Assembly: GCA_018221105.1 (NCBI GenBank)
Contig: JAAOYA010000008.1
Span: 192,648 to 256,647, forward strand
Length of the DNA stretch: 64,000 nucleotides
Direction of reading: 5' to 3'
Source of the DNA: Candidatus Woesearchaeota archaeon
GTDB lineage: Archaea > Nanobdellota > Nanobdellia > Woesearchaeales > JAAOYA01
Part shown: in pieces, positions 1 through 64,000 of the stretch
How positions within the stretch are numbered: the first letter of the stretch is position 1
Layout of the letters: each line of letters begins with the position of its first letter
The notes under the pieces: model-generated
Databases searched by the model: none
What the model was told of the DNA's origin: nothing
What the model saw: the letters and a program-made list of their open reading frames with translations, nothing else
Made by a program: the position numbers and the translations under genes

Positions 1-189
1 CTGGCAAAGTCCTAGTGCAGGAGTCATCTGGCAGCACAAGTGAGAACGAATGCCATAAAATTTTTGTTTATAACAAACTCCTTCACCACGCAAACTTTTT
101 TTTGTCCAAGTGCAAATTTTTACAGCACTATGATTACCAATAAGTCCATACTGTTGGTTTTGAAGAACTGCTTTATAAGATTCTGGCAT
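1..189 (-). CDS. taw1: tRNA wybutosine-synthesizing radical-SAM protein TYW1/Taw1, N-terminal fragment (gene continues off the left edge)
   Basis: Reverse-strand translation from ATG (rev-comp of 187-189) gives MPESYKAVLQNQQYGLIGNHSAVKICTWTKKSLRGEGVCYKQKFYGIRSHLCCQMTPALGLCQ. The pattern HSAVK.C.W.KKSL..G.CYK..FYGI.SH.C.QMTP matches my memory of the conserved N-terminus of archaeal TYW1. Not in the ORF track because it is truncated by the window edge. An in-frame stop lies upstream at 202-204. Confidence 0.5.
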   Translation of the reverse strand, partial: MPESYKAVLQNQQYGLIGNHSAVKICTWTKKSLRGEGVCYKQKFYGIRSHLCCQMTPALGLCQ

Positions 190-265
190 AACTGGCGTAT
201 TCTAGGATTATTTTTAAGGTTTGTGGGGCAAAACCTTAAAAAAAGAACAATATTAAACACTAATT

Positions 266-757
266 ATGGATTTTAAAAAAGCCTTAGAAAAAATAAAAGC
301 CAGTAAGAGTATAAAGCCAAAAGGTTACTTAGCACACTATTTTGCCAGCATTGACGCTCAAAAAAAAGAGCATCAACTAGGCTATTATAACAAAACAACA
401 GATAAATTGCACGTTATTGATTTTGTAGGGCGAAAAACAGTCGATAAAGGCGAGTGTGACGCACTAAAAGATGGTGGCATAGTTGATGAATTAAAACTCT
501 CAAACGTCAAAATAACTGATGAAGAAGCCCTAGGGGAAGCTCTTAGTATAGCTGACGAAAAATACGGTCAAAAGATTATCAAAAAAATTCTTGTTCTACA
601 ATGCTTAAACAATAAAACATTATACAATATTACTCTTATAGGAGCTGGTTTTAGCATTATCAACATCAAACTAGACGCCAAAACGAAAAGTGTCATTAGT
701 GAGTCAAAACAATCAATAATGGAACTTGCAGATGTGCTTGACGGCGACAAAAAGTAA
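266..757 (+). CDS. hypothetical protein (163 aa)
   Basis: Clean ORF with plausible codon composition. No recognisable motif. Confidence 0.4.
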   Translation: MDFKKALEKIKASKSIKPKGYLAHYFASIDAQKKEHQLGYYNKTTDKLHVIDFVGRKTVDKGECDALKDGGIVDELKLSNVKITDEEALGEALSIADEKYGQKIIKKILVLQCLNNKTLYNITLIGAGFSIINIKLDAKTKSVISESKQSIMELADVLDGDKK

Positions 758-1017
758 TACTAACATAGAGTGGTATCGGACTCTAGAATATAGTTCTAAA
801 AAACTATTTTTTAACAAGTATTTTTTTGTCTAATAGTATTTAAATACTAGTTTCTCCAAAGCCATAATATAACAAAATAAAGGTGCTATAAGATGAGCGT
901 GAAAGTGAGTTGGAAAACAATAAAAAACAATAAAACACTCTTTGAATCGCTTGACTTAGACGAAGAAGAAGAGTGAACAACAAAGTTTTTTAATAACACT
1001 AATTCTCACTAGATTTC

Positions 1018-1764
1018 ATGCAATCGTACATCGCAAGCACCAATCCTGTAAGCGCAAATTCTTGGCCAGGCAAAATAAGCTACACTATATACTTTGGCGG
1101 TTGTGACTACAAATGTCAATGGTGTTACAATGCCGACATGTTAGAGTTTAAAGAAGAATACCAACGAGACCTCTCAGAGATTCGCCAGGAGATAAAACTT
1201 AATGCTCTATCAGTAGACGCAATATACTTTAGTGGTGGTGAGCCATTATTGCAACGCCAAGCACTACTTTATCTAGCTCGATACGCCAAAGAAAGAGATT
1301 TAATGATAGGCTTAGAGACCAACGGTGCTTCGCCTGACGCTCTAAACTCGATACTGCGCGAAAAACTTGTCGATTACATAGTATTAGATATGAAAACACC
1401 GTTAAAACTTGACATTTTTGAAGCAGTAACAAGAAGCCAAACATTTTTTAAAACTACACAGCAAATCATCAGCGAAGTAAAAAAAACAATACAATTACTA
1501 AAAAACACAGATCCTACTGTTCAAGTAATTGTTAGAACAACAATAATTCCTGGATTAATGTTCAAAAAAGAAGACCTCCTAGAAATAGCCTTTGAAATCA
1601 ACGAACTACAATGCCAATGGCAATTAATACCTTACAAACCATTTAACGTCAGAGATCAAAAATACAAGGATATAAACCCTCCATCAATACAATTCTTAGA
1701 AAACCTACGACTGTTCTGTCAAAAAGAATACCCTCAATTAAACATTGTCATAAAGGAAAACTAA
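1018..1764 (+). CDS. radical SAM protein, glycyl-radical-enzyme activase (PFL-AE/NrdG)-like
   Basis: N-terminal SWPGKISYTIYFGGCDYKCQWCYN gives a CX3CX2C [4Fe-4S]/SAM cluster motif preceded by a PG.(K/R) element as in activases. GGEPLL glycine-rich SAM motif. 248 aa. Confidence 0.6.
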   Translation: MQSYIASTNPVSANSWPGKISYTIYFGGCDYKCQWCYNADMLEFKEEYQRDLSEIRQEIKLNALSVDAIYFSGGEPLLQRQALLYLARYAKERDLMIGLETNGASPDALNSILREKLVDYIVLDMKTPLKLDIFEAVTRSQTFFKTTQQIISEVKKTIQLLKNTDPTVQVIVRTTIIPGLMFKKEDLLEIAFEINELQCQWQLIPYKPFNVRDQKYKDINPPSIQFLENLRLFCQKEYPQLNIVIKEN

Positions 1765-2392
1765 AGCGCTTATTTAATTCTTGTAATATAATAGTAAACA
1801 CTTGTTCTATTGTATTATTTTCTGTGTCAACAACAACATAGCGCGAGGGTTCTTTTTTGGCCATTGTCAAATATCCCTTTCGTACTTTGTTATGAAATTT
1901 TAATCCTTTTTCATCAAAGCGCAATTCCATACTCTTTGCGACTTTATTGCGCTTTGTAGCCCTAGCAAGGCCTACTTCTGGCAAAACATCTAAATAAAAA
2001 GTGACATCAGGTTTTATTTTAATGCGTGCTAACTCATGCAATTTTTTTATTAGTTCAAGTTTTATATGACCTGCAAAGCCTTCATAAACATAAGTACTGT
2101 CATAATAGCGATCACAAACAACCCATAACCCTTTTTTTAACGCTGGTAAAATAATATTATTAGTATTTTTTCTTCTTGCAGCAATAAATAATAACACATC
2201 AGTTAAAGCGTCAAAATGATGTTTTTTATTAAGCAATACTTTTCTTATTGCTAACCCTTCACGAGTACCGCCAGGCTCTTCAGTAAAAACAGATGACACT
2301 TTCTTTTTTTTGAAATGTTCTTTTAATAATCGAATAATTGTTCCTTTACCACTACCTTCCCCACCTTCAAATGTTACAAATTTTCCTTTCAT
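1748..2392 (-). CDS. tmk: thymidylate kinase
   Basis: N-terminus MKGKFVTFEGGEGSGKGT (P-loop typical of dTMP kinase). Length 214 aa and overall Tmk-like layout. Confidence 0.85.
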   Translation of the reverse strand: MKGKFVTFEGGEGSGKGTIIRLLKEHFKKKKVSSVFTEEPGGTREGLAIRKVLLNKKHHFDALTDVLLFIAARRKNTNNIILPALKKGLWVVCDRYYDSTYVYEGFAGHIKLELIKKLHELARIKIKPDVTFYLDVLPEVGLARATKRNKVAKSMELRFDEKGLKFHNKVRKGYLTMAKKEPSRYVVVDTENNTIEQVFTIILQELNKRFSFPL

Positions 2393-2512
2393 AATTAAAA
2401 ATAACCCTCCCCCGAATAAAAAAAATTATATGAAAGTTTTATTTAAGTTTTTAGTTGTAACACTTTGGTGACTATGAAACGTTTAAGTATAAGTGCAAAA
2501 TAATGTTTTTGT

Positions 2513-2977
2513 ATGAGTGATCAAAGAATAATTAGGCCTTCTTGGGATGAATACTTTATGGAAATCACTAAAGTTGTTGCTACTAGAAGCACTTGTTTAA
2601 GACGTCAAGTTGGAGCAACTTTTGTAAAAGATAAAAATATTCTAGCAACAGGTTATAATGGCGCGCCTTCAGGAGTTGAAGATTGTCTTGAAATAGGGTC
2701 CTGTTATAGACATGAACAAAATATTCCCTCCGGACAACAGCATGAACGTTGTCGTGGCTCACATGCTGAAATGAATGGTATTGCCCAGTCAGCAAAGCAC
2801 GGTATTTCAATAGGAGATTCAGTTGTTTATACTACTGATAGTCCGTGTAATATTTGTGCAAGGCTACTTATTAATGCAGGTGTTAAACAAATAGTATCAA
2901 ACAGCCAGTATTCTGATCCCATGACTGAAGATCTTCTCAAACAAGCAGGTATTGAACACAAACTAAACCATGACTAA
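2513..2977 (+). CDS. dCMP deaminase (cytidine/deoxycytidylate deaminase family)
   Basis: HAEMNGI (zinc-binding H-A-E) and PCNICARLLINAGV (PCxxC) motifs. 154 aa. Confidence 0.8.
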   Translation: MSDQRIIRPSWDEYFMEITKVVATRSTCLRRQVGATFVKDKNILATGYNGAPSGVEDCLEIGSCYRHEQNIPSGQQHERCRGSHAEMNGIAQSAKHGISIGDSVVYTTDSPCNICARLLINAGVKQIVSNSQYSDPMTEDLLKQAGIEHKLNHD

Positions 2978-3213
2978 CTAATTTTTAGTGTTTTATTTTT
3001 TGAAGTGTGACCGTTTTTTATTTCTATTTTTTTCTTTAATTGTTTTGATAAATATTTTATTAGTTCAGTGTTTGCCTTACCGTCTTGCGGTTGTGATTTT
3101 AGTGCAATTCGCAAAACTTTTTTTTGCTCATCATATCCTAGAATTTGTGTTTTTGCACTGTTTGTTTTAACAACAACTTTTAATAAACCTTTCTGTATGT
3201 GTTGTTCAATCAT
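2974..3213 (-). CDS. DUF167/YggU-family small protein
   Basis: 79 aa with central DGKAN motif (QPQDGKANTELIKYLSKQL) typical of UPF0235/DUF167. Confidence 0.5.
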   Translation of the reverse strand: MIEQHIQKGLLKVVVKTNSAKTQILGYDEQKKVLRIALKSQPQDGKANTELIKYLSKQLKKKIEIKNGHTSKNKTLKIS

Positions 3214-3532
3214 TGTTGCGCCAGGTGTGCTTGCACTTTATGCATTTTAAGAACTTTGTTTCTGGCTCGTCACCAGCACGTGTTTGTACTAGCCAATAAT
3301 AAGCTTCTGGATGAGCACATTTTGGGCATTCTTCAGCCGTTGTTGGCAAAGGGTCTACTTCTTGGTCTACAACTGCTACTTCTTCATGGTCGTCGACTGT
3401 TTCTTTCAGGTTTAGGTTCTGTTCTTCTTTTGGTTTATAACCGCAACTACATTCTATGACTTTTTTAGAACCGTTTTTTTTTGGCATTAATAATGATCCG
3501 CATTTTGGGCAAAACAAATTGTACCACCTCAA
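3206..3532 (-). CDS. tfs: transcription factor S / RNA polymerase subunit M (TFIIS-type zinc ribbon)
   Basis: N-terminal CPKCGSLL...CSCG zinc ribbon and C-terminal CPKC...TRAGDEPETKFLKCIKCKHTWR TFIIS-type C4 ribbon with the acidic DE hairpin. Confidence 0.7.
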   Translation of the reverse strand: MRWYNLFCPKCGSLLMPKKNGSKKVIECSCGYKPKEEQNLNLKETVDDHEEVAVVDQEVDPLPTTAEECPKCAHPEAYYWLVQTRAGDEPETKFLKCIKCKHTWRNND

Positions 3533-4158
3533 CTCAAAGTATTTTTTACTATTTTATATAAATCTACCGCCCAAATTTTTAAGTATCCAAGATAAGGCAC
3601 CCTAATAACTGCTTTTCCTATTATGTTTTCTTTGTTTATTGCACGCTCATCGATTTGTCCTTTATTTGGAGGTATTATTTGGTCTAAGTTATGATCTCCT
3701 TTTGTTTGAACTGTTTGAGAGTTAATAGTTATTGCACGGTGAATTATTGGTTCTGGTTGTCGTGCTTGAAAAACTATTACATCACCAACCTCTATTTTTT
3801 TCGGACTATATAATATCATTATATCTCCTTTGTTAAAACCATTTTGAAAGTCAAATGTTTGAAATGTTTGTTGTGTTATTCCAACGTTTTGGTAAAAGTC
3901 TTCTTGTGTGCACACAGCATTATTACAGTTTGCTGGGCTGGCCCACCAAGTATCAAAGCTGCCGTCATGCTCCATGCTGCCACTTACCACTGCAACTATC
4001 GGGTACTTTGCACCTAGTAATAATCCTAATCCTGGATACACAATGAATTTTATTAGTAAAAACGCCAGTATTATGCTAACTGTCCAACTGCTCCAAGAAT
4101 CCTCGTACATTACAAAATGCCAAGCTTTTTTAATAAACGACCGTTCTTTTGAACTCAT
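3529..4158 (-). CDS. signal peptidase I (archaeal Sec11-type)
   Basis: N-terminal TM segment followed by VVSGSMEH (catalytic Ser box of type I signal peptidases). 209 aa. Confidence 0.7.
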   Translation of the reverse strand: MSSKERSFIKKAWHFVMYEDSWSSWTVSIILAFLLIKFIVYPGLGLLLGAKYPIVAVVSGSMEHDGSFDTWWASPANCNNAVCTQEDFYQNVGITQQTFQTFDFQNGFNKGDIMILYSPKKIEVGDVIVFQARQPEPIIHRAITINSQTVQTKGDHNLDQIIPPNKGQIDERAINKENIIGKAVIRVPYLGYLKIWAVDLYKIVKNTLS

Positions 4159-4200
4159 AAAAAACTTAAAAACTAACTTTCATTAAAAAGTTTTCGAAAA

Positions 4201-5154
4201 ATGAAAAAAAAGAAAAGCTTTTGTCCGAGTTGTGGTAAACCTTCAATTGGATTATGTAAAAATTGTGCGCCTGTAGAGCTCAACATTTCTGAGTTTAACA
4301 TAAAGGTTTGCGCATCTTGTAATAAGTATTTTTATAAAAATAAATGGCACGCTACTAATGACTTAAAAGCTGATATTGAAAAAATAATTAAAAAGACTGC
4401 TAAAAGTGCGAAAACGGTTCTTGACGTGTCAGATCTTCAATTAAATCCTGGGATTAAAAAAACTGTTGTTGCACAAGTTGTTATTGATGGTGCAGAGTTT
4501 GATATTCTTGTGAACTTTGAAGTGACTCTTTGTCCTAATTGTTCAAAACAAAATAGTGATTATTTTGAGGCGATACTGCAGTTGCGTGGCAGTATCACAA
4601 AAGATGTTGAAAGTTTTGTATTGGAGGCTGTAGAGCAAAACAAGTCAAAAGGCGTTTTCATTAATAAAAAAAACGTGTTAAAAGATGGTGTTGATTATTA
4701 TTTGACCAATAAGAAATTTTGTCAAAATCTTGCTATTAAAATACAACAAAATTTTGGTGGTGTGCTAAAAACTGCCAGTCAAATTTTCAGTTATGACCGT
4801 CAAACTAGCAAACATGTTTACAGGCTTAATGTTTTAGTAAAACTTCCAAGTTTTAAAAAATCAGATGTTATAGTATTGAATAATATGTTATTGATTGTTA
4901 ATAGTGTTGACAAAAAAATCAATGGTTTAAACTTGCAAACAACTAAAAAAGTTAGTGTTGATTATGACGAAAAAAATACTAAATTGGTATATCAACAATC
5001 AACTTCTGTTATTAATAATTATCCAACAATTGCAGTGATGCACCCTAAAACTTTTCAGCCAACACCCGCTAACAATCCTAAAAAACTAAAATTACAAATC
5101 AATCAAAAAATTATGATTGTAGAATATGCTGACGAGTTGTTTATAATAAAATGA
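4201..5154 (+). CDS. NMD3-family protein (ribosomal large-subunit export/biogenesis factor homologue)
   Basis: Four CxxC pairs at the N-terminus (CPSCG...CKNC...CASCNKYFYKNKWH) arranged as in NMD3 N-terminal zinc domain. 317 aa. Confidence 0.5.
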   Translation: MKKKKSFCPSCGKPSIGLCKNCAPVELNISEFNIKVCASCNKYFYKNKWHATNDLKADIEKIIKKTAKSAKTVLDVSDLQLNPGIKKTVVAQVVIDGAEFDILVNFEVTLCPNCSKQNSDYFEAILQLRGSITKDVESFVLEAVEQNKSKGVFINKKNVLKDGVDYYLTNKKFCQNLAIKIQQNFGGVLKTASQIFSYDRQTSKHVYRLNVLVKLPSFKKSDVIVLNNMLLIVNSVDKKINGLNLQTTKKVSVDYDEKNTKLVYQQSTSVINNYPTIAVMHPKTFQPTPANNPKKLKLQINQKIMIVEYADELFIIK

Positions 5155-6239
5155 TAGTCTTAGATGGTTCAGTTGGAGAGGGTGGTGGTCAAATACTACG
5201 AACCGCACTAGCATTATCAATTCTGACGCAAAAATCTTTCAAAATAACTAATATTAGAAAAGGTCGTTGTGATAGTGGTTTAAAAGCACAACACGTTGCA
5301 TGCATTAGGGTAATAGACTCTCTTGGTGCTTGCGAATCCTTAAATGTTAAAGTTGGTCAAGAAGATTTAGAATTCACTCCAAAGCCCATAACAAATTTTA
5401 GTGTTAGTTTTGATGTAAAAACAGCAGGCAGTACAACACTGCTTTTACAATCAGTTCTTTTGCCTTTGATGTTTGCAAAAAAATCTTCAAAACTGACAAT
5501 TATTGGCGGCACTGATGTTTCTTGGAGCATGCCAGTAGATTACTTAAAAAATGTAATGTTAGCCCATCTACAAAAGTATGCAAAAGTAGAATTAAAGATT
5601 GTAAAGCGTGGCTATTTTCCTAAAGGCAATGGCAAAATAGAAGTCAAAATAACACCACAATACAATAATCAACAATATGATAATATTGAACAATTCATAA
5701 ATTTTCTAAGCGAACAAGACACAAAAATTGATTTATTAGAGCAAGGTAAACTATTACAAGTTCGCGGCATTAGTCATGCAAGCACTGAACTATTGCAAGC
5801 AAATGTTGCCGACAGACAAAGCAAAGCTGCAAAATTAATGTTGAGCAAACTAAAAGTTCCAATAAACATTCAATCAGAGTACACAAGTACAACATGTGCT
5901 GGCTCTGGAATAACATTATATGGCATGTTTTCAATAAGCGATGAAATAAGCCAAAAAAATCCTATAATTTTAGGATCTGACGCTTTAGGCAAAAAGAGTA
6001 AGCGGTCTGAAGATGTTGGCACTAGTGCTGCAAGAAAACTAATAGACACCATTGAATCAAATGCTCCTGTTGATGAGTATTTAGCAGACAATCTTATCCC
6101 TTTTCTAGCATTATTTGGCGGACAATTTAGAGCTAGTAAAATAACAAATCATACTTTAACAAACATTTTAGTAGTAGAAAAGTTCTTGCCAGTAAAGTTC
6201 ATTGTAGAAAATAATACTATAACAATTAATCCAAACTAG
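5151..6239 (+). CDS. rtcA: RNA 3'-terminal phosphate cyclase
   Basis: N-terminal LDGSVGEGGGQILRTALALS signature of RtcA. 362 aa. ATGA overlap with the upstream gene. Confidence 0.85.
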   Translation: MIVLDGSVGEGGGQILRTALALSILTQKSFKITNIRKGRCDSGLKAQHVACIRVIDSLGACESLNVKVGQEDLEFTPKPITNFSVSFDVKTAGSTTLLLQSVLLPLMFAKKSSKLTIIGGTDVSWSMPVDYLKNVMLAHLQKYAKVELKIVKRGYFPKGNGKIEVKITPQYNNQQYDNIEQFINFLSEQDTKIDLLEQGKLLQVRGISHASTELLQANVADRQSKAAKLMLSKLKVPINIQSEYTSTTCAGSGITLYGMFSISDEISQKNPIILGSDALGKKSKRSEDVGTSAARKLIDTIESNAPVDEYLADNLIPFLALFGGQFRASKITNHTLTNILVVEKFLPVKFIVENNTITINPN

Positions 6240-8427
6240 CAAGTTCAATGTCAGTTTTTAAATCTATAATATCATAATATAATTTTTTCTTATTATTATC
6301 TTCCGGCACTTGAGGATAAAGTTTTTCTAATTGTGAATAAACACTTCTAGCATCAGCAACACCACCTGTGTTTAAAAAACCTCTTGCTTGACTTATCATA
6401 TCATAAGCTTGTTTTGCAACACCACTAAAAGTTGCTCCTGCAACACCGCGAGCACCCTTATTTAATTTGTCAATTTCTTGCGATAAGTAAAGGTGAAAGT
6501 TATCATCAGTAATACTTTCTTGCTCAGTTGTTAATTGTCGTTCTTTCTCTAAAAGTAATTGTTCTTTTGCAGCCAGTTCTTTTTCAATGTTTAACAATTG
6601 TGGTTCTTTAACTTCAATTATCGCTTCTCGTTTTTCTAAGTCTTCTAATCGATCTGATAAACTCTTCTCTTTTAATTCTAAATCCCCTACTACTTTTGTT
6701 AGCAAGTCTTTTTTCTTTTCTAAAACATCGATGTTTTGATTGAACTCCCTTGCTTTTTTGATCTTATCTTTTTGTAATTCTAAACGATCAAGGGTTGTTT
6801 TAATTCTTTTTTCTTGGCTTGTAATAGTTCTTTCTCTGAAACTAAGTTCTTTTTGCGAGGTTTTTAATTGTGTATCTAAAAGTTTGTTAGCGACTGCTTT
6901 TGTGTCGCCATCAACAAAGAGTTTTTTTGATTGTTCATACTTTTGCAAAATGGTTTTTTTGCCTGCATTGATTTGTTTTAGTTTTTCATCAACAGCCAAT
7001 TGCTGATTTTTTAGCATTTGCTCATTTTTTTGCAGTGTTTGATAATCAGTTTTTATGCCATCAGATTTATTATTGAACTCCGTCATTAAACTATTAATGT
7101 CAGCTTTTAGTGCTTCAAATTGTTTTAGTGCGTCTTGTGATTGTGGAACAATAGTTTTTAGATCTATTTCAATTTGGTTTTTAGCATCTGACAATTCTTG
7201 TTTTGCAGTTGCAATGTCTTGTTCTTTTTGTGATAAGTTAGATTGTAGGGTTTTTTCTTCTGATATTGTTGACAGTAATTCTTTTTCTTTCTGTGTTACT
7301 TCTACTTTTTTAGTGTCAAGTTTTTCTAATTGTTTTTTGAGCATTTCCTCTTGTCGAACAAATTCTTTTTGAGCTTTTTGCATCTCGACAATTCGAATTT
7401 TTTGCTCTACTTTACTGGTTTTGAGGTCTTCTTTTAATTTTATGTTTGCTTGATGCAATTCGTCAGCAAGGAGTTTTTCTTTTTTGAAAGATTTCAGTGC
7501 TTCTCCAACATCACGTTTTGTTTTTAGAGAAGCAATTTTTAATGCGAGATTTTCATCTTTGATAACGTTTTTTATCCAATTAGCAAAATCGTTCTTTTCT
7601 TCATTTACGTGGTGTATAAAAACATCTGCAGGCATTGACTGTACTGCTTTTAATAATTCGTCAATGTCTTTTAGTGCTTTGCCATCTTTTAGTTTAAAGT
7701 ATTGTTCAGGACTCAATGGTTTTGCAGGCTTTGGTGCGACAACTGGTTTTTTAACAGTTGGTATTGTAACTGTTGGTTTTTGAGTAGTAGGTTTTTTGAC
7801 ACCTTGTTTGGTTGTTTTCTTGACTGTTTTTGTTGTTGGAAGTTTTGACTCGACTTTTTTGATTACTATTTTTTCTTTTATTGGAGTTGGCTCTTCTACT
7901 GGCTCGCTTTCAGTAATATCTTCTAGAATATCGTATTCTGAACCTTTCTCTTCTTCTAACTCTAATGGTTCTTTAATTTTAGTTTTTTGTATAACTTCAG
8001 GCTTTTTGACAATTTTTTTCTTCTCCTCTACCTGTTTTGGTTCTTTTGGCAGTTCTAAATCTTTAGGTAATGGTAAATCTTCTTTTTTTAGTTCTGGAAT
8101 TGGAGGTTTTTGTAGTGGTTCTTCTAATTTGTCTAAGGGCTTTTTTGATTCTTTAGGTTCTTCTGCAGGTAGTTTTGGTAAACTGCTAGGCTCTGGAAGC
8201 TTATCTTTAACTTTAGCTTCATCAATATGAGGCAGACTTGGCGGTTCTGGAAGATCTTTTTGTTCAGGTGCTGGTGGCAAGTCAAGAGGTGGCGGTGCAG
8301 GAATATCGTGTTTTTTGCTATCTTTTGCGCCAAATAGTCTTTTTAAAAATCCTTTTTTCTTATCTTGCTCACTAGAATCAAGTGGTTTAACTTGTGCTTG
8401 CATAAAGACCCCTCTTTTTGTATTCAA
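6226..8427 (-). CDS. large proline-/lysine-rich coiled-coil protein (733 aa), function unknown
   Basis: N-terminal low-complexity LPEP/LPKLP repeats and a TKKPT/TVKKP segment. A conserved ~55-aa segment (YFKLKDGKALKDIDELLKAV...HHVNEEKNDFANWIKNV) also found in the 41681-42859 protein. Then about 350 aa of heptad-like K/E/L/Q coiled coil and a C-terminal globular domain. Confidence 0.5.
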   Translation of the reverse strand: MNTKRGVFMQAQVKPLDSSEQDKKKGFLKRLFGAKDSKKHDIPAPPPLDLPPAPEQKDLPEPPSLPHIDEAKVKDKLPEPSSLPKLPAEEPKESKKPLDKLEEPLQKPPIPELKKEDLPLPKDLELPKEPKQVEEKKKIVKKPEVIQKTKIKEPLELEEEKGSEYDILEDITESEPVEEPTPIKEKIVIKKVESKLPTTKTVKKTTKQGVKKPTTQKPTVTIPTVKKPVVAPKPAKPLSPEQYFKLKDGKALKDIDELLKAVQSMPADVFIHHVNEEKNDFANWIKNVIKDENLALKIASLKTKRDVGEALKSFKKEKLLADELHQANIKLKEDLKTSKVEQKIRIVEMQKAQKEFVRQEEMLKKQLEKLDTKKVEVTQKEKELLSTISEEKTLQSNLSQKEQDIATAKQELSDAKNQIEIDLKTIVPQSQDALKQFEALKADINSLMTEFNNKSDGIKTDYQTLQKNEQMLKNQQLAVDEKLKQINAGKKTILQKYEQSKKLFVDGDTKAVANKLLDTQLKTSQKELSFRERTITSQEKRIKTTLDRLELQKDKIKKAREFNQNIDVLEKKKDLLTKVVGDLELKEKSLSDRLEDLEKREAIIEVKEPQLLNIEKELAAKEQLLLEKERQLTTEQESITDDNFHLYLSQEIDKLNKGARGVAGATFSGVAKQAYDMISQARGFLNTGGVADARSVYSQLEKLYPQVPEDNNKKKLYYDIIDLKTDIELASLD

Positions 8428-8515
8428 AAAAGACTATTGTCTTTTATAAAAGTTTCTAAAAAAAATGTTTTTTTGGGAGCACAAACTTTATAAATAAACC
8501 GTTGTTTTTGCCAAA

Positions 8516-8698
8516 TTGATTAAAATGAGTGAACAACAAAAGTGTAATTCGTGCTCAAAAAACGTTGCAAACGATAATTCCAGCACTGCTTTTAAGTGCC
8601 CAAATTGTTTAAAAGAAGTTATTGTACGCTGCGGTGAGTGTCGCGAGAACAGTTCAAAATACAAATGTCCAAACTGTGGTTTTGTTGGACCTAACTAA
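8516..8698 (+). CDS. small zinc-ribbon protein
   Basis: 60 aa with four CxxC pairs (CNSCSK, CPNC, CGEC, CPNCG). A Zn-ribbon gene directly upstream of aEF-1beta is a recurrent archaeal arrangement (established knowledge, from memory). Confidence 0.5.
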   Translation: MIKMSEQQKCNSCSKNVANDNSSTAFKCPNCLKEVIVRCGECRENSSKYKCPNCGFVGPN

Positions 8699-8711
8699 AA
8701 AGGTGATTTTA

Positions 8712-8990
8712 ATGGCCAAGGTTATCATAACAATAAAAATAATGCCTGCTAGCCCAGAAGTTAGTCTTGAACAATTACAAGAGAAGGCCATGATTGAGAT
8801 TAAAGGTTTCGCAGGCGATACTGAAACAAAGGTTGAAGTTACACCTGTTGCTTTTGGTTTGCAAATGATAAGCATTATTTTTGTCGCTGATGAAGCTAAG
8901 GGTTCTCCTGACGTTGTTAGTGAAAAAATTGCTAGCTTTGATGAGGTCAGCTCTGCAGAAATTAGTGATGTTCGAAGAGCACTTGGTTAA
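8712..8990 (+). CDS. ef1b: translation elongation factor aEF-1 beta
   Basis: Internal ATG at 8712 preceded by AGGTGA. Product MAKVIITIKIMPASPEVSLEQLQEKA...FGLQMISIIFVADEAKGSPD matches the ~90-aa aEF-1beta family. The longer track ORF 8622-8990 overlaps the Zn-ribbon gene and is probably over-extended. Confidence 0.75.
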   Translation: MAKVIITIKIMPASPEVSLEQLQEKAMIEIKGFAGDTETKVEVTPVAFGLQMISIIFVADEAKGSPDVVSEKIASFDEVSSAEISDVRRALG

Positions 8991-10018
8991 AAAAGTTTCA
9001 ATAATTCTTTTTTAGAAATATTTGTTTTAATACCATACTCGCTAAACTGTGTTCTTGAAACATTATAGCCTTTTTTTATTAGTTGTCCGGTTAAAATTTC
9101 AAAGTTTGGTATTGGCAGCTTATGTTTTTTTGCTATTTTATGAATGTCAAAAAAACCTATTGTTCCAACTTTTTCTTCTGATTGTAATAATTGTAAAAAT
9201 CTTCTTGTGATTTCATCAGTACATTTTTTTATCATACTATCTAAAAGTTGAACATCATTTAATATTCCATTCCAAAGAGGTCCAGAATCTTCATAATAAT
9301 CGTGTTTTGATAATATTTTGTCGACGTGACTTTTGCCTTTTTGGCACTTGAAAAAAACTCTATAATAATGATCTTTTGAGTAACTAAAAATTGGAATTAA
9401 TGCTTTTTCATATTGTGCCCCTACTAATTGCACTTTGCGAATCAGTATTCTAAGTCCTATTTCATGCTTTAGCTCATTTCGAAGTGGTTTTGCCCAGTAT
9501 TTTCGCATACAAGCTTTAGGATACGTTCCTGCCAAAGAAGAAGTGTCAGTTGCAGTAACTGCTAAAACGCCATTACGTGCCAGTCGGTTAATGCTAGAAT
9601 CTAAAAAAGGATTCGGTGTTCCAAAGGGGTCAACGTCAATATAATCAAAACCTTTACTCTCTAATAATAAAACGTTAGCCTCTTTGTTAACTACTATTAC
9701 TTTAGAATCTTGAATGTTATTTTTTGACAAATTTTTTTTTATTAGTTTAACAGCTTGAGAATTCAAATCATTGATTAAAAGATTTTTTATTGTGTCAACA
9801 GGCAATTCTTTAAGTAATCGAATACTTCTAACACCACTACCCGCTAGTATGTCTGCTACTTGCATGTTTTTTTTATCAAGAGCTTTAAAGAACAGTATTG
9901 TTAAATCACGATTATTTTTCATTACTGGATTATAAAATACTTCAAGTTTTTTTGAAATTTTTGACTCTTTTGACACGAGCACTCTAGCATTGCCTTCTAT
10001 TATTTCTTGCATGAACAA
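8987..10018 (-). CDS. trm1: tRNA (guanine26-N2)-dimethyltransferase Trm1
   Basis: 343 aa. N-terminus IIEGNARVLVSKE..VFYNPVMKNNRDLTI and DILAGSGVRSIR SAM-binding region typical of Trm1. Confidence 0.8.
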   Translation of the reverse strand: MFMQEIIEGNARVLVSKESKISKKLEVFYNPVMKNNRDLTILFFKALDKKNMQVADILAGSGVRSIRLLKELPVDTIKNLLINDLNSQAVKLIKKNLSKNNIQDSKVIVVNKEANVLLLESKGFDYIDVDPFGTPNPFLDSSINRLARNGVLAVTATDTSSLAGTYPKACMRKYWAKPLRNELKHEIGLRILIRKVQLVGAQYEKALIPIFSYSKDHYYRVFFKCQKGKSHVDKILSKHDYYEDSGPLWNGILNDVQLLDSMIKKCTDEITRRFLQLLQSEEKVGTIGFFDIHKIAKKHKLPIPNFEILTGQLIKKGYNVSRTQFSEYGIKTNISKKELLKLF

Positions 10019-10088
10019 TAATGTTTTTTAGGTTTTTTAAAAGGTTTTTTGCCATAAGCTTTTAAAATAACATTTTATTCTCGTTTTT

Positions 10089-11861
10089 ATGCTTCGAAGA
10101 CCAATAGTTACAATTGTAGGACATGTCGATCATGGAAAGACAACATTATTAGATACTATTAGAGAGACAACTGTTGCAAATCGTGAAGCAGGAGCTATAA
10201 CACAAGCAATTGGCGCGTCAATAGTTCCAATACAAACAATCAAAAAGCTTTGTGGAAAATTATTAGACACTTTAAAAACAGATATTAAACTTCCGGGATT
10301 ACTATTTATTGACACTCCAGGACACGCTGCTTTTAGTAATTTGCGAAAGCGTGGCGGAAACCTTGCAGACATTGCAGTTTTAATAGTTGATGTCAATGAG
10401 GGTTTTAAACCACAAACTATTGAAGCTGTTGAAATACTAAAACAGTACAAAACACCTTTTGTTGTTGCCGCTAACAAAGTAGATCTTGTTAGTGGTTGGC
10501 AAAAAAAGACTGGCAATATAATTGAGAGCGTTAACCAGCAAAACCCTCAAACAATACAATTCTTAGACACAAAACTTTATGAGCTAGTTGGAACTTTTCA
10601 CGAACAAGGGTTTGAAGCAGAGCGCTTTGACAGAGTAAAAGATATCACAAAGCAAATTTCTATGGTTCCAGTTTGTGCAAAAAGCGGTGAAGGTATTGCA
10701 GAATTATTAATGCTTATCACTGGGCTTGCACAACGTTTTTTAGAAGAAAAACTTCACTTAGATGCTAAAAAACCAGCAAAGGGCACTATTTTAGAGGTCA
10801 AAGAAGAGCAAGGTCTTGGAACAACACTTGATGTTATAATTTATGAAGGTTCAATAAAAATCAATGATACAATAATAATTGGTGGTGTAGAAGAGCCTAT
10901 TGTCAGCAAAGTTAGGGCTTTAGTAAAGCCAAAGCCATTAGCTGAAATTCGTGATAAAAAATCGCGTTTTACTCCGGTAAAAGAAATCATTGCGGCAACA
11001 GGAGTTAAAATTGCCGCTCCAAACATTGACGGGGCAATTGCTGGAATGCCACTTTGGGTTGCTCCAAACGCACAAGTTGTTGAAACTTCAAAAGCCAGTG
11101 TTCAAAAAGAAGTTGATGAAGTGCTTATCGAGACTGATACTAAAGGCATTATCGTAAAAGCTGATTCATTAGGTTCTCTTGAAGCTTTAATCACATTATT
11201 AAAAGATAAGAATATTGATATTCGTAAAGCTTCTGTTGGCAACATAACAAAAAAAGATTTTATTGATGCTCAAAGTAATTATGAAGATGACCCTTTAATA
11301 GCAGTAATCTTAGGTTTTAATGTTGTGCCAAATTTAGAAGTTGAATCAATGCTATCAGGTGAAAAAGCAGTAGTTCTTACTAATAAGGTTATTTATCGAT
11401 TGATTGAAGATTTTGAATCATGGGCTAAAAAAAAGAGTGAAGCACTTCAAGCAATGCAGCTTGAAGGTTTAGTGCGTCCTTGCAAACTGGAATTCATGCC
11501 AAATTGTACTTTTCGTCAAAGCAATCCTGCAGTTATAGGAGTTGATGTTGTCGCAGGAGTTGTTGTTAATGGTATTAACTTAATAAAAAGTGATGGCAAA
11601 ACTGTTGGAATGGTGAAATCAATGCAGATTCGCAGTGACCCTGTGTCACGTGCGGAGACTGGTGCTCAAATAGCACTCAGTATTGATGGTGTGACTGTTG
11701 GACGACAAGTAAAAGAAGGCGATACATTGTACTCTGCAATTCCAGAAAATGATTTTCGACAATTAAAAAAGCATTCTAAGTTTTTATCAAAGCAAGAAAT
11801 TACATTGCTTAAAGAAATTGCTAGTTTAATGCGTGAAAAGAATCCTGTGTGGGGTGTTTAG
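10089..11861 (+). CDS. infB: translation initiation factor aIF5B (IF2 homologue)
   Basis: RPIVTIVGHVDHGKTTLLD (G1), DTPGH (G3), NKVD (G4). 590 aa with C-terminal beta-barrel regions. Confidence 0.9.
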   Translation: MLRRPIVTIVGHVDHGKTTLLDTIRETTVANREAGAITQAIGASIVPIQTIKKLCGKLLDTLKTDIKLPGLLFIDTPGHAAFSNLRKRGGNLADIAVLIVDVNEGFKPQTIEAVEILKQYKTPFVVAANKVDLVSGWQKKTGNIIESVNQQNPQTIQFLDTKLYELVGTFHEQGFEAERFDRVKDITKQISMVPVCAKSGEGIAELLMLITGLAQRFLEEKLHLDAKKPAKGTILEVKEEQGLGTTLDVIIYEGSIKINDTIIIGGVEEPIVSKVRALVKPKPLAEIRDKKSRFTPVKEIIAATGVKIAAPNIDGAIAGMPLWVAPNAQVVETSKASVQKEVDEVLIETDTKGIIVKADSLGSLEALITLLKDKNIDIRKASVGNITKKDFIDAQSNYEDDPLIAVILGFNVVPNLEVESMLSGEKAVVLTNKVIYRLIEDFESWAKKKSEALQAMQLEGLVRPCKLEFMPNCTFRQSNPAVIGVDVVAGVVVNGINLIKSDGKTVGMVKSMQIRSDPVSRAETGAQIALSIDGVTVGRQVKEGDTLYSAIPENDFRQLKKHSKFLSKQEITLLKEIASLMREKNPVWGV

Positions 11862-12312
11862 TTTGCGTTTGCAAATACTTAATTCTCGACAAGTAAAAGT
11901 TATTAAAAAAATTTTAACAGACCAATGGAGTTATGATTCAAAACTTAACTTTGTTTTTTTAAAAAGCCAAAAAGATAAATTATATCTTATTAATCGTGAT
12001 ATAGAAAAAATTAATCTTAAAGAGTTTAGAGTTGATAATAATGGATTGTATTTTGGAGAATTACGAAATGATGAGTTAAGACTTTCTATTGAAGGATCAC
12101 AAATTGTTGGTCCTTATGCCAAAAAAAAAATTGTAGAATTAACTCAAGAGCAAATTGTGGACTGGTTTGCTGGCGAGGACATAAAAAAAGATCTTAACAT
12201 GCAAGGTTTTGTGCTTGTAAAACATCGAAAAGATTTTTGTGGTACTACAAAACATAAAGAAGGAATCTTATTGAATTTTATTCCTAAAAGTCGTCGTGCA
12301 AAAATTATCTAG
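11833..12312 (+). CDS. Nip7-like PUA-domain protein (probable ribosome-biogenesis factor); start probably downstream of the track ORF start
   Basis: C-terminal half (GLYFGELRNDELRLSIEGSQIVGPYAKKK...QGFVLVKHRKDFCGTTKHKEGILLNFIPKSRR) resembles archaeal Nip7 PUA domain from memory. The first 29 nt overlap aIF5B, so the true start is uncertain. Confidence 0.35.
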   Translation: MKRILCGVFSLRLQILNSRQVKVIKKILTDQWSYDSKLNFVFLKSQKDKLYLINRDIEKINLKEFRVDNNGLYFGELRNDELRLSIEGSQIVGPYAKKKIVELTQEQIVDWFAGEDIKKDLNMQGFVLVKHRKDFCGTTKHKEGILLNFIPKSRRAKII

Positions 12313-12751
12313 TAGCAATACTCCAAAGTGTGTCGCCAACATAATGAATGTTTTTTATTGCTTTTCCAGAACTAGAATTTTTTAATTCTTCACTATTATC
12401 CAGGGCTGTACCAACAGCTAAAGGTTTTTGATTGTTAGCATCAACAATTACTACAAAATCATTTTTGTTAAAAGTTTCAAAACTTGTTATTCCAGGTCGC
12501 ATTATGTCAGCACCACTTATTACAAATTTTACTGCTCCCATGTCAACTATTACTTTTGGCAAAACGATTTGTTCTTGCAAAAAAGTCAGTAGTGGAACGT
12601 ATTGCTCTTCTCGTACAAAAAATAGTGGTTTGTCGTTAACAAATAAAACATTATCTTTTAGTGCTATTCTATCTTTTTTTGAAAAACTAACATTAAAAAT
12701 TTCTAATTGATTGTTTAAATTTTTTATTTCTTTATTACTTAAAAATTTCAT
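12305..12751 (-). CDS. PUA-domain RNA-binding protein (MCT-1/Tma20-like)
   Basis: GADIMRPGI PUA motif preceded by a DUF1947-like N-domain. 148 aa. ATGA overlap with upstream Nop10. Confidence 0.5.
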   Translation of the reverse strand: MKFLSNKEIKNLNNQLEIFNVSFSKKDRIALKDNVLFVNDKPLFFVREEQYVPLLTFLQEQIVLPKVIVDMGAVKFVISGADIMRPGITSFETFNKNDFVVIVDANNQKPLAVGTALDNSEELKNSSSGKAIKNIHYVGDTLWSIATR

Positions 12752-12903
12752 AGTAAGCCTTTTTTTTGCAAACTGTCTTTTTTTGCTATGCGTCGGTATT
12801 TTGCATAAGGGTCTTGTGGAGAATATTTTGGCGGCTTTACCTCTAATGCTTTATCGCCACACTTACATATTTGGTGTAGTGTGTACTCATTGCACTTTTG
12901 ACA
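12748..12903 (-). CDS. nop10: H/ACA ribonucleoprotein subunit Nop10
   Basis: Manually translated small ORF (51 aa, below the track cutoff): MQKCNEYTLHQICKCGDKALEVKPPKYSPQDPYAKYRRIAKKDSLQKKGLL. Matches Nop10 pattern M.KC..C..YTL...C..CG......P.FSP.D.Y.KYR. Sits immediately downstream of aIF2alpha as in the conserved archaeal S27e-aIF2alpha-Nop10 cluster. Confidence 0.55.
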   Translation of the reverse strand, partial: CQKCNEYTLHQICKCGDKALEVKPPKYSPQDPYAKYRRIAKKDSLQKKGLL

Positions 12904-12928
12904 TTTTAGAATGTGCTTTGCCATTTTT

Positions 12929-13702
12929 TTAGTTTTCCGCGCGAGTAAAGTGTGCAGTACTGTTATGGTCTTTTATGTACTTTTCAATTTTTTCAACACT
13001 TTCTTTTAGTGTTGCTTCTGCTTCTTTATAATCTGGCGCTGTGACTTTAAAGGTGTACTTTCCAGCTCCTTTGTATTGTACTATTGTTTTTTCTGATTCA
13101 ATACTGGAAAGTGCTTTTTTTATTGTTTCAATGCCGTCAGGTTCAAAACTTATGATTTCAAATTCTCCGCCAATGCTAACTTCTGAGCTTTTAATTCTTT
13201 CACGAATTATTTTTTCTAAAGCGCTTGCAATTTTTTTGTCAACTCCTAAACTTTCAAGTTTTAAGTCTTCGTCAACAACGTCTGAGAAAGCATTGCTTAA
13301 ATATTCGTATTCTTTAAAGAGAGCTTTTGTTATTGTTTCATAAAGTTTTTTTACTGGTTGTTTAAGCTCTGTTGCCGTGAACTCTACGATTTTTTCTGCT
13401 GTTTGTTCTTGTTTTATAAGATCGTTTTTTGCTCTTCTTTGGCTTTCACTGACTCTTCTAAGTGATAAGTCAATGTGACCTTTTGCTTTATCAGTGCGCA
13501 GTATTTTACAAACAATTTTTTTTCCTTCTTGTACGTAATCGCGAATGTTGCGAATTCTTCCCGGGCTGACCTCTGAAATATGCAATAGTCCCGAAGTGCC
13601 GTACTCATCAAGGTTTGCGAAAACACTGTGATGATAGATTTTTGTCACAGTACAAAGTACTATTTCTCCTTCTTCAGGAAAACTTGTTCTTTTGTATAAC
13701 AT
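12929..13702 (-). CDS. translation initiation factor aIF2 alpha subunit
   Basis: N-terminal S1 domain (PEEGEIVLCTVTKIYHHSVFANLDEYGTSGLLHISEV), helical domain and C-terminal alpha-beta domain. 257 aa. Confidence 0.85.
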   Translation of the reverse strand: MLYKRTSFPEEGEIVLCTVTKIYHHSVFANLDEYGTSGLLHISEVSPGRIRNIRDYVQEGKKIVCKILRTDKAKGHIDLSLRRVSESQRRAKNDLIKQEQTAEKIVEFTATELKQPVKKLYETITKALFKEYEYLSNAFSDVVDEDLKLESLGVDKKIASALEKIIRERIKSSEVSIGGEFEIISFEPDGIETIKKALSSIESEKTIVQYKGAGKYTFKVTAPDYKEAEATLKESVEKIEKYIKDHNSTAHFTRAEN

Positions 13703-13891
13703 TTATTCTAATACCTCTAATATTCGAGCTTTAACTTTTGATTTTCCACCACTAGGATCTGCTAGTGATTTACTGCAAACAAGGCATTTTACTTGTTTTG
13801 CTGCTTTTCCAAACATTACTTGTTCGTTTTTGCATTTTGGGCATCGTACTTTTATGAATTTGCTAGTTGGGATTTTGCTTAATTTTTTCAT
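13703..13891 (-). CDS. rps27e: ribosomal protein S27e
   Basis: FIKVRCPKCKNEQVMFGKAAKQVKCLVCSKSLADPSGGKSKV gives a C4 zinc finger with S27e spacing. 62 aa. Directly upstream of aIF2alpha. Confidence 0.8.
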   Translation of the reverse strand: MKKLSKIPTSKFIKVRCPKCKNEQVMFGKAAKQVKCLVCSKSLADPSGGKSKVKARILEVLE

Positions 13892-13984
13892 ATTGTTTAA
13901 CCTCCGGTTTAATGCTCGAAAAAGGCGTTTTATTTATAAATATTATGTCCAAGACTTTAAAAATAACAAAAAAAACGTTTTTTT

Positions 13985-14623
13985 ATGGAAAAACAAGTTC
14001 AAAACCTAATTTTACAAGTTAGAGCTATGGGAATTAAAGACGAGAAAGTTCTAAAAGTATTAAGAGATGTTAACAGAGAACATTTTGTACCACAAGACTA
14101 TAGTGGTGAGGCTTGGAAAAATTATCCGGTTCACATTGGTAAGGGCCAGACTGTTTCACAACCTTACACTGTTGCTTACATGCTTGAACTATTAGATTTA
14201 AAAAAAGGTTTGAAAGTTTTAGAAGTTGGCGCTGGCAGCGGTTATAATGCAGCATTAATTCATAAGTTAACAGACACTAAAGTTTTTGCTATTGAGCTAT
14301 TATCAGAGCTTGCTAGTCAAGCTGTAAAAAACTTGAAAAAAGAAGATTTAACAAAAAAAGATGTTGAAATTTTTGTTGGTGATGGTTCAAAGGGTTTGCC
14401 AGAATACGCACCTTACGATCGTATTATTGTAACTTGCGCAGCACCAAAAATACCACAACCATTAATTGATCAATTAGTAGATGGCGGAGTCATAGTTTGT
14501 CCTGTTGGAGTTTTCGAGCAAGTTATGATTGTCGGACACAAAAAAAGTGGTAAAATGAGTTATGAAAAAAAAGCTTTTTTTCGTTTTGTGCCATTAAAAG
14601 GAGAATTTGGCTTTAATGATTAA
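13985..14623 (+). CDS. pcm: protein-L-isoaspartate O-methyltransferase
   Basis: VLEVGAGSGYNAA (motif I), typical PIMT N-terminus (LRDVNREHFVP...GQTVSQPYTVAYMLELL). 212 aa. Confidence 0.85.
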   Translation: MEKQVQNLILQVRAMGIKDEKVLKVLRDVNREHFVPQDYSGEAWKNYPVHIGKGQTVSQPYTVAYMLELLDLKKGLKVLEVGAGSGYNAALIHKLTDTKVFAIELLSELASQAVKNLKKEDLTKKDVEIFVGDGSKGLPEYAPYDRIIVTCAAPKIPQPLIDQLVDGGVIVCPVGVFEQVMIVGHKKSGKMSYEKKAFFRFVPLKGEFGFND

Positions 14624-14790
14624 ATAATATTTTATAATTTATAAGAAAATTAGTAAACATAATTAAACAAAATTTTATTTCATTTTAATGAGTATTAAAC
14701 AATAATTTTTTTAGTTGAAAATACAAAAAAATAGTTTTTACCAACGGCTTTTAAGAAAATTTATATATTTCAACATAACATAAATAAATA

Positions 14791-15237
14791 ATGAAATACA
14801 AACTAATTTTTTTAACGTTGGTTCTGTTTTGCCTTATTTTATCAGGATGCGTTAGTGGAGATAATTATTATCAAAGAAAAGCTGAACAAAAATTGGCTGA
14901 TACATTAGAAGAATATAATGCCCATATCAATATAGTTAAAGAATATGACGCAGATTGTCTCAAAAATTGGTGTATCAATACATGTATGACTGAAAAAAGT
15001 GATATATCTGATGCTCAAGCAAAATCAGTTAAGTGTAATATGGAATGTAATAAAGTCGAAATGATTGAAATAAACGCGGCAGAATATCCTCAATGCAAGA
15101 AAGACTCTACAACAGTTAATACTCAAGATGAAGATTGCCCAATAGTATATAAATGCAAAAACCCGATAAGAGAAGACAATATTGAAAAGTGTCCAGAATC
15201 AGAATTACAAGAATATAGGGAAAGGTGTATGAGCTAG
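14791..15237 (+). CDS. cysteine-rich putative lipoprotein
   Basis: Signal peptide ending in lipobox-like LSGC. 14 Cys in the 148-aa product. Flanked by long AT-rich intergenic regions. Confidence 0.4.
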   Translation: MKYKLIFLTLVLFCLILSGCVSGDNYYQRKAEQKLADTLEEYNAHINIVKEYDADCLKNWCINTCMTEKSDISDAQAKSVKCNMECNKVEMIEINAAEYPQCKKDSTTVNTQDEDCPIVYKCKNPIREDNIEKCPESELQEYRERCMS

Positions 15238-15411
15238 TAAACATTAATTAAATGATAATAAATAAAGATTTTTTTATTCAACAATATAAACTTTCTATAT
15301 TAATGATCCCATCAGGTTTTAATGTTTTTCAGTGAAAAAATAACTACAATTAAGTTCTATAAAATCTATCTTTTAATAACTATTTAGTAGATTGTTAAAT
15401 TTAGTGTTTTA

Positions 15412-16359
15412 TCAGGCTTTTTCTGCACTGCCAAACAATTCTATTTTTTCTTTGACTTTTTCTTTGACAGCATCGCATGCTACTGACAAGTATTTTCTTG
15501 GATCAAAAGTTTTCTTGTCCATTTTATTTAGCGGGTGTTCTTTAAAGTATTGTTTTTCTGCCAGTGTTGCAGCTAGTTGTAGTTCTGTATCAATATTGAT
15601 TTTTGTAATGCCTAACTTTACTGCTTTTTTAATATCATTTGCAGGTATCCCGCTAGCACCATGCAACACAAGTGGCACGTTAATGGTTTGTTGTAGTTCT
15701 TTTAATATTTGAAAATTCAATTTTGGTCTGCCTTTGTAAAACCCGTGAGCATTGCCAATGGCTGGTGCTAAAGTGTCAATGTTTGTTAGTTTTACAAATT
15801 CTTTGGCTTGTGATGGGTCTGTAAAAAAGTGTTTTTCTGATTTTATATTTTCGTCTTCAACTCCTGCAAGAATTCCTAGTTCTCCCTCGCACGAAGCATT
15901 ATTTTTGTGCGCTAATTGTGCTGCTTTTTTTGTAAGCATCACATTTTTTTTAAAAGAGTATTTGCTACCATCCAGCATTATACTGCTATAACCTGCTTTT
16001 AGAACTTTTGATACATTACGATTAGTTTTACCATGGTCTAAGTGCAAACTTATTGGCTGTTTATGCTCTTTGATTGCAACTTGCACTAGAGCAACTATAT
16101 TTTTTAGTCCGGCGTAGGTAATTGCTGACTCTGAAGTTTGCACAATTACTGGAGCGTTAAGCTCTTTTGCACCATTAAGTATCGCTTGTAATGTTTCCAA
16201 GTTTGCAAAATTAAAAGCTCCTACTGAATAACCTTTTTTTTGCGCTTTAGATTGCAATTCAATATTAGTGTAAAGCTTCATAAAAAAATAGTTAGTTTGA
16301 AGGTTTTTAAAGGTTTGCTCAAAAGACAAAACAAAGAATAATTTATAAATATAAAACAA
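15412..16359 (-). CDS. fba: class II fructose-/tagatose-bisphosphate aldolase
   Basis: TIM-barrel class II aldolase hallmarks: N-terminal GYSVGAFN, HLDHG metal-binding motif, LVLHGASGIP. 315 aa. Confidence 0.8.
   Translation of the reverse strand: MFYIYKLFFVLSFEQTFKNLQTNYFFMKLYTNIELQSKAQKKGYSVGAFNFANLETLQAILNGAKELNAPVIVQTSESAITYAGLKNIVALVQVAIKEHKQPISLHLDHGKTNRNVSKVLKAGYSSIMLDGSKYSFKKNVMLTKKAAQLAHKNNASCEGELGILAGVEDENIKSEKHFFTDPSQAKEFVKLTNIDTLAPAIGNAHGFYKGRPKLNFQILKELQQTINVPLVLHGASGIPANDIKKAVKLGITKINIDTELQLAATLAEKQYFKEHPLNKMDKKTFDPRKYLSVACDAVKEKVKEKIELFGSAEKA
16343..16353 (+). promoter_or_regulatory. candidate TATA box for the RM-nuclease operon
   Basis: tttataaatat about 35-45 nt upstream of ATG 16386, with a purine-rich acaggaaa Shine-Dalgarno-like element at 16378-16385. 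Confidence 0.25.
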
Positions 16360-16385
16360 TACAACAAATAAAACAACACAGGAAA

Positions 16386-19280
16386 ATGTTTGATGAAGAA
16401 AAAGTAAAGCAAGAAATCAAAATTCTTGTTGATAAATATAATAGACTTTCAGATACAGGTAAAATTAAAAACTATAATGAAGAAAGAACTAAAGCCGAAT
16501 TCATAGAACCTTTATTTGAAACTCTTGGCTGGGATGTCAGAAATAAACATAGTGATGATGAAGTTACAAGAGAAGAAAAAGTTTCAAAAGGTAGAGTAGA
16601 TTATGCATTTAGAATTGATGGAATCCCTAAATTTTTTCTTGAAGCCAAAAAACCAAAAGAAGATTTAGACAATCAAAAACATGTAAAACAAGCAATAGAC
16701 TACGCATGGCACAAAGGTTGCACATGGGCTATTCTAACAAACTTTGAAAGCATAAAAATATTTAATGCAGAAGTCAAAAACATCAATCCATTACAATCAC
16801 AATTTGGACAAACATTTTTCTTTTATGATTTTCTTAACAACTTCGACCAAATATGGCTTTTGTTATCAAGAGAAAGTTTCAAAGAAGGATTAATAGATAA
16901 AGAAGCAGAAAAATGGGGCAAAAAAGCAAAAAAAGTACCTGTTGACAAACAGCTTTTAAACGACCTCACAAATTTTAGGGAATTGCTCTCTAAAAACATC
17001 TTAAAAAATAACTCAGCAAAAAACCTCAGCGGCGATGATTTAGATGAAACTGTCCAAAGAATTTTGGACAGACTAATTTTTATTAGAACACTTGAAGATA
17101 AACAATTAGAAGCACCTATTCTTCAAGCACTTATTAGAGAAGACCAACACAAAAGAGTGTATGCTAAATTAAATTCTTTTTTTAGAAGAATTGATGAAGA
17201 ATACAATAGTAAAATATTCGCGCCCCATTTATGTGAAGAAGTAGTAATTGACAATGAAATTTTAGAGAAAATAATTAGAGGTTTATTTAAAACATCCGAC
17301 AACACTGTTCATTATAATTTTGGAGCTATTGATGCCGATGTTCTTGGAAATATGTATGAACAATACTTAGGACATATATTAAAGAAAACTGATAAAAGAG
17401 CAAAACTAACTGAAGGCAAAGCTCACAGAAAAGAACAAGGAATTTATTACACGCCAACATACATTGTTGATTACATTGTAAAAAACACAATCGGCGAGTT
17501 AGCAAAAAATAAGAAATTTGATTTAAGCAAAATCAAAGTTTTAGACCCTGCTTGCGGGTCAGGATCATTTTTAATAAAAACAGTTGATTATTTAATAGCA
17601 CTAGAAAAAAATCGAAACGGTAATGTTGACCAAACAAAGCTTGACTTAACAGGTGCTTCTGCAACTTATGGCAAAAAAATTGAAATATTAAAAAACAATA
17701 TTTTTGGCGTTGACCTAGACCCCAAAGCTGTTGAGATAGCACAATTAAATCTTCTTCTCAAAGCAGCTGAGAAAAAACACAGATTACCAACTTTGCAAGA
17801 AAACATTAAAATCGGTAATAGTTTAATTGATGACGAAGAAATCGTAGGAAACAAAGCTTTCAAATGGGAAGAACAATTCAAAGAAATAATAGAAGAGGGA
17901 GGCTTTGATGTAGTAATAGGAAATCCCCCATACATAAGAATACAAACATTGGACAAAAATCAAGTAGAATATTTTAACAGAAAATATGAATCACCCACAA
18001 AAAATTATGATATATACCTTCTTTTTATTGAGAAAGGATTCAAACTCTTAAAAGAAAACGGGATCTTAGGATTGATTCTGCCTCATAAGTTCTTTCAAGG
18101 CGAGAGTGGTGAAAAGATAAGGAAGTTTATTTCCGAAAGAAAAGCACTTCATCGAATTGTTGATTTTGGTACAAATCAAATTTTTGAGGATGCTGCTACA
18201 TACACATGTCTTTTATTCTTACAAAAAAAGAATAATCGAGAGTTTTATTACAAAGGTTTTAAATTAGGTGATAACTTCAAAAATTTGATAAAAGCAAAAT
18301 ATGAAAAGAAGAGTATCAATATTCTGAAAGATGAAAAGTGGAATTTTAGCAGTCAGAATATCCAAAAAATTCTGAAAAAAATAAAATCATATGAACAAAA
18401 CTTTAGAGACATTACAAAGAAAATTTTTAAGGGATCATCCACAGGTAATGATGATATATTTCTTCTTGATTTAATTAAAAAAAGTAACAATAAATCACTT
18501 GTTTTCTCTAATGCTCTCAATAAAGAAATAGAACTAGAAAATGATGTTCTCCATCCATTTGTCTACGGAAAAGATATACGAAGATATGGTTTAATTAAAA
18601 ACAATAAATTATTATTGTTTCCTTATCTTCAAAATAAAGACAAAACTGAACTAATTCCTCTCTTAGAACTACAAAAATATTATCCTAAAACATTCATGTA
18701 TCTAAACTCATTAAAGGATGAACTACTTAAAAGAAAACTTGAGATAGATAATAAAAATTTTTATAAATATTCTGCTGCAAGAAGTTTATCTGAATACAAT
18801 CAGCCAAAAATAATGATACCTGATATGTTAGTTAGCAATAGGATAAGCATCGATGAGAAAGGAATATTCTACCATGGACCAGCAATCCACAGTATAGTAT
18901 TTAACGATAAAGTTAAGAATCATAGCCAGCATTTCTATTTAGGAATATTAAATTCTTCGCTTTTCTGGTTCTTCATTTCAAATACTAGCACAGCACTAAG
19001 AGGCGATACGTATAGACTTACTCCTGAATTTTTGTCACCATTTTGTTTTCCTAAAATAGATAAAAAAAATGAGGGAATTTATTATAACATTAGCGATTTC
19101 GTTAAACAAATGTTGAAATTTACAAATAACTTATCAGAAATAGATAATAAACAAACGGATGAAAAAGCTCGTCTGGAAAAACAAATCCAAAAAATTGATG
19201 ATGATATTGACCAATCGGTTTACAAGCTTTATGGTATAACAAAAGAAGAACAAGAGATTATTGAAGAGAGTCTAAAATGA
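16386..19280 (+). CDS. type IIG (MmeI/Eco57I-like) restriction-modification enzyme: N-terminal PD-(D/E)xK nuclease + gamma-class N6-adenine MTase + TRD
   Basis: N-terminal HsdR_N-like nuclease motifs (ERTKAEFIEPLFETLGW, GRVDYAF, FFLEAKKP giving D...ExK). MTase motifs YYTPTYIVDYIV, VLDPACGSGSFL (motif I), GNPPYI (motif IV). C-terminal LYGITKEEQEIIEESLK helix typical of TaqI/Eco57I-type C-terminal domains. 964 aa in a single polypeptide. Confidence 0.7.
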   Translation: MFDEEKVKQEIKILVDKYNRLSDTGKIKNYNEERTKAEFIEPLFETLGWDVRNKHSDDEVTREEKVSKGRVDYAFRIDGIPKFFLEAKKPKEDLDNQKHVKQAIDYAWHKGCTWAILTNFESIKIFNAEVKNINPLQSQFGQTFFFYDFLNNFDQIWLLLSRESFKEGLIDKEAEKWGKKAKKVPVDKQLLNDLTNFRELLSKNILKNNSAKNLSGDDLDETVQRILDRLIFIRTLEDKQLEAPILQALIREDQHKRVYAKLNSFFRRIDEEYNSKIFAPHLCEEVVIDNEILEKIIRGLFKTSDNTVHYNFGAIDADVLGNMYEQYLGHILKKTDKRAKLTEGKAHRKEQGIYYTPTYIVDYIVKNTIGELAKNKKFDLSKIKVLDPACGSGSFLIKTVDYLIALEKNRNGNVDQTKLDLTGASATYGKKIEILKNNIFGVDLDPKAVEIAQLNLLLKAAEKKHRLPTLQENIKIGNSLIDDEEIVGNKAFKWEEQFKEIIEEGGFDVVIGNPPYIRIQTLDKNQVEYFNRKYESPTKNYDIYLLFIEKGFKLLKENGILGLILPHKFFQGESGEKIRKFISERKALHRIVDFGTNQIFEDAATYTCLLFLQKKNNREFYYKGFKLGDNFKNLIKAKYEKKSINILKDEKWNFSSQNIQKILKKIKSYEQNFRDITKKIFKGSSTGNDDIFLLDLIKKSNNKSLVFSNALNKEIELENDVLHPFVYGKDIRRYGLIKNNKLLLFPYLQNKDKTELIPLLELQKYYPKTFMYLNSLKDELLKRKLEIDNKNFYKYSAARSLSEYNQPKIMIPDMLVSNRISIDEKGIFYHGPAIHSIVFNDKVKNHSQHFYLGILNSSLFWFFISNTSTALRGDTYRLTPEFLSPFCFPKIDKKNEGIYYNISDFVKQMLKFTNNLSEIDNKQTDEKARLEKQIQKIDDDIDQSVYKLYGITKEEQEIIEESLK

Positions 19281-20662
19281 CGAATACTATAACTGCTTCT
19301 CATTTTTATGATTATGTTCAATGTCCTTACAGAGTTTACCTGGATATTTTCGCAGACGAAAAAGAAAAGGTTGAGATTTCTGAGTTCATGCTCAAAAAAA
19401 TGGAAGATGGCGTATTTCACGAAAAAGATGTTATTAAAGATGAAGACTTCTTAGAAATAGAAGCATTAACTCTTGAGGAAGGCTTTAAAGAAACAGTTAA
19501 AGCTATGAAGAATGGTGACGAGCTTATTTATCAGGGTGTTTTATTGAATGATGACTTTATTGGAAAACCTGACTTACTAATAAAAAAAGAAGGAAAATCA
19601 AAATTTGGAAACTATTTTTATGTACCTGCTGATATTAAATCAGGAAAGAGACTTAAGGATGAGTATATCATGCAAGTAATGTTTTATTGCGAGTTATTAA
19701 ATTTTATACAAGATAACTTTCCAAAAAAAGGAATTGTAATTAACATTGAAAAAGAAGAACTTGAGTTTAACACAGTTGAATATAAAGAACAGTATGAGCA
19801 GATGTTAACCGCTATTAAACAAATAGTTAATGGAAAAAAAGAAGAGCCAGTTTATTGTTCAGATTGTAATGAGTGTGTCTGGCAAGAACTTTGTTTTAAA
19901 GAACTAGAACAAAAACAAGATGTTTCATTATTGTATAGGCTTGGACGTTCTGTTAAAAATAAACTCATTCCTTTAGGCATTAATAATCTAACAGATTTAA
20001 GAAAATCTGATACTGCTAAATTATTAGAAGTTAAAGGAATAGGCGAGAAATCAGTTAAGAAATGGAAATTAATGGCTGAAGCAATACAAGAAAAGAAAAT
20101 GTTTGTTATCGAAAAACCATCTCTTCAAAATAAAAAAGTTGAAATATTTTTTGACATAGAAGGTGAGCCTGAATTAGATATTGATTATTTGTATGGTTGT
20201 TTGATTAGAATTGATGGTAAAGAAGAATTCAAATATTTCTGGGCTGAAAAACCCTCTGATGAGGGTAAAATGTGGAAGTTGTTCTGTGAATTCATTGATT
20301 CTTGTAATGATGATCTTGCTATTTATCATTATGCTTCGTATGAAAAAACCGCATTAAAAAAGATGAAAGAACGATACGGATGCACAGAAAAAACATTCGA
20401 CAAAATAATCAATAACCTGGTAGATTTATTTCCAGTGGTAACCAATTCTGTCGTCTTACCCGTATATTCTTATTCGTTAAAACCCATTGCTAAATGGTTA
20501 GACTTTAAGTGGAAAGATTCAAAAGCAGGAGGCGCGCAATCTATGTTCTGGTACTCTCGCTATTTAGACGGCGAAACTGATTTTAAACAAACAATAATCG
20601 ATTACAATAAAGACGATGTTATTGCCACAAGAATCCTAAAAGATTGGTTAATAAATTTATAA
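19277..20662 (+). CDS. TM0106-family RecB-like nuclease (Cas4-like Fe-S nuclease domain + C-terminal RNase-H-like domain)
   Basis: N-terminal Cys (YDYVQCPYRVYL), PD-(D/E)xK-like GKPDLLI...YVPADIKSGK, C-terminal Cys triad CSDCNECVWQELC (Cas4/DUF83 cysteine arrangement). Then IFFDIEGEP...YHYASYEK...DDVIAT as in RNase_H_2 (DnaQ-like fold) domains of the TM0106 family. ATGA overlap with the RM gene. Confidence 0.6.
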   Translation: MTNTITASHFYDYVQCPYRVYLDIFADEKEKVEISEFMLKKMEDGVFHEKDVIKDEDFLEIEALTLEEGFKETVKAMKNGDELIYQGVLLNDDFIGKPDLLIKKEGKSKFGNYFYVPADIKSGKRLKDEYIMQVMFYCELLNFIQDNFPKKGIVINIEKEELEFNTVEYKEQYEQMLTAIKQIVNGKKEEPVYCSDCNECVWQELCFKELEQKQDVSLLYRLGRSVKNKLIPLGINNLTDLRKSDTAKLLEVKGIGEKSVKKWKLMAEAIQEKKMFVIEKPSLQNKKVEIFFDIEGEPELDIDYLYGCLIRIDGKEEFKYFWAEKPSDEGKMWKLFCEFIDSCNDDLAIYHYASYEKTALKKMKERYGCTEKTFDKIINNLVDLFPVVTNSVVLPVYSYSLKPIAKWLDFKWKDSKAGGAQSMFWYSRYLDGETDFKQTIIDYNKDDVIATRILKDWLINL

Positions 20663-20697
20663 TTTCTCACTGGTCACTGGACATTCACGACTAAAGT

Positions 20698-20707
20698 TTA
20701 TATATCA
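20698..20707 (+). promoter_or_regulatory. candidate TATA box for a leaderless PRTase/DprA-like transcript
   Basis: tttatatatc centred about 25 nt upstream of ATG 20727. Spacing fits an archaeal leaderless mRNA. Confidence 0.3.
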
Positions 20708-20726
20708 ATAATGCTTTATAAGTCCG

Positions 20727-21401
20727 ATGTCAGAGTATATAGTTCGTTATGCTGCTTCAAAAAAATTGTATCCTAAAGAGATATTGATATTTGCTTTAGA
20801 CTATTACAAATCATTAGAGTCAGGAGAAGATGATTTTTCAAGGAAGCTAATATATTTTTATAAGTATGGTAATAATCTTGATTATTTCTTAGAGAATCTT
20901 CTTCAATTATTTACGCTAAGATTCAAAGACGACGCAATTAAATTTGATTTAGTAACAATATATCCCACTCATAAAAAAGATTCATTAAACCTTAATATGA
21001 TTTCATTGATAGAATCATTTAGCAAAAACTCAGGTTTACAATACAATCAAATTATTAGAAGAATAAAAACAATAAAATCAAACCATGAATGTAAGTCATT
21101 TGAGGAAAGAAAAGAGAATGTTAAAGACTCTATCGAAATAACTGGAGATGTCAAAGGGAAAAATATTATTCTAGTCGATAATACTTCCACCACAGGAATA
21201 TCTTTAATTGATGCCACAAATCTATTATATGAAAAAGGAGTAAATATGGTTGTTTGTGTCTGTCTTGGCTTAAGTGAAAAAGAAAAGGAAAAAGATTGGA
21301 AAGATATTAACAAAACTTTAAAATACTCAAAAATCCTAACATTTTGTAAAAGCCCGTTTATTTCGGAAGAAGAGCGTAAAAAATGGAAGATGAAAAAATA
21401 A
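20727..21401 (+). CDS. phosphoribosyltransferase-domain protein (ShosT-like / ComFC-like)
   Basis: C-terminal type I PRTase PRPP-binding motif NIILVDNTSTTGISLIDATNLL. 224 aa. Overlaps the downstream DprA-like gene by 19 nt. Confidence 0.5.
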   Translation: MSEYIVRYAASKKLYPKEILIFALDYYKSLESGEDDFSRKLIYFYKYGNNLDYFLENLLQLFTLRFKDDAIKFDLVTIYPTHKKDSLNLNMISLIESFSKNSGLQYNQIIRRIKTIKSNHECKSFEERKENVKDSIEITGDVKGKNIILVDNTSTTGISLIDATNLLYEKGVNMVVCVCLGLSEKEKEKDWKDINKTLKYSKILTFCKSPFISEEERKKWKMKK

Positions 21402-22258
21402 TAAAACTAATCTCGCTAAAGGAAGTTAAAGGGTATGGTAATAAAAAAGTTCTTGAAATAGTTTCAAACTATAAAAATTTGGATACTGTATTTCTTTCTC
21501 TTTTAAACAAGGGCGTTATTAGAAAAGAACATGTAGAAAAAGCCAAAGAAATTATGAAGCAGTGTAAAAATTCAGAAATAGAGATAATAACTTATTTTGA
21601 TAAAAAATATCCTCAAAAACTAAAACAAATGAATATTCCTCCAATATTATTGTTTGCTAAAGGAGATACAAGTTTATTAAACAAAATTTCAATTTCGATT
21701 GTTGGTACAAGAAAGTCATCTCAAAAAAGCATTGAGTGGGCATATAATATGTCCAAAAAATTATCAGAGGAAGGATATATTGTTGTTAGTGGTGGAGCTA
21801 TAGGAATAGACATCTCAGCGCATAAGGGTATACTTAATTCAAAAGGAAAAACGATTTGTGTTTTAGGCTCTGGAATAAATAATATTTATCCAAAAGAAAA
21901 TGAAAAAACAATTAATATAATAATGAAAGAAGGTCTTGTTATTTCTGAGTGCCCGCCTAAAAATAATCCTAATGAGTTCTCTCTTCTTGAAAGAAATAGG
22001 ATTACATCAGGTCTTGGAGATAATATTATAATAGTTTCTATGGACACTAAAGGAGGAACTATTTCCCAATACAAAACCGCGAGAATTCAAAAAAAGAAGA
22101 TATTTTGTCCGCATCCTTCTCTTAACTTAGAGCCAAATGAAGGCATAAAAAAAATACTAGCAACGGATAATAATATAAAACTAATTAAAGACATTCACGA
22201 AATAAAAAATTATTTATTATCTAGAAATAATCAGAAGATTCTTGAAAATTTTGTATGA
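21383..22258 (+). CDS. DprA/Smf-like (SLOG Rossmann) protein (ShosA-like)
   Basis: ISIVGTRKSSQKSIEWAYNMSKKLSEEGYIVVSGGAIGIDISAHKG matches the DprA Rossmann core (GsR...G...vSGgA.GiD..ah). 291 aa. Confidence 0.65.
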   Translation: MEDEKIIKLISLKEVKGYGNKKVLEIVSNYKNLDTVFLSLLNKGVIRKEHVEKAKEIMKQCKNSEIEIITYFDKKYPQKLKQMNIPPILLFAKGDTSLLNKISISIVGTRKSSQKSIEWAYNMSKKLSEEGYIVVSGGAIGIDISAHKGILNSKGKTICVLGSGINNIYPKENEKTINIIMKEGLVISECPPKNNPNEFSLLERNRITSGLGDNIIIVSMDTKGGTISQYKTARIQKKKIFCPHPSLNLEPNEGIKKILATDNNIKLIKDIHEIKNYLLSRNNQKILENFV

Positions 22259-22542
22259 ATTAAAATTTGAAGCAAATAATCTTTATACAACCATTACAAA
22301 TGATCTATATTAAGTTTGGAACTCAAAAAGAGTCTAATAATGAAACAACAAAGATTTTTAAAAGGGTTTGTGCTCCACCAATAACTGTTTAGCTTATTGC
22401 TCTAAACAACAAAAATAATAGTAGCACAAAAATTAGTGTTGCTTCTGTCATTAAAGAATAAATTTTCTTTTTTTTACTGTTGTCATTGCCACTCCAGCGC
22501 TTGTCATAATTGATCATTGGCCAGGGTAATTAGAAGTTGTTT

Positions 22543-23529
22543 TTATACTTTTTGTTTTGTTATGCGAACGCCTTTTTTCATAGCAGTACTAATATTTTTT
22601 GTTGTTAACAGTCCGTTTTTTGCTCCTTTTTGTGTTATTGCAGCTTCAGCATTTGACAGTCCTTTATTTAGTGCTATTGACAAATCGCCGGTTTTAATCA
22701 ATCCTGATAAAAATCCTGCTCCAAAAGCATCTCCTGCACCTGTAGTCTCAACTATTTTTAAGTGTTGGCGAGGCCAAATAGTGTGAATTGATCTGCCATT
22801 AAATGCGTAAGCTGGTTTTGCAGCGTCAGTTATTACTACTATGTCAGCTCCAAGACCATGCAATACTATTAATTGTTCTTTTACATTATTTTTTTTGCTT
22901 ATAAGATGTGCTTCTTGTCTATTAAGGACTAAAAGATTAGTGCGTGAAAGTATTGGTTTTAAGTATGCTTTGCCTTTTGCCGCTAAATAGTTTGAAGGAT
23001 TGAAAGCAATGTTGATACCATTATTTTCTGCGTGTTTTGCTAGTTGACAAATTGTTTTATAGGTTTGTCCAATACTACTAGTAAAATAATACCAGTAAGC
23101 GTCAAGGTTTTTAATGTTAAGTTCTGTTAGTTTCAATTCTTTTGATGCCCCTTTGTAAAGTAATATTGTTCTATCGCGCATAATACTATCAAGAACTACT
23201 GCATAATCTGTCGCTGTTTTGCCTTGAGTGCCTAAAAACTTTATTTTTTCAGTTTTTAACTCGTACAATATTTTTTGTGCTTTCAAATCATTGCCAAGTT
23301 TTCCAGCGTATCCGACCTTGTGGCCAAGTCTTGAAAGTGCTACTGCAATATTGTTTGCGCTACCACCAGTATGTTCTGCTTGCTGTTCAATTAAAATTTT
23401 TGCTCCAAGAGGATAATGTAAGTAACATTTGCCATTGTGAGAATGATCTTTTTGACAAAAATTTTTTTGGTTTTCAGTGCTAATAAAAGTATCAACTGTC
23501 GCGCTGCCAAAAGTAATAATTTCAAACAT
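22543..23529 (-). CDS. PfkB-family carbohydrate/nucleoside kinase
   Basis: PfkB signature 2 VETTGAGDAFGAGFL near the C-terminus. N-terminal GG-type motif (FGSATVDTFI). 328 aa. Confidence 0.75.
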   Translation of the reverse strand: MFEIITFGSATVDTFISTENQKNFCQKDHSHNGKCYLHYPLGAKILIEQQAEHTGGSANNIAVALSRLGHKVGYAGKLGNDLKAQKILYELKTEKIKFLGTQGKTATDYAVVLDSIMRDRTILLYKGASKELKLTELNIKNLDAYWYYFTSSIGQTYKTICQLAKHAENNGINIAFNPSNYLAAKGKAYLKPILSRTNLLVLNRQEAHLISKKNNVKEQLIVLHGLGADIVVITDAAKPAYAFNGRSIHTIWPRQHLKIVETTGAGDAFGAGFLSGLIKTGDLSIALNKGLSNAEAAITQKGAKNGLLTTKNISTAMKKGVRITKQKV

Positions 23530-23561
23530 AATAGTTTAAGAGAGAAGTTGGTATTTAAACT

Positions 23562-24569
23562 TTATCCAATACTATCTAATATATTGTGTGCGTTAGTGGA
23601 GCGCTCTAATTGTTCTATAATACTTTTTTGTTCTTTTGCCTTTGCTAAAATGCTTGTTTTGTATAATTCTTTTTGTCTGTTTGTAACACGTGCTAGTTTA
23701 TCGACAAATACTAAGCCATAAGGATAACCTAGAAATGCTGGGTCGCTTGAATTAATTGCCAGAGTGTTTGCAATACTTTCAATATTTTGGCTGAAAGTTT
23801 CAATTTTGAAGATGTAATTGCTTTTTTTGTGCAATCGCGAAAAAAAGATTATTGGATTTTCTTCGATTTTAGCATTTATTTTTGCTGTTGGGTGATAATA
23901 CCACGCGCTAGGCTCTTGTGATAGTATAAAAGAAGCGCTTCGGCCACTGTCAGTAAACAATGTGTTAGTTTTGCAAAAGCCCACAAGTTGAGTATTTTGC
24001 TCTTTGGCTTTTTGATGTAATTTTACAATTTTTTCTTTCTCGCCATTAAATGTTGGTTTTAGTGAGCCGTCAAGCACTAATAGTCCTCCGTTGACTTTTT
24101 CAATATTTCTTGTTGCATAATCGATTTCTGCAAATCGTCGCAGCATGTCAGCCACTGTATTAATGCTTGCTTGCTCCTGACCTTTTTTTATTGTAGAATC
24201 GTAAGAGTCAATACTAAAGGGTTGAAAACTATCATCAAATGATTGTGCGACAAATCTGGTTTTTCCATCTTCGATTTTTGTTGTTATCAAAGCAAAAAAT
24301 TCCTTTTTTTCGAAAAAAACTCTTTTATCTCCAAGGTATCCCACAATACAAAGTCTTATTAGTTGAGCGCAAAAATTTGATCCTTCAATAATTGACGCGT
24401 TTCCTCCGTCGACAAAAAAAGTTTTTGTATTGCTGTTTTGGTTTTTTATTGGTTGAAAATATTTTTTATTAAATGGTACTGGAATATAATCTGGATTATT
24501 AAAAAGTATTTTTTGACCCTCAATACCAACTTGTTGTTTTGTTAACTCGGCCACTATTTTTTCAAACAT
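23562..24569 (-). CDS. hypothetical protein, possibly NurA-like nuclease fold
   Basis: Two DG(G/S) motifs (FFVDGGNASI and LLVLDGSL) spaced as in NurA 5'-3' nuclease domains. No HerA partner in the window. Weak assignment. Confidence 0.3.
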   Translation of the reverse strand: MFEKIVAELTKQQVGIEGQKILFNNPDYIPVPFNKKYFQPIKNQNSNTKTFFVDGGNASIIEGSNFCAQLIRLCIVGYLGDKRVFFEKKEFFALITTKIEDGKTRFVAQSFDDSFQPFSIDSYDSTIKKGQEQASINTVADMLRRFAEIDYATRNIEKVNGGLLVLDGSLKPTFNGEKEKIVKLHQKAKEQNTQLVGFCKTNTLFTDSGRSASFILSQEPSAWYYHPTAKINAKIEENPIIFFSRLHKKSNYIFKIETFSQNIESIANTLAINSSDPAFLGYPYGLVFVDKLARVTNRQKELYKTSILAKAKEQKSIIEQLERSTNAHNILDSIG

Positions 24570-24603
24570 GACACTAGAATTTTATTGTTATTTATGAATT
24601 TTT

Positions 24604-25530
24604 TCAAAAGTATAAAAGCACTAGAAAAAACGCGTAAATTGCTAAAAACATTATTCCGTGCCATCTTTTTATTTGACGCATAAAAAATACTGTCATAAAT
24701 AAAAGTGTTGACAATAATAAAAAGGGTATTCCAATAGTAATCATTACGGGCTCCACTGTTAATGGTTTGAAAAGTCCTGCAACGCCAACAACCAATAAAG
24801 TGTTAAAAATATTCGATCCAACAATATTGCCAACAGCTAAAGCTTGATTTTTTTGCAGTATAGCATTAATTGTTACTGTAAGCTCTGGAAGACTAGTGCC
24901 TATTGCAATTGAGCTTACCGCCACTATTGCTTGGCTGATGCCTAAAGCTGTTGAAATGCTAGTGATAGCTTTTACCACTAGTTCTGCGCTAAAATATAAT
25001 ACTAGTATGCTAAGGCCAAGAGTCAAAAAATATTTTGCTTTTAGTGGTTTTAGTTCTTTGTCTTTTTCTATTTCGCGAACTTTTCTTTGATCATAATACA
25101 AATAAACAATCAATAATGATAAACTAATAATAACTTCTAATAATGAAATTTTTGTATCCAACATGAAAACACTCAATAAAAGTGCTGAACTTGCAAAGAA
25201 AAAAATATCAATAGAATAATTTTTTGATTGTACAGTCAAAGTTTTTGCAACTATTGCACTAATACCAAGTATCAATAAAATATTTGCAATGTTAGAACCG
25301 ATAACAGTTCCTACTACAATGCTTGTTTGATTTCGAAGTGTTGAAACAAGACCAACTATTAATTCTGGAGTGCTAGTGCCAAGAGCCACTATTGTAAGAC
25401 CTATAATGAATTGTGGCATTCTAAGAGCTTTGCCTATTTGCTTGCTTGAATCAGTAAATATCACACTACTTTTTATCAAAAAGAAAAGTCCGACAATCAA
25501 AAGAGCCAAATATAACAGTAATTCTGCCAT
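24604..25530 (-). CDS. Ca2+/cation antiporter (CaCA / YrbG family)
   Basis: Two alpha-repeats with GTSTPEL and GTSLPEL signature motifs. About 10 TM segments. 308 aa. Confidence 0.75.
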   Translation of the reverse strand: MAELLLYLALLIVGLFFLIKSSVIFTDSSKQIGKALRMPQFIIGLTIVALGTSTPELIVGLVSTLRNQTSIVVGTVIGSNIANILLILGISAIVAKTLTVQSKNYSIDIFFFASSALLLSVFMLDTKISLLEVIISLSLLIVYLYYDQRKVREIEKDKELKPLKAKYFLTLGLSILVLYFSAELVVKAITSISTALGISQAIVAVSSIAIGTSLPELTVTINAILQKNQALAVGNIVGSNIFNTLLVVGVAGLFKPLTVEPVMITIGIPFLLLSTLLFMTVFFMRQIKRWHGIMFLAIYAFFLVLLYF

Positions 25531-25609
25531 ATTACACGTTTAGGCTCATGGATATTTAAGTTTATGCCCTTGACAAAGTTTTTTAAATAATGGCTTACCT
25601 CTTGCTATT

Positions 25610-27850
25610 ATGAGTTATGAATTACTAATTACTGAAAAGCCAAGTGCTGCACAAAAAATTGCTACAGCGCTAGCAGACACTAAACCAACCAGAAAAGGTG
25701 ATAAAGGAGTCTATTATTATGAATTAAAACATAATAAAAAAAATCTTATTGTAACTTGTGCTGTTGGTCACTTGTATACTGTTGCAGAAAAGAACAAGTC
25801 AAAAGGTTGGACTTATCCTGTTTTTGAAACTGAATGGTTAGAAAGCTCAAAAGCCAATAAGGCAAGCGCTTTTACAGCAAAATATTTGAATACCATAAAA
25901 AAACTTGCAAAAAACGCTAGTTCTTTTATTGTCGCTACAGACTATGATATTGAAGGTGAAGTAATAGGTTATAACGTAATAAAATATGCTTGCAAGCAAA
26001 AAGATGCAAAAAGAATGAAGTATTCTACTTTAACAAAAGACGAGCTTATTAGTTCTTTTGAAAATGTTTCAAAACATTTAATTTGGGGTCAAGTACATGC
26101 TGGTGTGACACGCCACGAACTTGACTGGATTTATGGCATTAATCTTTCTCGTGCTCTTTCACAATCAATAAAAGCTGGTGGTGGAGGATTTAAGATTTTA
26201 AGTAGTGGTCGTGTTCAAGGACCTGCACTTAAAATAATTGTTGATAAAGAAAAAGATATTAAGGCTTTTATTCCAACTCCTTACTGGCAGATTCCTCTTG
26301 AGGGCGAAAGAGTTAAAGAAAATTTTGTTGCAATGCACCAAACTGAAAAATTTGAAGATCAAAAAATTGCAAAAAAAGTTTATGATGCTGTAAAAAATCA
26401 AAAGACTGCTGATGTTGCAAACATTAAAAAGAATCAGTTTAAACAAAATCCTCCAACACCATTTGACCTTACATCATTACAATTAGAAGCTCACAGAACT
26501 TTAGGTATTGCGCCAAAGCAAACGTTAGATATCGCGCAAAAATTGTATATTGATGGTTTAATTTCTTATCCTAGAACATCATCGCAAAAACTTCCGCAAA
26601 GCTTGGGTTTTAAAAAGATTTTAGAAAAGCTTTCAAAGCAAGCTGAGTTCAAAAAAGAAACTGCTAAACTTTTAGCGCTACCTGCACTAAAACCTAATGA
26701 AGGCAAAAAAATTGATGACGCCCACCCTGCAATTTATCCTACTGGCCAAGCAAAAAAATTAGATGGTCGTGACAATTCAATGTACGAGCTTATTGTTAGA
26801 AGGTTCTTTGCAGTATTTGGCGAGCCAGCAACTCGTGAAACAATGACTGTGACATTAGATGTTAAAAAAGAACCTTTTATTGTCAAAGGCACTAGAACTA
26901 TTGATCCTGGATGGCACGAGTATTATGGTCGTTTTGTACAACAAAAAGATGAAGAATTGCCAGGTTTTGTTGAAGGTGAAAGTGTTACTGTTAACAAAAT
27001 TTCTTTTGATAAAAAAATGACTAAGCCACCGAACCGTTATACTGCGGCTTCAATTATCAAAGAATTAGAGAAAAGAAATCTTGGAACAAAAGCCACAAGA
27101 GCTCAAATTGTAGAAAATTTATATGATAGAGGTTATGTAAATGATAAGTCTATTGAAGCTACAGAACTCGGAATTAAAACTTATGATATTTTAGTAAAAT
27201 ATAGTCCAGAAATACTTGATGAAAAACTAACAAGACATTTTGAAGATGAAATGGAACTTATAAAAAAAGAAAAATCAACTCCTACAAAAGTTCTTGATCA
27301 CGCAAAAGAAGTTCTGACCAAAGTATTGAAAGATTTTAAGGCTAAAGAAAAAGAAATTGGCAAAGAATTAGCCGCCGCTAATAAAGAAACTATTAATGAA
27401 GCCACTAATCTTGGAAAGTGCCCAGAGTGCAAAAAAGGTGATTTGCAAATTAGAAGAGGAAAATTTGGAAATTTTGTTGCTTGCAACAAATACCCTGATT
27501 GTAAAACAACTTATGGTTTGCCTGGTGGCGCAAAGTTTAGACCTGCAAAGAAAATGTGTGAGGAGTGCAGTCTTCCAATGATTGTTGCTATGAGAGCTAG
27601 AAAAAAACCAATGGAGCTTTGTATTAATCCTAAGTGTCCTTCTAGAGAGCCTACTGATCCTGAAGTTTTAAAAGAAGAACGAGAGCTAGAAAAAAAGATT
27701 GTTGAAAAAGAATGTCCAAAGTGTGGTGAGCCATTAATTGTTAGAAGCAGTTTGTATGGTAAATTTTTAGGTTGTAGTAAATTTCCAAAATGTCGCCATA
27801 CTGAACGATTGCAGGATGGCCCTCTAAAAGAGGACTTTAAAAAGAAATAG
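25610..27850 (+). CDS. topA: DNA topoisomerase I (type IA) with C-terminal zinc ribbons
   Basis: Toprim N-terminus (LLITEKPSAA...VATDYDIEGE), catalytic-region motifs (GLISYPRTSSQKL), three C-terminal CxxC...CxxC zinc ribbons. 746 aa. Confidence 0.9.
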   Translation: MSYELLITEKPSAAQKIATALADTKPTRKGDKGVYYYELKHNKKNLIVTCAVGHLYTVAEKNKSKGWTYPVFETEWLESSKANKASAFTAKYLNTIKKLAKNASSFIVATDYDIEGEVIGYNVIKYACKQKDAKRMKYSTLTKDELISSFENVSKHLIWGQVHAGVTRHELDWIYGINLSRALSQSIKAGGGGFKILSSGRVQGPALKIIVDKEKDIKAFIPTPYWQIPLEGERVKENFVAMHQTEKFEDQKIAKKVYDAVKNQKTADVANIKKNQFKQNPPTPFDLTSLQLEAHRTLGIAPKQTLDIAQKLYIDGLISYPRTSSQKLPQSLGFKKILEKLSKQAEFKKETAKLLALPALKPNEGKKIDDAHPAIYPTGQAKKLDGRDNSMYELIVRRFFAVFGEPATRETMTVTLDVKKEPFIVKGTRTIDPGWHEYYGRFVQQKDEELPGFVEGESVTVNKISFDKKMTKPPNRYTAASIIKELEKRNLGTKATRAQIVENLYDRGYVNDKSIEATELGIKTYDILVKYSPEILDEKLTRHFEDEMELIKKEKSTPTKVLDHAKEVLTKVLKDFKAKEKEIGKELAAANKETINEATNLGKCPECKKGDLQIRRGKFGNFVACNKYPDCKTTYGLPGGAKFRPAKKMCEECSLPMIVAMRARKKPMELCINPKCPSREPTDPEVLKEERELEKKIVEKECPKCGEPLIVRSSLYGKFLGCSKFPKCRHTERLQDGPLKEDFKKK

Positions 27851-27893
27851 GTATTCTCGAGAAAAGCTTAATATATAGTTAAAAATTTTCTTA

Positions 27894-29636
27894 TTGATGA
27901 AAAAATTATTAGTTTTGCTACTATTGGTTTGTTTTTTTGCTTTTGATGTTTTTGCAATTCATAATACTATTCCTTTACTTGCAGTAAGCCAACAAAATGG
28001 CAATCTTAGTGGTAGTGTTGCAAGTCTCACATTAGAGGTTGTGCCTGGCAGTGGCAGGGTGTTTATTGACACTTTTCCACTTTCAAAAATTGACACTCAA
28101 ATCACTACTCGTTTTGCAAAAGAAATAGCTTGTGAGCTAACTTCAAAAAATTGTGATAGGCTAGATTTTATTTATACTCTAAGAGCTAATAGTGCTATTG
28201 TTGGAGGTCCTAGTGCTGGCGCTGCAACAACTGTATTAACAACTGCTTTGCTAGAAGATTTGGTTGTGAGCCATGATGTTGCAATCACTGGAACTATAAA
28301 CTCAGGAGGTCTTATTGGTGTTGTTAGCGGTTTAGAAGAAAAGATTGATGCTGCAGCAAATGCTGGTTTGAAAGTTGTTTTAGTGCCAACAACTACTGTT
28401 AAAAAAATTGATAATTCTACTGTTGACTTAGTAGCTTATGGAATATTGCAAGGCGTCAAAGTTATCAAAGTTGAAACTATTGAAGAGGCATTATATTATA
28501 TTACTGGGAAAAATTTTTCAAAATCTGTAAATGTTACTGTTAGCGAGCGTTATAATACTATCATGAAGGGTTTAGCTGGACAATTGTGTAATAGAACAAA
28601 ATTATTGTTAATTGAAAATGTTGAAAATCTTACTGGCAATGATACTAACAATACCAATATTATTGTTGTAGAAAGTGCTAAAGAACTTTATGATAAGGGT
28701 GTTGTGCAGTATGAATTAAATAATTTTTATTCTAGTGCAAGTTTTTGTTTTGGTGCTAACACTAGATTTGCGCAAGTAAATATTAGTTTGCAAAACTTTA
28801 GTGTAGAACAAAAAAATGAGTATGTTAACGAGTTGCATGATAAAATAAAATTTTTTAATGATCAAATAAGTAATCGTCCAATTGAGACTATTGCTGACTT
28901 GCAAGCTTTTATGATTACAAAAGAACGATTATTGCAGGCTGAAAGCACTCTTAAAGATGAGTTTGATTCAGAAATCGTTAATCCTATTAATTTAGCTTAT
29001 GCTACTGAAAGGTATTATTCTGCCCTTAGTTGGAGTAGTTTTTTTGGTAGTGGTCATCAAAAGATTAATATTGACCCTGTTAGTCTTGAGTTGTCTTGTC
29101 GTAATAAAATTGGCGAGGCTGAACAGCGACTACAATATTTACAATTGTTACTTCCTAACATGTTGCAATCTACAAGAGATGAAATTGATTATGCTTATGC
29201 TGATTTAAGGCGTGATGATTTTGCTTTGTGTTTGTTTAAGGCGTCTAAAGCTAAAGCAGAAGTTGATGTTGTTTTAGGATCTCAAGGTAATGTTAGCGAA
29301 CTTGCAAAGCGTAAAATTGCTGCTGCTGCAAAAGTTATTGCAAGAGAGCAAGAAAAAGGTTTGTTTCCAATTGTTGGCTTTAGTTATTTTGAATATGCTA
29401 ATACTTTAGTTGATACTGATCCTAGTTCTGCTCTTTTGTATGCTGAATATTCTTTGGAACTTAGCGATATGAGTCATTATTTTAAAAAAAGAAATTCAAC
29501 ATTAACTAGAATTGTTGATGTTGAATTGTTGAAGGTTTTTGTTGCAGGACTTTTTTTTGGTGCTCTGTTTATGTTGATTATTAGAAAATCAAAAAATGTT
29601 TCTAGTTCTAAAAAACTATCTAAAAAAAGAAAGTGA
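27894..29636 (+). CDS. exported/membrane-anchored Lon-like S16 peptidase-domain protein (no AAA+ module)
   Basis: Signal peptide MMKKLLVLLLLVCFFAFDVFA. Lon proteolytic domain with GPSAGAATT (Ser) and AAANAGLKVVLVP (Lys). C-terminal TM anchor LLKVFVAGLFFGALFMLII followed by a basic tail. 580 aa. Confidence 0.6.
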   Translation: MMKKLLVLLLLVCFFAFDVFAIHNTIPLLAVSQQNGNLSGSVASLTLEVVPGSGRVFIDTFPLSKIDTQITTRFAKEIACELTSKNCDRLDFIYTLRANSAIVGGPSAGAATTVLTTALLEDLVVSHDVAITGTINSGGLIGVVSGLEEKIDAAANAGLKVVLVPTTTVKKIDNSTVDLVAYGILQGVKVIKVETIEEALYYITGKNFSKSVNVTVSERYNTIMKGLAGQLCNRTKLLLIENVENLTGNDTNNTNIIVVESAKELYDKGVVQYELNNFYSSASFCFGANTRFAQVNISLQNFSVEQKNEYVNELHDKIKFFNDQISNRPIETIADLQAFMITKERLLQAESTLKDEFDSEIVNPINLAYATERYYSALSWSSFFGSGHQKINIDPVSLELSCRNKIGEAEQRLQYLQLLLPNMLQSTRDEIDYAYADLRRDDFALCLFKASKAKAEVDVVLGSQGNVSELAKRKIAAAAKVIAREQEKGLFPIVGFSYFEYANTLVDTDPSSALLYAEYSLELSDMSHYFKKRNSTLTRIVDVELLKVFVAGLFFGALFMLIIRKSKNVSSSKKLSKKRK

Positions 29637-29849
29637 TTGTGATTAAAACCCTGGCAAGAACCGCCCATCAAAAGCGTTGATGTTAGGTTCTTGCTGGGGA
29701 AAAAGAGGTGACAGTGAAAACTGTTTTGACTACTCCAAAATAGTATTAACTCATATATAAACTTTTCGTTATTTAAGCATTCTACAGTAGTAACAAAATA
29801 TAGTTTCTAGTATATATTTTTAAATAAAACATCAACCTTTATACCAACT

Positions 29850-30389
29850 ATGAAATGTAAAAAATGCAATCGACACACAACAGTAAAACTTTCACACGCA
29901 ACATTTTGCACTAGTTGCTTTAACAAAATAATAGAAAGCAGAACACGAAAAACAATACGATTAAACAAACTAATAAACAAAAGAAAAAATATAGTTTATT
30001 ACGATGACAGTAAAAAAGCAAAAGTATTACTTTATATTTTAGAAAAGACTTTCAAAAATCAACCCTTCATCTTTAAAAAAACCAATAAATTAACAAAAGG
30101 CGTTTTACTCGCGTGGTCAACAGATGATGAAAACAAATATTTTTTAGAACAATTAACAACAAAAAATAAGTACAAACTACTGGGCCATAACCATTACAAA
30201 AAACCACTATTAAATATTACAGACCAAGAACTACTCGCATACGCCAAAATTAAAAATATCACAGCAAAAAAAACAAAAAAAGAGTCAACCGCGCAAGAAA
30301 AATTTTTAGATTTTGTAGAAGCAAAACATCCAGGATCAAAATTCGCACTTCTAAATAGTACAAAAAAATTAAAAGCTATACTAAAATGA
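29850..30389 (+). CDS. basic protein with N-terminal zinc ribbon, function unknown
   Basis: CKKCNRHT...CTSC near the N-terminus. Very K-rich. 179 aa. ATGA overlap with the downstream PLD gene. Confidence 0.35.
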   Translation: MKCKKCNRHTTVKLSHATFCTSCFNKIIESRTRKTIRLNKLINKRKNIVYYDDSKKAKVLLYILEKTFKNQPFIFKKTNKLTKGVLLAWSTDDENKYFLEQLTTKNKYKLLGHNHYKKPLLNITDQELLAYAKIKNITAKKTKKESTAQEKFLDFVEAKHPGSKFALLNSTKKLKAILK

Positions 30390-31324
30390 AAAAAATACTT
30401 TTTATGCTTTTATTAACATTAACTTTTTATGGTTGTACACAACAAAATGTTATAATACAAAAATCAATTCCTGTTGAAATTGGCCCTCCAATAAAAACTT
30501 ATTTTTGTCCGCGAGACAATTGTTCAGCACAATTAATAAATTTAATAGAAAAGTCTAGTCGCGTTGACTGCGCGTTTTATGATTTAAACATACCAAAACT
30601 AATTGACGCTCTAGAAAACGCTAACGCTCGAATCATAGTAGATAACAGAAACACAGAAGATATACAAACTCTAAACTATAAAACTGACAAGTCAAGCGCC
30701 CTAATGCATAACAAATTTTGCATCTTAGATGAAGTTGTCTGGACTGGGTCTTTCAATCCAACAATCAATGGTGACACAAAAAACAATAATAATGTGATAG
30801 TTATTGATAGTCCAACTCTTGCAATGAACTATCGAGAAGAATTCAGCGAGATGTGGTCTGACAATTGGTACAATGGTGGACGGCAAGTGCGCACAAAAAC
30901 AATAAAGTATAACAATGCAACGATTGTTAATTTATTCTGTCCTGAAGATGATTGCACGCCAACAATTTATCAACTACTAAAAAATGCCAAGCACAGCATT
31001 TACTGGATGATATTCTCATTTACTGATGACTCAATAGGCAGTTTAATCTATTACAAAAATGTAACAAAAAAAGGAGTTTTTGACTCTCAACAAGCAGGTA
31101 GTCAATACTCAGAATATCAAAAACTGAAAGAATTCTCAATCAAAGACACAAACAAGGGTTTAATGCATCATAAAGTGTTTATTATTGACGAAAAAACTAT
31201 TGTTACTGGAAGTTACAATCCGACAAAAAATGCAAATGAAAGAAATGATGAAAACATACTAATAATTCATGATACAAACATTGTAAAAGAGTATTTAGAA
31301 GAATTTAACACCTTATTCTCGTAA
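30386..31324 (+). CDS. phospholipase D-family (two-HKD motif) lipoprotein, Nuc-like
   Basis: Lipobox-like LTFYGC. Two HKD motifs HNKFCILDEVVWTGSFNPT and HHKVFIIDEKTIVTGSYNPT. 312 aa. Confidence 0.7.
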   Translation: MKKILFMLLLTLTFYGCTQQNVIIQKSIPVEIGPPIKTYFCPRDNCSAQLINLIEKSSRVDCAFYDLNIPKLIDALENANARIIVDNRNTEDIQTLNYKTDKSSALMHNKFCILDEVVWTGSFNPTINGDTKNNNNVIVIDSPTLAMNYREEFSEMWSDNWYNGGRQVRTKTIKYNNATIVNLFCPEDDCTPTIYQLLKNAKHSIYWMIFSFTDDSIGSLIYYKNVTKKGVFDSQQAGSQYSEYQKLKEFSIKDTNKGLMHHKVFIIDEKTIVTGSYNPTKNANERNDENILIIHDTNIVKEYLEEFNTLFS

Positions 31325-31356
31325 AACTTATAAACCAGCAACAACCTTTTCTTATC

Positions 31357-31788
31357 ATGAAAAAAAGAGGTCAAACAGCAATGGAATACTTAATAATTGT
31401 TGGTTTCATGCTAGCAATCACTATTCCAATGATAATAATAAGCTATGATAGTTCTTCAGACACTCGTGACACTATTAACATAAACCAAGCGCGTAAAGTA
31501 GCTAAAAAAATTGTAGACAATGCAGAAGCAGTATATTACTTAGGAGAACCCTCTCGTACAACATTAGATGTTTATTTTCCAACAAATATTGATAGCATAC
31601 TTATCACTAATAAAGAAGTTAATCTAAGAGTTATAATAAAAGGCGGAAGATTTGTTGATGTCAGCGAGAACACCGCAATAAATCTCACTGGATCAATTAA
31701 TGAAAGTTTTGGTCGCAAAACAATTCTTGTAGAATCAAAAGGCAGCTATGTTAATATCACACAGTGTAGCTCTAGCACAACATGCTAA
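31357..31788 (+). CDS. archaeal type IV pilin-like protein (class III signal peptide)
   Basis: MKKRGQTAMEYLIIVGFMLAITIPM has basic residues, then G followed by Q at +1, then a hydrophobic helix (DUF361-type pilin N-terminus). Confidence 0.6.
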   Translation: MKKRGQTAMEYLIIVGFMLAITIPMIIISYDSSSDTRDTININQARKVAKKIVDNAEAVYYLGEPSRTTLDVYFPTNIDSILITNKEVNLRVIIKGGRFVDVSENTAINLTGSINESFGRKTILVESKGSYVNITQCSSSTTC

Positions 31789-32192
31789 AAAAAACAAAAT
31801 TAAAAAAAGAGGGACAAGTAGCTTTCGAGTTTTTAATACTAGTAAGTTTTTTGTTTATTATGTTCACACTGTTTGTTTACGCAATATCAGCAAATATGTC
31901 ACGCCAAAATGATGTTGAAGAATATCTTGGAATGAAAGATTACGCTTTTACAGTGCAACAAGAAATTCGAAATGCTGCATTCTCACTTGAAGGCTATCAA
32001 AGAACATTTCACATACCAGAAAAAATAGGTCAAGAAAATTATAGTATAAATATCACAGGTGATGAAGTATATTTAGAACTTGAAACCTACGCTAACACAT
32101 ACACTGTATACATTCCAAGAGTTAATGGCACAATACAAAAAGGTTGGAATACAATACGAAAAGAAAACGGAAGCATTTATTTGAATATTTAA
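31782..32192 (+). CDS. archaeal type IV pilin-like protein (class III signal peptide)
   Basis: MLKKTKLKKEGQVAFEFLILVSFLFIMF. Overlaps the upstream pilin gene by 7 nt. Confidence 0.6.
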   Translation: MLKKTKLKKEGQVAFEFLILVSFLFIMFTLFVYAISANMSRQNDVEEYLGMKDYAFTVQQEIRNAAFSLEGYQRTFHIPEKIGQENYSINITGDEVYLELETYANTYTVYIPRVNGTIQKGWNTIRKENGSIYLNI

Positions 32193-32193
32193 A

Positions 32194-33342
32194 ATGTTTA
32201 AAAGAAAAAAATCACAAGTATGGTATATTGATTTTGTAATAGCATTAGTAATTTTTAGTATTATGTTCATAACATACTTTATTTTTTTAGAGTCAGTAGC
32301 ACAAGAAAAAGATATACTGATGCTTGAATTGTTAAATGATGGAAAAGTCATTAGCAATCAATTAATGAGTGCGGGACACCCAACAAACTGGACAAATGAT
32401 AGTGTGCTAGTGCCAGGGCTGACTAATGGCAACATGCGAATTAACGAAACAAAACTATTTAGATTTTTTAATATGAGTTATAATCAAACACGTGAAGCGT
32501 TAAGAACACAATACCATTATTATATTATTTTAAAAAATCGCAATGGGACAGTAATGTCAATTAATGGTATGTGCGGTCTTGGAAATCCATTAATAATCAA
32601 TGAGTCAGGCAATGAAATAAAACTATCGTATGTATATCACGATCAATCAGGAACTGAATTATTAGATAACATGCAAGACTTAGCATTAAGCCTTAATGTC
32701 ACACTGGACATTTTCGAGTGGAAGAATGGCGATGACAGTTTTAAAAACTTTTTAGCAAATAATATGAGCGCTTATGATCATGTTGTTTTTGAACATCCAA
32801 AAAAAGCTTTTAGTGAAAAAACAGCTTTTGAAGGTAATATTAGCGAGTTCAATGGAACAGTATTCTTATCAGGAGAATTAGGTTCTGATGGAACAATACT
32901 AAATGTTGATCACACAGGAGCTAGTTGTAATGCTATAGATGTTAAAAATGTTACAGTAATAAAAAGAGATCCACTGTTAGATTTATCCATTGGCGATATT
33001 CTTGACCCTCAAAATAATTGCAACTATATCGAAGGCGCGAGCGAAGTAATAGCAGAATATAAAAGGTTTAAGCTTGGAAGTCCTTTACCCAGCAAGCCAG
33101 CAATAGTAAAATGGCCTTATGGCAACGCAGATGTGTATTACTTTACTCATTTTGAAGCAGAGTATTTAGGCGATGAAAACCTTTACCAGCAACTTGTTCA
33201 AGATGGAATAGAACAATACGTAAATGATTGCACAGTAAGATTGAAAGTTGATACTAGTCCAACAAACAATCTTGTAAGAATTAATCGTTTTTTAATTTAT
33301 AAATCGCAAATTATCAATATGGGGTTATACATATGGATATAA
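32194..33342 (+). CDS. large pilin-like/pilus-associated protein with N-terminal hydrophobic anchor
   Basis: MFKRKKSQVWYIDFVIALVIFSIMFITYFIFL is atypical but a class-III-like N-terminus. 382 aa with many N-x-S/T sequons. Confidence 0.4.
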   Translation: MFKRKKSQVWYIDFVIALVIFSIMFITYFIFLESVAQEKDILMLELLNDGKVISNQLMSAGHPTNWTNDSVLVPGLTNGNMRINETKLFRFFNMSYNQTREALRTQYHYYIILKNRNGTVMSINGMCGLGNPLIINESGNEIKLSYVYHDQSGTELLDNMQDLALSLNVTLDIFEWKNGDDSFKNFLANNMSAYDHVVFEHPKKAFSEKTAFEGNISEFNGTVFLSGELGSDGTILNVDHTGASCNAIDVKNVTVIKRDPLLDLSIGDILDPQNNCNYIEGASEVIAEYKRFKLGSPLPSKPAIVKWPYGNADVYYFTHFEAEYLGDENLYQQLVQDGIEQYVNDCTVRLKVDTSPTNNLVRINRFLIYKSQIINMGLYIWI

Positions 33343-33854
33343 AAAAACAAAAAAAAGGAGTTGTATTCGTACCGGACGCCCTAATGGGCGCTGCAATAAT
33401 AATAGCTACAATGATACTGCTCTCAACAATTTATGTTGATGACCCACCACCATCACAAGTTTACAACGTTGCATATGACATAATTAATGTTTTTTCATCA
33501 ATGCGAGTTGGTGAAGTTACAGATGAATACTCTCAAGAATTAATAACTAATGGCACAATACCTAGCGCCAACCTAGAAAAAACTATTATTGAACAATTAA
33601 CGATTTTTTGGCTTGATAATGAAGACGATTACGCAGAAAATTTTGCAATGAACCAATTAGATAAAATAATACCTGAAATATACAATGTTGGAGTGTATAT
33701 TGAAAGTGAAAAAATTTATGAGTCTAATAATATAGTCAGCAATCAAACATTAGTAGTTGCAAAACAACCAGTATCTATTATAACAACAGAACCTAGCACA
33801 GGACTTACGAAAATGGAGGGCCCTTTTATGGCAGAAGTTAGGGTATACCAGTAA
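33333..33854 (+). CDS. pilin-like protein (class III-like signal peptide)
   Basis: MDIKKQKKGVVFVPDALMGAAIIIATMILL. 173 aa. Overlaps the upstream gene by 10 nt. Confidence 0.4.
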   Translation: MDIKKQKKGVVFVPDALMGAAIIIATMILLSTIYVDDPPPSQVYNVAYDIINVFSSMRVGEVTDEYSQELITNGTIPSANLEKTIIEQLTIFWLDNEDDYAENFAMNQLDKIIPEIYNVGVYIESEKIYESNNIVSNQTLVVAKQPVSIITTEPSTGLTKMEGPFMAEVRVYQ

Positions 33855-33855
33855 A

Positions 33856-34818
33856 TTGAATAAAAAAGCAGTTTTTTTCACACTAATCGCAATTTTTATG
33901 GCATCATACTTAGTTTTTTCACTAAAGGCCTACTCTGTCTATTCTAATGCTGAATCAGCAAGAGTTATCAACATCAAAGTTGTTAGCACAGATACTTTTA
34001 TCAGATTTTTTGAACGTGACATAAGTTATGGAGGCCAAGTAGCATTACATCGAGCAGTAGAGACATTAATTATTGAAATAGACCAAAATGGTTATTTATC
34101 GGCTTCAACAGCAGAAGGTTTGCTTGCTGAATTAATAGAATATGGAACTTTGAGTAGTACTCCAAAAATTTTAATGGAAAACCACACAATTGTCAATTGG
34201 GTTGACAAGCTAAAAATTAACTCTGAAAACATGAACATTAATTTAGCTTATGATATTGTTTCAGTAAAAGTCAACCAAAGCAATCCATGGTATTTAGATT
34301 TACACTTACACTTAAAACTCAATGTTAGCGATTATGAAAACACTTCAAAATGGATTAAAGACTACACAATTTTAACACAATTACCAGTAAATGGCCTAAA
34401 AGATCCATTTTACGTTGAAGAAACAAACGGAGCAATCAATCAAACAATACAACAAAGTATTTCAGAAGGTGATTATGGCAATACAACAGATCACAGCCCA
34501 TTTTTGACGCACTTAGAAGATGGAAGATATGCTATTTTTGATGACGCGCCAAGCTATATTCAAAGACTTGAAGGCGATTTTACAACCGGCAGCGATTATG
34601 GTATTGAAAGCATCATTAACAAATCACGATTGTCTGACACGGGCTCAACAATAAGCAATGTTGACTACTTGTACTGGCCGTCAACTGCTACAAATGCAGT
34701 AACAATAAAAACTGGCGGATCCTGTGATATTTTTCCATCATGGTTATTTTTAGATACTGATCAAACAAACACATCAGGTGTTAATCACAAACAAAAATAT
34801 AATGTGGTTGACTGTTAA
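33856..34818 (+). CDS. pilus-associated protein with N-terminal TM anchor
   Basis: MNKKAVFFTLIAIFMASYLVFSL. 320 aa. Starts 2 nt after the previous stop. Confidence 0.35.
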   Translation: MNKKAVFFTLIAIFMASYLVFSLKAYSVYSNAESARVINIKVVSTDTFIRFFERDISYGGQVALHRAVETLIIEIDQNGYLSASTAEGLLAELIEYGTLSSTPKILMENHTIVNWVDKLKINSENMNINLAYDIVSVKVNQSNPWYLDLHLHLKLNVSDYENTSKWIKDYTILTQLPVNGLKDPFYVEETNGAINQTIQQSISEGDYGNTTDHSPFLTHLEDGRYAIFDDAPSYIQRLEGDFTTGSDYGIESIINKSRLSDTGSTISNVDYLYWPSTATNAVTIKTGGSCDIFPSWLFLDTDQTNTSGVNHKQKYNVVDC

Positions 34819-34868
34819 TAGAAAGGTTTTTATACCAATCAAATAGTAATTTTATTGAGGAAGAGGTC

Positions 34869-36023
34869 ATGGTAGAAGATTTAATACAGACAGGTGTAGA
34901 TAAACTAGTTAATTTAATCGCTGAAAAAAAACGTATTAGTGTAGATGAAGCTGCAAAAATTCTTAATGTTTCAAAAGTTGTTATAGAAGAATGGGCTGAT
35001 TTTTTAGAAGAAGAAGGCGTCATAAGCATAGAGTACAAGTTCACAACAACTTATTTGGTAGAGCGCAAACTATCAAAAAAAGAAGTTGAGACTAAAGCTA
35101 AAGAGTTCGAAAGCAAAGGTGAAGGTTTTGTTCGAAAAGTTGAGTCATCAATCTCAGGAATTGACAAAAATACTGAGTGGGTTGAACAAATAAAAAACGA
35201 ATTTGCAAACTTAAAAGGAGAAATTGGTGACGAATTATTAGCTGTTCAAGACGATCTAAAACAATTAGAAAAGTATGAAGATCTCAAAAAAAATATTGAT
35301 TCTCAAATGCAAGAACAACACGAGCTTTTTCGAGAGCAATTAGAAGAAATGCACTCAGAGTTTAACAAAGAACAAGAACGATACTCAGAATTATTGCATA
35401 GTATTGGAGCTCAAGAAAAGTTTTTAGATGACAAAAAAAAATATTTTGATAACTTACGCGATTACGAAGATCGCTTAAAAGACAAGATTGGAGAATTAAC
35501 AGGATCACTACAAGAAATAAAAAATAAAATTGTAGGTGAAGAAGAAGAAATCAGTGACAGCGAAAAAAACTTATATGCCTTGCACACTAAATCTCAAGAT
35601 ATAAAAAAACGTTTAGAAAAAGAAGCAGAAAAATTTGCTGATTTGAGCAAACAATCAGAAAAACACGAGAGAAAAATTTTAGAATTACAAGATCAAACAC
35701 TCAAAAAAGTTGCTGAGCGAGAAAAAGTCATTGAAGAAAATGTTGGCAAAGGAAAAGAAATGGAAGAAAAGTTCAAAAAGTTTTTTGCAAGAAAAGCACA
35801 AATTGATGACTTAGTAAAAAAATTAGAGTCTGACAAAAACGAAATGAAACAAGAACTTATTGAAATCATAAGAAAAGCAACAGCTTATGATATTACTATG
35901 AAGTCAACTAATGCAAAAAAATACATTGGTGAATTAGAAAAGAAATTTCGAGAAATTGAAAAACGCAAAGAAACTTTTGAAAAACAAATACAACAATTCA
36001 AGCAAACAGTACTAGCAGCTTAA
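34869..36023 (+). CDS. coiled-coil protein with N-terminal winged-helix-like domain, pilus-locus associated
   Basis: N-terminal about 70-aa globular segment (ISVDEAAKILNVSKVVIEEWADFLEEEGVISI), then about 300 aa of E/K/L coiled coil. Immediately precedes the secretion ATPase. Confidence 0.4.
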   Translation: MVEDLIQTGVDKLVNLIAEKKRISVDEAAKILNVSKVVIEEWADFLEEEGVISIEYKFTTTYLVERKLSKKEVETKAKEFESKGEGFVRKVESSISGIDKNTEWVEQIKNEFANLKGEIGDELLAVQDDLKQLEKYEDLKKNIDSQMQEQHELFREQLEEMHSEFNKEQERYSELLHSIGAQEKFLDDKKKYFDNLRDYEDRLKDKIGELTGSLQEIKNKIVGEEEEISDSEKNLYALHTKSQDIKKRLEKEAEKFADLSKQSEKHERKILELQDQTLKKVAEREKVIEENVGKGKEMEEKFKKFFARKAQIDDLVKKLESDKNEMKQELIEIIRKATAYDITMKSTNAKKYIGELEKKFREIEKRKETFEKQIQQFKQTVLAA

Positions 36024-36024
36024 G

Positions 36025-37623
36025 GTGATTATCATGACAAAAAAAGAGGCAGAAAGACCAAAAAAAAGAGTAGAACAAAGCACTCCAACACAAAAAGTGG
36101 CTCCTACACAAGTAACAAAACCACTTGTTGAAAAACCAAAAGAGCAAGAAGTAATCTTAGAGTATTCTTACAAGTCCAAAAACATGCCTATCAATATTAG
36201 AATTTATAAAACTGAAGGCGAATTCATACCAATCTACGAAGTTAGCATTGCAACCATCAGTAGGACTACAGAAATTATTTTAGAAAAAATTCGCCAAGAA
36301 TTAATCAAGCAAGTCCGCTTAGGAATGGTTGACTTGACAGATACAAAAAAAGCAGGTCTTGTAGAAGAACGATTTTCTGACACTATAGGAGACTTGATTA
36401 ACAGATACTTTCCAGATATTGACGATCAACACAAAGGATTTTTGACAACTTATTTAATTCAAAGAGCTCTTGGAATGGGAAGAATTGAAATTTTGATGGA
36501 TGACAAACAATTAGAAGAAGTCGCCATAAACTCTTCTGATGAACCAGTATGGGTTTATCACCAGAAAACTGGTTGGTTAAAAACAAACATTACAGTCGAA
36601 GACGAAGATCAAACACGCCATTATGCAACAATGATTGGTCGAAAAGTTGGAAGACAAATAAGTATTTTAGATCCACTTTTAGACGCGCATTTGAATGAAG
36701 GCGACCGTGTCAACGCCACGCTAATGCCTATTAGCACTTTTGGAAATAGTATAACACTGCGTAAATTTTCTCGTGATCCATGGACTATAACTTCATTTTT
36801 GAAGTTTAAAACGTTAAGCATTGAAGCAGCAGCTCTTATTTGGACTGCAATACAGTACGAGCTTTCAGCACTAGTTGTTGGCGGAACAGCTAGCGGCAAA
36901 ACATCTATGCTTAATGTTGTCAGCAACTTTTTTCCACCAACACAACGTGTTATTTCGATTGAAGATACTCGTGAGATTCGACTGCCAAAATATCAACACT
37001 GGCTTGCTATGAGCACGAGAACAGCCAATGCTGAAGGTCGCGGCGAGGTTAGCATGCTTGATTTACTAGTCAACTCTCTAAGACAACGTCCTGACAGAAT
37101 AATAGTAGGAGAAGTTAGACGAAAGCGTGAAGCTGAAACATTGTTCGAAGCTATTCATACAGGTCACTCAGTATACGCAACATTTCACGCAAACACTGCA
37201 GAAGAAGCTGTTACAAGACTTACAAACCCCCCTATTGAAGTACCAAAAATCATGCTGCCAGCGATATCAATGCTATTAGTACAATATCGTAATAGGCGCA
37301 CTGGAATGCGTCGAACATTTCAGTTGGCAGAAGTATTGCCTGATGGCAACAGCAATGTGATTTTACAATATGATGCTAAAAGAGATAACATGCTGGCAGC
37401 CAACAAGTCAAAAGCCTTGATGGATACTCTAGAATTATTTACTGGGCACACACAAAAAGAATTAAACAGTGAACTAAAAGAAAAAGTTCAACTATTAAAA
37501 ATAATGGTCCAAAAAAACATTGAAGGAATTGATGATGTTGGACTTGTAATGGCTCACTATTATACTAATAAAGAAAAACTGTTCAAAGAACTAAAAACAA
37601 ACAAGTTCAAAATAGGTGATTAA
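36025..37623 (+). CDS. type II/IV secretion-system ATPase (archaeal PilB/FlaI/TadA family)
   Basis: Walker A VVGGTASGKTSMLN. Asp box, Walker B and His box (ISIEDTREIRLP...RPDRIIVGEVR...HTGH). 532 aa. Confidence 0.85.
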   Translation: MIIMTKKEAERPKKRVEQSTPTQKVAPTQVTKPLVEKPKEQEVILEYSYKSKNMPINIRIYKTEGEFIPIYEVSIATISRTTEIILEKIRQELIKQVRLGMVDLTDTKKAGLVEERFSDTIGDLINRYFPDIDDQHKGFLTTYLIQRALGMGRIEILMDDKQLEEVAINSSDEPVWVYHQKTGWLKTNITVEDEDQTRHYATMIGRKVGRQISILDPLLDAHLNEGDRVNATLMPISTFGNSITLRKFSRDPWTITSFLKFKTLSIEAAALIWTAIQYELSALVVGGTASGKTSMLNVVSNFFPPTQRVISIEDTREIRLPKYQHWLAMSTRTANAEGRGEVSMLDLLVNSLRQRPDRIIVGEVRRKREAETLFEAIHTGHSVYATFHANTAEEAVTRLTNPPIEVPKIMLPAISMLLVQYRNRRTGMRRTFQLAEVLPDGNSNVILQYDAKRDNMLAANKSKALMDTLELFTGHTQKELNSELKEKVQLLKIMVQKNIEGIDDVGLVMAHYYTNKEKLFKELKTNKFKIGD

Positions 37624-37700
37624 ATATTGTTTCAAGAACTTTCATCAGACGTTTTAGTAAACAATTCGACCAGCTACCACTAAAACTACAACAAGCAGGA

Positions 37701-38462
37701 ATGCCTGACACTGTTGAAGATTTTGTAAAAAAAATATTTGTCACAAGCTTTTACTTTGCTATAGGACTGGCTTTTTTTTTACTGATGATTTTTTTAAGAG
37801 TATCTGAAGGAGCAATCTCTCTAACTTTTTTGTTGTTCATGCTTTTTTTGCTTCCAATACTAGTATTAATAATTTTTACTTACTTATTAAAAATTCCTGA
37901 TGCTAGAATAATAAAAGCGCAAAAAAATGTTGGTCGAGAAATTGTTTTTGCAACAAGATTTTTGTTAATTGAAATAGAAAGTGGTGTGGCACTATATAAT
38001 GCTATGACCAATATTTCAAAAAATTATGAGCAAGTAGGAAAGTATTTTAGCGATCTCATAAATAAAGTAGACCTTGGAACAAAAATGGAAGACGCCCTAT
38101 CTGAAGCAGTAGAATTAGCGCCTTCTGAAGATTTAAAAAAAATTTTTTGGCAGATAATGAACTCTTTAAGCACGGGAGCTGATATTACACATTCATTAAA
38201 AGCTATTATTGCACAAATTGTTCGAGAACAACAAATTGCTGTTAAAGAATATTCAAGAAAACTAAATCCGCTAGCCATGTTCTATATGATGATGGCAGTC
38301 ATAGTACCTTCATTGGGCGTTACTATGATGGTTATACTGGCAACTTTTATGGGAATACAATTAAATCTTGTAACTTTATTATCAATAGCCCTTTTTATAG
38401 GGTTAATTCAAATGATGTTTATTGCAATGGTAAAAGGCAATAGACCAGCGGTTGACATGTAA
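37701..38462 (+). CDS. type IV pilus membrane platform protein, first T2SSF-domain half (TadB-like)
   Basis: Two N-terminal TMs, a cytoplasmic T2SSF-type helical domain (ATRFLLIEIESGVALYNAMTNIS...), then C-terminal TMs. 253 aa. Confidence 0.65.
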   Translation: MPDTVEDFVKKIFVTSFYFAIGLAFFLLMIFLRVSEGAISLTFLLFMLFLLPILVLIIFTYLLKIPDARIIKAQKNVGREIVFATRFLLIEIESGVALYNAMTNISKNYEQVGKYFSDLINKVDLGTKMEDALSEAVELAPSEDLKKIFWQIMNSLSTGADITHSLKAIIAQIVREQQIAVKEYSRKLNPLAMFYMMMAVIVPSLGVTMMVILATFMGIQLNLVTLLSIALFIGLIQMMFIAMVKGNRPAVDM

Positions 38463-38466
38463 AAAA

Positions 38467-39714
38467 ATGACACCTCCAATACTTGAAGAAATACCGGATG
38501 ATCCGATTGCACAAAAGTATAAACCGAAAAAAGAATCTAAAAGCAAAAGGTCTCTAAAAGAAAAGTTTAAGTCTTTGGTTTTGAAAAAAAAGAAGTCTGC
38601 TAGTGCAACTGCCAAGTCAGATTCTCAAAGCACTGACGAAAGATCTTCTGTTAAAGAAAAAAAGCTTGGCTTGCAAGAAAAATTTTCACAATTTCAAGCT
38701 AAAAAGAAAAAGAAAAAACTCTCACCATTACAATTACGTCATAAAAGACGTCATCGTCTTACAATGGCAGGTTATGAAAATCTCGATCTTAAAAAAGTCA
38801 ACAAAATAATATTTCAACTAGCAATAGGTATTAACTTGATAGTTACAGGTTATATTCTATATTTGCTTGCGAAAACTCAAAGTTCCTTGTTTAAAGCTAT
38901 CGGTATAACTTTTTTACTTTGGACTATTGGTTTTGGCGTTAGTATAGTACTAGCATGGCTTGCTTTTAGAACCTATATAAATTATAAAATTTTTATGCGA
39001 AAACTAGAATTAGAAAAAGTCTTACCTGACTATTTAGAATTAACATCACTTAATATCAAAGCAGGAATGCCAATTGACAGAGCACTTTGGTATTCTGTAA
39101 GACCTCGATTTGGAGTGCTTGCAAAAGAAATAGAAGTAGTAGCTAAAAAAACATTAACCGGACATGACCTTGACAAGTCACTGATTGCTTTTGCCAATAA
39201 ATTTGATTCTGACACACTAAAAAGAGCAGTTAACCTAATAAATGAAGGTATGAAAGCTGGCGGAGAAGTTGGCGATTTACTAAACAAAATTGCTCTGAAC
39301 ATTCATGAAAGTGAGATCATGAAAAAAGAAATGGCCGCCTCAGTAATGACTTACGTGATTTTTATTACTTTTGCAGCAATTGTCGCATCACCTTTTTTAA
39401 TGGCTCTAGCAAACCAACTGCTTGCAGTCGTTACAGGATTAGCATCAAATATTGATTTGCCAAGCGGTGGAGCTGTAGGAATAGCTTTTAGTTTAAGTGA
39501 AGACAGTATTAAACTATCAGATTTTAGAATATTTTCGTATGTCAGTCTGACAATAACTGCTTTTTTTTCAGGAATGATAATAAGTATCATCCGTCGAGGT
39601 AATGCTAAGGAAGGCATTAGACAACTGCCAGTTTATATAGCAGTAGCACTGACAATATTTTGGATAGCATCAAAAGTTTTGTCAAATGCTCTTGGAGGAA
39701 TACTACTACAATGA
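38467..39714 (+). CDS. type IV pilus membrane platform protein, second T2SSF-domain half (TadC-like) with K-rich N-terminal linker
   Basis: ATG 38467 (MTPPILEE...) lies 4 nt after the previous stop. The track ORF from 38452 uses a TTG. About 100-aa highly basic low-complexity segment, then TMs and a T2SSF domain (LTSLNIKAGMPIDRALWYSV...). Confidence 0.65.
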   Translation: MTPPILEEIPDDPIAQKYKPKKESKSKRSLKEKFKSLVLKKKKSASATAKSDSQSTDERSSVKEKKLGLQEKFSQFQAKKKKKKLSPLQLRHKRRHRLTMAGYENLDLKKVNKIIFQLAIGINLIVTGYILYLLAKTQSSLFKAIGITFLLWTIGFGVSIVLAWLAFRTYINYKIFMRKLELEKVLPDYLELTSLNIKAGMPIDRALWYSVRPRFGVLAKEIEVVAKKTLTGHDLDKSLIAFANKFDSDTLKRAVNLINEGMKAGGEVGDLLNKIALNIHESEIMKKEMAASVMTYVIFITFAAIVASPFLMALANQLLAVVTGLASNIDLPSGGAVGIAFSLSEDSIKLSDFRIFSYVSLTITAFFSGMIISIIRRGNAKEGIRQLPVYIAVALTIFWIASKVLSNALGGILLQ

Positions 39715-40145
39715 AACCGTTGTTTAAAGATAAAAAAGGACAAGCAGCAATGGAATTTATGATGACCTATGGTTGGGCAATACTAGCTTTACTTACTAGT
39801 GTAGGAGTGTTAGCTTACCTAGGAGTTTTAGATCCCGCGCGTTACATGAATCCAACATGTGTTATGGAAGCAGGCATTGGATGTGTTGACTTTGATATTA
39901 ACAGTGAAAAAGCACAGTTTTTTTTAGTAAATAACATTGGCCAAGATCTCACAATTATCTCTATAAATTTTAGTGATTGTGGAGCAACTTACAATTACAA
40001 ATTTCCACTTTATGACGAACATATATTTATCATAGATTGTGTTATCCCAAAAGATAAGTTCAAAGAAGAAGTTTTTGTTCGCTATATTAGTGTACAAGGA
40101 TTATTAAAGGTTCACACGGGCGAGATAAAAGCTTTTATTCACTAA
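39711..40145 (+). CDS. type IV pilin (class III signal peptide), probable major pilin
   Basis: ATG 39711 preceded by GGAGGA. MKPLFKDKKGQAAMEFMMTYGWAILALL. The upstream extension to 39660 in the track ORF is probably not real. Confidence 0.75.
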   Translation: MKPLFKDKKGQAAMEFMMTYGWAILALLTSVGVLAYLGVLDPARYMNPTCVMEAGIGCVDFDINSEKAQFFLVNNIGQDLTIISINFSDCGATYNYKFPLYDEHIFIIDCVIPKDKFKEEVFVRYISVQGLLKVHTGEIKAFIH

Positions 40146-40157
40146 AAAACCGTTAAG

Positions 40158-40165
40158 TTTAAATA
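40158..40165 (+). promoter_or_regulatory. candidate TATA box upstream of the second major pilin gene
   Basis: tttaaata about 65 nt upstream of ATG 40231, with a GAGGTGA Shine-Dalgarno at 40217-40223. Confidence 0.2.
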
Positions 40166-40230
40166 GGAGAGACGATAATTTGTATACTAATAACTCATGA
40201 TTAAACTCATAATATCGAGGTGATAGTAAG

Positions 40231-40716
40231 ATGTTTACAAAAAGAGCACAAGCAGCAATGGAATTTCTGATGACCTATGGTTGGGCCATACTAGTCGTTT
40301 TAGCTGCTATCGGAGCACTTGCATACTTTGGTGTGTTAAGCCCTGACAGATTCCTGCCAGAAAAGTGCACTATGCCAAGCGGCCTAGCATGTCTGGATTT
40401 TACCTATAATGACATATCAGGCACTAACGCTGACAACTTTACTCTAGTGCTTAAAAATTCTATGGGTATTGACTTAACAGGTGTTAATATTACAATGAAT
40501 GGTACTGGCTGTAATGTTTTGGGAATTCCTGTAGGCTCAGCTGCAATTAATGGAGATGATTCACTAGTTGATAGCGAGCAAGACCTTTACGACTTTAATT
40601 GTGGACCTACTTCAGGAAAGTTCAAAGGTGTTGTTACTGTAACTTATACCAATGCTCAAAGTGGTTTGAGAAAAACTGCTACTGGTGAAATAATCGCTAA
40701 AGTTACCAACACATAA
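40231..40716 (+). CDS. type IV pilin (class III signal peptide), probable major pilin paralogue
   Basis: MFTKRAQAAMEFLMTYGWAILVVLAAIGALAYFGV. Paralogous to 39711-40145 over the first 60 aa or so. Confidence 0.75.
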   Translation: MFTKRAQAAMEFLMTYGWAILVVLAAIGALAYFGVLSPDRFLPEKCTMPSGLACLDFTYNDISGTNADNFTLVLKNSMGIDLTGVNITMNGTGCNVLGIPVGSAAINGDDSLVDSEQDLYDFNCGPTSGKFKGVVTVTYTNAQSGLRKTATGEIIAKVTNT

Positions 40717-40720
40717 GCAC

Positions 40721-40760
40721 AACAATTTTTGTTTTTTTTTCAAAAAACAAAGTTTTTTGG
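40721..40760 (+). terminator. oligo-T archaeal terminator after the pilin gene
   Basis: ttttt, ttttttttt and tttttt runs with a small ttgttttttttt/caaaaaacaa palindrome immediately after stop 40714-40716. Confidence 0.35.
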
Positions 40761-40832
40761 AAATGCTCAAAATACAATTGTATTTTGACATTTTTCAATA
40801 CTTTTTTATACAACTAATTCTAACTCTTTTTT

Positions 40833-41684
40833 ATGACTCGAAAACCAATAGTTGCTGGAAGTTTTTACCCAGAAGATTTTAATGAGCTTGACAAAGCCAT
40901 TAATAATTCTTTTACACAGGAGCTTGGCCCTGGAGAATTGCCAGGCAAACGAACTAACAAAAAATTAAAAGCAATAATAGTGCCACATGCGGGCATAACT
41001 TATAGCGGTATGTGCGCTGCATGGGCTTATAAAGAGCTTGGAGAGAGTGTTTTTGCAAAAACTTACATTTTACTAGGCCCTAATCACTCTGGTATTGATG
41101 GTGGAGTATTGCTTGATGATTTTATGACACCTTTTGGTATTGTAAAAACTGATAAGTCACTAGCACAAAAACTAATCGCGAATGGATTGCAAGAGAGCAA
41201 AAAGTCTCATGATAGCGAGCACTCAATTGAAGTTCAACTGCCTTTTTTGCAGTTTGTAAGTCGTGATAATTTGTCAAATCTTCAAATAATTGCTATTACT
41301 ATCAGTGAAGATTATTCAAAAGCTGCTCAAGTGATTAAAAAAACATTAGAACAAACAGGCAAAGCTGATGATGTTATTTTTATTGTTAGCAGCGATTTTA
41401 CACATTATGGTCAAAGCTATAATTATATTCCTTTCGTCTATAACATAGATGAAGAACTTGACCGACTTGATGGCAAAGCCTTTGAACTGATTAAAAAATT
41501 TGATATTACAGGTTTTGATGATTTTCTAAAAGACACAAAAGCAACAATTTGCGGAGCTTATGCTATTAAAACTTTGATGCAATTAGTAGATGGCAAAGTT
41601 GAATTATTGTGTTATTATCGTTCAAGCAAACTGACAAAAGATCAAAAAAATAGTGTTAGTTACGCAAGTTTTACAATAAGTTAA
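40833..41684 (+). CDS. Memo1-family protein (AmmeMemoRadiSam system protein B)
   Basis: MTRKPIVAGSFYPED N-terminus, IIVPHAGITYSG, DHS/SEHSIEVQLPFL histidine motifs. 283 aa. Confidence 0.75.
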   Translation: MTRKPIVAGSFYPEDFNELDKAINNSFTQELGPGELPGKRTNKKLKAIIVPHAGITYSGMCAAWAYKELGESVFAKTYILLGPNHSGIDGGVLLDDFMTPFGIVKTDKSLAQKLIANGLQESKKSHDSEHSIEVQLPFLQFVSRDNLSNLQIIAITISEDYSKAAQVIKKTLEQTGKADDVIFIVSSDFTHYGQSYNYIPFVYNIDEELDRLDGKAFELIKKFDITGFDDFLKDTKATICGAYAIKTLMQLVDGKVELLCYYRSSKLTKDQKNSVSYASFTIS

Positions 41685-42859
41685 GAACGATTTTTTTCTT
41701 TTTCTAATTCTGCATCAATTACTGATTGGTCCCATCCAGCAGACAATAACTCTTTTTTTATTTTAATGTCTGGAACTTTTGATGCTAGTTCTTCATCAAT
41801 AAAAGAGTCTAACATTACAATATTTTCTTTTTTATAATTGTTGATTGTTTGTTCTATCACGTTAATCATTTCATAACGATTATTAGACATTTTTCCTGCT
41901 AAAACATCATTTTCAAAAGTTTGGCGTACCCAATTTCGAAAGTCATTGCCTTTTCTATTAACATGAGCTTCAAAAGTATCATCACCAATAGTTTTTAAAG
42001 CTTTTACCAGCTCAAAAACGCTTTTAATTGTCACACCATCTTTTAAGTTTAAGTATTGTTCTTTTTCAACTTTAGAAAATAAACGCTCGGCAACAGGGTT
42101 TATTATGATAATTGTTCTCTTGCTATACAGTAGTACTGCAAGTGATATTGAAAGAATTATTGCAAGTGCTACGAAACTTGTTTTTAAAATGTTAAATTCT
42201 GAAATATTGGATGTTTGATTGGCTACTTCTACGTCACTTACCACTATGTCTTGTTGCGATTGATCTTTAGATTCTTGAGTGTTTTGATCAACTATTTCTT
42301 GATTATCAATAGATTCTTGAACTGTTATTGGTTCTTGATTTGTTCCTATTGCAAAATAACCTTGATTGTTTATTGTTGTTTTATAATACCAGTATAGTTG
42401 ATCTGCTCCAATACTGACAATATCAAGCTCTTGCCAGCCAATATTAAACTCAAAAAATTTTATTTGTTTTGCTTCAAAATTATTTTGTGTTAACCAGTCT
42501 TTTGTAACTCTAAACTCTACAGTTTGAACTGTTATAAAATCAGTTGTGAAAGTTGTCAATAATTCAAAATACTGATAAGTGCCTAGTAGAGTTGTTGTTG
42601 AAGGTGGCGGCTCTTCAAAGCGTTTTAGTACTGCTTGTGATGTTGTCAAATCCATTTGCAAGTTAGTGTAATATTTTGTTATTGCAAAATTCTTGTTTGA
42701 AACACTAAACACTGCTGTTTGGCCTGCTTTTAGTTCACTCCAAGAATGTCGTATGACATTTTGATTTTCAAGACTACAAACTACTACTATATTAAGTATT
42801 AATAGAGCTATTATTATGCTTTTTAAAGCATTAATTTTTGATTTATTACCTCTTTTCAC
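41681..42859 (-). CDS. bitopic membrane protein with extracellular N-domain and cytoplasmic conserved domain
   Basis: Signal anchor (ALKSIIIALLILNIVVVCSL), a second TM (FVALAIILSISLAVLLY), and a C-terminal segment YLNLKDGVTIKSVFELVKALK...AHVNRKGNDFRNWVRQTF shared with the 6226-8427 protein. Confidence 0.4.
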   Translation of the reverse strand: MKRGNKSKINALKSIIIALLILNIVVVCSLENQNVIRHSWSELKAGQTAVFSVSNKNFAITKYYTNLQMDLTTSQAVLKRFEEPPPSTTTLLGTYQYFELLTTFTTDFITVQTVEFRVTKDWLTQNNFEAKQIKFFEFNIGWQELDIVSIGADQLYWYYKTTINNQGYFAIGTNQEPITVQESIDNQEIVDQNTQESKDQSQQDIVVSDVEVANQTSNISEFNILKTSFVALAIILSISLAVLLYSKRTIIIINPVAERLFSKVEKEQYLNLKDGVTIKSVFELVKALKTIGDDTFEAHVNRKGNDFRNWVRQTFENDVLAGKMSNNRYEMINVIEQTINNYKKENIVMLDSFIDEELASKVPDIKIKKELLSAGWDQSVIDAELEKEKNRS

Positions 42860-42913
42860 ACTAAATTAAGGTGTTTGTTCTTATTTAAAAGTGTTGGCTA
42901 AAAACGTTTTATT

Positions 42914-43804
42914 TTATAGCTCTTCTGAGCTAATATAACCGTGCTCTAAGCCTATTTGTTTTAGAACTCCTAAGTTATGCTTGTTATGCTTATTTTTTGG
43001 CTTATAATGTTTTTGTGCTTTTTTAGTTGTTTTTAGTTCTATTACTGGCTCAACAATTTGAGCGTGTGTAGTTATTAATGCTAGTTCTTCGCGTGACGCT
43101 AAAGTATTAATTTTTCTTTTTATGTGCTCTATTTCAACGTGTAAACGATTCTTTTGTTCTATTAAGTCATGCAGACTATTTTTTGAATGTATTTTTTTTG
43201 TTATTTGATTAAGTTTTTTTTCAAAAATGAAAATATGTTTTTCTAGTTTTTTACCTTGCTCTAAGCTTTGTTTTATTGCTGATAGTTCTTTTTTTAATAG
43301 TCGAGTATCAATTGTTTCTTTAGAAATATTTTGCTCTTTTTTTAGATTGTTTTCCAAACCTATGATTTTGTCATGCAAGTAACCAATACTTTTTTTCAGA
43401 TTGTTGTTTTTTGAATGTTTTTTATTGATTGTTAGTAATTGATTGTTTGATTGTTCTAGTTTATTGTTTAGACTGCTAATGTTTTGTTCATTGATTTTTT
43501 TATGATCTAAAAATAGATCTCGAAGTTCATCAATTGTTTTTTGTTGTGTTTTAATTTTTTGTTCTATTGGATTTAAAGAAGGCTGCTTTATTTTTCTAAT
43601 AAATTTTGTTAGTTCACTATTTTGTTTTGTTATAGAATTCAAGCCTAGTTTTATGCTTGTGAAATCTTTTTTTAATTGACCGTTAAAAGTATTATTTTGT
43701 TGTTGTTTTGTGATTAGTTCTTGTTGTTTTGATAATTGATTCATATCTTTTTTTATTTTAGAAAATGCTTCTCGCAGTGCCAGGTCTAATTGTTCTAAAT
43801 TCAT
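42914..43804 (-). CDS. coiled-coil protein (296 aa)
   Basis: Q/K/L/N-rich heptad-like sequence throughout. No TM. Confidence 0.35.
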   Translation of the reverse strand: MNLEQLDLALREAFSKIKKDMNQLSKQQELITKQQQNNTFNGQLKKDFTSIKLGLNSITKQNSELTKFIRKIKQPSLNPIEQKIKTQQKTIDELRDLFLDHKKINEQNISSLNNKLEQSNNQLLTINKKHSKNNNLKKSIGYLHDKIIGLENNLKKEQNISKETIDTRLLKKELSAIKQSLEQGKKLEKHIFIFEKKLNQITKKIHSKNSLHDLIEQKNRLHVEIEHIKRKINTLASREELALITTHAQIVEPVIELKTTKKAQKHYKPKNKHNKHNLGVLKQIGLEHGYISSEEL

Positions 43805-43911
43805 TTTGTTTCACCAAAGAAAAAAAAGGTAATATAAAAAAGAAGGGGGTTTAAAAAAACGGCTTTTGTTGTTGCACTAAAACCAATTAATAAAAAAATA
43901 AATTAATTGGT

Positions 43912-45267
43912 TTAGTAATAGGTTTGTCCTAGGTCTTTTTGCTCTTCATCGCCCTCTTTTGAGCGCATTTTTCTAAAGCCAATTATTAGACCTAACACGA
44001 CAAGCAATACTACTAATACTACTAGTCCTACTTCTAAGCCGGTTTTTAAGTTGTCAAACGTTGAGCTTTGTGCTTTTGCAACATTTGCGCTTAGTACAAA
44101 CTGTTCAGATTTCTCACCTGCGTTTACTGTGATTGCAAACATGTGAGTTCCCATTGCAGCTTCTTTGTTTGGTGTAACAAAAACGTACAATTGTTCTGTT
44201 TGTCCTGATTGCAAGACTGTTGCACTGTAAGGGTTAATGCTCACTGTTGCCCATTCATCTGCTCCTGTAACTTCTATGCTGTACTGTTCTGATGTACTGC
44301 CAGCGTTAGTGATTGTTACTGGATAAACTGCTCCCACTCCAATATTTGCTTCTTGGCTTGCAGGTCCAACTGTAACTAATGATTTTTGTGCGTCTTCACT
44401 AGTTGTTGGTGCAGTTGTGCTTGCTGGGCATTGGTCATTTTCTACAACGTCAATTGCGAATACTTCTGTTGTTTCTTCATACTTGTCGTATTCTACTGTT
44501 ACTTCAACGTCGTATGTTCCCTCAGTTGCACAGGTTGGAATTCTAAAATAGATTTCCTCGCTTGTGATTTCATCGTCTGACTCGATTTCGTCAATGTAGT
44601 CGCTTCCTGAAATTGCTAATTCTGGAATGTTGACTGTAATTTTGACTCCTTCTTCATCATCTTCTCCCATGTTTTCTACTCGAACTAGTGTTAGCAAAGC
44701 GTGACCTGCTGTTACTGTTCTTGATGGGTTAAAGGTGACGTCATTGATTGCTAGTAAGTTGTCAATTTCGTCTACTGCGATGTCGTATGTTTGAGTTATT
44801 TCATCGCCGTCTCTGTCTGATATATAGATTCTTAGTTGGTATTCGTCGGTTTCTACGTCTTCTGGCAGATTGAATTCTAAGAATTTTCTGTAGCTTCTGT
44901 TTGCTACCATGTCAAACGTTCTTGTAACGTCTGATAGTCGTTCTCTGCTGTTGTATTTGTTTGCTTTGATGACTGCTTCTATTTCAATGTCATCAAGGTC
45001 TACTAGACTTGAAATTTTTACTTCAATTTCAAGTGATTGTCCGCGTTCAATGTTTTCGTCATTGACTGCGTTTGGGTCTAGCGCGTCATCGTTTAATTCT
45101 ACTTTTTCGATAACTACAGGCAATGCTGTTGCTAGACTTGATGCTAGAATTGCAACAATTAATAGTGCAACAATGCTTATTAATTTCTTTGTCATTTTTC
45201 TTAAACCCCCAATGGTTTTTTTTGTAAGATTGTTATCCTCTTGTAAAAGCAAGTTATATATAAACAT
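43912..45267 (-). CDS. cell-surface protein with C-terminal TM anchor
   Basis: Signal peptide (ISIVALLIVAILASSLATA). Acidic beta-rich ectodomain. C-terminal LVVLVVLLVVLGLIIGFRKMRSK anchor. Confidence 0.45.
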   Translation of the reverse strand: MFIYNLLLQEDNNLTKKTIGGLRKMTKKLISIVALLIVAILASSLATALPVVIEKVELNDDALDPNAVNDENIERGQSLEIEVKISSLVDLDDIEIEAVIKANKYNSRERLSDVTRTFDMVANRSYRKFLEFNLPEDVETDEYQLRIYISDRDGDEITQTYDIAVDEIDNLLAINDVTFNPSRTVTAGHALLTLVRVENMGEDDEEGVKITVNIPELAISGSDYIDEIESDDEITSEEIYFRIPTCATEGTYDVEVTVEYDKYEETTEVFAIDVVENDQCPASTTAPTTSEDAQKSLVTVGPASQEANIGVGAVYPVTITNAGSTSEQYSIEVTGADEWATVSINPYSATVLQSGQTEQLYVFVTPNKEAAMGTHMFAITVNAGEKSEQFVLSANVAKAQSSTFDNLKTGLEVGLVVLVVLLVVLGLIIGFRKMRSKEGDEEQKDLGQTYY

Positions 45268-45328
45268 TTCGCTTTATTTAGTATTCTTGAGTAGTTAATA
45301 TTTTTCTCTATTCTCGAGTTGTAAGCGC

Positions 45329-48300
45329 CTAAATTATTGTTATAAAACGATGCTTTACGCGCCTTAGGGTACCATCCGAAATAACTATTCGAATTTCATA
45401 ATTACCGGTTTTTGCATCGCGCGGGATGTTTAGAACCGCTCTCTTATTAAGAGTTTTGCCTTCATCAACATCAAAGGTTCCAACAGTCCTAAAAATACCT
45501 AGTTGTGGTACCGCAAGAGTTATTTTTACGTCTTCTAAATCATCACCAAAAGTGTTTTCAAAACTCACAAACGTTGCAATTGCGTCCCCAGGCTTGTAAA
45601 ATTCTCCACTAACAACACTTAACCTGTTAAGTTTTAATATGTCTGTTGGCTTGTATAATGGCTCTTCACCAACCCTAATGGTTGTTGTGTCAGTTGCCAT
45701 ATCACCATCAGCATCAATTACTGTAAGTGTTACAGTGTAGCGTCCAGCATCACTAAAATCGTGTTGTGTGAATTGTCCTGTTGCAGCAGTTCCATCATCA
45801 AAGTCCCAAACATAATTTAAAGGTAAATCTCCGCTTCCTACAGCTTCAAAGTCAATAGTTAATGGTGCAACTCCGCTTTTTGGTGTCGCAATTATTTGAG
45901 CTGTTGCAGGCTGATCTAAAAGATTTGCACTGATTAAAATGCTATCGGTATCTGTGTCGCCATCAGCATCTGTTACTGTAACAGTTGCAGTGTAAACTCC
46001 GCTAAATATATAGGTGTGTGCAAGGCTTTGTAGATTGCTTGTTATGTTATCTCCAAAATTCCAACTATACGTATAAGGTGCTTCTCCACCAACTATCGAT
46101 AGATTGAATTGTACAGGTAGCGGTGCTTGGCCAGTTTGCGGGTTAGCATTAATAGTTACTGTTGGTACTGTGTCAGAAGGAATTATCTGGTTTACAGTGA
46201 TAGTCAATATTTCAGTGTCAATATCGCCATCAGTGTCTGTTACTGTCGCCATCACTGTGTAAATACCTGGTGTTGTGTAATTATTTGTTGGGCTTGCTAG
46301 GCTGCTTGTTGTTCCATCACCAAAATTCCAGCTGTAAGTATAAGGTGCTTCGCCACCAATTACTGCGCTGTTAAACTGCACGAATAACGGTTCAGTTCCA
46401 TTGTCAGGATTAGCAGTAATTGTTAGAATAGGCTGTGTGTCAATAATAGTACTAGGGTTTACTGTAACTGTTAGTGTTGCAGTGTCATTGTCACCATCAA
46501 CATCAAAAACAATTGCTGTCACAGTATAATTGCCTACAGTTGTATAATTATAAGTTGGGTTAGCTTGCGTGCTTATGCCAATGTCATCTCCAAAATCCCA
46601 AAAGTAAATAAATGGTGTTTCTCCAGCAACCACTACACTGTTAAATTGCACAAATAAAGGCACCGTACCATTATCAGGACTAGCGCTTATCGTAAGGTTT
46701 GGCTGCGTGTCAATTACTGGTGGAAGTGTTTGATTAACAAAAACAGTGAATGTGTCGCTTGCAGTGTATTGTCCGTCAGTTGTTTGTACTGTAATGTCTG
46801 TTGTTCCTTGTACTGTTGGAATGTTACAATTAATGTAACGATTGCTTGTTATAAAACAATTAACAACGCCAGTATTTGTCTGACTCGTAATGCTAAATGT
46901 TAGTTGATCATCTGATTGTTCGTTATCAATAGCATAAGACCATAAATCAATAAGACTAACGGGCGGGGTAATATTCTCTGTCAAATACAAATCCGGAAGA
47001 CCGAATAATTGTGGCGGCGTATTAACTGTTGATAAAGTAAACATTACAGTCATATCGTTATCAGTAACTTCAAAAGTTGCTGTTCTTGGCACGTAACCTA
47101 CTAGTGCTGCAATATATGTATAATTGTTAGGTGTTAATTCTATACTCACTTGACCGCTTGAATCAGTCATCAATTGTGTTGAGTCAACATTTATTGCAAC
47201 TCCTTGTAATATTTGGGCAGTCGTTGAATCACGTGCTTGAAAAGTAACAGTATAATTAGCAGTTGTGTCATTTGTTTGATTAGTATCATTTATGAAAACG
47301 CCGTTTACGAAGATTGTTTGTTCAATCATGTCTTCAGTTTGGTTAATTCCACTAAAGCAAAGACCTTTAGCGCTAATTCTTAAAAGATGCACCCCAGCAT
47401 TTTGCGGTGTCCAATCAAAACTAAAACTTTCTGATAAAAAACTATTATTGTTAGCTACAAGAAGTGCTGGTTGACTATCAACTAAGACACTATTTTCATC
47501 AAAAACTTCAAAATAAGTTTGTGTTTGTATTGGCGTATAAACGCTGTTATTATCAACGTAATTGCTGATTTTTTGAGCGCTAACAACAATTGACTGATTG
47601 ACTTGCAGTGTTGGATCATCAGTTTGTAAATTATTTAGTAAAGTGTAGCACTCGCCTTGTGGTTGTCGTGGGTAAACATCAAAATATTTTTGACTGTAAA
47701 GTGGAACATCGCTTGAGCACTTAGCATCTATAACTGTGCTTGTTACACGAGCAGTGTAATCACCTTCGATTACTGGAGTCCAACTAAAGTGTACGTTTTC
47801 ACTATCATCTGCAAAAATATATAATTCTGTGTTATCAGAGTGTACTATTGCTCCAGTATTTTGATTAATAATTTCTAAGTCAATTCTGGTACGAGCTGAA
47901 TAATACTCGTCTCTAATACTCTGGTCTAACGGAATAAATCGTACATCATCAAAGGTTTGTGTTAGTGCGCTGTGAGTTCGCGCGTCAAGCGCTGCACTAA
48001 CATTAACAATTAAAGGATTAAATGCTTCAACACTGTTTGTAACACTAAAATTATCTATTGTTGCACTGCAATTGTCTAATTTGTAAAATTCAACATTGTA
48101 ATCTTCACTACAGTCATTGCCTCCAATGCAATGCCAATAGGCTCTACCTTCCATTGGAACGTAGCCTAGTCGCAGACTAAAGCGAGCGTAACCAAAAGGC
48201 GATACTAAATTTGTAGGATATGGCACTGTTTGAGTGTTGCCAGAACCACTGTTTGCATCAAAAAAGAATGTGGTGCTAGTGTTTTCACAATCATCATCTA

Positions 48301-48454
48301 AACAAGTGTAAACTTGCGTTCTAACATTATTCAAATCATTATTTGTTGTTTGTTCAAAGTAATTATATGTTATATCTGTTGTTGCCATAGCTCCAACTAT
48401 TGTTACTATTAATGAAATGATTGCAAAAGTCCAAAACATTATTTTTTTCATCAT
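45329..48454 (-). CDS. large secreted cell-surface protein with tandem PKD domains
   Basis: Signal peptide. Four tandem ~90-aa repeats with PDNGT.PL.VQFN...GE.PY.Y.W.FGD...YTT.G.YTVT..V.D.DGD (PKD-domain consensus including WxFGDG). 1041 aa. Confidence 0.6.
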   Translation of the reverse strand: MMKKIMFWTFAIISLIVTIVGAMATTDITYNYFEQTTNNDLNNVRTQVYTCLDDDCENTSTTFFFDANSGSGNTQTVPYPTNLVSPFGYARFSLRLGYVPMEGRAYWHCIGGNDCSEDYNVEFYKLDNCSATIDNFSVTNSVEAFNPLIVNVSAALDARTHSALTQTFDDVRFIPLDQSIRDEYYSARTRIDLEIINQNTGAIVHSDNTELYIFADDSENVHFSWTPVIEGDYTARVTSTVIDAKCSSDVPLYSQKYFDVYPRQPQGECYTLLNNLQTDDPTLQVNQSIVVSAQKISNYVDNNSVYTPIQTQTYFEVFDENSVLVDSQPALLVANNNSFLSESFSFDWTPQNAGVHLLRISAKGLCFSGINQTEDMIEQTIFVNGVFINDTNQTNDTTANYTVTFQARDSTTAQILQGVAINVDSTQLMTDSSGQVSIELTPNNYTYIAALVGYVPRTATFEVTDNDMTVMFTLSTVNTPPQLFGLPDLYLTENITPPVSLIDLWSYAIDNEQSDDQLTFSITSQTNTGVVNCFITSNRYINCNIPTVQGTTDITVQTTDGQYTASDTFTVFVNQTLPPVIDTQPNLTISASPDNGTVPLFVQFNSVVVAGETPFIYFWDFGDDIGISTQANPTYNYTTVGNYTVTAIVFDVDGDNDTATLTVTVNPSTIIDTQPILTITANPDNGTEPLFVQFNSAVIGGEAPYTYSWNFGDGTTSSLASPTNNYTTPGIYTVMATVTDTDGDIDTEILTITVNQIIPSDTVPTVTINANPQTGQAPLPVQFNLSIVGGEAPYTYSWNFGDNITSNLQSLAHTYIFSGVYTATVTVTDADGDTDTDSILISANLLDQPATAQIIATPKSGVAPLTIDFEAVGSGDLPLNYVWDFDDGTAATGQFTQHDFSDAGRYTVTLTVIDADGDMATDTTTIRVGEEPLYKPTDILKLNRLSVVSGEFYKPGDAIATFVSFENTFGDDLEDVKITLAVPQLGIFRTVGTFDVDEGKTLNKRAVLNIPRDAKTGNYEIRIVISDGTLRRVKHRFITII
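45671..46747 (-). repeat. tandem coding repeats (four PKD-domain units) inside the 1041-aa surface protein gene
   Basis: DNA- and protein-level periodicity of about 270 nt visible in the sequence (repeated ...YTYSWNFGD... units). Confidence 0.5.
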
Positions 48455-48455
48455 T

Positions 48456-49478
48456 TTAATTGCCTACTCCGCCACCGCCTGTTTCTCCACCGCCAGCAGA
48501 ACCTCCTGAATCGGTTGATCCTCTAGTAGCATCTGAACCTTCATAAGTCTCGTGATCTGGTAAGTTTGGCCAAGTGTTAATAGAATGATCAATAGCTGTA
48601 TCGCCTTTGTTCAGAACTATTAATGTTTCAAGGTTATTCTCGTCTTCTACTTTATGTAGATCTGGCAATGTTACTATAAATCTACCTTTGGATTTCTCTT
48701 TTACTTTGTATTTTAAATCTTTGTCAGTGATTATTACAATATCGGGATTTTCTGTTTTTGGAGTTGTAGACTTATAGATTTCTATAACCTTCAGGCCATT
48801 TGTTCTCGCGTCTTCGATAAGTTTTAATACTTCTTTTTCAGTTGTTGCGACAGTGCCTTTTTTGAAACCTTTGTAGTCACAACGAATATCAAGATTTCGT
48901 TTTGGGAAACCATATTTGTCTAAAATTTTTGATTCTGCAACTCTTAATGACCCGTAAGGTCTATCAACAGCTTCTGGTTGTTCAGCTTCTGTTGCAGCGT
49001 AAGCTGGTTGAGAAACATTTGCTTGCTGTGCAGTATTAGCAATTGTACTGCTTGCGTTTGCACTAAGAACTGTTGAACTGATACCACTATTATCAGGTTC
49101 ATCTATAGTGTCTGCAGCATCATTAACAACTTCTACAGGTTTTGGACTTTCTGGCGTTTTAGGTTTTATAGGAGTTACTGCCGCACTACCCATTTTAGAA
49201 TCTAAACTTTCTGCATTTACAGATTTTTGCGTGTCATCACCAGTCTTTTCTTGTTCAACTTTTAAGTTTGTTGAATGGTTTGGCGCTACTTTATCAGCGT
49301 CTTTGCTTGTTATACCACAATAAGCTAGTGTTGCCAAGACAGCAAGTCCTGTTATTGCAGCTCCTTTTTTTATTGGCCCCCACTTTCTGTTTTTTGAAAA
49401 AGTAGGCAGTTTAGGATTTGGAAATTCTTCTTCTGCGCGCTCTAATCCTGTTTTGTTCGAGTTTTGTTCTGACGTCAT
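48456..49478 (-). CDS. membrane-anchored exported protein with Gly-rich C-terminus
   Basis: N-terminal TM (AAITGLAVLATLAYCGI). S/T/A-rich linker. C-terminal GGSAGGGETGGGGVGN. Stop is 1 nt from the PKD-protein start (operon). Confidence 0.4.
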   Translation of the reverse strand: MTSEQNSNKTGLERAEEEFPNPKLPTFSKNRKWGPIKKGAAITGLAVLATLAYCGITSKDADKVAPNHSTNLKVEQEKTGDDTQKSVNAESLDSKMGSAAVTPIKPKTPESPKPVEVVNDAADTIDEPDNSGISSTVLSANASSTIANTAQQANVSQPAYAATEAEQPEAVDRPYGSLRVAESKILDKYGFPKRNLDIRCDYKGFKKGTVATTEKEVLKLIEDARTNGLKVIEIYKSTTPKTENPDIVIITDKDLKYKVKEKSKGRFIVTLPDLHKVEDENNLETLIVLNKGDTAIDHSINTWPNLPDHETYEGSDATRGSTDSGGSAGGGETGGGGVGN

Positions 49479-49580
49479 TGTTGTGCTGGAGAGATAAGTC
49501 TTATATTTAAAGCTTTCTTATTTTCACTACTATGTGATAAGAACAAAACTCTTTTCTATATTGCCCTAAATATTAATTGA

Positions 49581-50642
49581 ATGATTACAGTCGTTGGAGG
49601 AGGGCCAGTAGGAAGCTTTAGTGCTTACAATCTAACAAAAAAAGGTCAAAAAGTTAGAATTTTTGAGGAACACAAAAAAATAGGTGTTCCTGTGCAATGT
49701 ACAGGTATCGTAACAAAACAAATCGATGACATAGTAAAACTTAAAAAAAATGTTATATTAAACAAAGTAACTAAAGCTAAAATTATAGCTCCAAACAACA
49801 AAAGTGTCACCTTAGCAGTAAAAGATTATGTTATTGACAGAACACTATTTGACGAGCAGTTATCCGATATGGCAGTTGACGCCGGAGCAAAATTATTTAC
49901 TAACACGCGATTTTTAGATTATACAAAAAGAGTCAAGGTGAAACAAGGCACTAAAACAAAATATTTTTCTACTGATTGGCTTGTTGGTGCTGACGGGCCA
50001 AATTCTAAAGTAAGATTATTAATAACTACTAAAAGACCGAAAGTGCTAGTCGGAAAACAAGCCATTATTAAAGGAAGTTTTGAGAAAAATACTTTTCAAG
50101 TATACTTAGACGTTCCAAATTTTTTTGGTTGGGTAGTGCCAATTGATTCAACAACAGCTCGCGTTGGACTAGCCACAACCACTAATGTTGCAAAACACTT
50201 TGAAAATTTCATAAAAGGCAAAGGCAAAATACAAGAATTACAAGCTGGAACAATACCAATTTTTAACCCTCTGCTCAAAACTCAAAAAAACAACATTCTA
50301 ATAGTGGGTGACGCAGCAGGACAAATCAAGGCAACAACTGGCGGAGGAATAATCCCAGGACTAAAAGCCTCAAAAATAGCAGCTAAAAGTATAATAAAAA
50401 AAAGTGATTATAACCTGTCATGCAAAGCAAAACTCGGTGTTGAACTAACAACTCATTTAATGATTAGAAAAACACTCAATAAATTTAGCGCAAAAGATTA
50501 TAATGAACTAATAACTCTTACAAATCAACAAAAAATACGTAATGTTTTTGCACAAGCTTCAAGAGATAATTTTTCATTAACAGCACTAAAATTGATGTTT
50601 CAAGAGCCAAAATACTTAAAATACTTAACAAAACTGTTCTAA
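49581..50642 (+). CDS. geranylgeranyl reductase-family FAD-dependent oxidoreductase
   Basis: MITVVGGGPVGSFSAYNL (GxGxxG FAD fold), VQCTG, LVGADGPNS, GDAAG motifs typical of archaeal GGR. 353 aa. Confidence 0.75.
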   Translation: MITVVGGGPVGSFSAYNLTKKGQKVRIFEEHKKIGVPVQCTGIVTKQIDDIVKLKKNVILNKVTKAKIIAPNNKSVTLAVKDYVIDRTLFDEQLSDMAVDAGAKLFTNTRFLDYTKRVKVKQGTKTKYFSTDWLVGADGPNSKVRLLITTKRPKVLVGKQAIIKGSFEKNTFQVYLDVPNFFGWVVPIDSTTARVGLATTTNVAKHFENFIKGKGKIQELQAGTIPIFNPLLKTQKNNILIVGDAAGQIKATTGGGIIPGLKASKIAAKSIIKKSDYNLSCKAKLGVELTTHLMIRKTLNKFSAKDYNELITLTNQQKIRNVFAQASRDNFSLTALKLMFQEPKYLKYLTKLF

Positions 50643-50696
50643 AAGCACAATCTTTAAATACAAAATTATTTTTTGAAAAGGTAGGGGAGTGAACAC

Positions 50697-53540
50697 TTGA
50701 CAAAGGAAAACGAAGAATTAAGCATCGATTTCAAAAAAATATCAAAATATTTTAAGAATTTTTTCAAAAGCGATTCAAAACAAACTAAAAAAACATCAAA
50801 AAGTGATGATAGTGATATGTCTATTGATGTTGCAAAAGTTATTGATTTTACAAAAAAATATGCTTTAGTATTTCTTATTTTAATACCTATAATTTTCAGT
50901 GTTTATCTAAGAATTACTCCTGCAAATCTTCCAGTAACAGATGATTGGGCGCGTCAAAGCGTTGATAATTTTTATCGTCAAAACATAGAAGCACAAATCA
51001 ATCAACAATACCCTAATCTTCCAGCCCAAAACAAACAAGCACTAGTCAATGAACAATTAAATATTATTAAAACACAAAACAAAGGCCAGTATGAACAACA
51101 ACTATCAAGTACTAGTCAAGAGTTTAAATCATGGTTGAAAAATGAAGATGGCACCACATATTTGTTAGCAATTGATCCTTACACTTGGTATCGTAGAGCA
51201 GGCAATATTGTAGAAAAGGGTCATGTTGGTGATGAAGTGCGTGATGGAGTACAATGGGACAATCACATGTTGGCACCGCTTGGTAGTCCGGCAGATATTA
51301 ATCTTCACACTTATTTAATAGCTTTTTTTTATAAGTTTTTGAAAATTTTCAACAAAGATATCAGCTTAATGGCTGCTTCTTTTTATATTCCGTTAATCAT
51401 TGCGACACTTTCAGTAATACCAGCATTTTTTATTGCTAGAAAGTATGGCGGCAACCTTGCAGGTCTTATTGCCAGCGTGATGGTTGCAATACACCCAGTT
51501 TTTTTATCAAGAACACCGGCAGGCTTTTCTGATACTGATGCTTACAACGTGTTTTTTCCACTGCTTATAATGTGGGTTTTTATTGAAGCATATGAAGCAA
51601 AAGATTTGAAATTAAAACTTGGTCTTGGGGCGCTAGCAGGCTTTTTTATAGGTTTGTATGCTTTTGCTTGGGCTGGTTGGTGGTATATCTTTGATTTTAT
51701 ACTAGTGACAATAATTGCTACAACAAGCTATTATTTGATAATAGGTTATTTAAACAAGAAAAAAGTCAAAACCAAAAATTTTAACACTCAAAGCGCCATG
51801 TTGTTAGGAGCTACTTATTTAGTGGCTTCAGCGATATTTATAACTATTTTTAAAAGCTTCAAAACATTTATTTCAGCTTTTACAAATCCAATATCATTTA
51901 CGCAAGTAAAGGACGTTGCATCATTTAAGATATGGCCTAATGTGTACACTACTGTTGCAGAACTTGGGAGTGCTTCAACAAATCAAACAATAAAAAGTAT
52001 TGGCGGCCCGTTTCTTTTTTTAATAGCTCTTATTGGCATCATAATAGTATTGTTTAAAAAGTTTGACAAAAACGAAATGCAAATGCTTACCTTAGCAGTG
52101 GGTTATTATTTGTTACTATTATTTTTTAGAAATTCAATCAATAACATCTTACTATTTTTGATTTTATTAGCACTACCAATAGCCCTAAGATTATACCAAT
52201 TAATAATGCAACGAGAAACCGACATCGATATTAAATATGCTATATTTTTGATAGTTTGGTTTTTAGGAACAATATATTCTGCAACTAAAGGTGTGCGTTT
52301 CATAATGCTTTTAGTGCCAGCTTTCAGTATAGCTTTAGGAATAGGTGCTTCAAGACTCTCACAACTGATAAGTCAATGGTTAGAGCATGACTTAGAATTT
52401 AATAAAAAAGCAGCAAAAACTCTAGTAATTACTATTGTATTAGTCGGAATTTTTATTTTTCCAACAAACATTATAGCCAGTGCAAAGCAAACATCAAAAA
52501 ATGAAATTCCAAGCATGAATGATGCATGGTATCAATCACTAGAAAAAATAAAATTTGAAAGCGAACCTGACGCAATTATTAACTCGTGGTGGGATTTTGG
52601 CCACTGGTTTAAAGCAATTGCTGATCGCAGAGTAACTTTTGATGGTGCAAGCCAGAATACTCCACAAGCACATTGGATTGGTAAAACACTATTGACCAGT
52701 GATCAAGATACCGCAATTGGCATTCTTCGAATGCTTGACTGTGGAGCAAATACAGCATTTGACGATTTAAACAATGTTCTTGATAATGAACCATTGTCTG
52801 TTGATGTCCTAAATGAAATAATCGTTCTTGATATGCAAAGCGCTAAAACAACACTAAAAAAATATGTGACCAATAATCAAGTTATAGATGATATTTTAGA
52901 AAAAACACATTGTGAACCTCCACAAAACTATTTTATTACCAGCCAAGATATGGTCGGAAAAAGCGGTGTGTGGGCGCACTTTGGAAGTTGGGATTTTTAC
53001 AGGGCATCAATGTACCAACAAGTTAGCTCTCTTGAACAATCACAAGGCATAAAAATTTTAGAAGAAGAATTTAACGTTAGCGACTCTCAAAAAACTTATT
53101 TTGAGATTAAAACAACAGACGCTGACCAATGGGTAGCACCTTGGCCTAGTTATGCTTCAGGAATTTTTGGTTGTCAAAAAACCAAAAATCAAATTTTATG
53201 TTCTAATGGAGTACAATTTAATATTAGCACTAGACAAGCTTTTATTCCAACACAACAAGGTTTACAGCTTGCTGATGCAGTATCATATGTTGAAAACGGT
53301 CAGTTTAAACTAAAACAATTAAATGGTGACACCGGGCTCGGAGTAGCTTTCATACCAAAAACTAATACATCATACAATGGAATTTTAATGCATGAAGACT
53401 TAACAGGCTCAATGTTTACAAGATTGTTCTTTTTTGATGGTTTAGGACTTGATGGTTTTGAAAAATTTAGTGATAAAACTGACGTGTTTGGCCAGCGAAT
53501 AATTGTTTGGAAGGTTAATTGGCAAGCAAATGAAAACTAA
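50697..53540 (+). CDS. aglB: oligosaccharyltransferase AglB (STT3 homologue)
   Basis: SWWDFGHW (WWDYG-type catalytic motif). 13 or so N-terminal TMs with DxD-containing loops, large C-terminal soluble domain. 947 aa. Confidence 0.85.
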   Translation: MTKENEELSIDFKKISKYFKNFFKSDSKQTKKTSKSDDSDMSIDVAKVIDFTKKYALVFLILIPIIFSVYLRITPANLPVTDDWARQSVDNFYRQNIEAQINQQYPNLPAQNKQALVNEQLNIIKTQNKGQYEQQLSSTSQEFKSWLKNEDGTTYLLAIDPYTWYRRAGNIVEKGHVGDEVRDGVQWDNHMLAPLGSPADINLHTYLIAFFYKFLKIFNKDISLMAASFYIPLIIATLSVIPAFFIARKYGGNLAGLIASVMVAIHPVFLSRTPAGFSDTDAYNVFFPLLIMWVFIEAYEAKDLKLKLGLGALAGFFIGLYAFAWAGWWYIFDFILVTIIATTSYYLIIGYLNKKKVKTKNFNTQSAMLLGATYLVASAIFITIFKSFKTFISAFTNPISFTQVKDVASFKIWPNVYTTVAELGSASTNQTIKSIGGPFLFLIALIGIIIVLFKKFDKNEMQMLTLAVGYYLLLLFFRNSINNILLFLILLALPIALRLYQLIMQRETDIDIKYAIFLIVWFLGTIYSATKGVRFIMLLVPAFSIALGIGASRLSQLISQWLEHDLEFNKKAAKTLVITIVLVGIFIFPTNIIASAKQTSKNEIPSMNDAWYQSLEKIKFESEPDAIINSWWDFGHWFKAIADRRVTFDGASQNTPQAHWIGKTLLTSDQDTAIGILRMLDCGANTAFDDLNNVLDNEPLSVDVLNEIIVLDMQSAKTTLKKYVTNNQVIDDILEKTHCEPPQNYFITSQDMVGKSGVWAHFGSWDFYRASMYQQVSSLEQSQGIKILEEEFNVSDSQKTYFEIKTTDADQWVAPWPSYASGIFGCQKTKNQILCSNGVQFNISTRQAFIPTQQGLQLADAVSYVENGQFKLKQLNGDTGLGVAFIPKTNTSYNGILMHEDLTGSMFTRLFFFDGLGLDGFEKFSDKTDVFGQRIIVWKVNWQANEN

Positions 53541-55332
53541 ATCAAAAGCCAAAAAAGCAAAAACTGAAGATTTGATTATTAATGTTGATTGGTTAAAAAA
53601 AAAGTTTTCTAAGCTGGCTTTTGAAGATAAAGCTTTTCTAGTAGGATTATTTTTTATGATAGTATTACAAACGATTATTTTTTCAAGCTTTAACCATATT
53701 CCAGGTCCGATGTATGGGGGAGATCTTTATAGAGAACGAGGTTTTACTGAACATCTTGTTAGAGGAGGAAATCTTTTTGATGGACCGCAAATCTCTTCTG
53801 ATGTTAAGCCTTATTACCCATGGTTTTCATTTGTTTTAATGTCAACAACTTCTAAAATTACTGGTTTATCAATAGAATGGTTAGTGGTACATTTCCAAAC
53901 TTTAATAATTATTATAGCGTCAATTTATCTTTACTTACTTGCAAACTTATTTTTTAAAAAGAAATACAAATCATTATTTGTTGTTATGACTTTTTGGGCA
54001 ACCCATATAATATTAGACAAGCCCAGCGCAGGTCTGGCTATGGCTTTAGCGATAGGTTTTTTTTATCATTGGCTAAAAAGCAGCAACAAAACAAAAAATT
54101 TCAAGCATCAGATTATTGCAGGGATACTATTGGGTTTAACTGCCCTAAGTCACACTTCGGTTTTTACAACGCTTTTAGCATTGTATTTTTTAAGTCAATT
54201 AACTGAACTAATTTATCAGTTAAAAACGAAAAATTTCAATTTTCGAAAATTTTTACTAGATAATGCTTTCATATTAGGAATTGCTTTTTTTATATCATTA
54301 TTCTATTACGGTCCACTAATTTATTATTATAAGCTTCAAACAATCAATAAAGCTTATGCTTATTCATTAAATGATCCTTACAATCTTGGAGTTTTTTGGA
54401 GTACTTCAGTGGCTTTAAAAATGTTTTTTAATTGGAAAAGTATATTAGTAGCAATAACTGGAGTAGTCGCTCTATTAGGTTTTATAAGCACACTGTTACA
54501 ATTTAAAAAATCAGTTAAGTATCGATTGTTAGTTTATGTTTTTGTTGGTACCATCATAGCTGCAGCGCATTATCTTATAACAATTCCATTATTTAATGAA
54601 TGGGCGCAGCCAGATCACTTTTTTGTGTTTTTGTTTTTGCCAAAAGCTTTTTTTATTGTTTTAGGGACTGAATTGTTAGCAAACACCATATCAAAAAATA
54701 TTAAACAGTCGATTGACGCAAAAAAAATATTTGTTTTAATAATGCTATGTTTAGTTGTTCCAACATTGTTTGTCACAGTAAAAGCCTATAATAACAATCA
54801 ATGGGTTAATTATGCTCAACAAATTGATTCAGTATCAACGGCAGTATTGCAAACTGGAGAGTGGGTTAAACAAAATACTGATGTTTATGATGTATTTTTG
54901 ACTACTGACGAAAGCGCTTTTGCCCTAAATGGTGTTAGCGGCGCAAAAGTTGTTTTTTCGAGAAGAGTTCACGCTAATTATTTTATTGATATTGAACAAT
55001 TATATGCTGATGGCATTGTAATGTTGTATACTGCTGATGAAGAAATTCAAAAAAAATTGCTTGACGAGTATAATGTTAAATATTTATATTTAGATGCTTA
55101 TAGTTATCAATCACCAATGATAGTTGATAAAAAATATGCAGGTTACTTGCAAGAAAACAATATTAATTATACTAAAGCAATAGTAAGATTAGATCCTTCA
55201 ACAACCAAGGCTCCAACAACAGAAGCTTTAGTAATCCCAGTACAAAATTTTACAGTTGTAAAATTTTTCGAACCCTTGATAGGTTTTAGTGCTGGTAATC
55301 AACAATTTTCAATGATTTATAGTAGAAAATGA
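53503..55332 (+). CDS. polytopic membrane protein, putative GT-C-fold glycosyltransferase
   Basis: 609 aa, more than 10 TMs, periplasmic-type C-terminal domain. Placed between AglB and a methyltransferase. No diagnostic motif recognised. Confidence 0.35.
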   Translation: MFGRLIGKQMKTKSKAKKAKTEDLIINVDWLKKKFSKLAFEDKAFLVGLFFMIVLQTIIFSSFNHIPGPMYGGDLYRERGFTEHLVRGGNLFDGPQISSDVKPYYPWFSFVLMSTTSKITGLSIEWLVVHFQTLIIIIASIYLYLLANLFFKKKYKSLFVVMTFWATHIILDKPSAGLAMALAIGFFYHWLKSSNKTKNFKHQIIAGILLGLTALSHTSVFTTLLALYFLSQLTELIYQLKTKNFNFRKFLLDNAFILGIAFFISLFYYGPLIYYYKLQTINKAYAYSLNDPYNLGVFWSTSVALKMFFNWKSILVAITGVVALLGFISTLLQFKKSVKYRLLVYVFVGTIIAAAHYLITIPLFNEWAQPDHFFVFLFLPKAFFIVLGTELLANTISKNIKQSIDAKKIFVLIMLCLVVPTLFVTVKAYNNNQWVNYAQQIDSVSTAVLQTGEWVKQNTDVYDVFLTTDESAFALNGVSGAKVVFSRRVHANYFIDIEQLYADGIVMLYTADEEIQKKLLDEYNVKYLYLDAYSYQSPMIVDKKYAGYLQENNINYTKAIVRLDPSTTKAPTTEALVIPVQNFTVVKFFEPLIGFSAGNQQFSMIYSRK

Positions 55333-55982
55333 AAGATTTAAAAAAATTATACAAACGTCGCTTTGGGAAAAAAATAGAGTTTAGAAAAGAATTGTATAAA
55401 ATATTATGTAACGATTTCTACCAACAGTACATTCCAAAAAATGCTGTTTTGTTAGAGATTGGCGCTGGTTATTGTGAGTTTATCAATACTATAAAAGCTA
55501 AAAAAAAGATTGCTGTAGATTTAAACCCTGATATTAAAAGTTTCGCCAAAAAAGATGTGCAAGTAATTCTTACAAGTTCTACAAATCTTAAAAAAATAAA
55601 AAGTTCAAGCATTGACGTAGTATACACTAGTAATTTGTTTGAGCACATAAAAAAAGATGATATTATCAAAACTGTTAGTGAAATACACAGGGTTTTAAAA
55701 AAAGGTGGTAAAATTCTTATTTTGCAGCCTAACATTAGATATTGTTATAAAGATTATTGGATGTTCTTTGATCATATAACACCACTTGATGATCGTAGTG
55801 TTGTAGAAATTTTAGAGATTAATAATTTTAGAATTGTTGAAAACAGACCAAAGTTTTTGCCATACACGACAATTAGTAGGCTTCCAAAGTCGGGGTTATT
55901 GCTTAAGATTTATTTGAGAATACCATTATTGCAAAAGATTTTTGGAAAACAAGCTTTTATTTACGCTATAAAAAATGTCTAA
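55329..55982 (+). CDS. class I SAM-dependent methyltransferase
   Basis: LLEIGAGYCEF (motif I) and VLKKGGKILILQP (motif post-II/III). 217 aa. ATGA overlap upstream. Confidence 0.6.
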   Translation: MKDLKKLYKRRFGKKIEFRKELYKILCNDFYQQYIPKNAVLLEIGAGYCEFINTIKAKKKIAVDLNPDIKSFAKKDVQVILTSSTNLKKIKSSSIDVVYTSNLFEHIKKDDIIKTVSEIHRVLKKGGKILILQPNIRYCYKDYWMFFDHITPLDDRSVVEILEINNFRIVENRPKFLPYTTISRLPKSGLLLKIYLRIPLLQKIFGKQAFIYAIKNV

Positions 55983-57672
55983 ACTAATAATTAATAAAAA
56001 AAGCTTAGTTTATGTTGTGATAATTTTATTTTTGATAACTGGTTTTTTTGTGAGGTTTTTGCCTTTTACACAAGGTGATGTTCAATCTGATCAATTACCA
56101 GTGGTTGTCACTTTTGATAATTTTTATCATCCGCATGTTGCTAAATGGTTTTATGATAGCGAGCAAGCAAAGTACACAATGCCTTTTAAAGTTTTAAACT
56201 ATCAGGGGATTAATCTTATGCCGCCGATATTTTATGTTTTAGAAGCAAGCTTTGCAAAAGTTAGTGGTTTAAGTTTTTACCAGAGTTATTTTTTCTTTTT
56301 GTGCGCGCTTTTGGTTTTTACTTCTTTGCAGGCATACTTAATTGCAAAACGTTTTTTTGGCTCTGATGTTGGTCTGGTGACTTTTGCGTTAACATTGTTT
56401 CCTGCAATGGCTTATTATTTTGTTTTGCTTATTGGTTTTTCGCTTGATATTGGAGGATTTTTTTTCTCTTTAGCAACAATTTACTTGTTTATTATCAATA
56501 TTAAAAAAGATAATTTGTGGCTTTCGATAATTATTGGTTTACTGTTAGCAGCTTCTTTTTTAATTCACGTTGTAGAATCAATTGCGTTAATTGTTTCGTT
56601 TTTTTTAGTTTTGGGGGTATTTTATGCTCTAAAAAAAGTTAGTTTTAAGTCTGCACTTTATCAACAATCAACCATCATTGTAAGTTTTTTGCTGGTTATT
56701 GCTTATGTTTTACCATTATTATTTCAAGGTTTGCTCTACGTTGCTCCAACTAGTGGTTCTGTTGGAGAAAAATTTCTTTCAGTAGGCCTAAAACATCAAG
56801 TTCCACAATATTATGCAAAAACAACTCTTTCAGGGTTGATATTATTGTTTACTGTTATTGGTTTATTAGTAATCGCTTTTAATTATAAAAAAATAATAAA
56901 AGATAATCAAAAAATGTCTATACTGATTGTTTTATTATCTATTGTGATTGCTAGTTCTGTTTGGAAGATAGGTATTAACCCTATTAGAAGTTATAGAATC
57001 GGTTACTGGGCTTATTATTTGTTAATGCTTTTGCCGGCAATAGCAATTTGTACTATTGCACAAAGTGTTAAAAAAAATGTTTTAATAAAATTTGTCATGA
57101 TAATATTATTAGCAGGGCTGATAATACTGCCTCAGACAAGTAGTTCTTATGAACAATTAAAAGCCGTTGATGCTAATCCTTTAGTAAACACTAATGGTTG
57201 GAATGCTATAAAATTTGTAAGGGATAACACTCCAGTAAACACTACTCTTTTTGAGTTGTATGGTTTTGAGCATGAATATGGAATGTTGAGTGAGAGAGTT
57301 TTGCTAAAAGGCGATTTGAATCTTGGCGATACAGTAAAAAATATGGAGTTTTTGTGCCAAGGTGAATTTCCCGAATCTTTTATTGTTCAGTTGAGTGTTT
57401 GGAATTGGTACAAAAATAATAGTTTAATCCCTACAAAAAGGGTTGGTTTTTCAAGTTTTGAAAGTGAAAAAATTTACTTGCCAAATAAAAATGATCAAAT
57501 TTCAAAGTTTGAAAAATATCAAAATTATTCTTATAGTGAGCTTGACTATGTTGTAGCGCGCTATCGTAACACTCAAGCAGATTCTTGTATTGCATTTTTT
57601 ATCAATGAGTCCGTAGAGCGTGGCGCTAACATTGTGTATTTGAATGATGAGTTTATAGTTTTAAAAACATGA
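55975..57672 (+). CDS. polytopic membrane protein, putative GT-C-fold glycosyltransferase (paralogous in architecture to 53503-55332)
   Basis: 565 aa, more than 10 TMs followed by a soluble C-terminal domain. Confidence 0.35.
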   Translation: MSKLIINKKSLVYVVIILFLITGFFVRFLPFTQGDVQSDQLPVVVTFDNFYHPHVAKWFYDSEQAKYTMPFKVLNYQGINLMPPIFYVLEASFAKVSGLSFYQSYFFFLCALLVFTSLQAYLIAKRFFGSDVGLVTFALTLFPAMAYYFVLLIGFSLDIGGFFFSLATIYLFIINIKKDNLWLSIIIGLLLAASFLIHVVESIALIVSFFLVLGVFYALKKVSFKSALYQQSTIIVSFLLVIAYVLPLLFQGLLYVAPTSGSVGEKFLSVGLKHQVPQYYAKTTLSGLILLFTVIGLLVIAFNYKKIIKDNQKMSILIVLLSIVIASSVWKIGINPIRSYRIGYWAYYLLMLLPAIAICTIAQSVKKNVLIKFVMIILLAGLIILPQTSSSYEQLKAVDANPLVNTNGWNAIKFVRDNTPVNTTLFELYGFEHEYGMLSERVLLKGDLNLGDTVKNMEFLCQGEFPESFIVQLSVWNWYKNNSLIPTKRVGFSSFESEKIYLPNKNDQISKFEKYQNYSYSELDYVVARYRNTQADSCIAFFINESVERGANIVYLNDEFIVLKT

Positions 57673-58079
57673 AAAAGAAAAAAAGAAAAGCGACAACTGC
57701 TAAAAAGCAAAATGATTGGGTTTTTGCATTAACAGAAGATTTAATGCCATTAAAATATGTGTTATATGGTATTTTGTTTTTTGGTTTTGCTATGTTGGTT
57801 TTTACTAACCTAACATTTGTTGAAGTTTTACAGTTAATGATTGCTATCTTTTTGTTTTTTTTCCTTGCAGGATATTCAATACTATTAAATTTTGATTTTG
57901 ATACTGATGAAAGAATCATTTTGGGCATTCCGTTAAGTGTTGCTTTAATTGGCTTAACAGTTTATTATTTGAATGTTTTTTTTGGTATTGCTATGAGCGC
58001 GTACACTGTTATTTTGGTAATAATTTTTTATTTTGCGACAGGCTTTTTAATAAAAAACAAATCTTTACTAAAAAAATGA
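57669..58079 (+). CDS. small integral membrane protein
   Basis: 136 aa, basic N-terminus then 3 or so TMs. ATGA overlaps on both sides. Confidence 0.3.
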   Translation: MKKKKRKATTAKKQNDWVFALTEDLMPLKYVLYGILFFGFAMLVFTNLTFVEVLQLMIAIFLFFFLAGYSILLNFDFDTDERIILGIPLSVALIGLTVYYLNVFFGIAMSAYTVILVIIFYFATGFLIKNKSLLKK

Positions 58080-59143
58080 GCAAAATTAGTCTTGTAGCAG
58101 TTGAGAAGTTAGAAAAAAGAACTAAAAAAGAGTTTTTTGATTTAGTAGAAAAAGTAATGGTTAATGCTAATTGGAAAAAGCATATTAAAGGGAAAAAGGT
58201 TTTTTTCAAGCTTAATTGTTTGTCTGATCAATTAGTTCCTGGGCAGTGTACTGGCCCTTGGGTTTTTGAAGCTGTAATAAAAGTGGTCAAAAAAGGATTG
58301 CCAAAGGCTAAATTGTACGCTGGTGATGCTGATGTTGCAACAGCCAGGCAATTAGAGACTTGTTCGCGTATTTGGGGTTACAGGAGTATTTGTAAGCGCT
58401 ATGGTGTTAAATTTGTTAATTTGTCAAAGCAACAAGAAGTTACTGTGGATGTTAAAGGTAAAATTTTTACTAAGATACAATTACCAAAAATATTAACAGA
58501 AGTTGACTCTTTAGTGACACTTCCGGTTTTGAAAACTCATAATGTTACAGCAATGACTTTTTCTTTAAAGAATCAGTGGGGTTGTCTGACAAGAGTTCGA
58601 CACCAATATCATTTGGTTGCAGGACAATGCATTGCAGAGATTAATAAATTCTTAAAACCGGTGTTTGCTGTTGGTGACGCTACAGTTTGTTTAGAAGATA
58701 GTGGTCCGCGTGTAGGAATTCCAAAAATTGTTGATACATTACTAGCATCGGCTGACTTAGTAGCAATAGACACTGTTGGTGCTAAAATTATTGGTTTAAA
58801 CTACCAAAAAGTCCCTCATATTGTTAATTCTGAAAAAATTGGTGTTGGAAGTACTAATTACAAAATAGTGGGCTCAAAACCAAAAAATGAAGGTTTTATG
58901 CCTGCGATAATAGAAAATCATCCGATTGTCAAGTGGGAGATAAGACTTCGAAAAGTTTGGGGATTAAAATGGTTGTTGTTTAAAACACCACTTTTTAAGA
59001 TTCCGGCGTTTTTCGCGGCAAAATATAATAGTATTTGGTGGTATAACTTAAAAGGGAAAAAGTATGCTCGTGAGCTTGTACAAAAAGATTCTCTTTACTG
59101 TGAAGAATTTTTGCCACTTTTGCAAAAGATTAATAAAATATAA
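58076..59143 (+). CDS. DUF362-domain protein
   Basis: CLEDSGPRVGIPKIVDTLLASADLVAIDTVGAKIIGLN matches the DUF362 core as I remember it. Paralogue at 61471-62559 shares ...GDGAGPRTMIPKIKNYILASSDQVAIDAISAKMMGYD. Confidence 0.5.
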   Translation: MSKISLVAVEKLEKRTKKEFFDLVEKVMVNANWKKHIKGKKVFFKLNCLSDQLVPGQCTGPWVFEAVIKVVKKGLPKAKLYAGDADVATARQLETCSRIWGYRSICKRYGVKFVNLSKQQEVTVDVKGKIFTKIQLPKILTEVDSLVTLPVLKTHNVTAMTFSLKNQWGCLTRVRHQYHLVAGQCIAEINKFLKPVFAVGDATVCLEDSGPRVGIPKIVDTLLASADLVAIDTVGAKIIGLNYQKVPHIVNSEKIGVGSTNYKIVGSKPKNEGFMPAIIENHPIVKWEIRLRKVWGLKWLLFKTPLFKIPAFFAAKYNSIWWYNLKGKKYARELVQKDSLYCEEFLPLLQKINKI

Positions 59144-59173
59144 CCTATTTTTTTAAGTTTAGGGGGTTAAACA

Positions 59174-60460
59174 GTGAAAATTGTAATTTTGGGTGGTGGG
59201 CTTGCAGGATTAGCAGCAGGTGATATTCTATCAAAATATCATCAAGTGTTAATACTTGAAAAAAATAGTTTTTTAGGTGGTTTAGCAGCTAGTTTTAAAC
59301 AATCAAATGAGTGGATTCCACTATACTATCATCACGTGATAAAACATAACACTATAACTCAACAGTTCTTGAATCGTTTTAATCTGTTAAAAAATGCTGT
59401 TTGGAAAAAAATCAAGGTTGTGATTGGTGTTAAAACAAGAATTCATGATATTACAAACCCTTTTGGACTGTTAGGTTTTAATTATATTAGTTTGTGGGGG
59501 CGCTTGCGTTTTGGAATTTTTGGCTTGTACGCATTATTTTTTCTAAATCCTGAAAAGTTATCTGATAAACTTGACGCTAAAACTTGGTTGTATAAATTTG
59601 GCGGTAAAGAAGTTACAGGAAAAATTTTTGAAAATCTTTATGCTCGCAACAAATTTAATGTTCCGCTACAAACTATTAGTGCAAAACAATTAGCTAATCG
59701 TCTAAAAGAGCGAGAAGTTTATGATTATTTTACTTACCCGCCTAAAGGATTACAATTGATGATTGATGGACTTGAAAAAACAATAAAAAAAAATAAAGGC
59801 ATCATAACAAAAAATGCCAGTGTTGTAAGTATTGATTTGAAAAAACAAAAAATTGTTGTCAATGGCAAAACAAAAAGTTTTGATTTGTTAATCAACACAA
59901 TTCCAATACCAGAATTTCTAAAACTCACTAAAGGCTTACCACAAGATTATACTTTACAACTTTCAAAATTGCGCTATTGTCCACTTGTTAACGTGACTTT
60001 TGGAACTAAAGAATTTCTTGATAATCGTTATTATTGGACTAACTTGTTTGGCGAGCGAGTACATACTTTATTTCAGCATTCAATACTTTGTGATAAGTAC
60101 TCTAGTAAAATAAACTGGGTTTTGCGCTACGGTGGTAGTGAAGAGGACTTTAAATTATCAGATAATCAAATAATCACTGATTATTTGGAAACTGTAAAAA
60201 AATATTTTCCAAAAATGCAAGTCACGTGGGCTAAAGTTTTTCGTGAAAAGTACGGAGAGCCAATTTATGATAAAGAGTTCGAAAATTATAAACCACACTA
60301 CATAACTCCAGTTAAAGGATTGTACATGGCAGGAATACAAGTAACACACCCAAAAATTCGCAATATGAACTCTGCTCTTGAAAGCGGCCAAATTGTTGCA
60401 AAAATAATTAGTGATGAATTAAAAGAAATCAAAAGCTTCAAAAATAAACAAAAAAAATAG
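59174..60460 (+). CDS. FAD-dependent oxidoreductase (Rossmann GR2 / amine-oxidase / UDP-galactopyranose-mutase-like fold)
   Basis: MKIVILGGGLAGLAAG dinucleotide-binding motif at the N-terminus. 428 aa. Confidence 0.55.
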   Translation: MKIVILGGGLAGLAAGDILSKYHQVLILEKNSFLGGLAASFKQSNEWIPLYYHHVIKHNTITQQFLNRFNLLKNAVWKKIKVVIGVKTRIHDITNPFGLLGFNYISLWGRLRFGIFGLYALFFLNPEKLSDKLDAKTWLYKFGGKEVTGKIFENLYARNKFNVPLQTISAKQLANRLKEREVYDYFTYPPKGLQLMIDGLEKTIKKNKGIITKNASVVSIDLKKQKIVVNGKTKSFDLLINTIPIPEFLKLTKGLPQDYTLQLSKLRYCPLVNVTFGTKEFLDNRYYWTNLFGERVHTLFQHSILCDKYSSKINWVLRYGGSEEDFKLSDNQIITDYLETVKKYFPKMQVTWAKVFREKYGEPIYDKEFENYKPHYITPVKGLYMAGIQVTHPKIRNMNSALESGQIVAKIISDELKEIKSFKNKQKK

Positions 60461-60469
60461 TGATAAATA

Positions 60470-61156
60470 ATGACTGGCAAAAAAGTTTTCATTGTAATAC
60501 CTGCATATAACGAAGCAAAAGCTATTAGCAAAGTTTTAGATGACCTTAAAAAAAATGGTTACAGAAATATTATTGTAGTTGATGATTGCAGCAGTGATGA
60601 TACTGCAATTGTTGCAAGACACCACAAAGCTATTGTTTTAAAACATATTATCAATAGAGGACAAGGAGCAGCATTAAAAACAGGCACTGACGCAGGGCTA
60701 AATCTTGGAGCTGAATTCATTGTTCACTTTGATGCTGATGGTCAAATGCGTGTTGTTGACATTAAAAAATTATTAACTCCTTTAATTGCTAAAAAAGCCG
60801 ATGTTGTACTAGGATCTCGTTTTTTAGGTCAAAAAGCTAAAAACATGCCATTTTCAAAAAAAATCAGTTTACAACTTGGCAGAATTGTAGTTTTTGCACT
60901 TTATGGGCTTTGGCTTAGTGATTCACAATCAGGCTTTAGAGTAATAAATCGCAAAGCAGCACAAAATATTAAAATTACTGCTGATAGAATGGAACACGCC
61001 GGCGAAATACTTGGTGAGATAAAAAAGAAAAAGCTTCGATTAGTAGAAGTTGCAGTAACTATTTTATATACTGATTATTCAATACAAAAAGGTCAAAGTT
61101 GGTCGAGAGGGCCGGCACTAGGGTTGAAAATGCTTTTAAGGAGGTTACTAAAATAA
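60470..61156 (+). CDS. GT2-family glycosyltransferase (dolichyl-phosphate sugar synthase-like)
   Basis: IVIPAYNEA, VVDDCSSDDT (DxD region), HFDADGQ, catalytic GSRF. 228 aa. Confidence 0.75.
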   Translation: MTGKKVFIVIPAYNEAKAISKVLDDLKKNGYRNIIVVDDCSSDDTAIVARHHKAIVLKHIINRGQGAALKTGTDAGLNLGAEFIVHFDADGQMRVVDIKKLLTPLIAKKADVVLGSRFLGQKAKNMPFSKKISLQLGRIVVFALYGLWLSDSQSGFRVINRKAAQNIKITADRMEHAGEILGEIKKKKLRLVEVAVTILYTDYSIQKGQSWSRGPALGLKMLLRRLLK

Positions 61157-61157
61157 A

Positions 61158-61496
61158 ATGTTACAAGTCTATCAAATAATTGTTTTTATATTTGCACTTT
61201 TTGCTCTTTCAAGAGCAATTTTACGCGCTAAAGAATCAAAAATCACTAGAGGAGAATTATACTTTTGGAGTCTTTTATGGCTTGGCGTACTAGTTTTGAC
61301 TTTTCTGCCATCATTTAGTGATATTCTAGCAGATTATGCTGGAATTGGTAGGGGAGCTGATTTACTAGTTTACGCTTCTGTATTATTGCTTTTTTATTTA
61401 ATGTTCAGATTATACGTCAAAATTGATAAAACAGAACAAGAAATCACAAAATTAGTACAAAAAGTAGCTTATGAAAATGTCAAAAAGAAAAAATAA
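61158..61496 (+). CDS. small membrane protein (DUF2304-like companion of GT2 enzymes)
   Basis: 112 aa, 3 TMs. Position immediately after a GtrB-like GT2 gene. Confidence 0.35.
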   Translation: MLQVYQIIVFIFALFALSRAILRAKESKITRGELYFWSLLWLGVLVLTFLPSFSDILADYAGIGRGADLLVYASVLLLFYLMFRLYVKIDKTEQEITKLVQKVAYENVKKKK

Positions 61497-62559
61497 AGCA
61501 AAAGTAGCTGTGCTTAAAACTCGTTCATCAACAGTTATTGATGACTATAAAGAGTTAATGCACTTGGCAGATTACCAAAAAGCACTGCCAAAAAAGTATG
61601 AAACATTATTAAAACTTAATCTTTCATGGTCTTTGTATTATCCTGCTTGCTCTACACAGCCGTGGCAGCTAGAAGGAGTTTTAAAAACATTGGTAGATGA
61701 CGGCTATAAAAACTTGCACCCTGTAGAAAACAGGACTGTAGTCACTGATGTCTGGAAGGGAGCGCAAGGTAATAAATGGTTGCCAATACTAAAAAAGTAT
61801 AATCAAAAGTATGAGCCTTTAACAGAGGTTGAGTGGGTTAAGTTTAAGCCAAAGAGTCATATGCTTGCAATGAATCACTTGTATGAGGGAACGCATAAAA
61901 TCCCTAAAATGTTTATGTCAAAAAATGTTATTCATTTTCCAACAATCAAAACTCATGGTCATACTGTGATGACTGGAGCTATGAAAAACGCTTTTGGAGG
62001 TCTTATTACGACCCGGCGTCATCACTCTCATAAAATGATTCACGAAGTCTTGGTTGACTTGTTGCAAATCCAAAAAGAGATTCACCCAGGAATTTTTGCA
62101 GTAATGGATGGTACTGTTACGGGTGATGGTGCTGGTCCGCGTACAATGATTCCGAAAATAAAAAATTATATTCTAGCAAGCAGTGATCAGGTAGCGATTG
62201 ACGCTATAAGCGCTAAAATGATGGGCTATGACCCTATGCGCATAAAGTTTATCAAACTAGCTCATGATATGGGATTGGGCATTGGTGATGTTGACCAAAT
62301 AGAAATTGTTGGTGAAGACATAAAAAATGTCAATTTTAATTTTACTACCAAAAAAAGCCCTGTGATTTTTTGGGATCAAATGCTTAGAAAAAAAATAAAG
62401 TTTATAGAACCTCTTTTGTTTCACACGCCACTTTTCAAGCTTGCAATTTTTGGCAGTGCTTTTTATCATGATCATATTTGGTACAATATTGTCGGACGAC
62501 ATCGAATTAATAAGTTTATGAAAACACCTTGGGGGAGACTATGGCAAAAATACAAGTAA
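61471..62559 (+). CDS. DUF362-domain protein (second copy)
   Basis: See 58076-59143. 362 aa. Confidence 0.5.
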   Translation: MKMSKRKNKAKVAVLKTRSSTVIDDYKELMHLADYQKALPKKYETLLKLNLSWSLYYPACSTQPWQLEGVLKTLVDDGYKNLHPVENRTVVTDVWKGAQGNKWLPILKKYNQKYEPLTEVEWVKFKPKSHMLAMNHLYEGTHKIPKMFMSKNVIHFPTIKTHGHTVMTGAMKNAFGGLITTRRHHSHKMIHEVLVDLLQIQKEIHPGIFAVMDGTVTGDGAGPRTMIPKIKNYILASSDQVAIDAISAKMMGYDPMRIKFIKLAHDMGLGIGDVDQIEIVGEDIKNVNFNFTTKKSPVIFWDQMLRKKIKFIEPLLFHTPLFKLAIFGSAFYHDHIWYNIVGRHRINKFMKTPWGRLWQKYK

Positions 62560-63413
62560 AAATTAAAGAGTACATTAAATTATTGAGGCCTTGGCAGTAT
62601 TATAAAAATAGTGTTATTTTTTTGCCATTAATTTTTGGCGGTTTATTATTTGACGTTGATGCTTTTTTCAAAGTGTTATTAGGTTTTTTAACACTATCCA
62701 TAATATCTTCCGCAAACTATATTTTCAATGACATACTTGATTTGAAGGCCGACAGATTAAACCCTGAAAAAAAGAATCGTCCACTAGCAACAAAAAAAAT
62801 CAGCACAACAAACGCTGCAATACTAGCAGCAACCTTAGGGTTTTCTGGTTTGATAATCGCGTTTTTTTTAAGCTTTAATTTTTTTATTGTAAGCCTGCTT
62901 CTAGTCACTTTAACCACAGTGTATAGTGTGTGGTTAAAAAAAGAAATGTTTGCAGATATTTTAATAATAGCAACAAACTTTGTTTTGCGAACACTCTCAG
63001 GAGCATATGTTATTTCTGTTGCGGTTTCACACTGGCTTATACTAGTACCGTTCTTTTTAGCACTTTTTTTAGCTACTGGAAAAAGAGAGTCTGAACTAAA
63101 ATTTTTAGGCAAAAAAGCATTACAGCACAAAAAAGTATTAGAATATTATACTCCAGAATTGACAAGTGCTCTAACAATTATTAGTACAACATTAGTGATT
63201 ATTTCATACTCACTATACATCTTTTTTAGCGCTCATCGCTGGTTGTTTATAACTTTACCAGGAGCATTATATTTAGTGTTTCGTTATTTGAATCTGATTA
63301 AAACCGGTGATAAAAAAAGTCGTAATACTCACTTAGTGTTTTTTGATAGTAGAATACTGCTTGTAAGTATTGCAACAAGCATTATAGCACTTTGGGCTAT
63401 TTACTTAGTATAA
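62529..63413 (+). CDS. UbiA-family prenyltransferase (polyprenyl-phosphate/lipid-carrier modifying)
   Basis: NDILDLKADRLNPEKKNRPLAT gives the NDxxDxxxD Asp-rich motif followed by RPL. About 8 TMs. 294 aa. Confidence 0.65.
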   Translation: MGETMAKIQVKIKEYIKLLRPWQYYKNSVIFLPLIFGGLLFDVDAFFKVLLGFLTLSIISSANYIFNDILDLKADRLNPEKKNRPLATKKISTTNAAILAATLGFSGLIIAFFLSFNFFIVSLLLVTLTTVYSVWLKKEMFADILIIATNFVLRTLSGAYVISVAVSHWLILVPFFLALFLATGKRESELKFLGKKALQHKKVLEYYTPELTSALTIISTTLVIISYSLYIFFSAHRWLFITLPGALYLVFRYLNLIKTGDKKSRNTHLVFFDSRILLVSIATSIIALWAIYLV

Positions 63414-63414
63414 A

Positions 63415-64000
63415 ATGATAATTAAAATTTTACGATTTGTTGACACGTACTTATTGGTAGTTGCAGTACTATTTTTTGGATTCTTTAACAAATTATTTTT
63501 TGCCAAAAAAACTTCGAAAAAAAATATTTTGATTATTAAACTATGGGCTTTAGGTGATTCAATAGTGTTACTGCCAACAATCAAAGCATTAAAAAATAGT
63601 TTTCCAAAGTCAAAAATTGATGTATTAGTTCGAAAGCGCAATAGAGATGTGTTCGAAGGACAAAAAAGTGTTAATAACATAATAGATTTTGGTTTTTTTT
63701 CAACTATTAAGCTTTTTAGAAATTATGATTTGTGCATTGACGCTGAACCATACCTTAACAGTTCTGCATTGATTAGTTTTTTTAGTGCTCGCCAAAAAAT
63801 TGGTTTTAGCCATGGTCTTAGAAGTTTATTGTATAATAAAAAAGTGCTTTTTGATAAAAAAAATCATATGATACTAAATTATTTTAACATGGCAAAAATG
63901 GCAGGTGCTAAAACCTCACCTTACAAGCTTGAAAAATTGTATTATAGTCCAAAAGATAAAAAAATAGTTGATTTGATGCTAGAAAAAGTCGGTTTTAAAG
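63415..64000 (+). CDS. GT9-family glycosyltransferase (heptosyltransferase-like), truncated by window end
   Basis: ILIIKLWALGDSIVLLPTIKALKNSFPKSKIDVLV closely follows the RfaF/RfaC N-terminal pattern (I.RLSALGD.I...P...L). The ORF runs off the window end. Confidence 0.5.
   Translation, partial: MIIKILRFVDTYLLVVAVLFFGFFNKLFFAKKTSKKNILIIKLWALGDSIVLLPTIKALKNSFPKSKIDVLVRKRNRDVFEGQKSVNNIIDFGFFSTIKLFRNYDLCIDAEPYLNSSALISFFSARQKIGFSHGLRSLLYNKKVLFDKKNHMILNYFNMAKMAGAKTSPYKLEKLYYSPKDKKIVDLMLEKVGFK

What the first reader, a model, noticed from the sequence alone, without database searches (positions are those of the whole stretch)
16386..20662. Type IIG RM enzyme translationally coupled to a TM0106-family Cas4-like/RNase-H-like nuclease: candidate two-gene defence module
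A single-polypeptide MmeI/Eco57I-like enzyme (PD-ExK nuclease + NPPY gamma-MTase + TRD) would normally be a self-contained RM system. Here its stop overlaps (ATGA at 19277-19280) the start of a 461-aa TM0106-family protein. That protein carries a Cas4-like four-cysteine PD-(D/E)xK nuclease domain plus a DnaQ/RNase-H-like C-terminal domain. Such tight coupling implies co-expression and probably a functional partnership (for example an accessory exonuclease that processes restriction products, or a second effector). I am not aware of a described defence system with this exact composition.
Basis: partly seen in the sequence, partly recalled or inferred. Interest (0 to 1): 0.8.

Follow-up and report, generated by a model that had tools for sequence, protein, structure and literature searches.

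The report
Restriction enzyme overlapping an unrelated nuclease
A self-contained restriction-modification gene in a tiny (DPANN) archaeon overlaps by four bases a DNA-end nuclease gene, but the two are found together nowhere else, so this is a one-off neighbourhood in a small defence island and not a new two-gene immune system; this restriction-gene family does, however, often carry a different tightly coupled gene at exactly that spot.

Summary
A 964-aa type IIG restriction-modification enzyme (16386-19280) overlaps by ATGA a 461-aa TM0106/COG2251 nuclease (19277-20662). That nuclease has a Cas4-like 4-Cys PD-(D/E)xK domain, an HhH segment and a DEDDy exonuclease domain, and all catalytic motifs in both proteins are intact.

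The proposed two-gene module fails its own refutation test. None of 80 TM0106 loci has a IIG gene alongside. None of 60 IIG loci has a TM0106 gene downstream, including the five closest IIG relatives (60-77% identity). TM0106 homologues mostly sit in housekeeping neighbourhoods, often with their own promoter, and show no defence enrichment. ATGA overlaps are common in this genome (7 of 43 same-strand pairs).

The locus is therefore a small defence island between FBA and PfkB.

One unexpected result: in this IIG family the stop codon overlaps a variable downstream gene by exactly 4 nt in 41% of homologues, against 11% for other gene pairs in the same loci (p≈1e-5). A conserved SD-like GAGGAG lies upstream, and the partners are enriched for nucleases (Shedu, YhcG, HNH). 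A looser idea, "IIG plus an interchangeable coupled effector", stays open.

The parts
15412..16281 (-). Class II fructose-bisphosphate aldolase; left boundary of the block, divergent from the IIG gene
   Evidence: Pfam F_bP_aldolase E=4e-96. The 289-aa form with ATG at 16281 equals NCBI protein P0241. GC is 0.338, against 0.27-0.31 in the block.
16342..16356 (+). TATA-like element (TTTATAAATATAAAA) in the 104-nt divergent intergenic region; putative IIG promoter
   Evidence: Read directly from the sequence, ~40 nt upstream of ATG 16386. Inferred, not tested.
16386..19280 (+). Type IIG restriction-modification enzyme (N-terminal PD-ExK nuclease, gamma-class N6-adenine methyltransferase, TaqI_C-type target-recognition domain)
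   Evidence: PADLOC PDLC03604 E=1.6e-188, full length. Pfam domains. Motifs D72/E86/K88, DPACGSGSF, NPPY513. 100% identical to NCBI Woesearchaeota protein P0121.
19263..19280 (+). Coupling junction: weak SD-like GAAGAGAG followed by ATGA (IIG stop / TM0106 start), within the family-conserved C-terminal coding sequence IIEESLK*
   Evidence: Sequence. Family comparison of 3' ends.
19277..20662 (+). TM0106 / COG2251-family nuclease: Cas4-like 4-Cys PD-(D/E)xK domain (~1-210), HhH (~215-270), DEDDy 3'-5' exonuclease domain of the PF13482 type (~290-458)
   Evidence: TIGR03491 E=1.2e-113. Pfam. Invariant residues. AF2 model pLDDT 95.4 and Foldseek hits to Cas4 8d3l and Dna2 5eaw. HhH-level PDB hits.
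20693..20704 (+). Canonical archaeal BRE/TATA (AAAG-TTTATATA) centred ~26 nt before the ShosT ATG; implies a separate, leaderless ShosTA transcription unit
   Evidence: Sequence. Inferred from the established archaeal promoter consensus.
20727..21401 (+). ShosT-like phosphoribosyltransferase (toxin of a Shosta-type system)
   Evidence: PADLOC ShosT E=4e-13. Pfam Pribosyltran 29.2 bits against a cutoff of 26.3.
21383..22258 (+). ShosA-like DprA-family protein (antitoxin); overlaps ShosT by 19 nt
   Evidence: PADLOC ShosA E=8e-65, near full length. Pfam DNA_processg_A E=9e-60.
22543..23529 (-). PfkB-family sugar kinase; right boundary of the block, convergent
   Evidence: Pfam PfkB E=4e-38. GC 0.341.

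Best explanation
The locus is a small defence island in a Woesearchaeota (DPANN) chromosome. It holds three independent functional units.

(1) A self-sufficient single-polypeptide type IIG restriction-modification enzyme. Its TRD reads an asymmetric site, the NPPY methyltransferase marks host DNA, and the N-terminal PD-ExK domain cuts unmodified DNA at a distance.

(2) A stand-alone TM0106/COG2251 DNA-end nuclease. It combines an Fe-S Cas4/RecB-type nuclease with a DEDDy 3'-5' exonuclease. In other genomes it is an autonomous gene that looks housekeeping and is probably involved in repair or recombination.

(3) A ShosTA-type toxin-antitoxin abortive-infection pair with its own promoter.

TM0106 is probably co-transcribed with the IIG gene and translated from the ATGA overlap. 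That junction is a general property of this IIG gene family and of compact DPANN genomes. It is not the signature of a dedicated IIG-TM0106 system.

Shown: gene identities, intact motifs, lack of co-occurrence, and the junction statistics. Inferred: co-transcription, the enzymatic activities, and the housekeeping role of TM0106.
For: Gene identities and motifs.

No co-occurrence from the TM0106 side: 80 species-level loci contain no IIG, ShosT or ShosA.

No co-occurrence from the IIG side: 0 of 60 loci, and the five closest IIG relatives have other downstream genes.

TM0106 neighbours are mixed and mostly housekeeping, including MacB/FtsX, SecDF, diphthamide synthase, ribosomal protein L31e and Ile-tRNA synthetase. 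26 of 71 have a divergent upstream gene, and -4 coupling to the upstream gene is at background, 4 of 45.

PADLOC hits are no more frequent at positions +/-1 than at +/-5 or 6. The family was not found in 2.9 M viral contigs.

The family is large (447 clusters at 50% identity with E<=1e-30), and its architecture was already catalogued as COG2251/F.13 (PMC3985635).

ATGA overlaps are common in the window, 7 of 43. ShosT has its own BRE/TATA.

Type IIG enzymes work as single genes against phage (PMC12259885).
Against: The closest TM0106 homologue (L002, 71% identity) also lies at the 3' end of a tightly packed RM operon (NgoPII REase, C5 MTase, Vsr, a 172-aa protein, then TM0106), next to an OLD-family nuclease. 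So 2 of 2 members of this subclade sit in RM contexts.

All four genes of the block, TM0106 included, have lower GC than the flanking genes. TM0106 may therefore have arrived with the island and not be a resident housekeeping gene.

The IIG family shows significantly elevated exact coupling to its downstream gene, and those partners are enriched for nucleases. This fits a functional role for the second cistron.

No experimental data exist for any TM0106-family member.
Confidence: 0.62

Rival explanations
1. Modular two-tier system. In this DPANN IIG family the restriction enzyme is a conserved 'head' gene. Its 3' end (SD-like GAGGAG plus ATGA) drives translation of an interchangeable second effector, and TM0106 is one such cargo alongside Shedu-type, YhcG/DUF1016 and HNH nucleases. 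The second protein would either finish off restricted DNA or act as a back-up when the RM enzyme is inhibited, by analogy with EcoprrI-PrrC.
For: IIG-to-downstream exact -4 overlap occurs in 17 of 41 pairs, against 26 of 233 other same-strand pairs in the same loci (OR 5.6, p=1.1e-5). Upstream-to-IIG overlap occurs in 1 of 31.

The starts are real: most have no alternative start codons, and Pfam domains begin at residues 5-18.

GAG makes up 77% of Glu codons in the last 7 codons of coupled genes, against 29% in the gene bodies. An SD-like motif is present in 12 of 17 coupled and 14 of 41 uncoupled genes (p=0.02).

Partners differ even between IIG genes 74-79% identical. Nuclease-type partners number 5 of 17 coupled and 1 of 35 uncoupled (p=0.011).
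Against: Most coupled partners have no recognisable domain, and several are small membrane proteins. Upstream neighbours of IIG genes are also rich in defence and mobile genes, so this may be a general island effect.

The statistics rest on crude ORF calls, a post-hoc nuclease category, and sequences that are not phylogenetically independent. The C-terminal EE motif is conserved at protein level anyway.

The window's own junction has only a weak SD (GAAGAGAG). TM0106 is otherwise not defence-associated.
Confidence: 0.25
2. Dedicated IIG-TM0106 two-gene defence system: the nuclease is an obligate accessory of this restriction enzyme.
For: ATGA overlap and probable co-transcription. Both proteins are intact nucleases.
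Against: No co-occurrence in 80 TM0106 loci or 60 IIG loci. The closest IIG relatives carry other partners. Close TM0106 relatives stand alone. The only other place the pair was seen is a Logan contig with identical proteins (L001), so it is not an independent case.
Confidence: 0.04
3. TM0106 belongs functionally with the downstream ShosTA pair. It would generate the ssDNA ends on which the DprA-like ShosA and the recombinase act.
For: ShosA binds ssDNA and RecA and promotes recombination to counter ShosT (PMC11961720, PMC12961424). TM0106 lies 64 nt upstream of ShosT. SLOG-superfamily (LOG-like) genes follow TM0106 homologues in 5 of 73 loci.
Against: No ShosT or ShosA homologue occurs in any of 80 TM0106 loci. 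ShosT has its own canonical promoter. ShosTA is described as a complete two-gene system.
Confidence: 0.03

Closest known systems
Type IIG/IIL single-polypeptide RM enzymes (MmeI / Eco57I / BpuSI type; PADLOC REase_MTase_IIG PDLC03604)
   Same: Same domain order: N-terminal PD-ExK nuclease, gamma-class NPPY methyltransferase, then a TaqI_C-type TRD. Full-length profile match. TRD-region divergence among homologues is typical of the class. Single-gene systems of this class are shown to restrict phage (PMC12259885).
   Different: No solved close relative: the best PDB sequence hits are methyltransferase-only enzymes at E~1e-23. Recognition site and cleavage offset are unknown. This DPANN subfamily is unusually often 4-nt-coupled to a variable downstream gene, which I did not find described in the papers searched.
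TM0106 family RecB-like putative nuclease (TIGR03491; COG2251; family F.13 of Majorek et al. 2014, PMC3985635)
   Same: Full-length member with all conserved residues. Same Cas4-like (DUF83) plus PF13482 exonuclease architecture.
   Different: None structurally. Its position as the distal cistron of an RM operon is atypical for the family. The family has no experimentally determined function.
Cas4 (CRISPR adaptation nuclease) and the Dna2 / AddB nuclease domains
   Same: Four-cysteine Fe-S PD-(D/E)xK fold. Foldseek hits to Cas4 8d3l (E=1e-5, TM 0.66 on target) and Dna2 5eaw. Cys pattern C...C-x2-C-x5-C.
   Different: No cas1, cas2 or CRISPR array in the window. Carries an extra HhH and a DEDDy exonuclease domain. 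PADLOC Cas4 scores are only modest.
ShosTA (Shosta) toxin-antitoxin abortive-infection system
   Same: PRTase toxin gene followed by an overlapping DprA-like antitoxin gene. ShosA profile E=8e-65.
   Different: Archaeal (DPANN) host. The ShosT match is partial (E=4e-13), and the DprA/ComF competence families also score. Activity is untested.
EcoprrI-PrrC: a type I RM locus with an embedded latent anticodon nuclease (recalled from my own knowledge, not tested here)
   Same: Concept only: an RM enzyme genetically linked to a second nuclease that acts as a back-up.
   Different: Different enzyme classes. No evidence here of physical association or of activation by anti-restriction.

Membership tests
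Type IIG RM enzyme | Nuclease, methyltransferase and specificity domains in one polypeptide, with a full-length match to a curated IIG profile | tested here: met
   PDLC03604 E=1.6e-188, residues 7-958 of 964. Pfam HSDR_N/MmeI_N, N6_Mtase/Eco57I/MmeI_Mtase and TaqI_C in that order.
Type IIG RM enzyme | Intact catalytic motifs (PD-(D/E)xK; SAM motif I; NPPY motif IV) | tested here: met
   D72...E86-A-K88; D387-PACGSGSF; NPPY 513-516.
Type IIG RM enzyme | SAM-dependent cleavage at a fixed distance from an asymmetric site, with self-protection by its own methylation | not testable with these tools
   Needs biochemistry or methylome data.
TM0106 / TIGR03491 / COG2251 | Full-length match above the NCBIfam cutoff | tested here: met
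   380.5 bits against a cutoff of 97.45; residues 5-458 matched to profile positions 1-462.
TM0106 / TIGR03491 / COG2251 | Cas4-like PD-(D/E)xK domain with a 4-Cys cluster plus a C-terminal PF13482 DEDD exonuclease domain | tested here: met
   Architecture as described in PMC3985635.
Cas4 (CRISPR-associated) | Genomic association with cas1/cas2 and a CRISPR array | tested here: not met
   No Cas families among the neighbours. No CRISPR-like repeat array in 64 kb.
Proposed IIG-TM0106 two-gene defence system | Recurrent co-occurrence of the two gene families in independent genomes | tested here: not met
   0 of 80 TM0106 loci. 0 of 60 IIG loci. Closest relatives on both sides are unpaired.
Proposed IIG-TM0106 two-gene defence system | Defence-island enrichment of the accessory gene family | tested here: not met
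   PADLOC hits at positions +/-1 are comparable with those at +/-5 or 6. RM genes lie within 10 kb in about 7 of 80 loci.
ShosTA (Shosta) | PRTase-domain ShosT gene immediately followed by a DprA-like ShosA gene | tested here: met
   ShosT E=4e-13 and ShosA E=8e-65. 19-nt overlap.
ShosTA (Shosta) | ShosT toxicity neutralised by ShosA; anti-phage activity | not testable with these tools
   Known for E. coli systems (PMC11961720, PMC12961424). Untested for this archaeal pair.
RM-linked back-up nuclease (EcoprrI-PrrC type) | Physical masking of the nuclease by the RM enzyme and its release by anti-restriction factors | not tested
   Analogy only.

The most novel reading that the evidence does not exclude
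This DPANN-wide type IIG family may be a modular two-gene platform. The conserved 3' end of the restriction gene (...GAGGAGAGTTTGAAATGA) would supply a ribosome-binding site and start codon for an interchangeable, translationally coupled second effector. Effectors seen so far are Shedu-type, YhcG/DUF1016, HNH and, here, the TM0106 Cas4-DEDDy nuclease. The uncharacterised TM0106 family would then be recruited in this lineage as an RM-linked degradative or back-up nuclease.
Probability: 0.2. Interest if true: 0.65.

Novelty: new member of a known kind. Interest (0 to 1): 0.3.

Why it matters
As submitted, the finding does not reveal a new defence system. It is a solitary type IIG enzyme, an uncharacterised but already catalogued nuclease family, and a ShosTA pair, placed side by side. 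Showing this prevents a false 'new system' call.

Two things are still of some value. First, the TM0106/COG2251 family is large, conserved across DPANN, CPR and other small-genome lineages, has no known function, and folds confidently. It is a reasonable candidate for the DNA-end resection enzyme of organisms that lack RecBCD/AddAB.

Second, the excess of exact 4-nt coupling at the 3' end of this IIG family, with fast-changing and nuclease-enriched partners, is a testable lead. If it holds up under proper gene calling, it would describe a compact way for streamlined genomes to build layered immunity.

Tried and rejected
- the 40-sequence alignment was too diverse for pattern-based locus retrieval. 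I repeated it with 12 closer sequences.
- literature searches for TM0106, TIGR03491 and COG2251 returned only catalogue-level mentions and no functional work.
- a PDB sequence search with the TM0106 profile gave only HhH-level hits. The fold search was needed to place the nuclease domains.
- I looked for an 'empty site' to show that the four-gene block split a PfkB-to-FBA operon. The closest FBA relatives are only ~53% identical. FBA is next to various sugar kinases (ROK, PFK), but no informative empty site exists, so the idea stays only suggestive (L063).
- I first counted L088 as a second RM-linked case. It is the same locus as L002, with 100% identical neighbours, so I rejected it as independent evidence.
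- TM0106-ShosTA partnership: rejected, since ShosT and ShosA are absent from 80 loci.
- A hidden TM0106-like partner among IIG-downstream genes: the TM0106 profile HMM found none, even at E<=10.
- Viral origin of TM0106: no relatives in the viral contig collection.
- I suspected the -4 excess at IIG 3' ends was an ORF-extension artefact caused by the conserved Lys-TGA end. I rejected that for most cases because no alternative start codons exist in the first 10-40 codons and the domains start near the N-terminus.

Full report
**Observation**

The window carries ORFs at 16386..19280 (+, 964 aa) and 19277..20662 (+, 461 aa). The tetranucleotide ATGA at 19277-19280 is the stop of the first and the start of the second.

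The first protein matches the PADLOC type IIG profile PDLC03604 over its full length (E=1.6e-188). Pfam finds HSDR_N/MmeI_N, then N6_Mtase/Eco57I/MmeI_Mtase, then TaqI_C, in that order. It has D72...E86-A-K88, a DPACGSGSF motif I and NPPY at 513.

The second protein is a full-length TIGR03491 'TM0106 family RecB-like putative nuclease' (380 bits against a cutoff of 97). It has a Cas4-type cysteine pattern (C16, C197-x2-C200-x5-C206), D99, D119-x-K121 and Q133...Y137. It also has a PF13482 domain with DEDDy residues D293, E295, D383, Y443 and D447.

An AlphaFold2 model built on 40 homologues is confident (pLDDT 95.4). Foldseek matches the N-terminal half to Cas4 (8d3l) and the Dna2 nuclease, and the C-terminal half more weakly to RNase-H-like, DnaQ and PolB-exonuclease folds. 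PDB sequence profiles recognise an HhH module between the two domains.

**Source organism**

The IIG protein is 100% identical to an NCBI protein of a Candidatus Woesearchaeota archaeon on a 327-kb contig. The closest TM0106 homologues are also from Woesearchaeota. Other genes in the window, such as topoisomerase III and an STT3/AglB-like oligosaccharyltransferase, fit an archaeal chromosome.

The genome is compact. Of 43 same-strand neighbour pairs in the window, 7 overlap by exactly 4 nt and 18 overlap in some way. The ATGA junction alone is therefore not special.

**Is the pair a conserved module?**

From the TM0106 side, I retrieved 80 loci from species-representative genomes with up to 10 kb of flank. 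None has a type IIG gene next to the TM0106 homologue. Only distant N6-methyltransferase hits occur within 10 kb, in four loci. ShosT, ShosA and the flanking genes are not syntenic either.

The immediate neighbours are mixed and mostly housekeeping. They include MacB/FtsX, SecDF, a diphthamide/asparagine synthase fusion, PGI and sigma factors. Exact -4 overlaps join TM0106 homologues to diphthamide synthase (L003) and to MacB/FtsX (L024). Overall, -4 coupling to the upstream gene is at background (4 of 45), and 26 of 71 homologues have a divergent upstream gene, which implies their own promoter.

PADLOC hits are no more frequent among genes at positions +/-1 than among genes at positions +/-5 or 6 in the same loci. 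The next-closest relatives of the window protein (54% and 53% identity) are stand-alone genes beside ribosomal protein L31e, Ile-tRNA synthetase or a DNA glycosylase. No relative was found in the viral contig collection.

From the IIG side, the five closest homologues with context (77, 74, 67, 62 and 60% identity) have other downstream genes. A tblastn search with TM0106 found nothing in 60 further IIG loci that have at least 500 nt downstream.

**What is actually there**

The two genes after TM0106 (20727-21401 and 21383-22258) match ShosT (E=4e-13) and ShosA (E=8e-65). This is a Shosta-type toxin-antitoxin defence pair, whose mechanism has recently been described: a PRTase toxin, and a DprA-like antitoxin that binds ssDNA and RecA (PMC11961720, PMC12961424).

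A canonical archaeal BRE/TATA (AAAG-TTTATATA, 20693-20704) is centred ~26 nt before the ShosT ATG. A TATA-like element lies ~40 nt before the IIG ATG, in the 104-nt divergent spacer. Nothing comparable precedes the TM0106 start. I therefore infer two units: an IIG-TM0106 bicistron and a separate ShosTA unit.

All four genes have lower GC (0.27-0.31) than the flanking FBA and PfkB genes (0.34). PfkB and FBA form an overlapping operon in one CPR locus (L063). This suggests the 6-kb block was inserted between them, but no empty site could be found to prove it.

**The TM0106 family**

The family is large: 447 clusters at 50% identity with E<=1e-30, and 2,565 with E<=1e-10. It is concentrated in DPANN, CPR, Legionellales-like, Chlamydiia and similar small-genome lineages. 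It corresponds to COG2251, family F.13 of Majorek et al. 2014, where the DUF83 plus PF13482 architecture and a predicted 3'-5' exonuclease activity are already recorded (PMC3985635). I found no functional study.

The most likely function, by inference from the domains and the genomic contexts, is two-polarity processing of DNA ends in repair or recombination.

**Evidence pointing the other way**

The closest TM0106 homologue (L002, 71% identity) also lies at the end of a tightly packed RM operon: NgoPII REase, C5 MTase, Vsr, a 172-aa protein, then TM0106. An OLD-family nuclease sits on the other side. L088 looked like a second instance, but it is the same locus. Across the 80 loci, RM genes are directly adjacent in L041 and L060, two genes upstream in L002, and within 10 kb in about seven. 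That is no more than expected for these genomes.

**An unexpected family-level signal**

Among IIG homologues, the downstream same-strand gene starts exactly at an ATGA overlapping the IIG stop in 17 of 41 cases. The rate is 26 of 233 for all other same-strand pairs in the same loci (odds ratio 5.6, p=1.1e-5) and 1 of 31 for the upstream-to-IIG junction.

The family's C-terminus is conserved (...IIEESLK*). Its coding sequence...ATT GAG GAG AGT TTG AAA TGA, places an SD-like GAGGAG ~8 nt before the ATG.

The coupled starts are genuine. Most have no alternative start codon in the first 10-40 codons, and the domains begin near residue 5-18.

GAG makes up 29% of Glu codons in the IIG bodies, 77% in the last seven codons of coupled genes and 55% in uncoupled ones. 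An SD-like motif is present in 12 of 17 coupled and 14 of 41 uncoupled genes (p=0.02).

The partners are unrelated to one another and differ even between IIG genes that are 74-79% identical. Those with recognisable domains are mostly nucleases: Shedu SduA_C twice, YhcG/DUF1016, HNH, and TM0106 in the window. The count is 5 of 17 coupled against 1 of 35 uncoupled (p=0.011).

Several caveats apply. The ORF calls are crude, the nuclease category was chosen post hoc, and the sequences are related to each other. Upstream neighbours of IIG genes are also rich in defence and mobile genes. The window's own SD is weak (GAAGAGAG).

**Verdict**

The IIG-TM0106 pair is a one-off juxtaposition, probably co-transcribed, inside a small defence island that also holds a ShosTA system. 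It is not a conserved two-gene defence system.

The IIG enzyme and the ShosTA pair are new members of known kinds. TM0106 is a member of a catalogued but uncharacterised family.

A looser reading is not excluded: this IIG family may serve as a platform for interchangeable, translationally coupled second effectors. I put that at about 0.2-0.25. It is the only part of this locus that merits follow-up.

Noticed in passing
window 20693-22258: A ShosTA (Shosta)-like toxin-antitoxin defence pair sits directly downstream of TM0106 in a DPANN archaeon: ShosT-like PRTase 20727-21401 and ShosA-like DprA 21383-22258. A textbook archaeal BRE/TATA (AAAG-TTTATATA) lies ~26 nt before the ShosT ATG.
   Followed up: partly
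L082-L168 (IIG homologue loci); window 19263-19280: The 3' end of this IIG gene family (…GAGGAGAGTTTGAAATGA = IIEESLK*) overlaps a variable downstream gene by exactly 4 nt in 41% of cases, against 11% background in the same loci (p~1e-5). Partners differ between close IIG relatives and are enriched for nucleases (Shedu SduA_C, YhcG/DUF1016, HNH).
   Followed up: yes
L002 1780-9127 (Woesearchaeota Yap2000.bin4.8); L088 is the same locus: The closest TM0106 homologue (71% identity) ends a packed operon: HNH protein, NgoPII REase, C5 MTase, Vsr, a 172-aa unknown, then TM0106. An OLD-family AAA_15+TOPRIM nuclease is convergent downstream. This is a different defence island around the same nuclease.
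   Followed up: partly
L019, L021, L025, L026, L033, L048, L051, L061, L072 and similar CPR loci, immediately upstream of the TM0106 homologue: A small (~240 aa) PDDEXK_1 protein is the most recurrent upstream neighbour of TM0106 homologues (9 of 71), usually within 0-14 nt or overlapping. It may be a genuine partner in CPR bacteria. The locus list was inferred from ORF sizes (230-285 aa, same strand), because the census reports counts only.
   Followed up: no
CPR loci such as L013, L014, L030, L032, L040, immediately downstream of the TM0106 homologue: LOG/SLOG-family (Lysine_decarbox + LDcluster4) genes follow TM0106 homologues in 5 of 73 loci. The window's ShosA is also of the SLOG superfamily. 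The locus list was inferred from ORF sizes. This may be coincidence.
   Followed up: no
window 15412-16281 and 22543-23529; L063 11698-13598: PfkB and FBA flank the four-gene block in the window. In the CPR locus L063, PfkB and FBA are an overlapping pair directly downstream of a TM0106 homologue. All four block genes have GC 0.27-0.31 against 0.34 for the flanks. This suggests an insertion into a PfkB-FBA unit, but no empty site was found.
   Followed up: partly
window 20667-20680: Tandem heptamer TCACTGG TCACTGG in the 64-nt spacer between the TM0106 stop and the ShosT promoter. Function unknown; it could be an operator for the ShosTA unit.
   Followed up: no
window 14791-15237: A 148-aa ORF between PCMT and FBA has no hit in Pfam, NCBIfam or PADLOC.
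   Followed up: no
window 1-64000: No tRNA gene, no Rfam family at gathering score and no CRISPR-like array anywhere in the 64 kb.
   Followed up: partly
L002-L081 (record titles): The TM0106 family is concentrated in small-genome, host-dependent lineages: DPANN, CPR/Patescibacteria, Legionellales-like MAGs, Chlamydiia and Eisenbacteria. It was not found in the viral contig collection. This fits a core repair role where RecBCD/AddAB may be missing, which I did not test.
   Followed up: partly
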